A DNA stretch of 59,055 bases, the filler included, from Basidiobolus ranarum (lineage: Eukaryota): NCBI GenBank assembly GCA_040143965.1. It is 3 parts of 3 records of this genome, joined end to end, with 100 filler letters (N's around TTAATTAATTAA, not from the genome) between each part and the next. Parts side by side here need not be neighbours in the genome. Positions count along the whole stretch, not along the records: positions 39,491 to 59,055 come from JASJQH010007122.1; 2 more parts are not named here. One strand, given 5' to 3'. The notes beneath the pieces were generated by a model that saw nothing but the letters and a program-made list of their open reading frames with translations, was not told where the DNA came from and made no database searches. This document shows, in pieces, positions 1 to 59,055 of the stretch (position 1 is the first letter of the stretch; each line of letters opens with the position of its first letter). Position numbers and translations under genes: made by a program.

Positions 1-2427
1 AATACCCATCGGAAAGTGCAGCCACGGAGATGCATGCTGGAAACAAGTGTGTCGTCGTGACATCATCTTGCTGCAATATCAAGAGAACATTGGCTGCTTG
101 AGTGTTGCTTGAATGCCACAATAATGTTGCAGTATTTCGGAATGATATGAACATTCTGGGCGAACCGTGTCGTAAATATAGGTGTCCTGGTTAATCTAAC
201 ACTGAATCTAGTAAATGGATTAGTATTAATCTATGCTAACACCCCACCCTGACTCTTTGTTGTGAATCATCATGAAAGGCTCTGATATGCTGTCTGATTT
301 AAAGTTTACAAGTCCCATGGTCAGAGCCCCTGCAAATAATTTTTGAAGACTACAGCTTAGTCAATCGTGTTTGGAAATAATTAATTTCATTCTGATTTCC
401 GATTAACCAGAGATTGAGCAGCTAACCCTTGGCATCTGACAGACCAGTCAAAAAAGTATTGCATTCAGCTGCGTAATGAGGGCTTAGTTGTTTCCAAAGC
501 ACAAAGTGTACCACTTGCCAAAACCCAGGGATCTTGGGTCTATGCCTTCTCCAGACACCTCCGAGTCGAGTGTATCTTTATATAAACCGGAATACGAAAC
601 AGAACTAGCCTTTGAGATACGACGTGTAGAATGCTTCTTTTAGTGCGAATTATACTCCGATGACTGGCTTCGTAACATCTTCCGGCCATATCCCAGGAAA
701 ATCAAGTTACAAATGCTGTTGGCCTATTGGTGATTTTTGGTCTACACATTCCCACTGTAGTGGCTACTCTCAATATTCAGTTAGGGAACCCCCTGCTCAG
801 ACTGGCCACATTTTTCCGAAGGAATGTTGTTGATTATCGATTGGTTTCTGTATATCTAGATGAATGGTGCAACCTTTAGTATCTTGATACCACAATCACA
901 AGTTTGTCTACAATTCCCAACTGCAGCTCTGTGGCAAATTGTGAAGAGGTAGGATTGGAGTTGAGTTGCTGCTGGGCCCTGTCTTAGACTAAATCCCAGT
1001 TTGTGCCTAACAAGGAATACCGATCAGCCTTGAAATTCTAGAATCTTTTCCACTTGCAAAGAGCAAATAGTATATTCTTTGACAAGCTGGGCTTTAGAAT
1101 GTTGATTGGTCAAGGGTATGGAAAGGTTTTTTGGAGTATTTGTGTAACATGAGCAACATCGTTTGGAACTTCTATTCTTAAATGTCAAGACTGTATTGCT
1201 TCTATGGTTGCCCAATGTTGGACCAAGACCATATAGGGTCGAGTATGAAGCAAGGAAATGATTTTCATTGGGATTCTTCACACTACAGTGTCGCAAAAAA
1301 ACTTCAAAATCATTTAAGCTTCTTTTACACTGGATTTTTGTAACCTATCTACATCGGGGAAGTTGTATTGAGTAATCTGGCGACCTCTACATTCCAGAAG
1401 CATTTCACTAGGAAATCGCCTTGGACTTGTATACTCTCAAAGGCCAAGATGCTCAGGCGTGTTGGTGAGGTACGTCTATATTCAATATATATATGGATAT
1501 ATATGGAGCGAACGCTCAAACTAACCAAAAGAAATGCTCATTTAGAAATCAATTAAAGTACGATTTCTATTCTGCTCAATTTCATCCCAGATCTGAGAAA
1601 ATTCCTTTATGCTATGAAGCTTATCGGAACATTCTATTAGTGATGAAGATTAATACATCCCCAACGATCTGACTCGTTGGCTGCAGCAAGATCAGACGCT
1701 AAAGTGCTATTTGAGTTAAAGACACATTTGGCTGCCTTCCGACAACATGACGTCGCCTAGGGCTAAACACCCCATATATTCCCTAGAAATGCTGTGGGTG
1801 TTCGCCCCCCCCCCAAAGCTTCTTCCCTAGTGTATGGCTATCTAGGAATCTTGCTTGGCTTGATTCTCTCCATTACTGGCCTCGCTATACATTCTCATTA
1901 TTTTCAATCCTGAATCTCTCTGCCTCAGTAAGGAAATCAGTGTTGGCCAATCCCACGAGCGGTAATTGTGGCCATTTCAATTCACTATCCCGCACGTCTA
2001 TTGGTTCAGTACTTTAGAGGTTATGTTACTACATACCCTATATTTGGAAGGTAGACAAACCAAGGGGTTAATTAGTAGTGATGTATATACCATGCTTACG
2101 AGTTGGATAATAAATCAAAATTGTAACAATCTTAAATTTTGCCAATAAATTATCCTGAGATTGCCTCTTTTTTATCGAATTTTCGTTTATTTGCAGTGAG
2201 AACATGTAAATTAACTATGGTGGAAATTTAAGGTCAGAAATGAGCGACAACTTGTGGCCCAGAACCTTGTTTTTGGGTCCCCTGTCAGCATGAAATGCTC
2301 ATTTAACTGGGAGGCTTGATGCTATCAATGAGTTGATATTAAAGCTAGCTATTCCACTTTTTCTCTGTTATCCTTCTTGTTCCCAAGCTTCCTTTTCCGA
2401 CCTTTCCAATCTACAACCTAAACTACA

Positions 2428-4440
2428 ATGGTAGGCTATCAAATTCATTTTATGAGTTTACCTTCTTCATCTGTCTTGGTCATCTAGCCTTTACTCTGTA
2501 ACTTGTTAAACTCTTCTTTTGAATTTAGGCTGGTGCTCTTGAAAACGCTAAGAAGGATTTACGTAAAATTTACGATGCTGACGAAAGTGAATATGGTTAC
2601 ATTTTCTCCGTTTCAGGACCTGGTAAGCTACTAGTAACAGTTGCATCAAATTATTTGTTTCTCATCAACTATTTTTTCAGTCGTCATTGCCGAAAAAATG
2701 AACGGTTCTGCTATGTACGAGTTGGTTCGTGTAGGCCACGAAGAACTGGTCGGTGAAGTCATTAGAATTGATGCTGATAAAGCTACCATCCAGGTTTACG
2801 AAGAAACCTCCGGCCTTACCGTTGGTGACCCAGTCTTGAAAACCGGTAAACCTCTTTCCGTTGAATTGGGTCCTGGTCTTTGCTCCAACATTTTTGATGG
2901 TATCCAACGTCCATTGAAGGCTATTCAAGAAGCATCCGATAGTATTTACATTCCTCGTGGTATTGCTACCCCTGCTTTGGATAAGAGCCTCTTGTGGGAC
3001 TTCACTCCTACTAACTTCCAAGTTGGTGATCACATCACTGGTGGTGATATTTACGGAACTGTCTTTGAGAACTCTCTTGTTCACAGTCATGGTATCATGT
3101 TACCTCCTAAGTCTGCTGGTACTATTTCCTACATCGCACCTAAGGGTCAATACACTATTGAAGACACTGTACTCGAAGCCGAATTCAATGGTGAGGTCAC
3201 CAAATATTCAATGAAGCAATTGTGGCCTGTTCGTTCTCCTCGTCCCGTTGCCGAAAAGCTTGCTGCTGATTATCCTCTTCTTACCGGTCAAAGAGTTCTC
3301 GATGCTCTCTTCCCCTGTGTTCAAGGTGGTACTACTGCTATTCCCGGAGCTTTCGGTTGTGGTAAAACTGTTATTTCCCAATCTCTCTCCAAGTACTCCA
3401 ACTCCGATGTCATTATTTACGTTGGTTGTGGTGAACGTGGTAATGAGATGGCTGAAGTATTAATGGACTTCCCTCAGCTTTCTGTTAACATTGAGGGTAG
3501 ACAAGAATCTATCATGAAGAGAACAACTTTGGTCGCTAACACTTCCAACATGCCTGTCGCTGCTCGTGAAGCTTCTATTTACACTGGTATTACTCTTTCC
3601 GAGTACTTCCGTGATCAAGGTAAGAACGTTGCTATGATGGCCGATTCTACCTCTCGTTGGGCCGAAGCTCTTCGTGAAATTTCCGGACGTTTGGCTGAGA
3701 TGCCTGCCGATTCCGGTTACCCCGCTTACTTGGGTGCTCGTTTAGCTTCTTTCTACGAACGTGCTGGTAAGACCGTCTGCCTTGGTAATCCTAGACGTGA
3801 AGGTTCAGTTTCCGTTGTCGGTGCCGTCTCTCCTCCAGGTGGTGATTTCTCTGATCCTGTTACTGCCGCTACTTTGGGTATTGTCCAAGTTTTCTGGGGT
3901 CTTGATAAGAAGCTCGCTCAACGTAAGCATTTCCCATCCGTCAATTGGTCTCTTTCCTACTCCAAGTACGAGAAGGCATTGGAGCCTTTCTACGAAAAGG
4001 CTGATCCCGAGTTTGTTAACTTGAGAACCAAATGTAAGGAAATTCTCCAAATGGAGGAAGATTTGTCTGAAATTGTCCAATTGGTCGGTAAGTCTGCTCT
4101 TGCCGAAACCGACAAGATTACCTTGGAAATTGCCAGAATTATCAAGGATGACTTCTTGCAACAAAACGGTTACTCATCATATGATCGTTACTGCCCATTC
4201 TACAAGACTGTCTGGTTGCTTCGTAATATGATCGGTTTCTACAGCCACGCCACTCACGCTGTTGAAGTCACCAACAACCAAATCACCTGGGCCAAGATCC
4301 GTGACAACATGGGTGATGTTCTTTATAAGCTCAGCTCCATGAAGTTCGAGGACCCTGCTGATGGTGAAGAAGTCATAGTCGAGCGTTTTGCTAAGTTGAA
4401 CAAGGAGATTGAAGACCGCTTCAGACAACTTATTGACTAA
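2428..4440 (+). CDS. VMA1: V-type ATPase catalytic subunit A (3 exons: 2428-2430, 2529-2622, 2681-4440), no intein
   Basis: Spliced N-terminus [40 protein letters not shown]-loop [35 protein letters not shown]; strong codon bias. The first intron directly follows the ATG. Confidence 0.97.
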
Positions 4441-5251
4441 GTATACTAAATCTATTGTATTGACCTACTCTTTCTTTCGAACCATTACTCAACACTCTTA
4501 CATTCTCTTTGCTATTGTTCAAAAATCGTCTCACAACATTTCTTTTCTAATCTTGTCACTTACTTTGTTTGAAATCATTTTTCTTTAATGAAGTAATCGT
4601 TCAGGAACATAACAAAACGAAGGTGAATCATCACCAACAAGTCTCTTTCGGTTTTTCTCTTCATCAGATTATATCACTATTTACCCCTTTCATTTCTCGT
4701 TTTGTTTGGATTCTACCCTCACTTCTCTTCCCCTCCTCTTAGTTTATTATTCCGTAATTGATGGGACAAAGTAAATCATGGGCAAAATTCTTGATTGTCT
4801 TGAATCAATAAATTATCGAAATTAAGAATTGGAGCATCAATGAAGTTGTACCGACTCGCAGATTGATAAAAGGTAGATAATCATTTTGAGGGATTTTTCT
4901 AAGGCCAAGTCCCTGGATGAGGAAATATTTACGAGGTATGGCTTATCGATGAATCACCTCATCGCATCACATATGATAACAGGATTTGGTCAAATGAATG
5001 TACGAGTATCGGGGCTGGGTATCCAAATAGTATGTGAAGGTTTTGGGAAGCATCGGAATGACTGTTGAATCCAATATGAAGATTTATGGTAATATGAAAG
5101 CCCCATTTGAATAGATTTGTTAGAATAATTTAAGGTCAAAGTACATTCCCACTCGAAGCTTCCAAGTTTAAGAACAAGTCATTTTCTGGTCTTCATAATC
5201 CTCGGTTTCTCCTAAATTGGGATCCGAGTTTTCTAATTATCCAAGATACGA

Positions 5252-5293
5252 AATGCAATGCAATGCAATGAAATTGAATTGGATTGAATTGAA
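5252..5293. repeat. Short degenerate pentanucleotide microsatellite (AATGC)n/(AATTG)n
   Basis: aatgc aatgc aatgc aatga aattg aattg gattg aattg read directly. Confidence 0.7.
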
Positions 5294-5741
5294 CTTTTGA
5301 CAGCATGCGGTTGTTCACGGGACACCTGGGAATTTCATTAGGGCTATTTCCTTTAACGATGTACATTTATTCAGGGCTGGTGGATTCGTGGGCTTAGGGT
5401 TACACATAATGTATTGGATATTCTATCAAGGTAACTAGTTAAAATTTGACCGCAGATCTTGCTTCTTGTTCATATTGGATTTTATTGGTCATATTAAGTT
5501 AATTGATGATGGAAACTTCGTTGGTGAGCAAAGTATTGTGCCAATATAGTATTAACAATATAGCTTTAGATAGGTACGTTGGTGGTCAGTATTTTCGAAC
5601 GAAGATGCAGCTTTCTGACTTGACATATTACATTCATCTTGCAAGTATAGTTGGTAATGTTTTAATCGATAGAAAATAGAGTTAGGTAGACTGATTTTTA
5701 ACAAGGAGATAAAGGAATATGGAGGTGAATGTACCAGGTAT

Positions 5742-7214
5742 TTATACATGATTGTTGGTGGGATTTCCGTTATTACCATTGTTGTTGCTCCAGAATGTAC
5801 CATTTTCTACTCTAGTACCAACGTTACGGTAGTTATTATTACTATAACCCCCACGCTCACCTTGAAATCCACCTGAGCCGCGACCTCGGCCACGATGACC
5901 ACCACCACCACGACCGCGACCTCGGCCACGACCTCTATATCTGCCAGGATCCACTGATGTTTGGCCAAAAGTTTCAAGATTCAATTTACGCTCATGGCTT
6001 TGTCTCTCCCGACGCTCATTAAACGAGAGCCGAGGACTAGTACGGGAATACATAGAATATTGTTAATCTCCAATACAACGAGAGAAATCATCTTGTTTAT
6101 CCTTACCGCCCATCATTTTGGTCCATTCTTTCTTTGGCTTCACAAGAGATATTATCAAAAAAGGAAGCGGATTTATTATAGAAAGGCGGAGGTGCTGGTT
6201 CATTTGACTGTTCGAGAGTTTCATCGTCACCAACCTCTTTCAAAAGATCGGTTCTGTCAAATTTCGCATTGGAGGACTCAAAATCAAAGTCTGACGTGGG
6301 AATTGGGACATTTCTATCCTTGGCACTATGTCTACGATTTCCACGTCCTCGACGATTGATTTGAGTCAAATGTCCACCCATACCAGGAAGTCTGTCCGAG
6401 GCACTAGTTTGAGCGTTAGACCCATGTTGAATGGAGTTACTGTCATCGTAAAACTGCTGTCTTGAACCAGAGAGAGATTCATTAAATTGGCGACCATTGT
6501 TGGGACCAGTATTAGGTTGTTGCCAGTGTTGTTGACCTCTCTGGCCATGCATGGGGGGTTGTTGTTTGTAAGCACCTCCAACCTCACCTTGGTTATCTAG
6601 GTCAGAATTACTGTAATTTTGGAAGTTTGGCGGTTTAGAGGGAGTGCTCTAAGCAGAAAAGGTAAGTTTGAGTATACTGAAGACGAGTCACATTCATATA
6701 CCTGAAGAATAGCAGGATCATTGGGAATAGTAGGTGGCTGAGGGGTGGGTAGTGCTTCACAGACATTTAAATCTTTCACATCCGAACCACGGAAAACTAT
6801 ATACTCGAAAACATGATCGGAAGGGGCAATTTCCTCAGCGGGATTTCCTTTTCTTCCTTCAGTACCAAAAGAGCGAACTAAGTGAAGAATCTGCGTAAGT
6901 AATATTGAGATAACGGGAATGAAGCTTCATCGGTTAAACTCAACAAGATATATGCAAAATGTATTGAGAAGTGGAGCCAAGTGAACTAAAAGTTATTTCG
7001 GTGAAACTAAACGGGGAAAATTCCCTGGTGTAATCGTGTCAAACTATTCTCAATCCTTCCATTCTAACATAAACTTGAATAAAAGATATCAAATACCTTT
7101 TTCCAAAGCGATTGTGGACTCTTGGGCATTGATACTGTGAAGAATGCCGACATAACGAATATCAGAGCGAGAAACCAAACTAATCGTCGAACCAATGAAT
7201 CCTTCTGCACTCAT
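5742..7214 (-). CDS. SCD6: LSM14/Scd6 P-body decapping activator (multi-exon)
   Basis: LSm domain MSAEGFIGSTISLVSRSDIRYVGILHSINAQESTIALEK|VRSFGTEGR...FEYIVFRGSDVKDL; FDF motif (DFDFESSNAKFD); FFD box (YNKSASFFDNISCE); TFG box (ERKLNLETFGQ); RG/RGG tail. Confidence 0.95.
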
Positions 7215-8270
7215 ACTTGCTAGCTATCCTAATATCAGTAGAGAAAGTTGGATAGTGGATAGGAACGACAGGAATTAAGACGTTCTCACATCGCATACAT
7301 AGCTCTTTGGGTGACGAAATCATCATCATGTCTTATGCCCCTGTCTACATATAAATGTAAATAAATGATATATCAATAGTTTTCAAGTCACATGTCTATG
7401 AGCGTAATTCTATGTATCCAAAAGAGGTCGCAGATGGTTTTCTGTGACATAGACAGTGACGTTTGATTTGAAAAACATTTTCTAAAGAAAGATTCCTATT
7501 CTGTTATACGTTACTCGTAGTAAAATGAAACGATTTAACATCCAATTTCCTTGCTGTACCTGTTTATTTTAATTCCTCTATCTTCCCTTAGACTCCAAGG
7601 TCACACATATAAGCATACACTTGAGCATTACTTGTTTAATATTATTCTTTTTAGAAATGAATTCACTAACTCGATTGGGATATCCAGCACTAATTACTCC
7701 TATAGTACAGGTCTTTGAACAATGCTTCTCAGTTAGAGCACCTCGACAACGTTCTCGAGGTTGAAACTCTTTTATGCTGTTCCATACTAGTACAATAGCC
7801 AAACACCTTTTCTATATGCCTCTGCTTTCTCGTTTTTCTTGAAGATATGCATAAGATACTCAACACAAATCAGACTCTTATTCCAGCAATTCTACATAGC
7901 ATTATCTTCGAATTACTTGCTATGGTACCTCTAATTGTATCTCGAATCTATAGTGTATACATGAGTGGAGCGTATTTCAAACAAACAATATACTAACCAA
8001 CAATACTCTGAGAATTGGTTACCATGTAAACAAGAATGTCATGATGTATGCTCTTGAAGAAAATCTACCCAATCATACAACAATCATTACATAATACGCA
8101 GTGACATAATCTGTTCCATCTACTCACATCCAATCGAAGAATAGGAGATAGGGAAATGGATAGTCAGGTAGCAAGTCGTACAAAAATCCGTTATATCAGC
8201 CGTCACAGCATACATTGCTAATTTGTTAAGCTGTTTAACTTGAGTTAGTTTCGTTCTAGCTACTTGAATT

Positions 8271-11200
8271 ATGAGTATCCAATTAGACGCGAAAACTTTT
8301 CATAGAAGAGCTCGACATTTACTCTCTCGTTGGAAAGTGGGTATTTTATACCATAAGAGCTTTATTGAAATTACTAGATATGTTTTTCTTCACTATGTTG
8401 CCTAAAGACTGCCTACCTAAACTATCCATATATAGTATTCAGACAATAATTTGTTACCATTTATTCCTATCTTCTCTTAGAATGGGGCAGTTGATTCATA
8501 CCAAAAAGTTGACAGTATTGTAGTTGTCACTGGTAACGCTAACGAAGAAATACCATATCAGAAATCTACAGCATTACAGGTATTCTATGCTTCATAGAAT
8601 TTATAAATGTCTTTTTTTTGGATCACTCATTTTTTGTATAGACGTGGCTACTTGGTTATGAGTTTCCGAGTACCTTGATCGCGTTGACTGCTGATACCAT
8701 TCATTTTGTTACAAGTGGAAGCAAAGGTTTGGGGTTTCAATATCTCTCCTTCCTTTAATCCTTTATAGGATGCTAATATTGAAACAGGGAATCTCTTGGA
8801 GGGGTTGAAACAAGGCAATAATCAGGTATCCGTCGAGATCCATAAGCGTAGTAAAGACGAGTCACATAATCGTAGATTATTTGAAGATATCATCAGAATT
8901 ATTTCCACATCTAAAGAAGGAGTATCCTTTAATCCCCCAATTATGCATATACTGTAAAATATAACAACAGTTCCAAGTTTCAATATCTTAACATCATCTC
9001 TCAAGAAAAGCGTTGGTGTTTTTCTGAAAGACAGAATTGCTGGGAAATTTGTCGATGAATGGAAAGCAGCTTTGAAGAATAGTTCTCACCTCTTTGAGGA
9101 GATAGATATTAGTGCTAGTGTAGCCATGACTCTAGCAGTCAAAGAGGAAGAAGAGATTGTAAGTTCCACATCTGCCTGGATTCAATTTTCGAAGTTTTTT
9201 CAAAATGATTGCTTACATGCATATTTGAATCAGAAAACTACGAAGATTGCATGTAAACTTAGCTCACTTGTGATGAAGAATTTCTTTATTGACGAGATGT
9301 CCTCCATCATCGATGAGGAGAAGCAAATCACTCATGATAAATTATCAGAATCCACTGAAAATTCCATCTGGGATGATGGTATAGTTAAGCGTCTCAAACT
9401 CCCGACAGATGTAAGCTTTAGCGTAATAACATTAACCAACCGCCACTTTTGCTTCTAGTATTAATCGGAAGCTTCTCTTGAACCACTTTACTATTACAGG
9501 CCAAATTGGACTTGGCTGATTGGTGTTACTCTCCTATTGTTCAAAGCGGAGGTTCGTATGACTTACGTTCCTCGGCCATATCAAATAGTGATAACCTACA
9601 TGCCGGTACAATCGTATGCTCACTTGGCATTAGATATAAATCCTATTGCTCTAACATTGGTCGCACATTTCTGATCGACCCCAATAAGGTATGTCTAGAG
9701 AAACTAAAGTTGAGCTATCAAGGAACTTTACTGATTCCAAGCACTCCATTCTAGACACAGGAAAGAAATTATGAATTCTTACTCGATCTCCAGCGACGAG
9801 TTATAGAGACAGTGAAGGAAGGGGTGCTACTGAAAGATGTTTATCTCAAAGCTTTATCATTTATTAAAAATAAGAGACCCGAGTTGGAAAGCCATTTCGT
9901 TAAGAATTGTGGCTTTGTTACGGGGATCGAATTTCGCGAATCTGCCTTTACTCTTAACGAGAAAAACAACAAGGCTCTCCAGAACGGGATGATTGTTATT
10001 GTTGTTGTTGGATTTCAGGATATTAAGAATCCCAAGTCGAATGACGATAAAAGCAAGCACTATTCCTTACTTTTAATTGATACTGTACGTGTTACAAATG
10101 ACACACCAATTGTGCTTACCGAATGCAGCGCCAATTTGAATGATATCTCGTATTTCTTCAAAGATGAAGCTGGAGAGGAGGAAAGTGACACTATTACTAA
10201 AATAGATCGAGATACAAAACCAGTTGATTCGTCACCTCAACATCCCAAAAACTCTGCTATTTTAAAGAGTAAATTCAGAAGTCAAGAACAGACAGATGAA
10301 AGTTCTGAGCAAAAGAGAAAAAACCATCAAAAGGAACTTGCGGAGCAAATACAAGTTGAGGGTTTAGCCAGGTTTTCCGGTGGCAAAGAGGAAAATCAAG
10401 ATGACAAAAAAGTGACTTTCAAAAAATTCGAAAGTTACAAACGCGAAACCCTGTTGCCTAAGGAAGTCAAAGAGCTTAGAGTGGTTGTGGACCACAGAAA
10501 TGAAAGTATCATCTTGCCAATCTACGGTTTGGCAGTACCCTTCCATATATCCACCTTGAAAAATGCCAGTAAAAATGATGAAGGTGACTATGTTTACCTT
10601 CGTCTTAACTTTGTCACTCCCGGTCAAGGTGTCGGTAAAAAAGAGGACTTGCCATTTGATGATCCAGGTGCAAATTTTGTGCGTGCATTGACTTATCGTA
10701 GCTCTGATACCTACCGTATGACTGAAATCTACAAGAATATCCTGGAGCTGAAGAAGAATCTTGCGAAACGAGAGGCAGAGAAGAAAGAAATGGCGGATAT
10801 TGTAGAACAAGACCAGCTTGTTGAGATAAAAGGAAAACGACCTTTTAGATTACCAAATGTCTTTGCCCGGCCAGTTTTAGATGGCAAGCGAATGCCCGGA
10901 GAATTGGAAATCCATGCCAATGGTTTGCGCTACCTTTCTCCACTCAAAAACGAGCAAAAGATTGATTTACTCTTCAGTAATATAAAGCACCTTTTCTTCC
11001 AGCCCTGCGACTATGAATTGGTTGTTATTCTCCACGTTCATCTGAAGAATCCGATCATGATAGGAAAAAAGAAAACCAAAGATGTTCAGTTTTACCGAGA
11101 AGCCTCTGATGCACAATTCGATGAGACTGGCAATAGACGTCGTCGATATAACTATGGCGATGAAGACGAGCTGGAAGCTGAGCAAGAAGAGCGTAGACGC

Positions 11201-12012
11201 CGCGCTTTATTAAACAAAGAATTCCGATCGTTCTCCGAAAAGATCGCTGAACTCAGTGATTCACGAGTGGAGGTTGATGTTCCTTTTAGAGAGCTTGGTT
11301 TCCAAGGTGTACCCTTTAGGACGAATGTTCTTCTTCAGCCCACTACTGAAGCACTAATTTATCTCTCTGATCCACCATTCTTGGTGATCACATTAGGCGA
11401 TATTGAACTGGCTCACTTAGAAAGAGTCCAATTTGGCTTAAAGAATTTTGATCTTGTGTTTGTATTTAAAGATTACGCTAGGCAACCTTTCCATACCAAT
11501 ACCATTCCTATGACACAGTTGGACAATGTCAAAGAATGGCTGGATTCAGTCGATGTACCCTTTACGGAGGGCCCACTCAACCTTAACTGGAATACGATCA
11601 TGAAAACCATTAATGAAGATCAGGCAGCGTTCTTCCAAGATGGTGGTTGGAGTTTTTTACGTAACGACTCTGATGCTGAGAATTCGGATGCTTCAGAAGA
11701 GATGGAGAGCGAGTTTGAAATGGAATCCGACGATTTTGCTGAGAGTTCCTCGAATGATAGCTCTATCGACTCAGATGATCACTCGGAGTCAGGGTCAGGC
11801 TCTGATGAGGACGAATCAGGTGAGGACTGGGATGAACTGGAGGAGAAAGCACGAAAATGTAAGTTACCTGTGGCCAATACTGAAGACACTGTAGACCAAA
11901 TACTAATTAGAGCTCTATCATAGATGATGAGAACAAGCATGGGCCCGCCACAGATCATAAACGTAAATCCAACGAAGCCAGTGCTAAGCCCAAGAAGAAA
12001 GCCAGGCGTTGA
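8271..12012 (+). CDS. SPT16: FACT complex subunit Spt16 (9 exons)
   Basis: N-terminus [73 protein letters not shown]; acidic tail. The last exon 11924-12012 ends with basic KPKKKARR*. Confidence 0.96.
8922..9005 (+). other. U12-type (minor spliceosome) GT-AG intron in SPT16
   Basis: 5'SS GTATCCTTT; branch ATCTTAAC at 8985-8992; AAG acceptor. Removal joins ISTSKEG to KSVGVFLKD in frame. Confidence 0.85.
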
Positions 12013-13832
12013 GCTTTGTATTGAATATTTTTATACTAGCATTTCTACCTCAGCCTTGTATACATGTTTAATAGCGTTATATTTTTTCATGCATTTATCT
12101 TTGCCACCTCTGTATTCATGCAGACGGATGTTATTAGCCTTGTCCGAAAGGAACACAATATAAAATGGATATCGAAAGGTAGCAAGAGTAAGATACAATT
12201 GATTTAGAGCAAATGACAACTTTCAGCTTGTCCGTATGTACACTGCACATACATGATATGGTCTTTTCACACTTCGCAAGTTAAATGGCTAGATTCACTA
12301 TAATCATGCTGGTCCTCTTTTCAATTATTTCACGGCTGGCACTGGTCTAGCAACTGATACTGTTGATAAAGTTACAGTATATGACTATACCAATGAGGAT
12401 GCAGTTATTTAGTCTCCATATATTTCAATCCGATTCTTGGATCACTCCACTCTCCTTACTTGTAGAACGCCATATACATTAGTGGTTCTTAGCGTTGCGG
12501 TTGCTCTCACAGCTCTCTCATGGCTTATCTTCAAATCTATTATTTGGTCTGCATTGCAAAGAATCCATCAAACCCTACCAGAAGTCTGTCAAAATAAATT
12601 TTTGTTAGGGATACAATTCAAATACCTGAGCTTGTATTCCAGTTATCCTCAGAAATCGAGTTTGCAGTATGATCGCGACATTAACGCATTGCTCTTCTCT
12701 ATGATAAATGAATCAAGTATTGTGTCAAGCCCTGGATTGTCAACACAGTACAGCTCCATTTAGTTATCAGCATTCTTTCACATGCTCCTGCCGAAAACTT
12801 GAAGCAATCCCGAAAAACGCAACCGATGAAACTCAGCACACACCGATGTTTCGTAGCATTAGATCCAAGCATTAGCGCACGAGCTTTAACTTACCCACAA
12901 ATCATTGAATCCCCAGTGTTTCATGCTAAAATTAACCCCAATGAGCAATCGTGAACAATCATCAGTTGGTATAAGCTATTGTGCTAACAATGTGTTGTTT
13001 TCTGACCAGTAGCTGCGATCTTGTGTCTAGCTAGGGATTATTTGTTACTCCGATATGACTGCAACTGTTATCTGGATCTGAGCACTTGATCTTCACTTCA
13101 CTCATAATCCATTTCGGGTTAAGCATCCTTACCAACAGCAACTCCCAGCCGAAACATAGTGTCATACCTCATAGCGATATTCATATGTGAGACAGGTGCT
13201 GCAGTCTCGAAGATCAAATTTGGTTCCCAAAGGTGTTCAACACGAAGCTTATGACAACACAGGGGACCCGTGAACCTCGCGTCCAATTCGAGATTTGTAT
13301 CATTCTGCCCAATTCAATCCACTTCTTGTTTACGTGAAGTGATGGAATTCTCTGAGTTTGGCGAGTTATCCATGATATTAAGCAATGAAGTATTATCGAG
13401 CTTCTCTGCATTTATCCGCTTTCAACCGCGATTTCACATCGTTCAACCATTCCTTTTTGTTATTATCTCGGATCCATATTCCAATCTAATTTTCCTATCT
13501 TTTCATTATCTGTTAATTTGCTCTACCGTCTTGGAACCTTAAACTTTCCTTTTCGTTTGTCTCTACATTGTATACTATTCTACCTTGGCTACTAGCAGTT
13601 TTATATCCCATATTACGCTACCTTAAGTGAAAGTTACCCATCTCCCGTAAGTATCTCCATCTCGATCAATCTTTTATCATTTCTCTAAATGCATTGTTCG
13701 TACCGCAGTCCCGATATTTTTTGCTTTTCTTAACACGGTTCTTTTTCTGACTGAGGTTTTTTCTTTTCCCAGAGTCCTATAAGTTAGTTCTAAAAACTCA
13801 TTAGCGTTACGTTCATAGAGAACTAATCGCAG

Positions 13833-16603
13833 ATGTTAAAGGAACACGCTACTCATGAATCAACTAGGCCTAGCCAAAGTAGCTATAAAGAAAATTCTAA
13901 TACTTTGAAAACGAGTATTGGGAGTGAGGAGCCTCTTCTAAATGTGGAATATCAACAAGAAGAAACAAAATTTACGCACGTTCAGCGCCCTAATAATATA
14001 TCAGTTGATCTTATTCGTGATGGCTCGTTTGTTCCGAGCGAGCACTTCTTTCACACTCCACCATGTCACCCACATGGTAATATTTTTGATAGTCCTATAG
14101 AAGAAGTCTCTCAACAGGTAAAGTCTTCTAGATTTCCAAATGTTCTTTTGTTCTACTCGTTTTTCTAACTTTTGTTCTTCTCTCTTTAGTCATATTTTGA
14201 CTTTCCTCGACTACCAAAGGATTCTCCTCAATTTCCACCACCCAAAACAGTATTTCTCGATCACAGACATCGGGCTAATACCATGCCGTCAACTTTCAAG
14301 TTGGATTACTCGGAAGAGTATTCCAGTCTATCCCACAGACATAATATTGATCCACAAGGTAATGAGGCACTCACCCATCTACGAACCAACAACCGTGGAC
14401 AGTCGCTTTACAAGCGTTTTCCCAGTGAAGACGCCAATATTTGGCAGAGCTTCGATGAGCTTAGAATTGAAGATATGAATAATCAAAGATCATCAGAGTT
14501 AGTATTCTACTTGAGCCAAGCATATAGCTACATCCATATTGATCATCCTATCTAGGAAACCTTTATTTTTGGATGAGTCCAACATACAATACAACAAGGC
14601 ATCTAGAGATACACACTCTAATCACGATTATTTGAGTGAACACTTATCATCAGTCTTTGACAGTGATTTTATTCCGCAAGGTATGCAATGTCATCTTGAT
14701 AGCGTGCTACACGTGATTATCTAATAGCACATTTAGGTACACCTTATACCCGTCAGAATTTTCTTAACCACAAAGAGATTGACACGTTTCCCCCGGTGGT
14801 AAGTATTAATTAGCATATGGACTTGTCTATATCAATTAGTCATACAGCTTTAATAACAAACATCCGAATTCAATTCAGCTCTCCGCCACTTCTCCCAGGT
14901 TAGATACTCCTTCATTCACTGCTCTTAAGCAACCATTAACTGGAACTGAAAGGAATCATCCAAATCAGTGGACACCTTTCGTTGCTACCTCAAGAGCTAA
15001 AAATGGATCTACCGAAGGCAATACAAATTCCTATAATAATTTAGTATCTACACCAGGCTCGGCTGGCGGTCAAAAATTTTTTACCACCGAAATCTCCCCT
15101 GACTTGTTCAGTCCTCACGTTGCTTATGACTCACACGATGGAGGATACACTATGAACCCCAACAGGATACCTGTATTAAGCGAACATCATGGTCATCACC
15201 CATTCTATCAGCAAGGGATAGAGATGTGCAACCAGGCGGACTCTCCGCATGAGGGAAAACTAAAGCATTTGAAACCGAAGCAAGTTCATAATGGTGGTTA
15301 TCACGAGGGTCACTTTAAGTCCAGTAATTCAGGCAATTCAGGCAATCTTAGATCAAGCAACCACCATCATGGCCATCACCACTCAAAAGCAAATCACGGA
15401 ACTACGAAGAATGCTGGGTCCAAAACCTCTACCAACAAAATCAACCCCAAAAAAGCAGTCAGCGAGGTCGAGTCAATGAATCGGTTTCTAGGCGTTAGTC
15501 TTGAAAGCCTTGTTGGCGAAATTTATGCTCTATGTAGAGACCAACACGGATGTCGCTATCTACAGAAAAAATTGGAAGAACAGAATCCAGCTTATATAGA
15601 TATAATTTTCGAAGAAGTAAGCGAATATTTTGTGGATTTGATGACTGATCCATTTGGCAATTATCTCTGCCAAAAGTTGCTGGAGTATTCAAACGACGAG
15701 CAAAGAACAGTCCTGGTAGGGAAGGTGGCGCCTGAGTTGGTCAGAATCTCATTGAACATGCATGGCACGAGAGCTGCCCAAAAGCTGGTTGAGTATCTGT
15801 CGAATGCCAAACAAATCCAACTAGCCACTATCGCCCTGACCCCAAGCGTGGTTCCTCTCATTAAAGATTTGAATGGGAATCATGTGATCCAAAAGTGCTT
15901 GAGCTATTTGGCAGCAAAGGACAACCAATTCATATATGATGCTGTCACTCGTCAATGTGTTGAGGTCGCTACACACCGTCATGGCTGCTGCGTATTTCAG
16001 CGTTGTATCGACCATGCGTCTCCCGCACAAAAGGCTCAGCTCGTCGACGAGATTACTGTCCAGGGTCTGAGACTTGTGCAAGATCCATTTGGAAACTATG
16101 TCGTCCAGTATATATTGGATCTAGGGGAGGATCATTTTTCGAATTCCTTGATTCGAACCTTCTGGGGTAGTGTATGTGTGCTTTCTATTCAGAAATTCAG
16201 TTCCAACGTGATAGAAAAGTGCATCCGTGTGGCTGACAATGAAACTCGTCGAGGCCTAATCAAGGAATTATTGAACCCTGAGCAGTTGGAGAAACTACTA
16301 CGAGATTCATTCGCCAACTACGTGGTTCAAACTGCTCTGGATTATGCTGATCCTGTGCAACGCTCTCTTTTGGCGGAATGTATCAAACCAATGATTCCAT
16401 TCATTAAAAACACTCCCTATGGTAAGCGCATCCAAGGAAAGCTTTCGAAAGAGCAAGCACAACACCCTGTAATGTTTCTCAATACTGCTCCCCAGCCTTC
16501 TGTACCGATGGGAAACCTTCAGTACAAAGATATTCGCCCCGAGTACAAACACGCTACCATGAGCACCATGCGAGTCAACAACATCCGCTTTCCATTTTAT
16601 TGA
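13833..16603 (+). CDS. Pumilio/PUF RNA-binding protein, Puf4/Puf5-type (exons 13833-14117, 14190-14497, 14556-14680, 14737-14798, 14879-16603)
   Basis: Eight Puf repeats (DQHGCRYLQ, DPFGNYLCQ, NMHGTRAAQ, DLNGNHVIQ, HRHGCCVFQ, DPFGNYVVQ, QKFSSNVIE, DSFANYVVQ). The upstream exons splice in frame through GT-AG introns. Confidence 0.9.
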
Positions 16604-17810
16604 ATTTCCCGCAGACGCTCTTGTGCAAGTTATTATCAATCGAATTGATACTTGTGTATTCTTAACTGGTCCATTTTCTCCCGATTTGTATTTTGATGTG
16701 TTTTTAGTTATATTTTATTGCAGTTTTACACCCTGCTCGTATCGTATTTTTTTGCGTGCCGCATTAGGTTGCTCACGATTACGTTTCCGTTGAAATCCTT
16801 CAAGTGATTCTCTCTGAAACCATTAAGCAAAGTAAGCATGCGCCGTAGTGGCGTTAGTCGAATCCCAACGAAGCTGCATCATTGCTTTATTTTTCCCCTT
16901 CCTAAAGGTTGTGGGATTTTGATTCTTACATTTTGATGTTTTGTCTTCATGAAAAGTTGTACTTTATACAAGATTCGTATCTCAATCTGGCCTATATTCT
17001 TGGCTATCGTCCCTACATTTCCCTATGTAAAACAGTCCACTTCTCAGTTACTTTACATTGCCTTATAAAGTTGTACTATTATGTCAGATTTCTGTACTCC
17101 TTTCTGCTATCATGGACCAAAGCCTCGTTCTTCTAAAACAGCAACTGTTGCATCATTTGATAAAATCGACCTGGTATCATGTGACTCAAGAATATTATCC
17201 TATTCCATTAAGAGATGTTCGCTAATCAACAAAATGAAGCAAAAACCTTGGTATTCGAAGCCCCTTAATACACGTGTCACCAAGTTGACCAGCCTAAAGC
17301 TTATCCTAATTTTTGCAAACAACTGGCTTTTACTCACCAGCCTTTAGGTGATACAATTATTGCCTTGTAGAGAACTCAATATGTAGAATGTGACATGGGT
17401 GCTTAGCATTAATCTAATTTTAGATTTCCTCCTCCAATTAGTTGTCCATGCAGGTTACTCCAGTTGAAAGCAAAGCTGGATATTTGGAGTCGAGGGTGAA
17501 ACAACGCTAATGGTGTCACCATGGCCACCATATTCTTAATTTAACCTCCCTTTCCTGCATTTATTCCTTTCCGCTTATTTTGGTCCAGAGTTTAATCGGT
17601 TTACCGGAGTTGAATTTTAATACACATTATACTTGAAGATGGATTAAATTAACATCATCCACATTAACTCTTTCTGGTTATTCTAGTTCCAGTTATTAAA
17701 AAAAAGCGTGGCTCTTTTACACATATAAGACCAAAGAGGAGTCTTCCCTCCTTTTCCAAACAGTGCGCTATTGACGACATCTCTTTATTTCTTTCAAGCC
17801 TAAGAAAACA

Positions 17811-19482
<1,672 letters not shown>

Positions 19483-19556
19483 AAGCATGAATCCCCCTTA
19501 TAGTCAACCCTTCCCTCTGGAATGTACTAATATAGTTTTACTGTGTTTTAATCTAA

Positions 19557-19674
<118 letters not shown>

Positions 19675-19774
19675 NNNNNNNNNNNNNNNNNNNNNNNNNN
19701 NNNNNNNNNNNNNNNNNNTTAATTAATTAANNNNNNNNNNNNNNNNNNNNNNNNNNNNNNNNNNNNNNNNNNNN
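19675..19774. other. Artificial contig-join spacer (N44-TTAATTAATTAA-N44)
   Basis: 100-nt N run with a six-frame stop linker at 19719-19730. Confidence 0.97.
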
Positions 19775-22038
19775 AAAGGCGTCTGATAATTCATTCGCTG
19801 GTGAATGATTGAATTTAGATTATAAAAGGAAGCTTTGGAAAGCAATGTCATCTAGTTGGTTACGATTCAAACTTTATAAATTAACGCCGTATGCTTAAAT
19901 GCTATTAAGATAGCATAATTTATGGGACAACTTGAATTCAATGGCAGTCACATCATCGGCTATTTGGGAGATCTACTTGTAGATGGGATGTACTTTATGC
20001 TTTGATACTTGCCGTGCTACTAAAGAACTCCGTCACTGTAGACAAGGATTCATCCTATGATAAGATGATGGTAAAAGCACCGCCAACTGAGCTAGTTGAT
20101 CTGAAATATCATCTCTGAAGCCTCTTGTCTGTTTCTTAGGGTATTACTATTGTTTTACCGAAAGCACGCGTCTCGGTTGAATTATGCTCATCAGGTATCC
20201 AAATGACACAAATCCAGCTTCATCTGGCAGCCAGATATCATGAGTACTGATTGATTCAAACCAGGTAAATTCCTGGCCTTTAGCTGTCGCATTCTGGCCA
20301 CAGCCTGAATGATAGTCTCGGAGATGAGAGCTAATTTCCTATTTTACCGACCCAATTAAATGAGGTCATGTGCTGATTCTTGTGAATACTGGATTTACCT
20401 GATTTCAATGAAAAAGTGGAATAACCCAAAGTGAAAAAGCCCTTGGTTCCGGGAGTTAGGATATAGCCAGATATAGCCATAAGAGCATACAACGAAGCGT
20501 CGAATCAAATCAGTCACTGGATCTCCATATACATTTATCCTGAACTGTCAGTCACAATAGAATAGCTGCGTTCGTTAGCCACCCAAGTTGCCGAGACAGT
20601 GCACCTGTTAGGCCACCTAGCTGTAATAAAAGCAGAGCTTCCGATCGAATTTGCTGAATGATTAAGACATCGCGCGGTCACCAGGTCTCATTGTATAGAT
20701 CAGAAACGAGGTGGGAGAAGAACGGACATTCAGCCGCCTTCCTGTCACAGGCCCAAAGTGCCGAGACATTGTATCATATGTCAGCAATGCCCATTGTTTG
20801 TAATGATCATAAGGGTGATTGTCTCATCGCACACTCACAGTAAACTTTAATATACACATTGGGTGATGCTGAGAGTCTAGACCTCAAGGGGATCCTACCA
20901 CCCTCCGATTATGGATTTACTCGAGATCTGCATGCAGTCTTCAAAATCTAACGCGACCCTCAAATTAAAGGAACCCATCCCTTGCTTGGTCGACAGGGTA
21001 TGAGATGGTTAAACTTGGAACAAGATTTGTCTAGGTGATACAACAAATTCCGAATCTTGATGGTTTGGGTGGAAAGGTCTAGCCTTGGCAGTCCCAATAA
21101 GAGCATTCAGAGTATTGGATCTGCGCACTCCAACCTAGGTAATATTGTGCGATGATCAATGGAGCTCTTGACTATATTTACGCAATAGCATGCACAGCCC
21201 AAGTAACCCTCTATCATTAGCAGAACAGCTATCAACAGCTAATCCTAGCTACCGCTTTGAGTGGCAACAAGCGGGCTCTAAAGTCATGGTTTGTTCTTGG
21301 CTAGGACCGTACTTGTACCTACAATCCAGGCAACCTGTGACTCCCTAAACAGTTTGACTCGTATTAATTAGGGAGGTGAGGGAATTGGGTTGGAGATTGA
21401 ATCTACAAGCCCTCGGCAATTCGCCTAGATTAAATGGATATCCTGGACATACATTTGAGGCAAGTACTCAATATTGATAACAGCCAAAGAAACCTGCTCC
21501 AATTAATTTAAAATATTAATATTTGTATCTTGTTCTATCTATTTTTAGTTGCATTTGTATGAAAAATCCATGAAGATCGTTGCTTCATTGGACCAGCCAT
21601 GCCTTTTACAAATCGTAGCCGCCCGAAACAGCCCACCAATCTGAACGTTAATCCCAAATACCTTGCTAAATATACAACAAAGAAAAGCTCGTCAGAAGCA
21701 CCTAATGGAAGTAATGTGGGATCTGAGCTCGACCATAAGGTTGGCAGATATAGTTATCAAAGAAATGAAGCTGCTCTTACGCATATTTCAAGGATGAGGT
21801 AATTTTCAGAATGATTTAGTATGATCCAACGTGCCTCACCAATTGCCGTTGAGAATTGAAATAATGCAAGGGGGAAAGTATGTGATAGTGATAACTTCAG
21901 AAGCATTGGACCAAGAGATATTCACATGTTATCATGTTGTATAAAAGCATGCCGCTCGATCACTGTCAATCGGCCGTTCCTTTCATTCTAATTCTACAAC
22001 TATCTGAGCATACTCATTAATTTTCACTACACCGCAAT

Positions 22039-24024
22039 ATGCCTTACAGTTTGTTTTCCAGGATAATGGGCTTTCGCCCCCTTGGATATTCATTTCCTAA
22101 CTCAGAGCCATCACTCAATACTAACAATATCACTGTAATGGATCAAAATCAAAAGGTAATGCCTAGACTGCCCGTGCCAGATTTGGAAGCCACACTCGAG
22201 CGCTACCTTCGGTCAGTTAGACCATTGTTAGCCGACAATGAGTATGAGCATACTGAAAAGATGGTCAGGGAGTTTGGTAAACCAGGAGGTCAAGGTGAGA
22301 TCTTGCAAAAACGATTACTAGCTCGAGCTGCGGCCTCGACCACTAGCTGGCTACATGAATGGTGGAATGAGTATGCCTACTTCGCCTATCGTGACTCGCT
22401 GACCTTCTATGTCAACTATTTCTTTGGCTTTCGTGAGGATCCAAGACATCCAAGTCAGCTACAACGAGCAGCAGGCTTGGTAAAAGCCATCATGGAGTTC
22501 CGTCAAGATGTGGTCACTCGTCAGCTGGAACCAGACTGTGCCAGGGATGTTCCATTCTGTACCAGCCAGTACAACTATATGTTCAACGCATGTCGGTTCC
22601 CTACTGCTCCGGAAGATCATGCCGAGTCGTATGATTATGAGACCAACAATCACTTGGCTGTAGTACGCAAGGGTCAATTCTTCATTGTTGATACTGTTCG
22701 TCCGGATGGCACACAACTCACCGCCAATGATATAATGAGTCAGCTGGCTAGCATCATCGCACTAACCGACGAATCCGAAGAATCCTCATTCGGCATCTTG
22801 ACTACCACCAACCGCGATCTCTGGACAGAGAATCGAAAGATGATCGTCGAGGCTCATCCGTCAAACAAGGAGACACTGCATAGGTTGGAGACGGCGATGT
22901 TCTTGGTTTCCTTGGAGGATTACGCGCCAAGCACTGAAGAGGAATTCTCCCGTGCATGCTGGCATGGTACCGGAAAGAACAGATACTATGACAAAAATTT
23001 CCAGATCTTAGTGTTCAGCAATGGTATGGCCGGCTTCAATGGCGAGCATTCCCGCATGGATGGCACGGTCACTGCACGCATGTGTCATTTTGCTATCGAA
23101 CAGGCGAGCAAAAGGCCACTTCCCAAGTCATCTGGGGTTATCTTCAAAGCGCCGGAAAAGCTAGTACTTTACTTCCCCATGAAGTTCACCACCAGAATCA
23201 TAGAGGCCATCGCTGAGGCAGAGAGGATGTTCCAAGCAGAGGTGAATGCTCATGAAGTAGGTGTCTTGGAGTACAACCTGTATGGGAAAGGGCTGATCAA
23301 AAAGTTCCGAATGAGTCCTGATGCCTATGTACAGATGGCCATTCAGTTGGCCTACTACAAGATGTTTGGTGTCTGTAAAGCCACTTATGAATCAGCAGCC
23401 ACACGCAAATATGCATACGGTCGTACAGAGACCTGCCGCACAGTGTCCACCGACTCAGTTGCGTGGGTAACAGCGATGTGTGACAGCACAAAGTCAACAA
23501 CGGAGAAGACAGAGCTCCTTCAGAAAGCGATCAAATCTCACTCGGAGTTCACTGTGGCAGCGTCTGAAGGACGCGGAGTGGATCGACATCTGCTAGGACT
23601 GAGGTTCTTGGTGGAAGAAGATGAAACAAAACCTGGAATCTTCTTGGATCCAAGCTACGAGCGTACCTCGCACTGGCATTTATCAACATCTCAAATCTCT
23701 GATGACCTATTTGACCAATATGGTTGGGGTGAAGTAGTTCCAGATGGCTTTGGGCTAGCATATATGATCCGTGAGGGATCTTTGCACTTCAATTGTTCTG
23801 GTCTCGTAAATATGCAACCAAAAAAGTTGTTGTTATTGATTGAAGAGTCACTATTAGATATGCAAGAATTATGTACCAAGAATTCAAAGGCACAATCCAT
23901 CACAAATAGTTCATGTGTTATACAAAGCATTCAAGAACTCTCTCAATCCACGCAGTTCCCCAGTGAGTCAACTATCGCTTCTCATATCTCAATCAAGGGG
24001 AAACTAGAGAGTGTACAATCCTGA
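22039..24024 (+). CDS. Carnitine O-acetyltransferase (choline/carnitine acyltransferase family), intronless
   Basis: PRLPVPDLEATLERYL, NRYYDK, catalytic GFNGEHSRMDG, SPDAYVQMAIQLAYY, YESAATRKYAYGRTET, GVDRHLLGL, LSTSQ, GWGEVVPDGFG. Confidence 0.94.
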   Translation: MPYSLFSRIMGFRPLGYSFPNSEPSLNTNNITVMDQNQKVMPRLPVPDLEATLERYLRSVRPLLADNEYEHTEKMVREFGKPGGQGEILQKRLLARAAASTTSWLHEWWNEYAYFAYRDSLTFYVNYFFGFREDPRHPSQLQRAAGLVKAIMEFRQDVVTRQLEPDCARDVPFCTSQYNYMFNACRFPTAPEDHAESYDYETNNHLAVVRKGQFFIVDTVRPDGTQLTANDIMSQLASIIALTDESEESSFGILTTTNRDLWTENRKMIVEAHPSNKETLHRLETAMFLVSLEDYAPSTEEEFSRACWHGTGKNRYYDKNFQILVFSNGMAGFNGEHSRMDGTVTARMCHFAIEQASKRPLPKSSGVIFKAPEKLVLYFPMKFTTRIIEAIAEAERMFQAEVNAHEVGVLEYNLYGKGLIKKFRMSPDAYVQMAIQLAYYKMFGVCKATYESAATRKYAYGRTETCRTVSTDSVAWVTAMCDSTKSTTEKTELLQKAIKSHSEFTVAASEGRGVDRHLLGLRFLVEEDETKPGIFLDPSYERTSHWHLSTSQISDDLFDQYGWGEVVPDGFGLAYMIREGSLHFNCSGLVNMQPKKLLLLIEESLLDMQELCTKNSKAQSITNSSCVIQSIQELSQSTQFPSESTIASHISIKGKLESVQS

Positions 24025-24754
24025 TCTCAAAAAGGTACACACCTCCAAGTCGACATACTTCCATTAATGACATGTTATTTCAACTAACTCCGTACTGCTT
24101 CTATATCCAAATAAATTTGAATCGGCCTGGCCTAATTTGCACAATCCTTACTTTTCGTTTTTCGAACAAGCATTTTATATTCTCCTGCCATTATCTTTAT
24201 TATACCCACCATTTGTACAAAGCATAAGTCTATATGAATTGAACGTTGTGAAAGTCCGTTGATTTTATAACACGCTCATTTTTCTCAATCAATCTCAAGG
24301 TGTTGTGAATGGATTTGAGTGCTGATAATTATAAAATCTCATATGTAACGAACGTTCTTTTTTGAAAGTATAAAGAGGTGTCTATTTAGTTGATGAAAAT
24401 CGACTACAATTTTTTGGATTTTATTGTTCATCTACTTCCTATTCACTTGGAGATCCTCCTTGGAAAAGAGGAATGGAATGGAATTGGATTAGTTAATGAG
24501 GAAAATAGTGGAGAAATCATTTCACATATTAAAAGGTTGAACAGTCACATACACGAAGTAAACAGTAACCAGACTGAGCAAAGAGAAAATATATGGATAT
24601 CAAACGCAAGATTAAGAAAGCAACCAAAAAGAAATTCTTCAAAGAAATGGACGATATTCGTTGATATTCAAAACGAACCAGTCGATAAAGTGTAAAAAAT
24701 GATATTGTTGTGGAGATACTGATATTTCAATTCAAAATTAAATGGATTTTGGGC

Positions 24755-26483
24755 TTATAAATACGAGGTCCCGGTGACACATGTTCTGGGGAAGTACCCT
24801 TTAGTGTCCGGATCGCGGGATTTGTTGTACCCACCCAACCACTCTTCGCCTACTTCCTCGGTAATGACTATCTCATCTCCAGATTGGACCAACATTTCAT
24901 TTGTGCGCTGTGGCATATACGGTAAAAGTGCAGTCATCACAAAAAGTGGCTCTTCAAGAACCACATTAGACTCATTGATATTGACTGAAGGACTAGTCGA
25001 AAGTCGATAATTAGAAGAGTCCTTGTGATGATGATCATCATCAAAATCAGTAAAGCCAACGATGAAAGTTTCTAAGTTTGAAAATACATTAGTATTAACT
25101 CCTTGAACCTCAACATTCAAGTAATTCAAATATTTGAAAAATTACCTTCCAAAGCGGACTCGCGAATTCCAACTGAACTTTGGGTGCTTGTCCTGCAAGG
25201 TTGTGCAAAAGGTGGAACTGACAGGCCATTATAAGTACTAGCTTTTTTTGCCACTGGTGGCACCGATGGTGAAACCAAACTTTGAGTGGAAATAAAAGAT
25301 TGGCGAGAAATGAGAGGAGGAACGGTCGGTGGAACTGAGTGGTTTTTAATTGGCATTGGTGTATTCATGCCGGGTGAGTGGGAAGCAATCTCTGCTACTT
25401 CATTCAAATCAAAAAACCCTAGCGTACCATAAAGAGGTTAAAAAAGTGTTGTGGATTATATAAAGTGTGACTAATGCTTTTACCTTTGGTATCTCTGTTA
25501 TATTCAGGCTTGAACCACTGAGATTTACGGCGATTCCTAACTGCACGATAACCAACAAATCCACCTATACCGATTACAAGTGCAAGCGCACCAACAGAGC
25601 CACCAATGATAACTGGCATATTACGGGCACTGGAAGTACCAGTAGTCTGTTCATTAGAACTGGTGTCAAGGTTTTCGTTGGTTGATGCATTAGTAGCATC
25701 TACAATTTCCGGAACTGCGGAAGAGGTTTCTGTAGAAACCACATCAGAGGTAGGCAATTCAGTAGGCTGATCAACAGGTGAAGCAACTTCAGTAGGCTGG
25801 GTACTGGAGACATCATCGCTTGGAGCAGTAATTGTAGGAGTGAATATGACTTCATTACCATTATCGTCCCAAAGAGTAACAATAGGAGTGGGAGTAACGG
25901 TAAGGGGATTTCCATATTCATCCGATGTGGTAAAAGGAGTAGGAGTACTCATCCAAGGACTACCCTGACCATCCCATGAGGTTGAAGGGAATACAAAGGC
26001 ATTTCCATCTGCGTCCCAAAGGGTAGATACAGTTGGAGTTGGAGTATCTGCAACAAAATTACCGTCTTGATAGGAAGCCGTAGGGGTCGAGGTATCCCCA
26101 ACAGGATTACTGTCTTCATCGGATGTAGTTGGAGTGGGTTGAGATATATCTGTAGTGGTTGGCTCAACATTGCCTTCTTCACCTCCATTAGGTGATTGAT
26201 CACTATCTCCAGGTACTGAACCATCATGAATTTCTGTTTCCCCATCCTCTTCGCCATTTACATCGTCTCTGCGCACCAGGTTTGTGGTACAAAGACCATG
26301 ATTACACCTGGAAGAGGGTAGAATCAAAAATAAAAGAATACTGGTGAGTATTCGCCAAGTCTAAACATTACATATTACTACTTACTCTCTGCTTTGAATC
26401 ACTACTCCAGAGACGCCAGCAGTAGCCAATACAAGGCAAAGGGAAACACAGATAGAGCCTATAATCAAGAAACTCGATTTCAT
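24755..26483 (-). CDS. Type I membrane protein: signal peptide, S/T/D-rich ectodomain, single TM, cytoplasmic C-terminal SH3 (Fus1-like topology; 4 exons)
   Basis: MKSSFLIIGSICVSLCLVLATAG signal; LVRR dibasic site; TM IIGGSVGALALVIGIGGFVGY followed by RNRRK; SH3 ALLPY..EMLVQSGDEIVI..EEWLGG..GYFPRTCV. Introns 25483-25419 and 25145-25072 join the ORF-track pieces in frame. Confidence 0.82.
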
Positions 26484-29400
26484 TGTGTATATCACGAAAG
26501 GTGAAAGGGAATATTAAGATAGAGCCAGCTCTACTAGAATGAGATAGTTACGACAAGAGGGCGTGAAATTAGATGAAAGCGAATAAACAAGATTTTGGTG
26601 GAATATTTATAGAAGGTATGATTTATAATAAAAAGGGGGAAGGTAAAATGGGTGCGAATAGTTTAAATTCAAATGGGAGAATGAGTACTTTTTGTGCTAG
26701 GAAAGCAATAGATTTTAGTGCCACGAAGAGAATTAAGTAGCACAAAAATGGCCGGGATAAAGTCGGGAACAAAGTTAAATTCAGGATCCCGTTCTGTTTT
26801 CCTATTGTTGTGATTCCATGCAGGAATGGGTGAAAGCCAATTACAACCTACTTCCATTTCACATTACTAGAGGCAGTGAAACAGATTATAGCAGTTAAGG
26901 TGCTGTTAACAAACCGCATCATCGGAGAAGTTAACATCAATCAAGATGGCCTTTTTAGTGATCGAATCAGCATACTGACAGAAGATCATGTTGGATTACA
27001 ATAAACGAGTCGGATAATTACTGCCGCATCACATCATTCTTACTGATCCCATTCAACCCTTAAGGCAAACTCGTACAAGTGAATTAGTAGTTGCAGGGCA
27101 ATATTGGGGACTTTTCATGCACTTGACGCGCAGAAGTGGAGTATATTTCGTAAAATATAACAGCAAATCACCGACCTTTTTTGTGCATACCAAGAAATGA
27201 ATTCACAACTTTGGAGCCATTATTTGAGAAGCAACCACTCGATTTATAACTGGCGTGTGGAATGTGGCATATTGAAGGACGATTTTACATATCTCAGCTG
27301 GTAACATCCAAAAGATGTTGCAAAAAACTAATCTTTGTTTTAGTTTCGAATGCAGCAGCCATCACTGACAGTGGCATATTCACCTATTAATTACTGGATA
27401 AATGAATCTTGCCATACGTACAAGTTACCCAGGAGATTTACCCTGTCTCTGAAGAGGAGTCGTGACTGTATTCCATGCTATAAGAGTCTGTTGATATTTA
27501 ACGATTGACACCTTTAGATCTTGATGCTGCAATTAGTATCTGTTTCCTTTTTTAGACGGGCTGATATATCATCAGGATGTACAGGAACAGCGTTGGCCAA
27601 TTACCAATCCTTGAACACCGTGGTCACTGTCCAAATGTTAAACAAATGAAGTGTGTTATTGAGAATATCCATAACGAGCTTTCCGTATCACGTTCCACTT
27701 TTTAAAGTTTGAATTGTTATGACTTTACATTAACCATTAGTACTAAATGATTGATGCCATTTAGATCTTCACCAATCTAGACAAGTATGGGTTTGGAATT
27801 CATTATCCATGCAAGCTAACCTCTTTTGACAACTAATAAAGGCAGATAGCGGGATCTCAGACCCCAAGAATTTATCCAATATTTAAGATGTCAACATGTA
27901 CTTTTTTCCCTCTTATACCTCAGCTTAGACTGGCTTGAAAGCAAAATTTCACCATCACCAATCGCTGGCTTTCAATTGATAAATTCCTGAATCCAACATT
28001 TTTGTAACTTTCTTTTGACTCAAACGACTGAAGCCGTTGATCATCTGTAACTCACCATTGGGCTGCTGTATATGGCATATCAATCGCTGGAGAGCCTGAA
28101 CTATCCTCCTTCTATACAACTGGTAGGAAAGGAAGTAGTGTTTAGCACCATCAGAAAGTTGGATTCGTGGGAAGCAAGTCCCGGACAATGGTCAAGAGCT
28201 CCATTATGATGAATATGCCTTTGCCATCATTATGCACCATGAAGTTTGTCAAAGATAATGGCAAGCTTGAGGCTTTAGATACAGTATTGCTTATGAAAGG
28301 TATGGCATGGTCCTGAGTAGAAACTTGCAAACATCTAGTCCTGTATCATGTTGATGTACGGGTTTGCCATCTAGCAGATGTATAGAGCAGAGATTATTAC
28401 CGTATACAGTTATGGCCTAGTTACCTCGATAGATCGGCTGCCACCATTGGTAATAAAGCCCGACAATCTGGTCGTAAAAAGGGAAGTAACTTGAATGAAC
28501 AATGTATTAGTAGCCAGTAAGAATTACGTAGTAATCAACAGTATGATACAAGCCTATTCTGAACTATGAATCAATCTGAAGGAGATTTGGTCATGGATTC
28601 GATAAAAGAAATTGAATTTTGGATCATTAGCATAAGACAGTTCTCAAACCCCATCAAGTCATCAAAGATAACAGGTCGTTGGCGTATACAATTATCTGTT
28701 GAAACCTGTATGCTCACGCAGTACTATGGTTAGTAATTAACCTCACACAACATATTGTGCTTGGAGTGAGTTCTGAACGGGTTAAAAGTGAATTACGATG
28801 TTCATATAGATTACATGTCTACCACTTGACCACACCATTGACCATGACAGATAGTGAATTTCAGGACAAGAAACACAGTTTCGCCGTGGAGTTTCAGGTG
28901 CATCATGACAAGAGCATATAATTGTAACAATGATGGTAGGATGCACAACAAAGTAAGCAAGGCAGATGAGACAAGACTAGTATTGGGAGATAGGTATCGA
29001 AAAATGGGCACGTCAGGGGCTGACTGCTGAGAAGATCTATGACGTCGTGATAATTATGGGATAATATTGAGCAATCTATTGCCCAAGAAAAATAGGACAT
29101 AGATTGATGAGAAAAGAGGGGCGTGGGTTTTGGCATCGTAAGTGCCGCGATCCGAAAGGCGTACCTCCTGAACAAGCTTGCTAATCCCAAGTCACACTGC
29201 TTAAACAAATTAAATCCATAGATGATTCTGGATGGCGTGTAATAATACATTCCTGTACACTTGGCTCCCCTCTCGAACATGGCCATTCTCTATCCGACAT
29301 ACTCTGCCTATGATAGCATCTTTCGCAAAATAAGTGAATCTTCATACTAATTAAACAACGAAGCTCATTGAATACACCTCATTTGGATACATTGGTGAAA

Positions 29401-29682
29401 CGAGACCTCAAGGCATTTGAACTGCCAAGTTGCCGATCTAGACTCGTAATGGACTAAAAAAAGGAGATACATGGATTTGGTGACTATGCACTCGTGAGTT
29501 AACCTGACTTCCTCGTATGTTCGGCACTACATCATGAATCTTTCTAGAGTTGTATGATTTATTGAAATCTTTCACAAATTACAAGTATGGCTATATGTTT
29601 CTGATACGAGAGGAAGGTAGGAAATGGAATGAACACTATCAACAAGGATTTCAAATCTGATGAACGACCCAGTATATCGACA

Positions 29683-30449
29683 TTAGAGCAATGATACTGG
29701 TATGGTAAGAGAAAAGTGAGCCGGGCAGTAGTACTCTCCATCGACGATAGCGTACGTCCTTGAATCCGGAGTCATAACTCGACAACAAATAGAACACCTT
29801 GAACCTCTTTCAGGCTCCTCTTTCCGACTGTGCAAAAACGTAGAGGGGGTACTATGTTCAAATTTTGAGTCAGCGGAGGGTTCATGCCGATTAACGGAAT
29901 GACGTGAACGAAGGATGTCAATACAATGTGGTTTGGGAAAAACAGATCCCACTGGAGAAACTTTAACCTTGGTGGGTCCAAAGAGTTCTTCGTCATCTTT
30001 AAAATCACGAATTTTGGGTCGAATGTCTTCAGCAGCGGGAACATCCAACGGCAGATCAATTGAGCTGTGAGTAGACCCTACACTTAAGCTAAGTCTACTG
30101 TCTTGTGAAAATTGTGAAGAGCGACGATAACGTTTAGGTGTTTGACCATTGTCGAACTTTAAGAATAATTGATAGGTTTTAGTGACCTGAAGAATACACA
30201 ATTAGTACAGCTATGAAGAGGGTTTACCTTTGCTATCAAAGAATGGATGTCTACTCCAGAAACACGTCTCTTTTCTGAGGGCACAAGTGAGGCTCGTGTG
30301 TGTGTATGTTGTGGAAGGCCAGTTTCATAATAACGACGTATATCTGATGTAATGCGTTTAGACGATGGTTGTTCGAACTCTTCTAAGCTTGCAGTACGCT
30401 TGCGAGAACTGGCTACATCTGATAATCCAGGACTAAGTGAGTTTCTCAT
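29683..30449 (-). CDS. Small, largely disordered protein with a C-terminal single Zn finger (half-LIM-like); 2 exons
   Basis: Exon 1 30449-30228 joins ORF 29683-30201 in phase 0; C-terminal CSICCRVMTPDSRTYAIVDGEYYCPAHF (Cx2C...Cx2H). Confidence 0.65.
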
Positions 30450-32147
30450 GATGGAATGCTCAGTGGAGTGACAAGTACAGGTCTGAAGAAGTTGTATGAC
30501 AAAATGGGTGGATGGAATGATGTATGTGCGGCTTTCAGCTTGTATTTAAAGGATAGCTCAATCCAAATAAAATGGCAAAAGTCAGGTTTTTAGTCCCTCT
30601 CGGATTGGCTCTTCGCTATGTTTCAATGGTACTTACCAAATTAAAATAAAGGATCCATGTAGAACAAAGGAATAGGAATAATTGCCAGAGAAAAGATCAT
30701 CAATGTTCAAGGCCTGATACAATGTGATATCTTCATCTGATCCGAGTTTTAGTCGATCCACGAGATCGCTAGAGCTCTATATCTAGTGCTCTAACAACCA
30801 AAGAGGTGGTGATCTTAATGCTGCCTTTGATCGGATCTTCACTCCCCTGCTTTCTATTCTTCGTGACTGTTCACCATCCATTCAATAGCGTAAACAAATA
30901 CCGATGGATGTCCAATCAGAGGGGGGGTGAACTTGAGCGGGCCAATCATGCGGATATCAAGTAAAATTGAGGATAGGAATTGCTTGCATCATGGCTGCAC
31001 ACGCCGTGCCGAAAACGCACATTAACTCATTTTGTAATCGAGAAACATTGTTGATTTGTCTTGGGCATGAGTGCCCCGTTACTGGTCATACTCATTAGGT
31101 AAGTGTCGAGAATCCAGCTTAGTAGGATCCCTTCGGATTACATAGTGGGCCGCAGTCGTTACTACATATGTTTTCACTCTACCCATGAATACAGTATCAT
31201 GGATGAATGCGGATGCCGCAGTAGCTAAGAAGCCTCTGTTAGGATTGTATGTGTTGGTAGGTGTGGTTTGGCAAAGAGAAACGAGAGTCTCGAAACAACC
31301 ACATCCTGCTTCACTTGGAGAATGGTTTGTAACAGGTGCGCAGTATCAATATGGTAGCGTATTGCGCACAGGTTTGAGATCTTACTCAGATTCATCACAT
31401 CACATCCATTCTCACTGCACTGTAAATTGGTCATGGATGAAACAATGATTCGGAACATTTGAAGGTCAGTTGTATTCTGATCGGTCGTCGCACGTGACGA
31501 TCCAACTATTGCTAATTGCGAGTGCATGTTGAGGTTGCTATATGTATTGAATTCTAGAGCGCTGCTTGGAGCAGCTGGAAATCACATCAGCAATCAGGCT
31601 TCGTATCCTCCCTTCCAGATGAAATGAAATACTAGCCAAGTCTTCCATGTCCATGTACTCTTACATGCATCATTGGGATCAACTGGATCAGCATGTTGTA
31701 ACTGCCTGATTCACTACTTTGGGGAGTCCTGGGTGATCAAAACAAATGGCAATCTATATTTACTAGGTGTGCCAGCATAAGAATAGTGCTGACTCACAGC
31801 CATTCTTGACCAAGCTTTTTTATTCCACTGGCAAATACTCCACACCCTGCAACCCCATGACCTAGGTGAAATCTGAGCGAGTATTTATAGGACAGGCCTA
31901 TTCAACCCTGATCAGATAACGGCCTTGATACGTCATAGCCATACAATCTCACAAATCAACGTCAGTAGGTTTGATCAGTTAGTTAACTAACATTCTGGGA
32001 ATGGGATTAATCACTTGTGATCATTTGCCTGGTGGTGAAATTTGATTAAAAAACCCTTCAGGATGGATTAATACCTGTGTGATGATACTGGTGGAATTTA
32101 ATTCTTTATCATATATAGCCTGGACAGTGGTTTTAACGGAACGTTAA

Positions 32148-32960
32148 ATGTACTCACCAGCTGGCCAACCTACTCGTTCAAGCTCTCTTGTCAATGAGTT
32201 TCCTTCTATTGTTAATAAAAGGTTAATCTTCAATTTGAATTACATACTTATTATTGCCATTCTTGTTTCCATTCGGCGAGCCTTTCGCCTCTTCATCAAT
32301 CTTCTACCTATATATTTATAACCGGATTATTAATCAAACTTCATCCTTTTAAGCCCAGAAGAATTAGAAAAACTATTGACAGATGAAGAGGAATTCGAGA
32401 ATTACTTTACTCAATTAGAGCAAGTGCTGAACGTTGAAACTGTACATCGCGAGCTTAAGGAGGGAAATGAGAGCCTAGCAAGTAAGTTCTAAACCACAAA
32501 CTCATCTTAGTGCCCTAGTATAGAATTGAATTGCCTATATTATCATATAAATTATTATGTGTTGTTTGAATAACCTCTCTTTTGTGTTTTTGTACAATCT
32601 ATTAATACCCCATTTTCAGGAAGCAGTTTGAGTAAGCAACCTGAGCTTGAACGACTTCGTGAGTCTATCTCCAATCTCGAACCGGAGTGGAGAGAAAAGA
32701 AAATGGTCTTTGATGAACAGACGAAATTACGTTCTGAAGCCATCAAGCGGTTTTCCAAGGATAATATTTTAAACCAACTACGTAATAAGGTTGCGACTAT
32801 CGATCATGAAGCAGATGACCTGGCTAACCAATATCTTACGGGACAATTGGAGCTCGATGTGTTTTTAAAGTCTTTCCGAGAAACCAAGAAGACATATCAT
32901 ATACATGCGGCTAGACTCGAGCGTTTACTAACCGATCCATCTATTCTGGATTTGGAATGA
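32148..32960 (+). CDS. VPS37: ESCRT-I subunit Vps37 / Mod(r)-domain protein (3 exons)
   Basis: EFPSIVNKSPEELEKLLTDEEEF...EGNESLAR...EADDLANQYLTGQLELDVFLKSFRETKKTYH, the Mod(r) pattern. Confidence 0.82.
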
Positions 32961-33499
32961 CCCGTTTTCTTATGCTCAACTCCAAAGTATACCTGCTCAT
33001 ATATTCTGTAAATTCTTATTTTTTATGTGGAAAGTGGCAACACTCCATCCTCATTTGATCCGGCGTATTTATAAAATAAATCATACAATATACTGAGTCA
33101 TTTCTCTCTTGCGATCCGAAGGGATATATAGATGAAGCTTTAGCGTTTGGTTTCTTTGACGGCTTGGCTGGTTCGTAGGACCAGTATGTTTTCGTGCTGC
33201 CACATTCCTATTGCTTGTGCTTCCATGGCTGCTACAATTCAGTCACCTATTTGGCTCAGTACATTAAAGATTCTGATGCTTGACGAGACTTGAATACATA
33301 CGGTCATAGATCGAAGAGTCACGTGATTATAAAGCATTTTATTTAATAGTGAACGAAATCGGAAGTCTTGATAATTCAAGCGAGTTATCAAGTGAAAAAT
33401 AATTGCTGTAAGTGCAAATAGGCAGAGAAATTACAAACAATGACACTTGAATATGACAAACTAGGGTCCAATGTGACCAAGTACTGTATAGTAAGTTCC

Positions 33500-34819
33500 T
33501 TATAAGAAGGATCCTTTGTTACCGCGAGAGAATCGACTGCCTAATTTACCTGCACGTTCCAACAACTCCTGTTGCTTTTTAGGGTCCAGTGTTTTTATGC
33601 TAAGATCTCTATCACGGTCGAATCTTCTTTGTGTTGGATCATCTTCATCGATTCCAAGTGTACGCTTCTTCTTGGCCTTATTCTCAAGATGCATATCCAT
33701 GAGCGATTTGGGTCTATGAGTTACCTATTGTAACCACTGATTAGTTTTCATGTAGCTTAGTGGGGCATGATCTCGACAAAACGTACGTTGTATTCTGCCA
33801 CTTCTTTGGCAATATGTCTTTCCTTTTCATGTAGCTTGGCTGCTTCGAAGTCCTCATTGACGTCTTTCTTTCGTTTTACCTTAGTTTCCTTTATAAAATA
33901 TTCGTTTAGTTAAATCCATGGTTTGGATTTTAATGAAATCAGCTACCTTCCCCTTTCTTAGTCTTTTCTCGCGATCAGCAGGAGTCTCCGTCCAACCAGA
34001 GGAATCAAAATCCAATTCAGTTGTATTTTTTGCAAATTGACGAGTTTTGAGGTTTAAAGGATCTATGGAGCAACAATGAGTTATAATAAATATCACTCTA
34101 GACGATCAAGTAATACCTGAGCCAGGGGTTTTGGAAGTAGGAGGCACAAGCATCCATTCGCCGCGCTCTACTTTCTGAGGATTTCCTGCCGCCTAAGTAG
34201 CAATTCAACAATGGTACCATGCATTAGCTAGAGTAAAAATTGCGAACCACTTGTATATATACAAACATCAGTTAATTCTTTTGTTCGTTGTGCACGTTCT
34301 TCGATCTCGCGTATTTTAGCGCTTAAATCACTATTAGACTACAAAAGGATTATTCACAAGTAAGTGAATGGTGACTTCCACTGGATTTTAGTTCCAAAAA
34401 AGACAAACCTCTACGCCTGAAGAAGGAAGCATGGGACCAACAGTACTATCGTCCTCTGTGGGAGTGTTGAGTACCAATCCTGAGGGTAACTGAGGTCCGA
34501 TCGGACCTCTTCTGGGTTTTGAAGGAGCCCTGGACGCAGCTAGTTCAGGTGGAAGTGAGGGTCCATATGATTCCTCTTCAACTATGTTTTCGCTACTTTC
34601 GCTGGTTGGTTCGATTGGTGTTGGCTCATTGGGTTGTATACGCTTTTCTAGGCCAGGGGGTAACATTGGACCAACCATGGTATTATCTTCCATATCGGAG
34701 GGTAATATGGGGCCAATGACACCTACTTCATTTGTACTCGAACTTCTAAAGTTCGCTGGAAGTACGGGCCCGATAGAGACTTCTTTGTCTCCAGGCAACT
34801 GAGGACCTATATCTGACAT
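33500..34819 (-). CDS. GPALPP1: GPALPP-motif protein (DUF3752 family; 6 exons)
   Basis: Seven GPxLP motifs; ERGEWMLVPP; SGWTETPADREKR; RPKSLMDMH; RRFDRDRDL; LGSRFSRG. Confidence 0.88.
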
Positions 34820-35590
34820 TGAGTTGGTTGGGAAAGGATGGAATTTTCGTGACTGACTGTTAGGAACTTAGTGATGCAAGATTTGTACAAAAACCTGATA
34901 CTAACAATCATTGAAAAATTCCTGGAAATTAGGAATTTTTTAATCTAATCTGCCTATAGTAGTGATTTCTTATTATTCCATGAATTTTTGTCACATATTA
35001 ATCGAATTCATTTGTCATTGGAATGTTTAGAATACAGTTGGGCATATCGTGGGTTGCAGCTCGTGCTTTATAATGTATTCTCGCTAAATAGATGTAACTA
35101 TTTCATACATACATCAAGACTGTTCAGTACCTGTAGTGAAGATATCTACCTTTAGATAAGAACCCAAGAAGGATGGACTCGAGGTTTTTTATGCTGATCT
35201 GGTGCTGTGTTTATCTCCGTACTGGATTACATTCCTATGTATACGTCACCGCCTACTCAGCAACAATACTTTTTGCATGTATATTGCACTTTTCAAGTAC
35301 TACGAAAGTGACACTTTTCAACTGGCATAAATGATATTGAAATGCCGCATGCGGGCAGTTGTATTGTAATTCTAGCATTTAGGAGCATCTCGAAGTTCTG
35401 GACAGTAACCGATCAGATTCACTTCTAACTCCCTAGGAATGTAATGGATTCCAAAACATGCTTTGGGATTTGATTTTTATTTGACACTATGGAATTAGAG
35501 ACATCAAATAGGTATGTGCATCAATGAAAATGGGTTAGGAGATCGGAGCGCGCTTAAGCTACTAAATTACAGACGATCAGCAGCATGAAC

Positions 35591-37898
35591 CTAAAAATCG
35601 CCGACATCATCGTCATCATCATCCAGATCAGCTTCTTCAATCTCTATGGCGAGTTCTCGCTCTCTCTCACGGGCAGCTTCAGCAGACTCTAGCTCCTTGC
35701 GATGGGCATTCAATGGGAATCTCATTGCCTACGTGTCAGGTGGATTGGTTAGTATTTGGTGGAATGGGTGTATGAAAGAGGCAAGAGAGTGGGTTTACCT
35801 TGATTGAGTCGTTATGAAGGGTAAGGCAGAAGCTGATGCGCTGATGGAAAGCGTTCTGTGGCTCGTTGGTAGAATAGATATCTACAATTTCCTTGTTTTT
35901 GATGAATCCATTTTCATGGTCAATGGTGGCATCGATAACTCCATCTTTGATGGCCTATTTAGCGATATATTAGTATGCTACCAACTGCAATTTTGTTCAA
36001 CAGTGATACATCACCTTGGCAACGATGTACTCTGCATCTTCTTCACTATCAAGGTGAAGTTTCAGGCATATGTCACGTAAGGAAATACGTGAGTACGAAA
36101 GACTAATCATCCGGATCCCAGTCTTGATGACATTGTGACGAAGTCTAGAATATCTTTATCAGCACAAACACGCTAAAGTTATCGTATTCTGTCGATCTTA
36201 CCTGAGGATAAGCGTGTAGTTCTTGTCTGCACGGAAGACATGACTGAATTTTGCTAGGGTATCTTGGAACTGGGCCAAATCTCCAATACGAACAGCTTGT
36301 AACTGAAGGTGAGTACTCGAACATCAATTATACATATATTTTTGTGGGAACTGGGGTACCTTGAGTGATGTGAAGGTAAGGAGTCAAAGCCTTGCGGAGG
36401 ACTGGTTGCCTGAAAAGAGAACGCTCGGGAATCTCTCCCATCAATAGCTGCACGATGATTGCTAGCTTATGAACCTTGGGTGTTGTAAACAAGATCAGAC
36501 ATATGAATGAATATATGAGGCACCAGGATTACGTACAGTTTGTTGAAATCCAGCAGAGGTGTCATTTTGAGGTGCTTTACGAATAGCTTGCAAGAGATGG
36601 GCATGGGAGGAGCTATAGTCAAGCTGAAGGGCCTTAATACGTCCTGTCAGAAAAAGAACAAAGGCTGTCAGTACTGCGATCATTGCTAGTTCCAAACGAT
36701 TTCATTTCTTACCAAGATAATACATGTATCTGGCAAATTGATTATTGCCGGCGGATTCTGGGAAGTTTGTTTTGGCTACTAATTTATCAGCTTGGTCGTA
36801 CAAATTGTAGTGGAAATAGTTTCTCAAAAGAAGGTTGAGGAGAGTGGCCTAAATCCATCAGACATATTAATACAGTTGCTCATCATTCGAAGTCGACTAA
36901 CTAATGCAAACCTGAGAGTCATCATCACGTCTGAGAGTAGCAGTTCTCTGAGCAGCGAGGAGTTTACTAAAAAATTAATAGTTAGCTCCAGAAATACTTG
37001 GCCTAGCGATAGTAAAGCGACTCTTACGGTCTGATCTCAGCCAGTCTGTCGGTAAGTTCATAGGCCCTTGAGTGATAGAAATAAATACGGGCAGAGATTT
37101 GATCGAGGGAGCGTCTATTGTAGTCGTGAACGGCGTCAATTAGATAATTCGAGAGCTCAATGCTCTAGAGATAAAATGTACTATAGTTAGAATACATAGC
37201 ATTCACTGACCAACTCTGCTTAAAATTACTTTGTTGTATTCCTTTTGGTCTAAAATGAAAGTAAGGACCAGCAAGCTAATGTATAGCTCGATTTCGGGGA
37301 GCACTTCAGTGGACTTGACATCTGCAGTATCTACCTCCATGGATTCAGAGCTCTAGATTAAGGCAAATGGGAATTAAGTAAACACATCTAGGTGGAATAT
37401 AAAACCGCAAATATATACGTCAAGGTAACTGAGAAGCTTAGTCTTCGTTCCATGTTCTAATAAATAAAGCTAAGTACGTAATCCCAATTTGAAAAGTGCA
37501 CCAAATCATCGTATAGGCGTCGCATAAAAACTTGCTACAATGGCCTAATTGATCTACCTTTAGGGAATTTAAGTTGAATCGCTTGCTTTAATATGTCAGA
37601 GGTTATGCGCCTTCTAATAGAAGCAGTTATACGAAGTGCCCTAGTGGTGAAGCGTGATTCGGCAGTTAAAACTGCTTTTTCCAACAAGTAAAAATTATGC
37701 TTCAAATCTATCAAAAATATTTGGTTTAGTATTGTTAGCCACAAGGCTCATAAAATCTTACTACTGGCGGAAAAGGTTCAAACCTCCTAATACCAGTGCA
37801 GCAGTTTCGGAAGCCTTTTCTTCTTCTGATTTTTCTACTACCACCGGCTTGGTTTGCTCATCGACGGATTTCTTAGCATCTATCTCCATATTAGTCAT
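35591..37898 (-). CDS. RPN3: 26S proteasome lid subunit Rpn3/PSMD3 (about 12 exons)
   Basis: [115 protein letters not shown]; acidic end DDVGDF*. Confidence 0.95.
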
Positions 37899-38220
37899 CT
37901 TTATTTCCAGGTGTTTACACAGAAAAGTTTCTGTAAAAGCTCGATGTCTGAATTGCTTTTGCCTAGGTCGGGGGTTTACGCAACATCCAGATTTTGGGTG
38001 ACGTCTTCAAACTAAGATCCCTTTTTTTTAGTTTCAGTGAATTGATTCTCAAATCAAGATATCATCTGGAATGAAAACATTGGTAAGTATGGTAGTTCGA
38101 TACAGATTTTCGGTGTCCCACTAATCATTCATCTCCATAGAATAATTCAACCTAGTCGGTTTATTGATCGCGTAGAAATAGTATCTTTGTCGTACGTTAT
38201 TCTATCAAGCTGTGAACGAT

Positions 38221-39390
38221 ATGTCGGAATCGGGAGACACTGGACCTTACGATGCAACAACGGTAGTTGGGGCGAGGATAAAAATTGATAGTCACTTTGC
38301 AACAATTCGGTTCTACGGGGAAGTTCCTCCAACAAAAGGTATATGGTTTGGCGTAGAATGGGATGATCCGAGTCGAGGTAAACATTCCGGAGAGCATCAA
38401 GGAACAAAATATTTCAACTGCAGGTATAGGAGGTATATAGAACCAAACGTCAAGATGGTTGCTAAATAGTTTATTGTACAGCGTTCCCCATAGTGCCTCC
38501 TTCATTCGACCCTCTCCCAAAATCAAATTTGGGGGTACATTTCTCAAGGCATTACAGCATAAATATGTTCAGCCAAGCAGTACTCCAACAGGAAATAGTG
38601 ATTTGAGCCAAGATACCTATAAAATCCAATTTGGCGCCAATCCGAAGATTGAAGTAGAGGCAGTGGGCTTCGAAAAGGTACACAAGCGTCAAAGGTATTT
38701 TCTAAAGGCTTAAATGTCACCTTGAATATCTTCTTTCTTTTGAGAATTCCTTTGTTGAATCGTCTTTTGAGACTATAGTAACTTGGAGAAACTACTAGAG
38801 GTGGGACTTGATGACTATGAAATCTCTTCGGCTGGGATTCCTGGGGAAATTAAAGCAGCTGCTCCAAGTATACACTTATGATTATATCCATTGTATCTTT
38901 ATTCGAGCCTCCGTTGATAGCTTTATGCATTTAGGTATTAAGGATTTAAACATTTCCCGTAATCTCATTTCACACTGGAGAATTGTAGCAGACATTTGTG
39001 AACAACTTGAGGGACTAAACGTCTTACGTGTCAAGTACGCTGATCGCATATTGTCTATTTTTTAGTCTTTAACTAATCTCAATTAGTCAAAACCGATTTG
39101 AACCTTTAGTCTCTCCTTTTTCACGCACAAATGCATTCGAGGCCCTGGAGATTTTGTCTTTAACTAATACAAAAACCACTTGGGAGCAGGTGATTCTATT
39201 ATTTCACTTCATACAAGTTGAGATGGGTTTGGGACTAATTTCGGTTGTGATAGATTGAATACTTGGAACCATGTTTGAAGAAACTACGCCAACTTCACAT
39301 CGGTTTCAATGGGATCTCATCCTTTACTTCGCAAAGCCGAAAGGTTCAAGGTTTTGAGAATCTGGAAGTCTTAAATATTGAGAGTAACGC
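38221..39390 (+). CDS. TBCE: Tubulin-folding cofactor E (CAP-Gly + LRR), 3'-truncated by the contig end
   Basis: CAP-Gly TIRFYGEVPPTKGIWFGVEWDDPSRGKHSGEH; ASFIRP; IEVEAVGFEKV; LRRs IKDLNISRNLI, LEILSLTN, LEVLNIESN. Confidence 0.9.
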
Positions 39391-39490
39391 NNNNNNNNNN
39401 NNNNNNNNNNNNNNNNNNNNNNNNNNNNNNNNNNTTAATTAATTAANNNNNNNNNNNNNNNNNNNNNNNNNNNNNNNNNNNNNNNNNNNN
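39391..39490. other. Artificial contig-join spacer (N44-TTAATTAATTAA-N44)
   Basis: Identical 100-nt spacer with the linker at 39435-39446. Confidence 0.97.
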
Positions 39491-39551
39491 CTCTTCGGCA
39501 TTGTTCAAATCCAACCGAGAAACCATTTGATGACCTTCGTTTTGATTTTAG

Positions 39552-39958
39552 CTCGCACAATGGTCTATTCATAAGCCAGGTTCACGCTTATTAGAGAACG
39601 AGCTACATGGATTCCCAACTCTCTCTGATTCCACCTTTACCTTGGATTACTCAGCAGGTGAGCTATCTCTTGGCGCCATGCAGCCCAGACAAGTGGCATT
39701 TAATTCAGAGGGAGACTATCTACTCTTTGCAGCGTCTAATAGAGGAGTAATTCATCAGGTATATCCATATGACAGCCCTAATCTTGACTGATTTTCATAC
39801 TAACTCCTACTTTGTAGACATTGGATGGTCAACGATGTATTGCACTGGGAACCCACACTAAAGATGTGGATTGTGTTGACTGGTCGCCACTTGGAAATAT
39901 GTGCTTGACTGGCTCTTCTGATGGTACAATTAGAATAAGTAGCCTAAGTAATGTATGA
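39552..39958 (+). CDS. WDR91: 3' end (last two exons) of a WD40 protein resembling WDR91/SORF-1
   Basis: LAQWSIHKPG...QVAFNSEGDYLL...GVIHQ|TLDGQRCIALGTHTKDVDCVDWSPLGNMCLTGSSDGTIRISSL*. This parallels my recollection of the WDR91 C-terminus (QWNIHK, FAFDSEG, VDWS, CLTASMDG). Confidence 0.72.
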
Positions 39959-40413
39959 TTCTAATATGTCCTCTACATTAGTGATATCCATCACTTTTTT
40001 GATTCATGTACACAATTTAGTCTTTTCATGGTTACCTTCATTCATTTCATTTATCTCTTATGATTATATATGTTGAAACAACAGCGTTTCAACACGGGAA
40101 ATCCGTACCATTTGATTAAAGAGTCATCTGTTCGTTCTCTTAAATGTGAGGTTTTTTTGTTTACTAGAAAAATAATACATATCTGGATGCTCTGTGGGCT
40201 ATTTCATAAAGTCGATACAAGAAGGGGTCTTACATGGGTAATGATAATGTTTACAGAAAGTTATACCTTTAGTACAGTGAAGACTAAAGAGTAAACATAT
40301 ACTATCCAATTGCTTATGCCAATATAAACGTAAATATTTGATTGTTTCAATTCGTCCATAAGTTGGTAGGCTACTGCAGAGAATCATATCGATGGAAAGA
40401 TATCTGTAGATAT

Positions 40414-41454
40414 TCACGGATGTCTGTGACCTTTAACTATGATGCCATTATACAGCACTCTTGAACTATTGAATAAAATGAGGTCTGTCTTCTTCAGCGT
40501 CAATTCTAGACCGTTTCTTGGATCGTGTAAGAAATCATTAAAGCAGTTGTATGCATAATACCACTCCTCCATGCAGCTGAATGGGATACCCACGGGAACC
40601 AACTCAAATTTGGGATTTCGCACCTTGGTAATATTCAAATAATCATCTTGAGTACGCGAATCCGAGGTGAGTTCGATGATGGGGGCATTTGTGACTTGAT
40701 TTAACTCCCGGAACTTTACCGTCACAGACGCTAGTAAGTCAATTATCCGACGGTCTTTCCTACGTAAATAAGTGGCAGCTTGAATACCATCAACAAAGAA
40801 ATGCTTTTCCTCTGTGGTAGTATCAGAGTGAGGAAGAAGAATATGAATATCTGGAGGAGTGTTTGGATATGTTGAGGCTTTAGTCAAGTCTGCACCAACA
40901 TCGATAAAAGGCCGAGTAGAGGGCAGTTTATGTTCAATACTAGCATCAAGATCATCGTTCGTGACTTTTTCATTACTATTTCGGATCAGGACAATACCAT
41001 GTGCTTTCAGTTTCTGAGCAACAGCTTGACGATACACCAATCGCCCTTCGTTAGACAGCTTCCCATCATCATTTGGATATAGTTTGATGAATTCTTGAAA
41101 ATCAATGGCCAACTTGGTAGAATTGTTTGTTATTTGTGTAAAGCGCCTATTGAGTGCATAATTATGTTCTTGGAGAAATGAATACTTATAGGTTGAGATA
41201 TGACCATCCTCCCACTCCATTATGAACTGATCTGCGTCCTCGTATTTGATCACTGTTCGAGGTAAAATGTCAAAAGGAATTTCACTTGAATCATTAATAC
41301 GTTCTTTAGTTTTCGGATGTAGACAGCCCTTGAAGCATAAGCAATTGTGTCGTAGCCATATATAATGGAAATCGCCATAGTCTTGGGAGTCAGAGAAGAA
41401 TATCCGAATGTAGTTCTCCCCGTAAAGAAAAGAATCCTTCTTGGTAGTAGGCAT
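40414..41454 (-). CDS. Gamma-butyrobetaine dioxygenase-like protein (GBBH-like N-terminal Zn domain + TauD fold), probably catalytically dead; 5' start uncertain
   Basis: FHYIWLRHNCLCFKGCLHPKTKER, WEDGHISTY, HGIVLIRN, FFVDG, APIIEL, LILFNSSRVL. A small upstream exon (41565-41511) may splice in frame. Confidence 0.8.
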   Translation of the reverse strand: MPTTKKDSFLYGENYIRIFFSDSQDYGDFHYIWLRHNCLCFKGCLHPKTKERINDSSEIPFDILPRTVIKYEDADQFIMEWEDGHISTYKYSFLQEHNYALNRRFTQITNNSTKLAIDFQEFIKLYPNDDGKLSNEGRLVYRQAVAQKLKAHGIVLIRNSNEKVTNDDLDASIEHKLPSTRPFIDVGADLTKASTYPNTPPDIHILLPHSDTTTEEKHFFVDGIQAATYLRRKDRRIIDLLASVTVKFRELNQVTNAPIIELTSDSRTQDDYLNITKVRNPKFELVPVGIPFSCMEEWYYAYNCFNDFLHDPRNGLELTLKKTDLILFNSSRVLYNGIIVKGHRHP

Positions 41455-42306
41455 AATCACTGGTTTTAACGTTTGTTAAGGCAGAACAGGTCTCTATTTA
41501 TTATGTATACCTTTGCAATTTCCCAAGATATGGCGCGATTTTCTTGTTACTTCATCGATGCATCCCTAACATATTTCATCATAGTCCATTCTCACCAGGA
41601 ATGAGATTAGTGGGCTCATTAAATGTGCAATTTATACTGTTCATATGACTACTTGAATCAACACTCGAATATAAATAAAATTGGACTCTAGCGTAGATCA
41701 TTGTCATGTTTGTATTGGATTTACAACGCTAGCTAGAAATCGAACAAGACTCTTGCAAAAATACGCAATCAGATGGGTACTATTAATGCATCTCTGGATC
41801 GTACTTTTTATGCTTGGGCTGCCTATTACATAGAAGCTGGATTCAATTCCCTTAGCCTGAATACGTGCTCGTATATCCAATGATCAATGTATTCATTAAT
41901 ATGATAGATGATACAAGCGAATAGTCCTCATATAAAATAGAAGTGGCCTACAAACGGTAGGCTCAGAGCAAATAACAGCTGAATCCACCACACCAGCTTA
42001 CTTTTCGTTGCTCGCTTTTGAAGAACATTCGAAATTGAAAAAGGATTTATTATTATAAAGTGAATGAAAGATCGAATTCGAGGTAGTTAATAAAAAGCCA
42101 TTTTTTATATCCAAGAATCATGTAATATCAATGGAGTAGATTGAGAAAGGTTTGACACTAACTTTTGGGATTTAATCTATACATGACAGAGTAGGTTATA
42201 GTAGCATGCTTTAGTGTAATCTGAGTATCAAACATATAACCATATTTCTTTTAAAAAGATACCTATTTTACAAGAGAAAGAGGCATAAGGCTTTGTTAGC
42301 TCTGAC

Positions 42307-43182
42307 TTAATCTTGTAATAGCCACTTTCGCTTTGCCGCTTCCTTCTTCTTCTTCTTACGCTCTTTAACAGCAGCTAGCTCCTTCTTGGTTAATCTAACT
42401 GTATGCTTGTTACTCCCACCAAATTGTAACCTCGATCCTCTTTCCTGTGCAAATGAGTCATAATCGAAGTAGTAGTTACATTGTCGGATGGCAATATTCT
42501 CTTGTCCGTATTTTTCAGGGTTCTGTGATAGGTCGGCTTGAAAACGCCCAGTATGAGTATTGAAAGACCCAGCAACTTTATAATCGTCAGGTTGAGCTGC
42601 GTACGAATCGACGATAGGAGCTGAGGCGGTTGAATGAGTATAAGGTTTATTGTAGTAAAACTCTTGTTCTCTCTCATCTCCTTGCTCTTCTACTGGTACT
42701 TCTTTACGTTTCTTACCATCCAAACGCTCTTTTATTTGGTCTGCTTTATCAAGTAAAGAGTCTAATGGATTAGAATATGCCTCTACACTGTAACCTGGAT
42801 AATTATACCCAGTGTATGAGTAATAATCGTTGGTAGATGCACCCGCTTTAAGCCTCGGGGGTATTTCCCATGTGGTTTCGTTTGTGACTGAATTCCAATA
42901 ATAATAGCATTTACTATTATCGTCCCAGACTGGCTGCCAAGCCTCAGATTCCTTTAGTTCAACTGATTCAGTTTTTTCTGAGTTTGTTTTAGAACCAACG
43001 TCAGAATTCTCGTTTTCAGACAATTCCTCATCTTGAGAGTTATTTTGTATTTGTTCAGAAGTTGTATTCTGTTCATCAACTACTGGAATCTCGTGTTTAT
43101 CGGGTCTATTTCTTAGTTCAGCAATTCTAGCTTCAAGAGCTTCATCGGGGCTTGAGGATCGGCTTGAAGATCGTGATGACAT
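42307..43182 (-). CDS. Conserved fungal WW-domain protein, intronless
   Basis: WW domain WQPVWDDNSKCYYYWNSVTNETTWEIPP; C-terminal FNTHTGRFQ...RQCNYYFD...LTKKEL..KERKKKKKE.KRKWL. Confidence 0.85.
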   Translation of the reverse strand: MSSRSSSRSSSPDEALEARIAELRNRPDKHEIPVVDEQNTTSEQIQNNSQDEELSENENSDVGSKTNSEKTESVELKESEAWQPVWDDNSKCYYYWNSVTNETTWEIPPRLKAGASTNDYYSYTGYNYPGYSVEAYSNPLDSLLDKADQIKERLDGKKRKEVPVEEQGDEREQEFYYNKPYTHSTASAPIVDSYAAQPDDYKVAGSFNTHTGRFQADLSQNPEKYGQENIAIRQCNYYFDYDSFAQERGSRLQFGGSNKHTVRLTKKELAAVKERKKKKKEAAKRKWLLQD

Positions 43183-45058
43183 GAAGTTAAGTAAAGAATA
43201 GAAATGCCATCTAACCGATAATCGAATAATAAATTTGTGAAATATTTTTGTAACCCAATAGATTATATCATAGAAAATTCTGGAATCATGTAGATTTTTT
43301 TATTATATCATGGAGAGAGATTGTTTAAGTTGAATAATGAATTATTACTTTCTAAGGTGTCGATGATTGGTTGAATGTCCATCTACTGCAATAAACTCTA
43401 TATGGTGCTCATCTATGAAAGCAATTCATATGGGGACATGGATTGCAAAGACGCTACATCCAAGTGAGAGTAGATACACTTTTAGGGGCACCTATTGAGG
43501 TTGAATCTATTGTCATCGGTCACATGCCACGTGGCTGAGGTAACGGTAACCTGGAGAACAAGAAGTGTTTAGGAGTGGGAAAGGATTCAGATTGCTGACA
43601 GACATCCACTGATCATATAGTATGGAGACAATTCAGATGGTGCTGGGAAGAACAATACTAACTGGGATTTCAGGGAGCTTAGAGAAATTGAGTTGGCCAA
43701 GTATGGAAGATCCAATTGCTGACTTGAGGTCCCCCTTGAACTGGGATGATAAATGAAGTTAGCACCACTTGATTGATTCCTTGTAGGAGTGACACAATTG
43801 ACTATCCATTAGATGTTTGAGAAATGGACCACCAGAGTTTCAGGAAAACCATCCAAAATGGAATCGATCTTTCTTCACCATTTGGAGATCGAATGGCAAG
43901 AATCAAGAGGAAGGCTCCGATTTTCTGGTGAGTTGGTGTTTCATCCATTAAAAAAGAAATCCATTGAAAACCGCTGTGCCTCTGGCATCCCCCCAAGTAT
44001 TCTAGATATATTCTTGCGGGAACGATATGAAAACTGGTTTGAGCAGAAAAAAATTCCACCCATCATACAAATCTAGATGGGTGAACACAAATGACTTGGA
44101 GCGAATTACAGCCCTCGAGATGTTTCGGCTTGTCATACGAAAAAGTCACCATTCAGTCCATGTGGGAGAAAATGACCGAAAACCAATGGTTTGAAGGAAT
44201 CGAGTCAAATTTAGAATTACTTGAGCGTGAAACATGCAGCTACCTTCTCGTCATAGGTCTGTACTAATTGCCAGTCCTCGCGGCCCTGCTACTAGGGATG
44301 CCATTATTTGCGTGTATCCTGAGGATATACCAGCTCAAAGTGAGTAATCCTATCAGGGTATTAGTAATTCCATATCATGTTACCTAAAGGATCCATTTCC
44401 CATTCTATTTTCCATCCACAACCATGAAAGTTCCATGTTTATTCAATTCATCGATGCAGTAAGCCAATTAGTCCATGATTTATCCATGGCCACTTCAGCG
44501 GTTGTTGATGGTAGATACGAGTTCTAATAACAACTGTTTAGATGATCCAAATCTTGCATGCCCTACCTCCACCGATTTCTCATCAGAATGAACTTTCGAA
44601 CAATCCCATAGTAAAAATATCGCTCTGGCTAAACCATCTTGCATGCTGTTGATGGTTGTTGACTTGCTGCCCATTTAGTAAACAGACGTTGGATGGCGTT
44701 GGTGGTTCAATATGTACAAATTAGGAGACCATAGAGGTGCTTCATCTTTCTCCCATGCCCAACTGTCTCTAGGTAGGATTGATCTGTAGGTCGATGAATT
44801 AAGGTCATGGTTTATTGTACTGACTTGACAAATAAATCATGAGGGTGAGGTGAAAAGATGAGGAATCGATAAATATATTTACATGGTGTTTGGACTTGGG
44901 TGAAGTGTCTCGTTGAGAGTTCAATAATATGTATACATGAAAGCAGCCCTTACTAAAAGAGCATTAGGATTCGAAAGAAAGATACTAAGTGAGTGGGGTG
45001 AAATGGTGCCCATCAACAAATCGGTGTATGGACTTCTATAGTAAGGAATCAATATTGC

Positions 45059-45953
45059 CTAGAAGACACCCTTGATGGAATCAGAGATAGTGCTAGCTTC
45101 TTCGGTGGGGTTGACGATAAATGCAATAGACAATGGATTAATGGGTTTCGTGGTAGTGGGCGAGCGAATGCAGGAGATGGGGGATTCTTGCGGGGTGATG
45201 ATTTCTTGTTGAGAATCTACGGAGAATCGACGATGGATATTAGAGTTGGGTGTATTAACAGGTGAGGGATACGGGCAGTATCTGCCGGAGCGACGGGATG
45301 AAAGGTTGGGCTTCGTTTGAATCTGTGGTTCAACATTTTTATGGGTGTGTGGTGCGGTGGTGGTGTGGTTGGGAGGTCTGCTGGCATAGCCTAATAATAA
45401 GGTAGACCATCTGGTAAAAGCGGCCACAGGTACAAAAAGTTGATAGTCAATCAATTGCAAGAATATCTGCTCGATGTGATTGATTTCGGCTACTTTGACA
45501 CCCATGATTTTGGCCCAGGCACGGTTCATATAGTTTTTGTCTTGCAAAAATTTGGAAGCAAGAATCAAAGCAGCAATGAACATCCTGCGATCACACTTGG
45601 TGAAGTTGGGGCCGGATCCAGAGCTCACGTACTTGGCCAGAGGACCTTTAATTCGAATTAGGTAAAGTAAGGCAACTTGAAGGACGGAGAAGGTGCTTTT
45701 GGAGCGACGGATTGTTTCACGGATGAAGTCTTTCAATGGAAGTACTCCAGCATCGAGAGGTTGGCGTGCTTGAGGCCAAATCGAATCAACAATAATGGCA
45801 GCAGCGTCTAGAAAAGAGAAAGGAGTCAGCAAATACTCGACACGCTGTTGAAGAATCTTCATACTTACCAATTAATCCCTCGACTGCAGTTTGTCTTTTG
45901 ACAGGGCCAACATGATCGACAGTTGGGCAGCTTCTGTTATGAGCACGGAACAT
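45059..45953 (-). CDS. Pho85-family (Pcl/Pho80-like) cyclin (exons 45953-45869, 45807-45059)
   Basis: Cyclin box FIRETIRRSKSTFSVLQVALLYLIRI...RRMFIAALILASKFLQDKNYMNRAWAKI...EINHIEQIFLQLIDYQL; S/T/P-rich tail. Confidence 0.9.
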
Positions 45954-48900
45954 GGTTTGGAAATATTCGAGGTGATATAAAGATATTGGAGAGGATATGT
46001 GTTCGGAATCTTAAAGATCAAGCGAACGATGGATTTGGTGTATTGCTTTTCTGTACAGAGGAATGAGAATTGCGATTAGTGTAGGCAGACTCCAACCTCT
46101 TATAGCAGACTCACAATTGAGTCGTTGTCTCACTACCGCAGAGCAATATCACTAGTGGCCGCATAGAAATCCAATCCGCTATGATCATACCCAATTGGGC
46201 GCTTGATGAATTCGGGCAGATTGTGGGTCAGATGGAAGCAATCAAACTGCGACTATACGATCACCATCTGGAATTGAGCGCAGAATGGGGCCATGAAAAA
46301 AAGGAAATCCAGAACTTGTATGAATTCTGATTCCATTTCCCTCATACCATCCCACCCTAATTAGGTAAGACTTCGTAGCTAACTATTCTCTGATCCGTTC
46401 TCAGGATTGCAGGCGGTAATCCCAGATATGGGTTCCAACCGGCGCCATCCGTCCAATTGGCGCAGGCATAGAGCTTCGAATCACCAGAAAAGCATCCAAG
46501 AACTCCATTGCAGCATGGTGATCTCAGATCCTACGGAAGGTCAGGGATCGATGCTTGGATTGTTGTTCTTGCACCATAACATCAACTTTGGATCGCTTCC
46601 CAGTCCGCATCCCATATTGCGGTTAGACAATCGCACACTCAATGTCGTATCTTATGGGAATGACCAATATGGTATACACACTCGCAACGTACAAGCATTT
46701 CCAGAATAACACCGCTGAAGCTGCAGTATGGCATGGGAGCTGGGGTAATGGTATCTCATAAGCCTCAATCGGCTGGCCAGTTCTGTTGGCAGTGACATCG
46801 ACATTTCAATGTGATTTCAACTCAGCTCAACTGTCTGCAAGCCGAGTCAAGTTTCACGATCAAAGTCTCAACGACCATCGCCCAATGAAGCCCTCGATCA
46901 AAATTCCACTCTTCCTCATTTGTTGGGTCGCTTTTTCCATATTTCACGCACAGAGACGCCACTATGTTAATACGAAGGGGATAGCACTGCTCATCAACCA
47001 AAACTCCGTTCTTACCAGGGTCCAGTGACCGCCTACAAATCAAATCTACCTTGCTGTGAGGCTCCTGTCTTTTGAACTTACTGATTTGATATAAGCAGAG
47101 TGTCACCCTGGGGCGTTCAAGTGTTTCATACAGAGTCAAATTCTCAACTGATACTAATCAAGGACTATTATTTGCTATTTAATTCTTTCATCTATACTAA
47201 GTGAAATCAGTACCTCGCCAATCACCATGAACAAGCTATCATAATGATGGACAATCCTTTTAGGACATATTATACAGTATCAATGCTTATTATGGCACCC
47301 AATGTAACCTATGTTGTTACATTCGAGCCTCTGAATACTATCTGACCAGCATATGGTGCTTATTGACGCTGAAGGAGACATTAATACTCAACAAGCCATG
47401 CCGGCCTCAGTGTACTTTAGGTGGCTTCCATGAGAATCATTGCAAAATAGAAATTTGGATGAGCTACAATTTGTGGGATATATTTTTGCCACCTGCGCGC
47501 AAACCCCAATTGTTGAGAGATGGCTGCTCTGATTTAAGTGTTGCCGAGACAATTCTGAAGTTAGACTATACTTGGCCTAATATCTACTGCTGATGACTTC
47601 AGTATAAGATTGTCGTGCTAATCAAAGTGAACCCCAAGAGAGGTGGATGTAATCTAATCGAATGTATTCTAATACCTGTGTTCTCTGCTCATTAACTGTG
47701 TATTCTCTCGTGCATCACTGGAAATGCTACGGCTTGATGACATAAATCTCAGAGAAAATAAAGATGCATGGTCTGTGCCAATCATCTATCGTTTCAGCAA
47801 ACTAACGCCATTGTCGCATCCTTTAGTTGGACGGTATACATGATGTGGGTGTCAAACATCCTTAGAAAATCATTCGGATAGACAGTACTTTGGACTTGGG
47901 GAGCTTTCCATATAAGTCTAGTATCATAGAGGTGATTGTGAAAGAAATACGAGTAGAGAGTGACATGAATAAATGTATGGTTTCAGTGGCGTGCTTGCAT
48001 GAGGATGCACATCCATGCATATTCCAAAGCTGTCAATATAGCATACTATATTCGTCATTCAGTCTTGGTCACCCTTGAATTTAGTAACACATACCTTAGA
48101 GTCAACAGCAATACTGCTTGCACATATTTCAGACTGAAGTGTGATTTCGCCTTTTTTTGAAGCGTCGTAAAATGATTTTAATTGATTTGATTTTCGTCAT
48201 CACTTAGCACTCAATGTGTCAACCGGTCTCTACTTGAAGTTGACTTTCTGAAGTTTACTATATAGGAGAGCTCGATATGACGACCATTTCATTCGGATAT
48301 GCATCGGCTCAACCCAAATTCACATGACAACCGTTCATTGAGATCCAACGCGGCTACTGATGGTTTTTCTGGCTACCCTCCAGGGCCCTGATCTATTGGT
48401 TTTTTAATAATATGAATATCCCCGTGTCATGCTCTATAGCTTTGACATATGGAAGGGAAGGCAGAGATAAAACCTTATCAATATTTAGATAGTATCCGGA
48501 TAGATGCATCATCTGCATGGATTATGCGAAGAGTGGACTCATCGATGTTGAGTTTTGAGGCGTCAGAGCTACATGTATGATCAACACAGGTTACACCAAT
48601 AGTAAGCAACATAATGTAGAATGTCTTAACTTGAGAATATACTCTAGAGACGAGAGCTAGCATACGCAGTAGATCAGTTCGCATTGTATTAAGAGATGAT
48701 GGGTTTACAAACGTCATCCTAGTAAGCGTCCTAGTAACAACATTCTCTGGGTATTCTGACGTAAAGAGAATATTTTCAAGCAACCAGAGCATGGCTTGTT
48801 GGAGTTCATGTGTGCTTGGCTACATTCGATTTCACATGGTTTATTCCCTACTTTGCGTGTAGTTACAATAACATGTGCCTCAACTCCTGAATTCACTTGG

Positions 48901-50632
48901 ACTTGTTATTCCTAGAATCAAGGATTTGATTTGCCAAGGATAAGTCACTGCTGTGTTCATAACTCCCATCAGCCTATTCCAAAGTCACTATTATCGAATT
49001 ATATTTATCGCACCATCGATAGTGCCGGAAAAATGGCTAAAAACCCTTTAAACTAAACCAAATGAATTCGAAAAAAAGATAATCTGCAATTCCAGTAGAT
49101 TTCGGCGAAGTACCCGATTAACGGCGAGAGCGGCTCAGCTTATGATTGATGAAGTGTGAGTCATAGTGACAGAGGGATCCTAAATTGTATTCCATAATTA
49201 TCATCACCAACTTAAGCTGCAACTGGAAACGTAACAAATCTGGTAAAGTATGAAACGTGTATTTAGCTACTATTGCTCCAAGCTCAACAATCAGCCAAGC
49301 GGTTACATTTCTATAGTTCCTATGGTTGGATAATCCATTAATTTCTTGAGATGAATCGTAGATATACATTGTCATACCTGTTGAATCTTCCTTGTGTTCC
49401 GGAGTTCTATCTGTTTGCTTGTGCAAGTCTAAGTAAACATCTGACATTTTGGCATACATAAATATTTACCAATGAGTACAACAAAGTACACTTTCCACAT
49501 ACCTACAGAACGCGATCTCTACAAGGAACTCTTGGATCGTTGAAATAGTATCAAGAATACATGCTGTCTCCCCCGGTGCATTATTTTAGCTACTCAAGTC
49601 TCACCGTTTGTATGATTTTGAGAGCTTCGCTTGACAGATAATCACATTTTCAGTAAAATATTGAATAGATTTTGATTTACGGATAATCCGACAATCTATT
49701 TGGCTCCCATATCATGATGTTCCTATGAATGCGTCACGAGGTTTGATTTACCATTGATATCAGAATGTCCTCTAAATCAGCATTGTTGATGAAGACGCTA
49801 ATAGTAAATGGTCAATGTGCTTTTTATCCGGCAAGACTAAGATGTCAACAAACAAGCGTTACTTCATTTCTTCTAATTGCTGTTTAAATTTAAATCTTAA
49901 GTGATGCTACCAGAAATTGCTGTGCATCAATGTATAGGTTCTTTGCCAAGTATAGTACAAGCTCTCAGTATGCCACTCAAAGCAAAATCTCTTCTGCATA
50001 GCCCAACTTTTGATAGCTCTAAGAGTCTGCACCTCATCACCTTCTCGGTAACAGTGTCCTTAGTTCACTCCTGGATAATTCCTCATGTTCTGGCATATAC
50101 TGCAGTCTGCTTTGGTCAGTAGGCTTTGAGATGGACAGGATGCAAGGTCTGTGGTCAGTGGAGATTAGAAATGGCCCGATCAAGATAATGTGTGACTAAA
50201 GCTGAGCCATACAAATGAAATCTTCCGTAACTGTGGGAAAATTCTTATCATCGAATCCCTTCATAATATTGAGTTTGTCACGAATCATGTCACAAGGCAG
50301 CCCTCATGAGCAATTCTAAGTATCAATTGACTAAGCCAATCGTATAAAGTAATTCCGCTACTTTTAATACAATTAAAGAGTAGTCATTTTATAGTTTTAA
50401 CCACTGATTTTAGGGCAGAAAGTGATTCAATAGGAAGACAATAATCAAATTTGTAATTGCTTTTCTAAACGTATTGAATAAGTGATGTTAGGAGTTCAAG
50501 TTTGGAAAATTTTCTAATTATGCTTAGTCAGAAAATGATCAATATCTGGGAAAATTCCATGCGTAGGTGAATATATAAAGGAAATGAATATTCAACAAGG
50601 TAATTTTTGTCATTGCCTACAACGTTCTAACA

Positions 50633-51406
50633 ATGTTCTCACGTGTATTATCAAGAGGATTCTCCAGAGGAGTTGGGTCTTTCAATAGACGTTTATATAG
50701 TGTAGCTACCAACACTAATGAGAGCAGAGGTACCGGAGCGAAGGCCCTAGGCGCTGTAGCTTTAACTGCTGGTTTAGCTGGCGCAAGTATTACTATGTAT
50801 GCCACCACAAATGACAATTTATTCCCAAAACACTCGGTTATTCATGACCTAGATTCTCTAACATTGCAGCAAGAACATGAAACTCACAAATTAACCTTGG
50901 AACAACAACGTGAAGATTTAGATCTTGTTAAGAAGTTAAGAGCATCTCCTGAGCATGTTTGTATAGAGTTCAGCGCCTCCAAGCCTAAGACTATCTCTTC
51001 AAATGGAAGTCTCACTAGACATACACTCAAAGGAAAAGACAAGCTTGCTCTAGAGCCTATTCTTTTCCGTAATGAAGAAGAGAAGTCCCTCGTCATAGTC
51101 ACTCATCTAGGAAAAGCTTTATGTGGTCATAAAGGCATTATCCATGGTGGCCTACTTGCAACTTTGCTAGATGAAGGCCTAGCTGCTACCGTATTTCCTT
51201 CATTACCTGGCAAGAATGGCGTGACCGCTAACCTCAATATTAATTATCGGAAACCTGTGATGGCCGACCAATTCATATCTATAAACGCTAAAGTGACTAA
51301 GGTTGAAGGACGCAAAGGTTGGGTCGAAGCTCAAGTCAAAGACTTGAAAGGTAATGTCTTAGTAGAAGCCAGTGCGCTATTTATCGCACCAAAATATTTT
51401 GCTTAA
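50633..51406 (+). CDS. Mitochondrial hotdog-fold (PaaI/4HBT, THEM4/Fmp10-like) thioesterase, intronless
   Basis: Arg-rich presequence; HLGKALCGHKGIIHGGLLATLLDE; VTANLNINYRKP; EGRKGWV. Confidence 0.9.
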   Translation: MFSRVLSRGFSRGVGSFNRRLYSVATNTNESRGTGAKALGAVALTAGLAGASITMYATTNDNLFPKHSVIHDLDSLTLQQEHETHKLTLEQQREDLDLVKKLRASPEHVCIEFSASKPKTISSNGSLTRHTLKGKDKLALEPILFRNEEEKSLVIVTHLGKALCGHKGIIHGGLLATLLDEGLAATVFPSLPGKNGVTANLNINYRKPVMADQFISINAKVTKVEGRKGWVEAQVKDLKGNVLVEASALFIAPKYFA

Positions 51407-51817
51407 TATCGTCGAGTCCAATTGACACCATCAGGAAGATTATTCTTTTATTGAAAAGGGTATTATTTATTCCTCCCTTCTCCCAACATTTGTATACTAT
51501 TTTATCATTTCCTCCGGTTATATGTTGATTACCCTCCATTGCGTTCGAGAGTGTGGCCTTTAATAAATATTTACGAGTTGTCTCACACCATATTTTGTCG
51601 TTTGCATGTTGATCTAGTATGACAATTTACAATTTTCCAATATACAGGATTGATTGTACAGATGACCTAAATCTCCCAATTGAGGAATGTTTGTCACAGG
51701 AGACGCTGCATAATTGACGAGTGGGCTAATGGTCTTTCCAGGTGGTTAAGTTTGCTATTTTAAGAATGCAGTATTTGCGGCAAAGATTAATAAGTATGGC
51801 TTTATTACAGTAAGGAT

Positions 51818-54210
51818 TTAATTCTCATACGGAATCTCCATTCCAATGTGGTGACGGTATAAGTAGGTTTGGATCAACCATTTCAGGTTTGGTAGGGTAT
51901 TTCTCAGGTCCAACACTGTAAGTCTTTCTGCATATAGAAGCTAAATAACAAAGTAATTTGGTTAAATTTACTGCGCTCTTAGACACGGAGGTACCATATC
52001 TTACCTGTTCGATGTTTTTATTTAAAAGAAAAACCCCGTATTCAAACCTGGACCGATCCTCACCTTTAGAGTATAATGGGAATCTAAACAAAATAAATGA
52101 ATGATCAGCATTTCATCGCTTCAACAGGTGATTCAACCATGCATACTCATAAGAGCCTTGTAGTCTAGAAACTGGGTCAAAAATGGTGGCTCTAGAAGAT
52201 TTGCTTTTTATAGGATAGCGTAAGGGAACATCCATATACCCTGCCATCAATGTGACTACATGTGCGGTATATCCCAGAGCAGTTGCAATCATTTCCTCAT
52301 CGTTACCTATGCATGGTCTTAGACGTCTATCAGTTGAAATGATATAACAATGTAAGCCTTACCAGTAAAGACCGAATTGGGCAAAGTGACTCCAAGAATT
52401 TGGTACATAGAAGGATCAATAGGCGACTGTGAAGAAAAAATTAATATGGCGTGTATAAGTTTGAGCAAGAACAGCGAACCCATATACCGGCTCTATTGGG
52501 TAAATGTTCTGAAGTTCGTATATCATTTCACATTTTCGTTGAATAGTGAGTTGTTTGGTGTTTTCTAATAAAGCCCTAAATGATGCAGAGTCATCAAAAA
52601 ATGCAAGTGGCAACAAAATAGAAGTAAAAATGAAGTACTTATTTTGAGTTAGGTTCTTTCGACTTTCAGTCAAGTAAAGTTTTCCTGTTGAGCATCGCAA
52701 GTTCGCTTCCTCAAAATCCATCTGTCGCTGTTTGTTCTTATCTCGAAAACTATCGACAAAACGACGACCTGAGGCAAAAGATGGATTAATTTTCCAAGCC
52801 ATGTTTACGACTCTGGTAAATATTTCGTACAACTCTCTAACTGGATCTGTTTGTTTTTTATCTGCTCCTGAGTACACTGTAGCTTCGCTTTAGCTTTGGA
52901 AGACTGACGTTTCTGTTGGAGAGAATTTTAATACTTCTACTAACGATTAGCTTGAAAAAGATGTGTCCGTACTAATGTCAGTTTCATATCCTTTTTCGAC
53001 AATAAATTGTCTGCATCGCGAGCCACTGAGACCAGGGATTTTTTGTGATCCAGAAGTGTATTTTGGAGACTTACCAACCTATGCAGATATTTGTTACGGC
53101 GTGATACTAATTTCCAAAGAATAACACTCAAGGATACCTCATGATTGCTTCGCCGTCATACGATTTCTTTTCCTAAGTTGCCATTGAGAGGTATCAAGTT
53201 TTTAGCTGTTACTTGAAGAATAAGCTCTAAATAAACCGAACCTTATCAAGCGATATAGATAAAGACATAGGGTGACTTCCATTCAATTTCTCTTCCTATA
53301 CAGTAATCCCAAATCAAACAGAATTTAGTGTTCTATCGAACATTGTGAGGGGTTAATCGCATATATACCCTGGACATTTCTCGAGAGGTATAGAAGCCAT
53401 CGGAGAATTCAAAAAGTATTGTATTAGGCCGAAGTGGGATAGGATAATCGTATAGCTTCGTCTTGATTAGAAATTTACAACAAAGGGAAATACATCGTCT
53501 CTACATATTCATCTACCTTTGAGCTGATGAAATGTAAACATCTCAAATCCACTGTCCACTGTATCAACAATTTCAAAGATCCTTCATCTTCGTTCCATAT
53601 CTTGACGACAAGAAGTAAATATACAGTCAAGGAAAATGTTTAAGACTCATTACGCAACTTTGAAGACTATTTGACCATATTTCACAATTATGCAATAAAA
53701 AGGATATGAAAACTTTTACTGTCAACCCAGGAAGGCAAGTTGGAGGAATCGAGTGGTCCAAATGATGGATTCTAGATTGGAGCAAGTAAAATAAGTGACT
53801 AATTCTACTGTAATTCGTAGTAAAGCTTCAAATCCTACCAAAGAGTCGGGACAAACTTCACTCATATAGAAGGGAGGGTCTATGCATAAGATGACATTAG
53901 ATTTACTAAACATTGTCCAAAAATGAAGATATGAAAAGATTTATCTTGTACCATTTTCGTTTTCATGTAAAGTAAGAAAAGTGTTCAGTAGCTGAAAGCA
54001 GTCCTCGTCAAGATTGTGACTTTCTAGGTTGACTTCTACCGTTTCAGTATGTGTACAAGTCTCCATTGAGGTTTCGGGTTGTAAATTATTATCATCTTGT
54101 ATACCGTACGAGCTCGAATGGGGGATATATTCACTGTTGAAGGATATATTCCGGACTGCTATACTTCTAAGATTGCGTATCCGCTTTTTCAAGTCCAGCG
54201 TATTAGTCAT
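51818..54210 (-). CDS. UVRAG: UVRAG/Vps38-like PI3K complex II subunit (about 14 exons)
   Basis: RIRNLRSIAVRNI; PFYMSEV..SLNPSF; LVVKIW..LLIQWTVDL; PNTILFEFSDGFY; LQNIYPIEP; GVTLPNS; ATALGYTAH; VPLRYP; FPLYSKG..RFEYGVFLLNKNIEQLL; DLRNTLPNL. Confidence 0.92.
53079..53137 (-). other. Probable U12-type GT-AG intron in UVRAG
   Basis: 5'SS GTATCCTTG; branch-like GCCGTAAC 14 nt before the 3' end. Joins KSYDGEAIM-R-LVSLQ in phase 2. Confidence 0.7.
53615..53707 (-). other. U12-type AT-AC intron in UVRAG
   Basis: 5'SS ATATCCTTT; branch TTTCCTTGAC; 3'SS TTTAC 11 nt after the branch motif. Joins WVDSKSF-L-LVVKIW in phase 1. Confidence 0.93.
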
Positions 54211-55009
54211 GATCGTTCACGAATTAAGCTTGACTTCGAAGTCTTTGTAGAATGTATTCGTTGGTCATGAATTAAATTGGTTAAAGCTACTAAAATTCAT
54301 AAATAGAGTGATGGAGATTCGAGCCAATCAATGGAAGCTATGTAAACTGAAGATCTGCATCCAGTACAAAGGCTAATTTTCATCATCAGTTTAGGATTAA
54401 ATTCTTTACCTACTTCACTCAGTATGGTTGAGTAAATGGAGACAATTAAAGTTCGATACAACAGTTTTGAAAAGATAAGATACATACAAAGTAGCCAAAG
54501 GAGTTATACGTGGTAGCAGAGTTCTTTATATGCTACGAACTCGATGCAAAACCAGAGATAGTTGTGCTGCATACTTCGAACTGGCGTTTTACATGTCTAC
54601 TGTGTAGATCAGACATATTAATGAAAATATCTGTTAATGGTGCAATCTACTGAACTTTGAATGACTTGTTACCATGATGCTTAAGCAGTTATTGATTTGG
54701 TAACACTATAACGAAAACACTCTCAACATGGATATAGGCTTACATTCAAGTAGAAGAGTCTATTGTACTTTCCTTTTGTTCATTGAAGTATTCTCGTGGT
54801 TTATTTTGTACCAGAGAGGTCCCGTTTTCCATTATCACCAAAGAATAAACTCAACTTTAACTTGAGATATATTACGTACAGCTTCTTCACTTCTCTGTAG
54901 GTGAGTTGTGTAGTTTTTACGTTCAGTATTTGGTGCTCAGAATACTCTAAACATGCTTATTTGATGTTCATATGAAAGAAAGTCAAAGTATATACCATAA
55001 TTCGAGTAC

Positions 55010-55830
55010 CGAAAGAGATTTCTGCAAGGCACATGATACAGCTAAAGCGCGATCCTATCCTTTGATCTCCTGAAGATACTACGATCCAGGAGCAAAGGTG
55101 AGAATTTAGCCACAAGGTTGATAGGTTTTTCAAATAGATAATTCGCTTATGTCTGGTAAATATAAATGTCGTACACAGCTATATTCTTTGTCATAACATG
55201 ACTGTAATGAGAACTAGTCGAATGAATCCTATACATCTTTGTACCTTCCTGCAAAATAGAAGCCTTGCTCTTTAGCAGCCAGATGAGAATCTGGGCATAT
55301 CCACTAGAATGTAATCTATCCACCGGTTATCCATGAGTATACATACGTCCTCCCAAACTGTATCCGGGAAGTATTCTGAATTATTGTAGATCGTTCTTGA
55401 AGCAAATGTTGATCCAAATATTACCAGATACTCCAAAGCTGCTTCTTGCACCGTGAAGTCGCTTTTCACGGCCAGTTTGATGAGTACATCGGTTGCTGCG
55501 ATTATCTCCATATAGAAAGTGATGTAGGGGAAGTATCAGAATGCTACGGCATGTCAAATGGTCAGTAACGGCTTATCAAACCTACTCTACATATCATCAA
55601 TACGAGTAGCTTCTTCTGTATCACTCTAACTGATGCAAGACATAGAAGCAAATTGGCTTGTTAGACAAGGGGGTATATGCATATCTAAGGCTTGCGATGT
55701 ACCATTTGTAAGCCGAGAGCCAAAATTGGGTTTGGTTTTCATGAGGATTTATTCCACCACTCCATTAATGCTAGCAACTTGATGAGGATTGTGCTGAATG
55801 TGGTCTTGGTTGGACTTCTTTTGATACAAG
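55010..55830 (-). pseudogene. Possible degraded spliced gene (helical/ARM-like fragments)
   Basis: Exon-like blocks with GT/AG borders (AATDVLIKLAVKSDFTVQEAALEYL...VWED|WICPDSHLAAKEQGFYFAGRYKD), with an apparent frameshift near 55500 and a stop near 55750. Confidence 0.3.
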
Positions 55831-56311
55831 CTAAAATCCAATGGCTCAACCTCAATGGTATTTCGTATTCTGTCAGTCCATATTATATTAACACTGTTTA
55901 GATCTGAGTTGCTAGGAGGGGAGTAAGGCTCCTACTCTATCTTAGAGGGTTGTAGAGTTTTACTGTGGTATATTTGGATTAAAATACTCATTCTCTCGAA
56001 TACTATCCTCTCAAATTGATACTTACAAATATAAAATAAGACAAGCTCGGTCGTTGACCGAAAATAAAGATATCCGTTGTTGTAAAACATTTTTGCAGAT
56101 GAACTTGGTTGTATACAAATACAAAGAACGAAGATTAAAGGATTATATACAGATTCATTTTCAAGAAATGAAGACAATCCTACTACTATCATATACCCAT
56201 TGAATAGTGGGTTATTGATATAAAGTAAATTAGTGATTTGAAAGTTAAATGCCAGACTCTCCAGGTTGGTAGCTTTGAATATGGTTTACTTCAGTGGAGG
56301 ACGTTACATGT

Positions 56312-57201
56312 TCATCCGGTTCGTCGCAAAATTGCAATGAGCCCATCACATGAACCTGAGACAATTGTAGATACTCCAACTGATCCAAATTCTGGAGACA
56401 AGAAACGAAATTTAACCTGCCCTATATGCGCTGTAGATTTTACGCGATCAAATTCATCAATAACAATATCTAAATCATGTGGGTGTACATATGAAATAAA
56501 GGGAGTTCCAGTGCACTTGATAGGGTTTAGCCCCAATATAAATGAGGCTGGAACTGAACAATACATGATGGTTATTTTGCGTGTAAAACGATTCAGTACC
56601 ATACATACTCGTGGTTCTAGTTGAATAGGAGCGGAAGGCAGTTGTGACCTGTGGACTTTTAATAATTCTGGTCCTTGCACCTACATTTGCGAAGTCAGCG
56701 ACGAGTGAGAAAGTAAAAACATGAAACTCTGTTCTCTTACCTTATGTATGCAGTTTGGGTTTTTATCAACGTATACTATATTATCTGCTGCTGCAACTCG
56801 ACCTGTAATGAAATCCAATGTAACTATAACTTTCTTGTCTATTGTATTCTTATCCTTAAGACGAAATCCTTACCTTTTGTGCTTGGACTGGTAAGCTCTG
56901 CCTCCATAATGACGGAGGTTATCATGTTGTAGCAGCAGCTAGCTACACACTCCGCGGGTATAGCTTTGTCATCTTTCGTACGCAAGTTTAGGTATATAAG
57001 CGTCGTTAAAGAATCGATAACATCTTGATATGCTATAAATGTATTTGTGCCGGAAAGTTCTTCCTCTGGTATTATACAGAGACCACTCTTCCCAATGAGT
57101 TCATCAGGAGTATAGCCAAGAACATCAATCACGCTGTCAGAAGCATAAAGTATTATTCGCTGTGGCGTCAAGTCAAATATCATAATAAAACTTTTTTCCA
57201 T
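56312..57201 (-). CDS. Stand-alone tandem PAS-PAS protein (exons 57201-56874, 56802-56741, 56680-56312)
   Basis: PAS1 ILYASDSVIDVLGYTPDELIGKS; PAS2 EPRVCMVLNRFTRKITIMYCS...FISYVHPHDL...SCDGLIAILRR*. Confidence 0.85.
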
Positions 57202-58288
57202 TGGAGTAGAGTGCCTATCACGAACAACAAATTCTTACAAGAAGTTGAGTAATGAAAGAGGGGTTGCTAGTTATTTAAAAAAGCTGGAGATGATGAAGAT
57301 TCGACCACAATTCAAGATTGAAATGATTCATGGCCCAACTCTTGGTTAAGCCCGTCGCCGACACAATGAATACTGAAGTTAGATCGTGTGAGATAAATTT
57401 CTTACGTAATTCAGTTTCTCCCTTCATAGGACGGGTTTTCAGGCACTGAAGTTGATTAGTAATGTACTTGTGTTGGATTTTAAATGCGAGGTTGGTTCAT
57501 TTTGGAACCCTGGGATGTATTCACAACATGAACCGATATCATATTAAATATAAGCAAGTTGGACAGGCAAGAAATTCATTCATATCTCACTCTACAGGTG
57601 GTTTATGTCATTGAAATGAAATCTGCCACCTAGAGTCAGCAATCGAAATTACCCGAACTCCTAACTCATCTATAAATAGTCTCACATGAATGGTGGAGTC
57701 ATCCTTAACAACCTGTTTAATGATTAATATTCTAGGGGTGTTTGCAGTGTATATTTATATTAATCCAGCTTATTTGTCTATACATAGATCAATCCTCTTT
57801 TCTACCGCATGTTCGTTAGATTGCTCCAGGCCCTGGTCACAATGTTCAAGGCCTGGGAAACAGATACTTGCCCAAATGGTTTGTACTCCGTATAAGACGA
57901 GTCATTCAAGACCTGAACGTGATGGTTCCTTTACAGGCATTGTCCATAAAGTATTGTAAAATTGCCAATGCACATCTACAGAGTAACTACTCCGAGGCAT
58001 GGCTTTTATACAAAGTGAAAGGTGGTTTATAATACGAGTCAATGTCCATTTTGGAATCTAACTTTATACATATTTACGCCTGTTAAGTAGTAACGAGTTA
58101 GTTTATGGAAAGCCTGTTTTTCTATAATGGAAGGAGTGAGGAGTTATATTGTTATACAACGTGCGGGATGAGATTGAGGATGTTAAATATGGATAGCAGC
58201 TAAGGGAAGGAGCAAACGGTATGCTTTTATATTAGTAAGCCACATTATACAAGCTGTGACAATAGGAGATCGTTGTGGTATGGAAACT

Positions 58289-59055
58289 CTAAATGATTTT
58301 CTGACTTCGAAAATATAACCCACTGAGGACAAAGTAAACAAGCATGAATCCAACGATGGAAAGAAACCAAATAAGATTAGGCTCTTCACCTCCAGGTACC
58401 CGAACATTCATCCCCCATAAACCAGTAATTAGATTCAGTGGAACGATCATGGTGGCAATTACACTAAGTTTGGTCACGACTTGGTTCAGCTTATTACTTG
58501 TTTGAGTAATTTCAATGGATATCTGTGCCAGATGGTTGGCATGTGCACGAGAGAGAATCTTTTCAAAATGAGCAGCGCTCTGAATTGTAGTGAGAATGTG
58601 ATCTGGACTACAGCTGTTAGAGAAGGGCTAAGAATGAATGATTCGTAATCTCTATATACCTTGAATATCACCCAGATACAAAGAGATTTCAAGTCCATTC
58701 GTTCCCATTTTCAATGTCTCAATTCGTTTTTGGACTGATCGTATCACATATGCTTTAGGTTTCAATACACGTAGAAAACCAGAGATAACCTTTCGAGCAG
58801 AGCCGATCTGACGTAGAAGGTCGGTTTCATCAGACTCCCGGTGATCGAACACCAACTCATCCATAGAGTCAGCCTCGGCCTCTAGTCTCTTACCCAGTAG
58901 AATAAAATCATCTACCACAGCATCCATGATAGCGTAGTTGATCCAATCTACAGCGTCACAAGAGGTTAGAGAACAGCACGAAGAGATAAACTCAAGTAGA
59001 ATAGTACCTGGAGTAAACTCGACATGTCCTTTCATTTCATTAAAGCGACGTATCA
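58289..59055 (-). CDS. CorA-family Mg2+ transporter (Alr1/Mnr2-like), 5'-truncated
   Basis: DWINYAIMDAVVDDF; LLRQIGSARK; LYLGDIQDH; EKILSRAHANHLAQ; signature PLNLITGLWGMNVRVPG followed by a second TM helix. Confidence 0.92.

Follow-up and report, generated by a model that had tools for sequence, protein, structure and literature searches.

The window analysed here is the whole 59,055-nt stretch of Basidiobolus ranarum DNA, joined from three parts, the last of which comes from contig G000:C7122. The minus strand of this last part carries the UVRAG/VPS38 gene (51818..54210), which has 15 exons and 14 introns of 56–93 nt, encodes 489 aa and is present as a single copy in the assembly. Within the C2 domain the coding sequence is interrupted, in phase 1 after codon 121, by intron 3 (53615..53707, minus strand), a 93-nt AT-AC intron that was assigned to the U12 type by its signals, the reading frame and junction scoring. 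The flanking exons on the same strand are exon 3 (53708..53771) and exon 4 (53517..53614). In the public gene model, the last 19 nt of exon 3 (GT donor at 53726) and the first 14 nt of exon 4 (AG acceptor at 53601) are taken as intron. The gap regions of the window (19675-19774 and 39391-39490) each consist of two 44-N runs around a 12-base island.

Searches with a 62-residue exon query returned one longer protein, P0002 (source name: hypothetical protein, Basidiobolus ranarum), and, among solved structures, human UVRAG. The 15-exon model with the AT-AC intron 3, read from 54210 to 51818, yielded 489 aa with a single terminal stop and was identical to P0002 letter for letter, except for 11 residues without counterpart in P0002. 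PF10186 was matched, and the C2 domain, the coiled coil and the C-terminal PF10186 region were collinear with human UVRAG. Together with the structure match, this bears out the earlier identification of the gene as UVRAG. Collinearity with UVRAG/Vps38 of class III PI3K complex II (PDB 7BL1, 9RX5) extended over query residues 68-475 (E 9.9e-51). Human UVRAG has 699 aa including a long C-terminal tail, whereas the Basidiobolus protein lacks that tail. No UVRAG paralogue was found in the assembly, all 11 matches being located on contig G000:C7122.

Intron 3 opens with ATATCCTTT, which matches the U12-type 5' site RTATCCTT. The minor-class 5' splice site ATATCCTTTTT occupies 53697..53707 (minus strand) and was assigned by motif and by pairing with U11. 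The branch motif reads TTTCCTTGAC, with its A located 13 nt before the intron end, and fits TCCTTRAC at a distance of approximately 10-20 nt; the minor-class branch site TCCTTGAC (53626..53633, minus strand), assigned by motif and by pairing with U12, has its predicted branch A at 53627. Near the intron end, TTTTCCTTGAC is followed by a 9-nt spacer and then by the AC 3' splice site (53615..53616, minus strand), and the ends AT...AC match each other as in U12-type introns. From the branch site to the AC end no polypyrimidine tract of note was seen, and exon 3 finishes in TC, not AG. The coordinates, length, 5' end, branch motif, spacer and AC end given in the first-pass annotation were all exact. 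Canonical U12-dependent AT-AC introns of animals and plants likewise combine RTATCCTT, TCCTTRAC 13 nt from the end, AC and phase 1, which is the commonest phase for minor introns (PMC10639083).

Strict RTATCCTY sites occurred nine times in the window, and only one of them, that of intron 3, had a strict YCCTTRAY within 400 nt. The window holds a single copy of the triple motif (ATATCCTT, TCCTTRAC and AC at branch distance). When the window was simulated 300 times with a first-order Markov model, the mean number of copies was 0.02, and six of the simulations contained at least one. An Rfam scan of the window gave no match at gathering score.

The length of intron 3 is divisible by three, yet its retention leads to a stop after codon 127, in agreement with the in-frame stops noted earlier inside the intron. 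All full-length UVRAG therefore depends on its removal.

Restored residues and choice of junction

When P0002 was compared with human UVRAG by phmmer (E 9.9e-51), an 11-column gap fell exactly at the intron 3 site. The homolog alignment comprised 121 rows (120 listed of 187 homologs, plus the model), of which 104 span this stretch. With the model and P0002 excluded, the restored columns were occupied in 99-102 of 102 spanning homologs. After excision of intron 3 the spacing from N-P to W is 28 residues, compared with 17 in the public model; 28 is the commonest spacing (41 of 104 spanning rows), and 27-29 residues were found in 86 of 104. The 11 residues are present in mammalian UVRAG, partly as a strand of the C2 domain. 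In the predicted fold of the mammalian homolog P0100 this strand covers residues 112-121 in a region with pLDDT 90-94, and its first five residues are predicted to fall in the stretch absent from P0002. Restoration of a conserved strand, as proposed in the first-pass annotation, was thus confirmed by the homolog-collinear frame, the spacing and the filled columns.

For junction scoring, all in-frame, stop-free junctions between exons 3 and 4 with GT/GC-AG, AT-AC or four mixed types of ends were listed (n = 104). Scored with a profile of 102 homologs that contained neither the model nor P0002 (the model was part of the alignment that set the profile boundaries), the AT-AC junction ranked first of 104 with 113.2 bits. 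The next-best junctions were shifts of the same AT-AC intron (108.0 bits). The best GC-AG junction reached 107.6 bits, 5.6 below AT-AC, and the best GT-AG junction 91.8.

Three signals, the restored frame and the best junction score all support the U12 class. We therefore regard intron 3 with high confidence as a genuine U12-type AT-AC intron of the single UVRAG/VPS38 gene, removed by the minor spliceosome, and as part of this reading the public GT-AG model as mis-annotated, with the loss of 11 residues. Were the public model right, the major spliceosome would remove a 126-nt GT-AG intron (53726-53601) and the protein would lack 11 C2 residues. In favour of that intron, it is the one deposited (P0002), keeps the frame and carries canonical ends. 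Against it, its junction scored 91.5 bits, compared with 113.2 for AT-AC, its removal deletes columns that 99-102 of 102 homologs occupy together with half a core strand, its donor GTTGAC is unlike the other donors of the gene, and the minor signals, a perfect set, would go unexplained. This GT-AG intron is very unlikely to be the regular splice, and might be a rare cryptic product. If the major spliceosome instead cut a GC-AG intron of the same 93 nt but displaced by 14 nt (53693-53601), the protein would keep its length, with five residues changed. We consider this extremely improbable: the GC-AG junction is in frame, stop-free and the best of those with GT/GC-AG ends, but GCATAATTG is a poor GC donor when judged against the usual consensus, the R/K before I-W found in 85 of 102 homologs is lost, and the minor signals become a coincidence whose simulated chance is low. 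As the first-pass annotation had anticipated for predictors confined to GT-AG introns, P0002 uses the GT at 53726 and the AG at 53601 and loses 11 residues.

Several annotated homologs were themselves unusual in this region. The annotated UVRAG P0071 has its start approximately 14 residues ahead of the strand downstream of the intron site, and its N-terminus does not resemble those of homologs; such a start would be accounted for by an intron that went unrecognised at this position or close to it. In Glomeromycota, Mortierella and Calcarisporiella, many UVRAG annotations (P0019, P0020, P0029, P0034, P0038, P0044, P0048 and P0067) contain no part of C2 and begin around model residue 195-200; they are possibly split gene models, perhaps at a minor intron, or cases of real loss.

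Minor spliceosome components and minor introns

The genome (65 Mb, 13,754 contigs) was searched for the four minor snRNAs, and each gave one full-length match with E 2e-5 or better. U11 (84.6 bits, Rfam cut-off 39) and U6atac (66.3 bits, cut-off 33) scored well above threshold, whereas U12 (49.4 bits, E 2.9e-7) and U4atac (46.6 bits, E 2.1e-5) remained below the gathering score of 53. The G+C content of the snRNA loci (0.38-0.40) equals that of the window. Positions +5..+11 of the intron 3 5' site pair with the 5' end of U11 from the same genome by six Watson-Crick pairs and one G-U pair, and the branch site pairs with U12 at 9 of 10 positions, with the A looped out. The duplex of U4atac 1-22 with U6atac had a free energy of -26.3 kcal/mol, which was reached by none of 1000 shuffles. 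Over the whole molecules, the U4atac:U6atac duplex did not outperform shuffles (116/200) and is uninformative. The U12:U6atac helix was weak in free duplex folding (-2.9 kcal/mol).

Among minor spliceosome proteins, three exons of the CCDC84/CENATAC family scored above cut-off, and a PDCD7/59K family match was just at cut-off (27.0 bits). A Ubiquitin_4 match was also obtained, and its exon matched U11/U12 25K in PDB 8R7N (E 0.011); for the CENATAC exon and the PDCD7 exon no solved structure was matched. A search with PF12220 led to one locus, probably U1-70K, and did not reveal SNRNP35.

Motif pairs of the form ATATCCTT...TCCTTRAC were found 24 times in the genome and three times for the reversed control. 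Pairs of the form GTATCCTT...TCCTTRAC were found 43 times, again with three for the control, which gives 67 pairs of both types against 6. These counts are a floor and not a census, the patterns being narrow and exact. Four of the 24 AT pairs (L013, L014, L026 and L027) are near-identical copies of one repeat and are probably false positives inside a mobile element. Without them, AC at branch distance was present in 14 of 20 AT pairs; among the GT pairs, 30 of 43 loci were fetched, and AG within 30 nt was present in 29 of these 30. At L015 (G000:C6907) and L022 (G000:C7309), AT-AC introns that differ in sequence lie between the same exon flanks, and by these flanks the two loci appear as duplicated genes with a minor intron kept in both. 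L032 and L037 show a like pattern for a GT-AG intron. Contigs C6907, C7309 and C7837 hold two motif pairs each, and on contig G000:C118 an AT-AC motif pair (25515-25603) accompanies the PDCD7/59K match (16255-16850).

The box of the U6atac locus (L002:1501-1634, G000:C89) is unusual: it reads GUCGA, against AAGGA in the Rfam consensus. Against positions +4..+9 of the 5' site, 4 of 6 positions pair and C+6 and U+7 are unpaired, short of the pairing expected of AAGGA. DNA search did not find a second U6atac copy, and the model search scored 45 of 2894 candidates. The introns found keep the canonical 5' site despite the GUCGA box, a site that the search patterns required. The 10-mer GAGTCGAGAG of the box is repeated 97 nt upstream of its position in the gene (L002:1414-1423 and 1511-1520); the upstream copy may be due to chance or be a promoter element. 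U2-type AT-AC introns exist, and with this poorly pairing box and the low U12 and U4atac scores one could suppose that the AT-AC junction is right but is cut by the major spliceosome, the minor machinery being weakened. We give this supposition hardly any credence. A [GU]CCGA 'CC variant' of U6atac, called hard to explain, is described in PMC2396436 for cnidarians, amoebozoans, moss and oomycetes. In that variant the box is altered at the same three positions, and full pairing is likewise impossible. GUCGA is one letter off [GU]CCGA and stands in a fungus; judged by its letters it looks like a near form of the CC variant. Section 16 of PMC2396436 makes no mention of a CC-like variant in fungi, and AAGGA is given there for U6atac of Rhizopus and Phycomyces. 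In practice an AAGGA box is not needed for membership in the U12 type, as the CC-variant lineages of PMC2396436 share its lack.

The first-pass annotation had attributed to this genome a functional U11/U12/U4atac/U6atac system. Full-length matches to its four snRNAs were found; that the system functions is suggested by intact, mutually pairing snRNA genes and by the excess of motif pairs. Removal of intron 3 by the minor spliceosome is proposed from the established pathway, whereas the signals, the frame, the snRNA genes and the pairings were computed here. The U11/U12 di-snRNP would bind the 5' site and the branch site of intron 3 together, and U4atac/U6atac.U5 would then join. The A at 53627 would attack the AT end, forming a lariat, and exon 3 would be joined to exon 4 at the AC, resulting in a 489-aa PI3K complex II subunit with a whole C2 domain.

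Two further introns of the window carry minor-class signals. UVRAG intron 7 (53079..53137, minus strand; 59 nt, GT-AG, phase 2) is 'minor-like', with the perfect minor 5' site GTATCCTTG and a weaker branch, CCGTAAC, which pairs with U12 at 5 of 10 positions. It is flanked by exon AG before and G after, and is already included in the public model. In PMC11347168, -2A/-1G and +1G are associated with minor-like introns able to dispense with the minor spliceosome. Intron 7 is a candidate intermediate between the two intron classes. The other is an 84-nt GT-AG intron of phase 0 in SPT16 (8922-9005, plus strand), with 5' site GTATCCTTTA and a branch-like ATCTTAAC 13 nt upstream of AG. After its removal the frame fits human SPT16 near the GK.(I/V)GVF.KD stretch. 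From these signals and the frame, it is a probable second minor intron of the window.

Age of intron 3

Human UVRAG is not known to carry an intron at this codon; introns are presumably present in it at positions equivalent to several neighbours of intron 3, intron 7 included. UVRAG does not appear among the minor-intron genes listed for human and mouse in the supplement of PMC6717393, where four control genes do appear. The human UVRAG gene id (checked in PMC6011598) does not appear in Table S8 of PMC11347168, a table for which there was no positive control. Judged by these lists, human (both sources) and mouse (PMC6717393) UVRAG, unlike the Basidiobolus gene, are not among the minor-intron genes.

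Of 386 confirmed metagenome loci, the best 80 were kept. The intron 3 site was spanned by 59 of these 80 and not by the other 21, and none of the 59 had an intron at the site. The neighbouring introns, one ahead of N-P and one behind the next strand, are shared by several loci. The loci were mostly Dikarya-like by best match or transcript-like, and the strict U12 motif pair was present in none of the best 80, so that the metagenome result is uninformative on lineages that keep the minor spliceosome.

Because minor-intron gain is held to be very rare (PMC10639083), loss of intron 3 in animals and Dikarya is the default over gain in the fungal line. A major origin has been inferred for 15-20% of human minor introns (PMC11347168). 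It is conceivable, though we think it rather unlikely, that intron 3 was gained in the fungal line to Basidiobolus and is not ancestral, with intron 7 caught midway between the classes. In that case, gains would account for part of the unexplained minor-intron excess of Basidiobolus, where the density is high and the reconstructed ancestral density low (PMC10639083). They would have occurred in a lineage in which two of the pairings between U6atac and the 5' site have been lost. Gains would also be under-counted, since annotation misses AT-AC ones.

Relation to known minor introns of Basidiobolus

Minor-intron richness of Basidiobolus is already published, and intron 3 is not new in kind. In B. 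meristosporus, 249 minor introns (0.554%) were reported in PMC10639083, the highest value in fungi, with none convincing in Dikarya, and 237 in PMC11347168. B. meristosporus belongs to the same genus and shows the same signals, but is a different species from the present genome. As here, its U11 and U6atac are above and its U12 and U4atac below the Rfam cut-off (PMC11347168, Table S7). The supplement of PMC11347168, which names genes by id, contains neither 'UVRAG' nor 'VPS38', and among titles and abstract openings no publication was found that links UVRAG with minor or U12 introns. The supplements of PMC7367187 and PMC6800510 gave blanks, which are weak as these supplements were covered in part. 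Intron 3 is regarded here as a real minor intron that is probably unlisted, and the per-intron lists of both B. meristosporus surveys may hold its ortholog.

The immediate consequence is a correction of the public gene model, whose deposited protein is without 11 residues including half a core C2 strand. Surveys based on annotation will have missed intron 3, and the published counts for the genus are therefore likely lower bounds. The picture of which fungi keep the minor spliceosome is unchanged by intron 3. It would weigh more if it proved to have been gained, an event considered very rare for minor introns. A vesicle-traffic class is enriched among the minor-intron genes of Rhizophagus (PMC10639083), and by the signals described here UVRAG/VPS38 would be one more vesicle-traffic gene of an early-diverging fungus whose splicing depends on the minor spliceosome.
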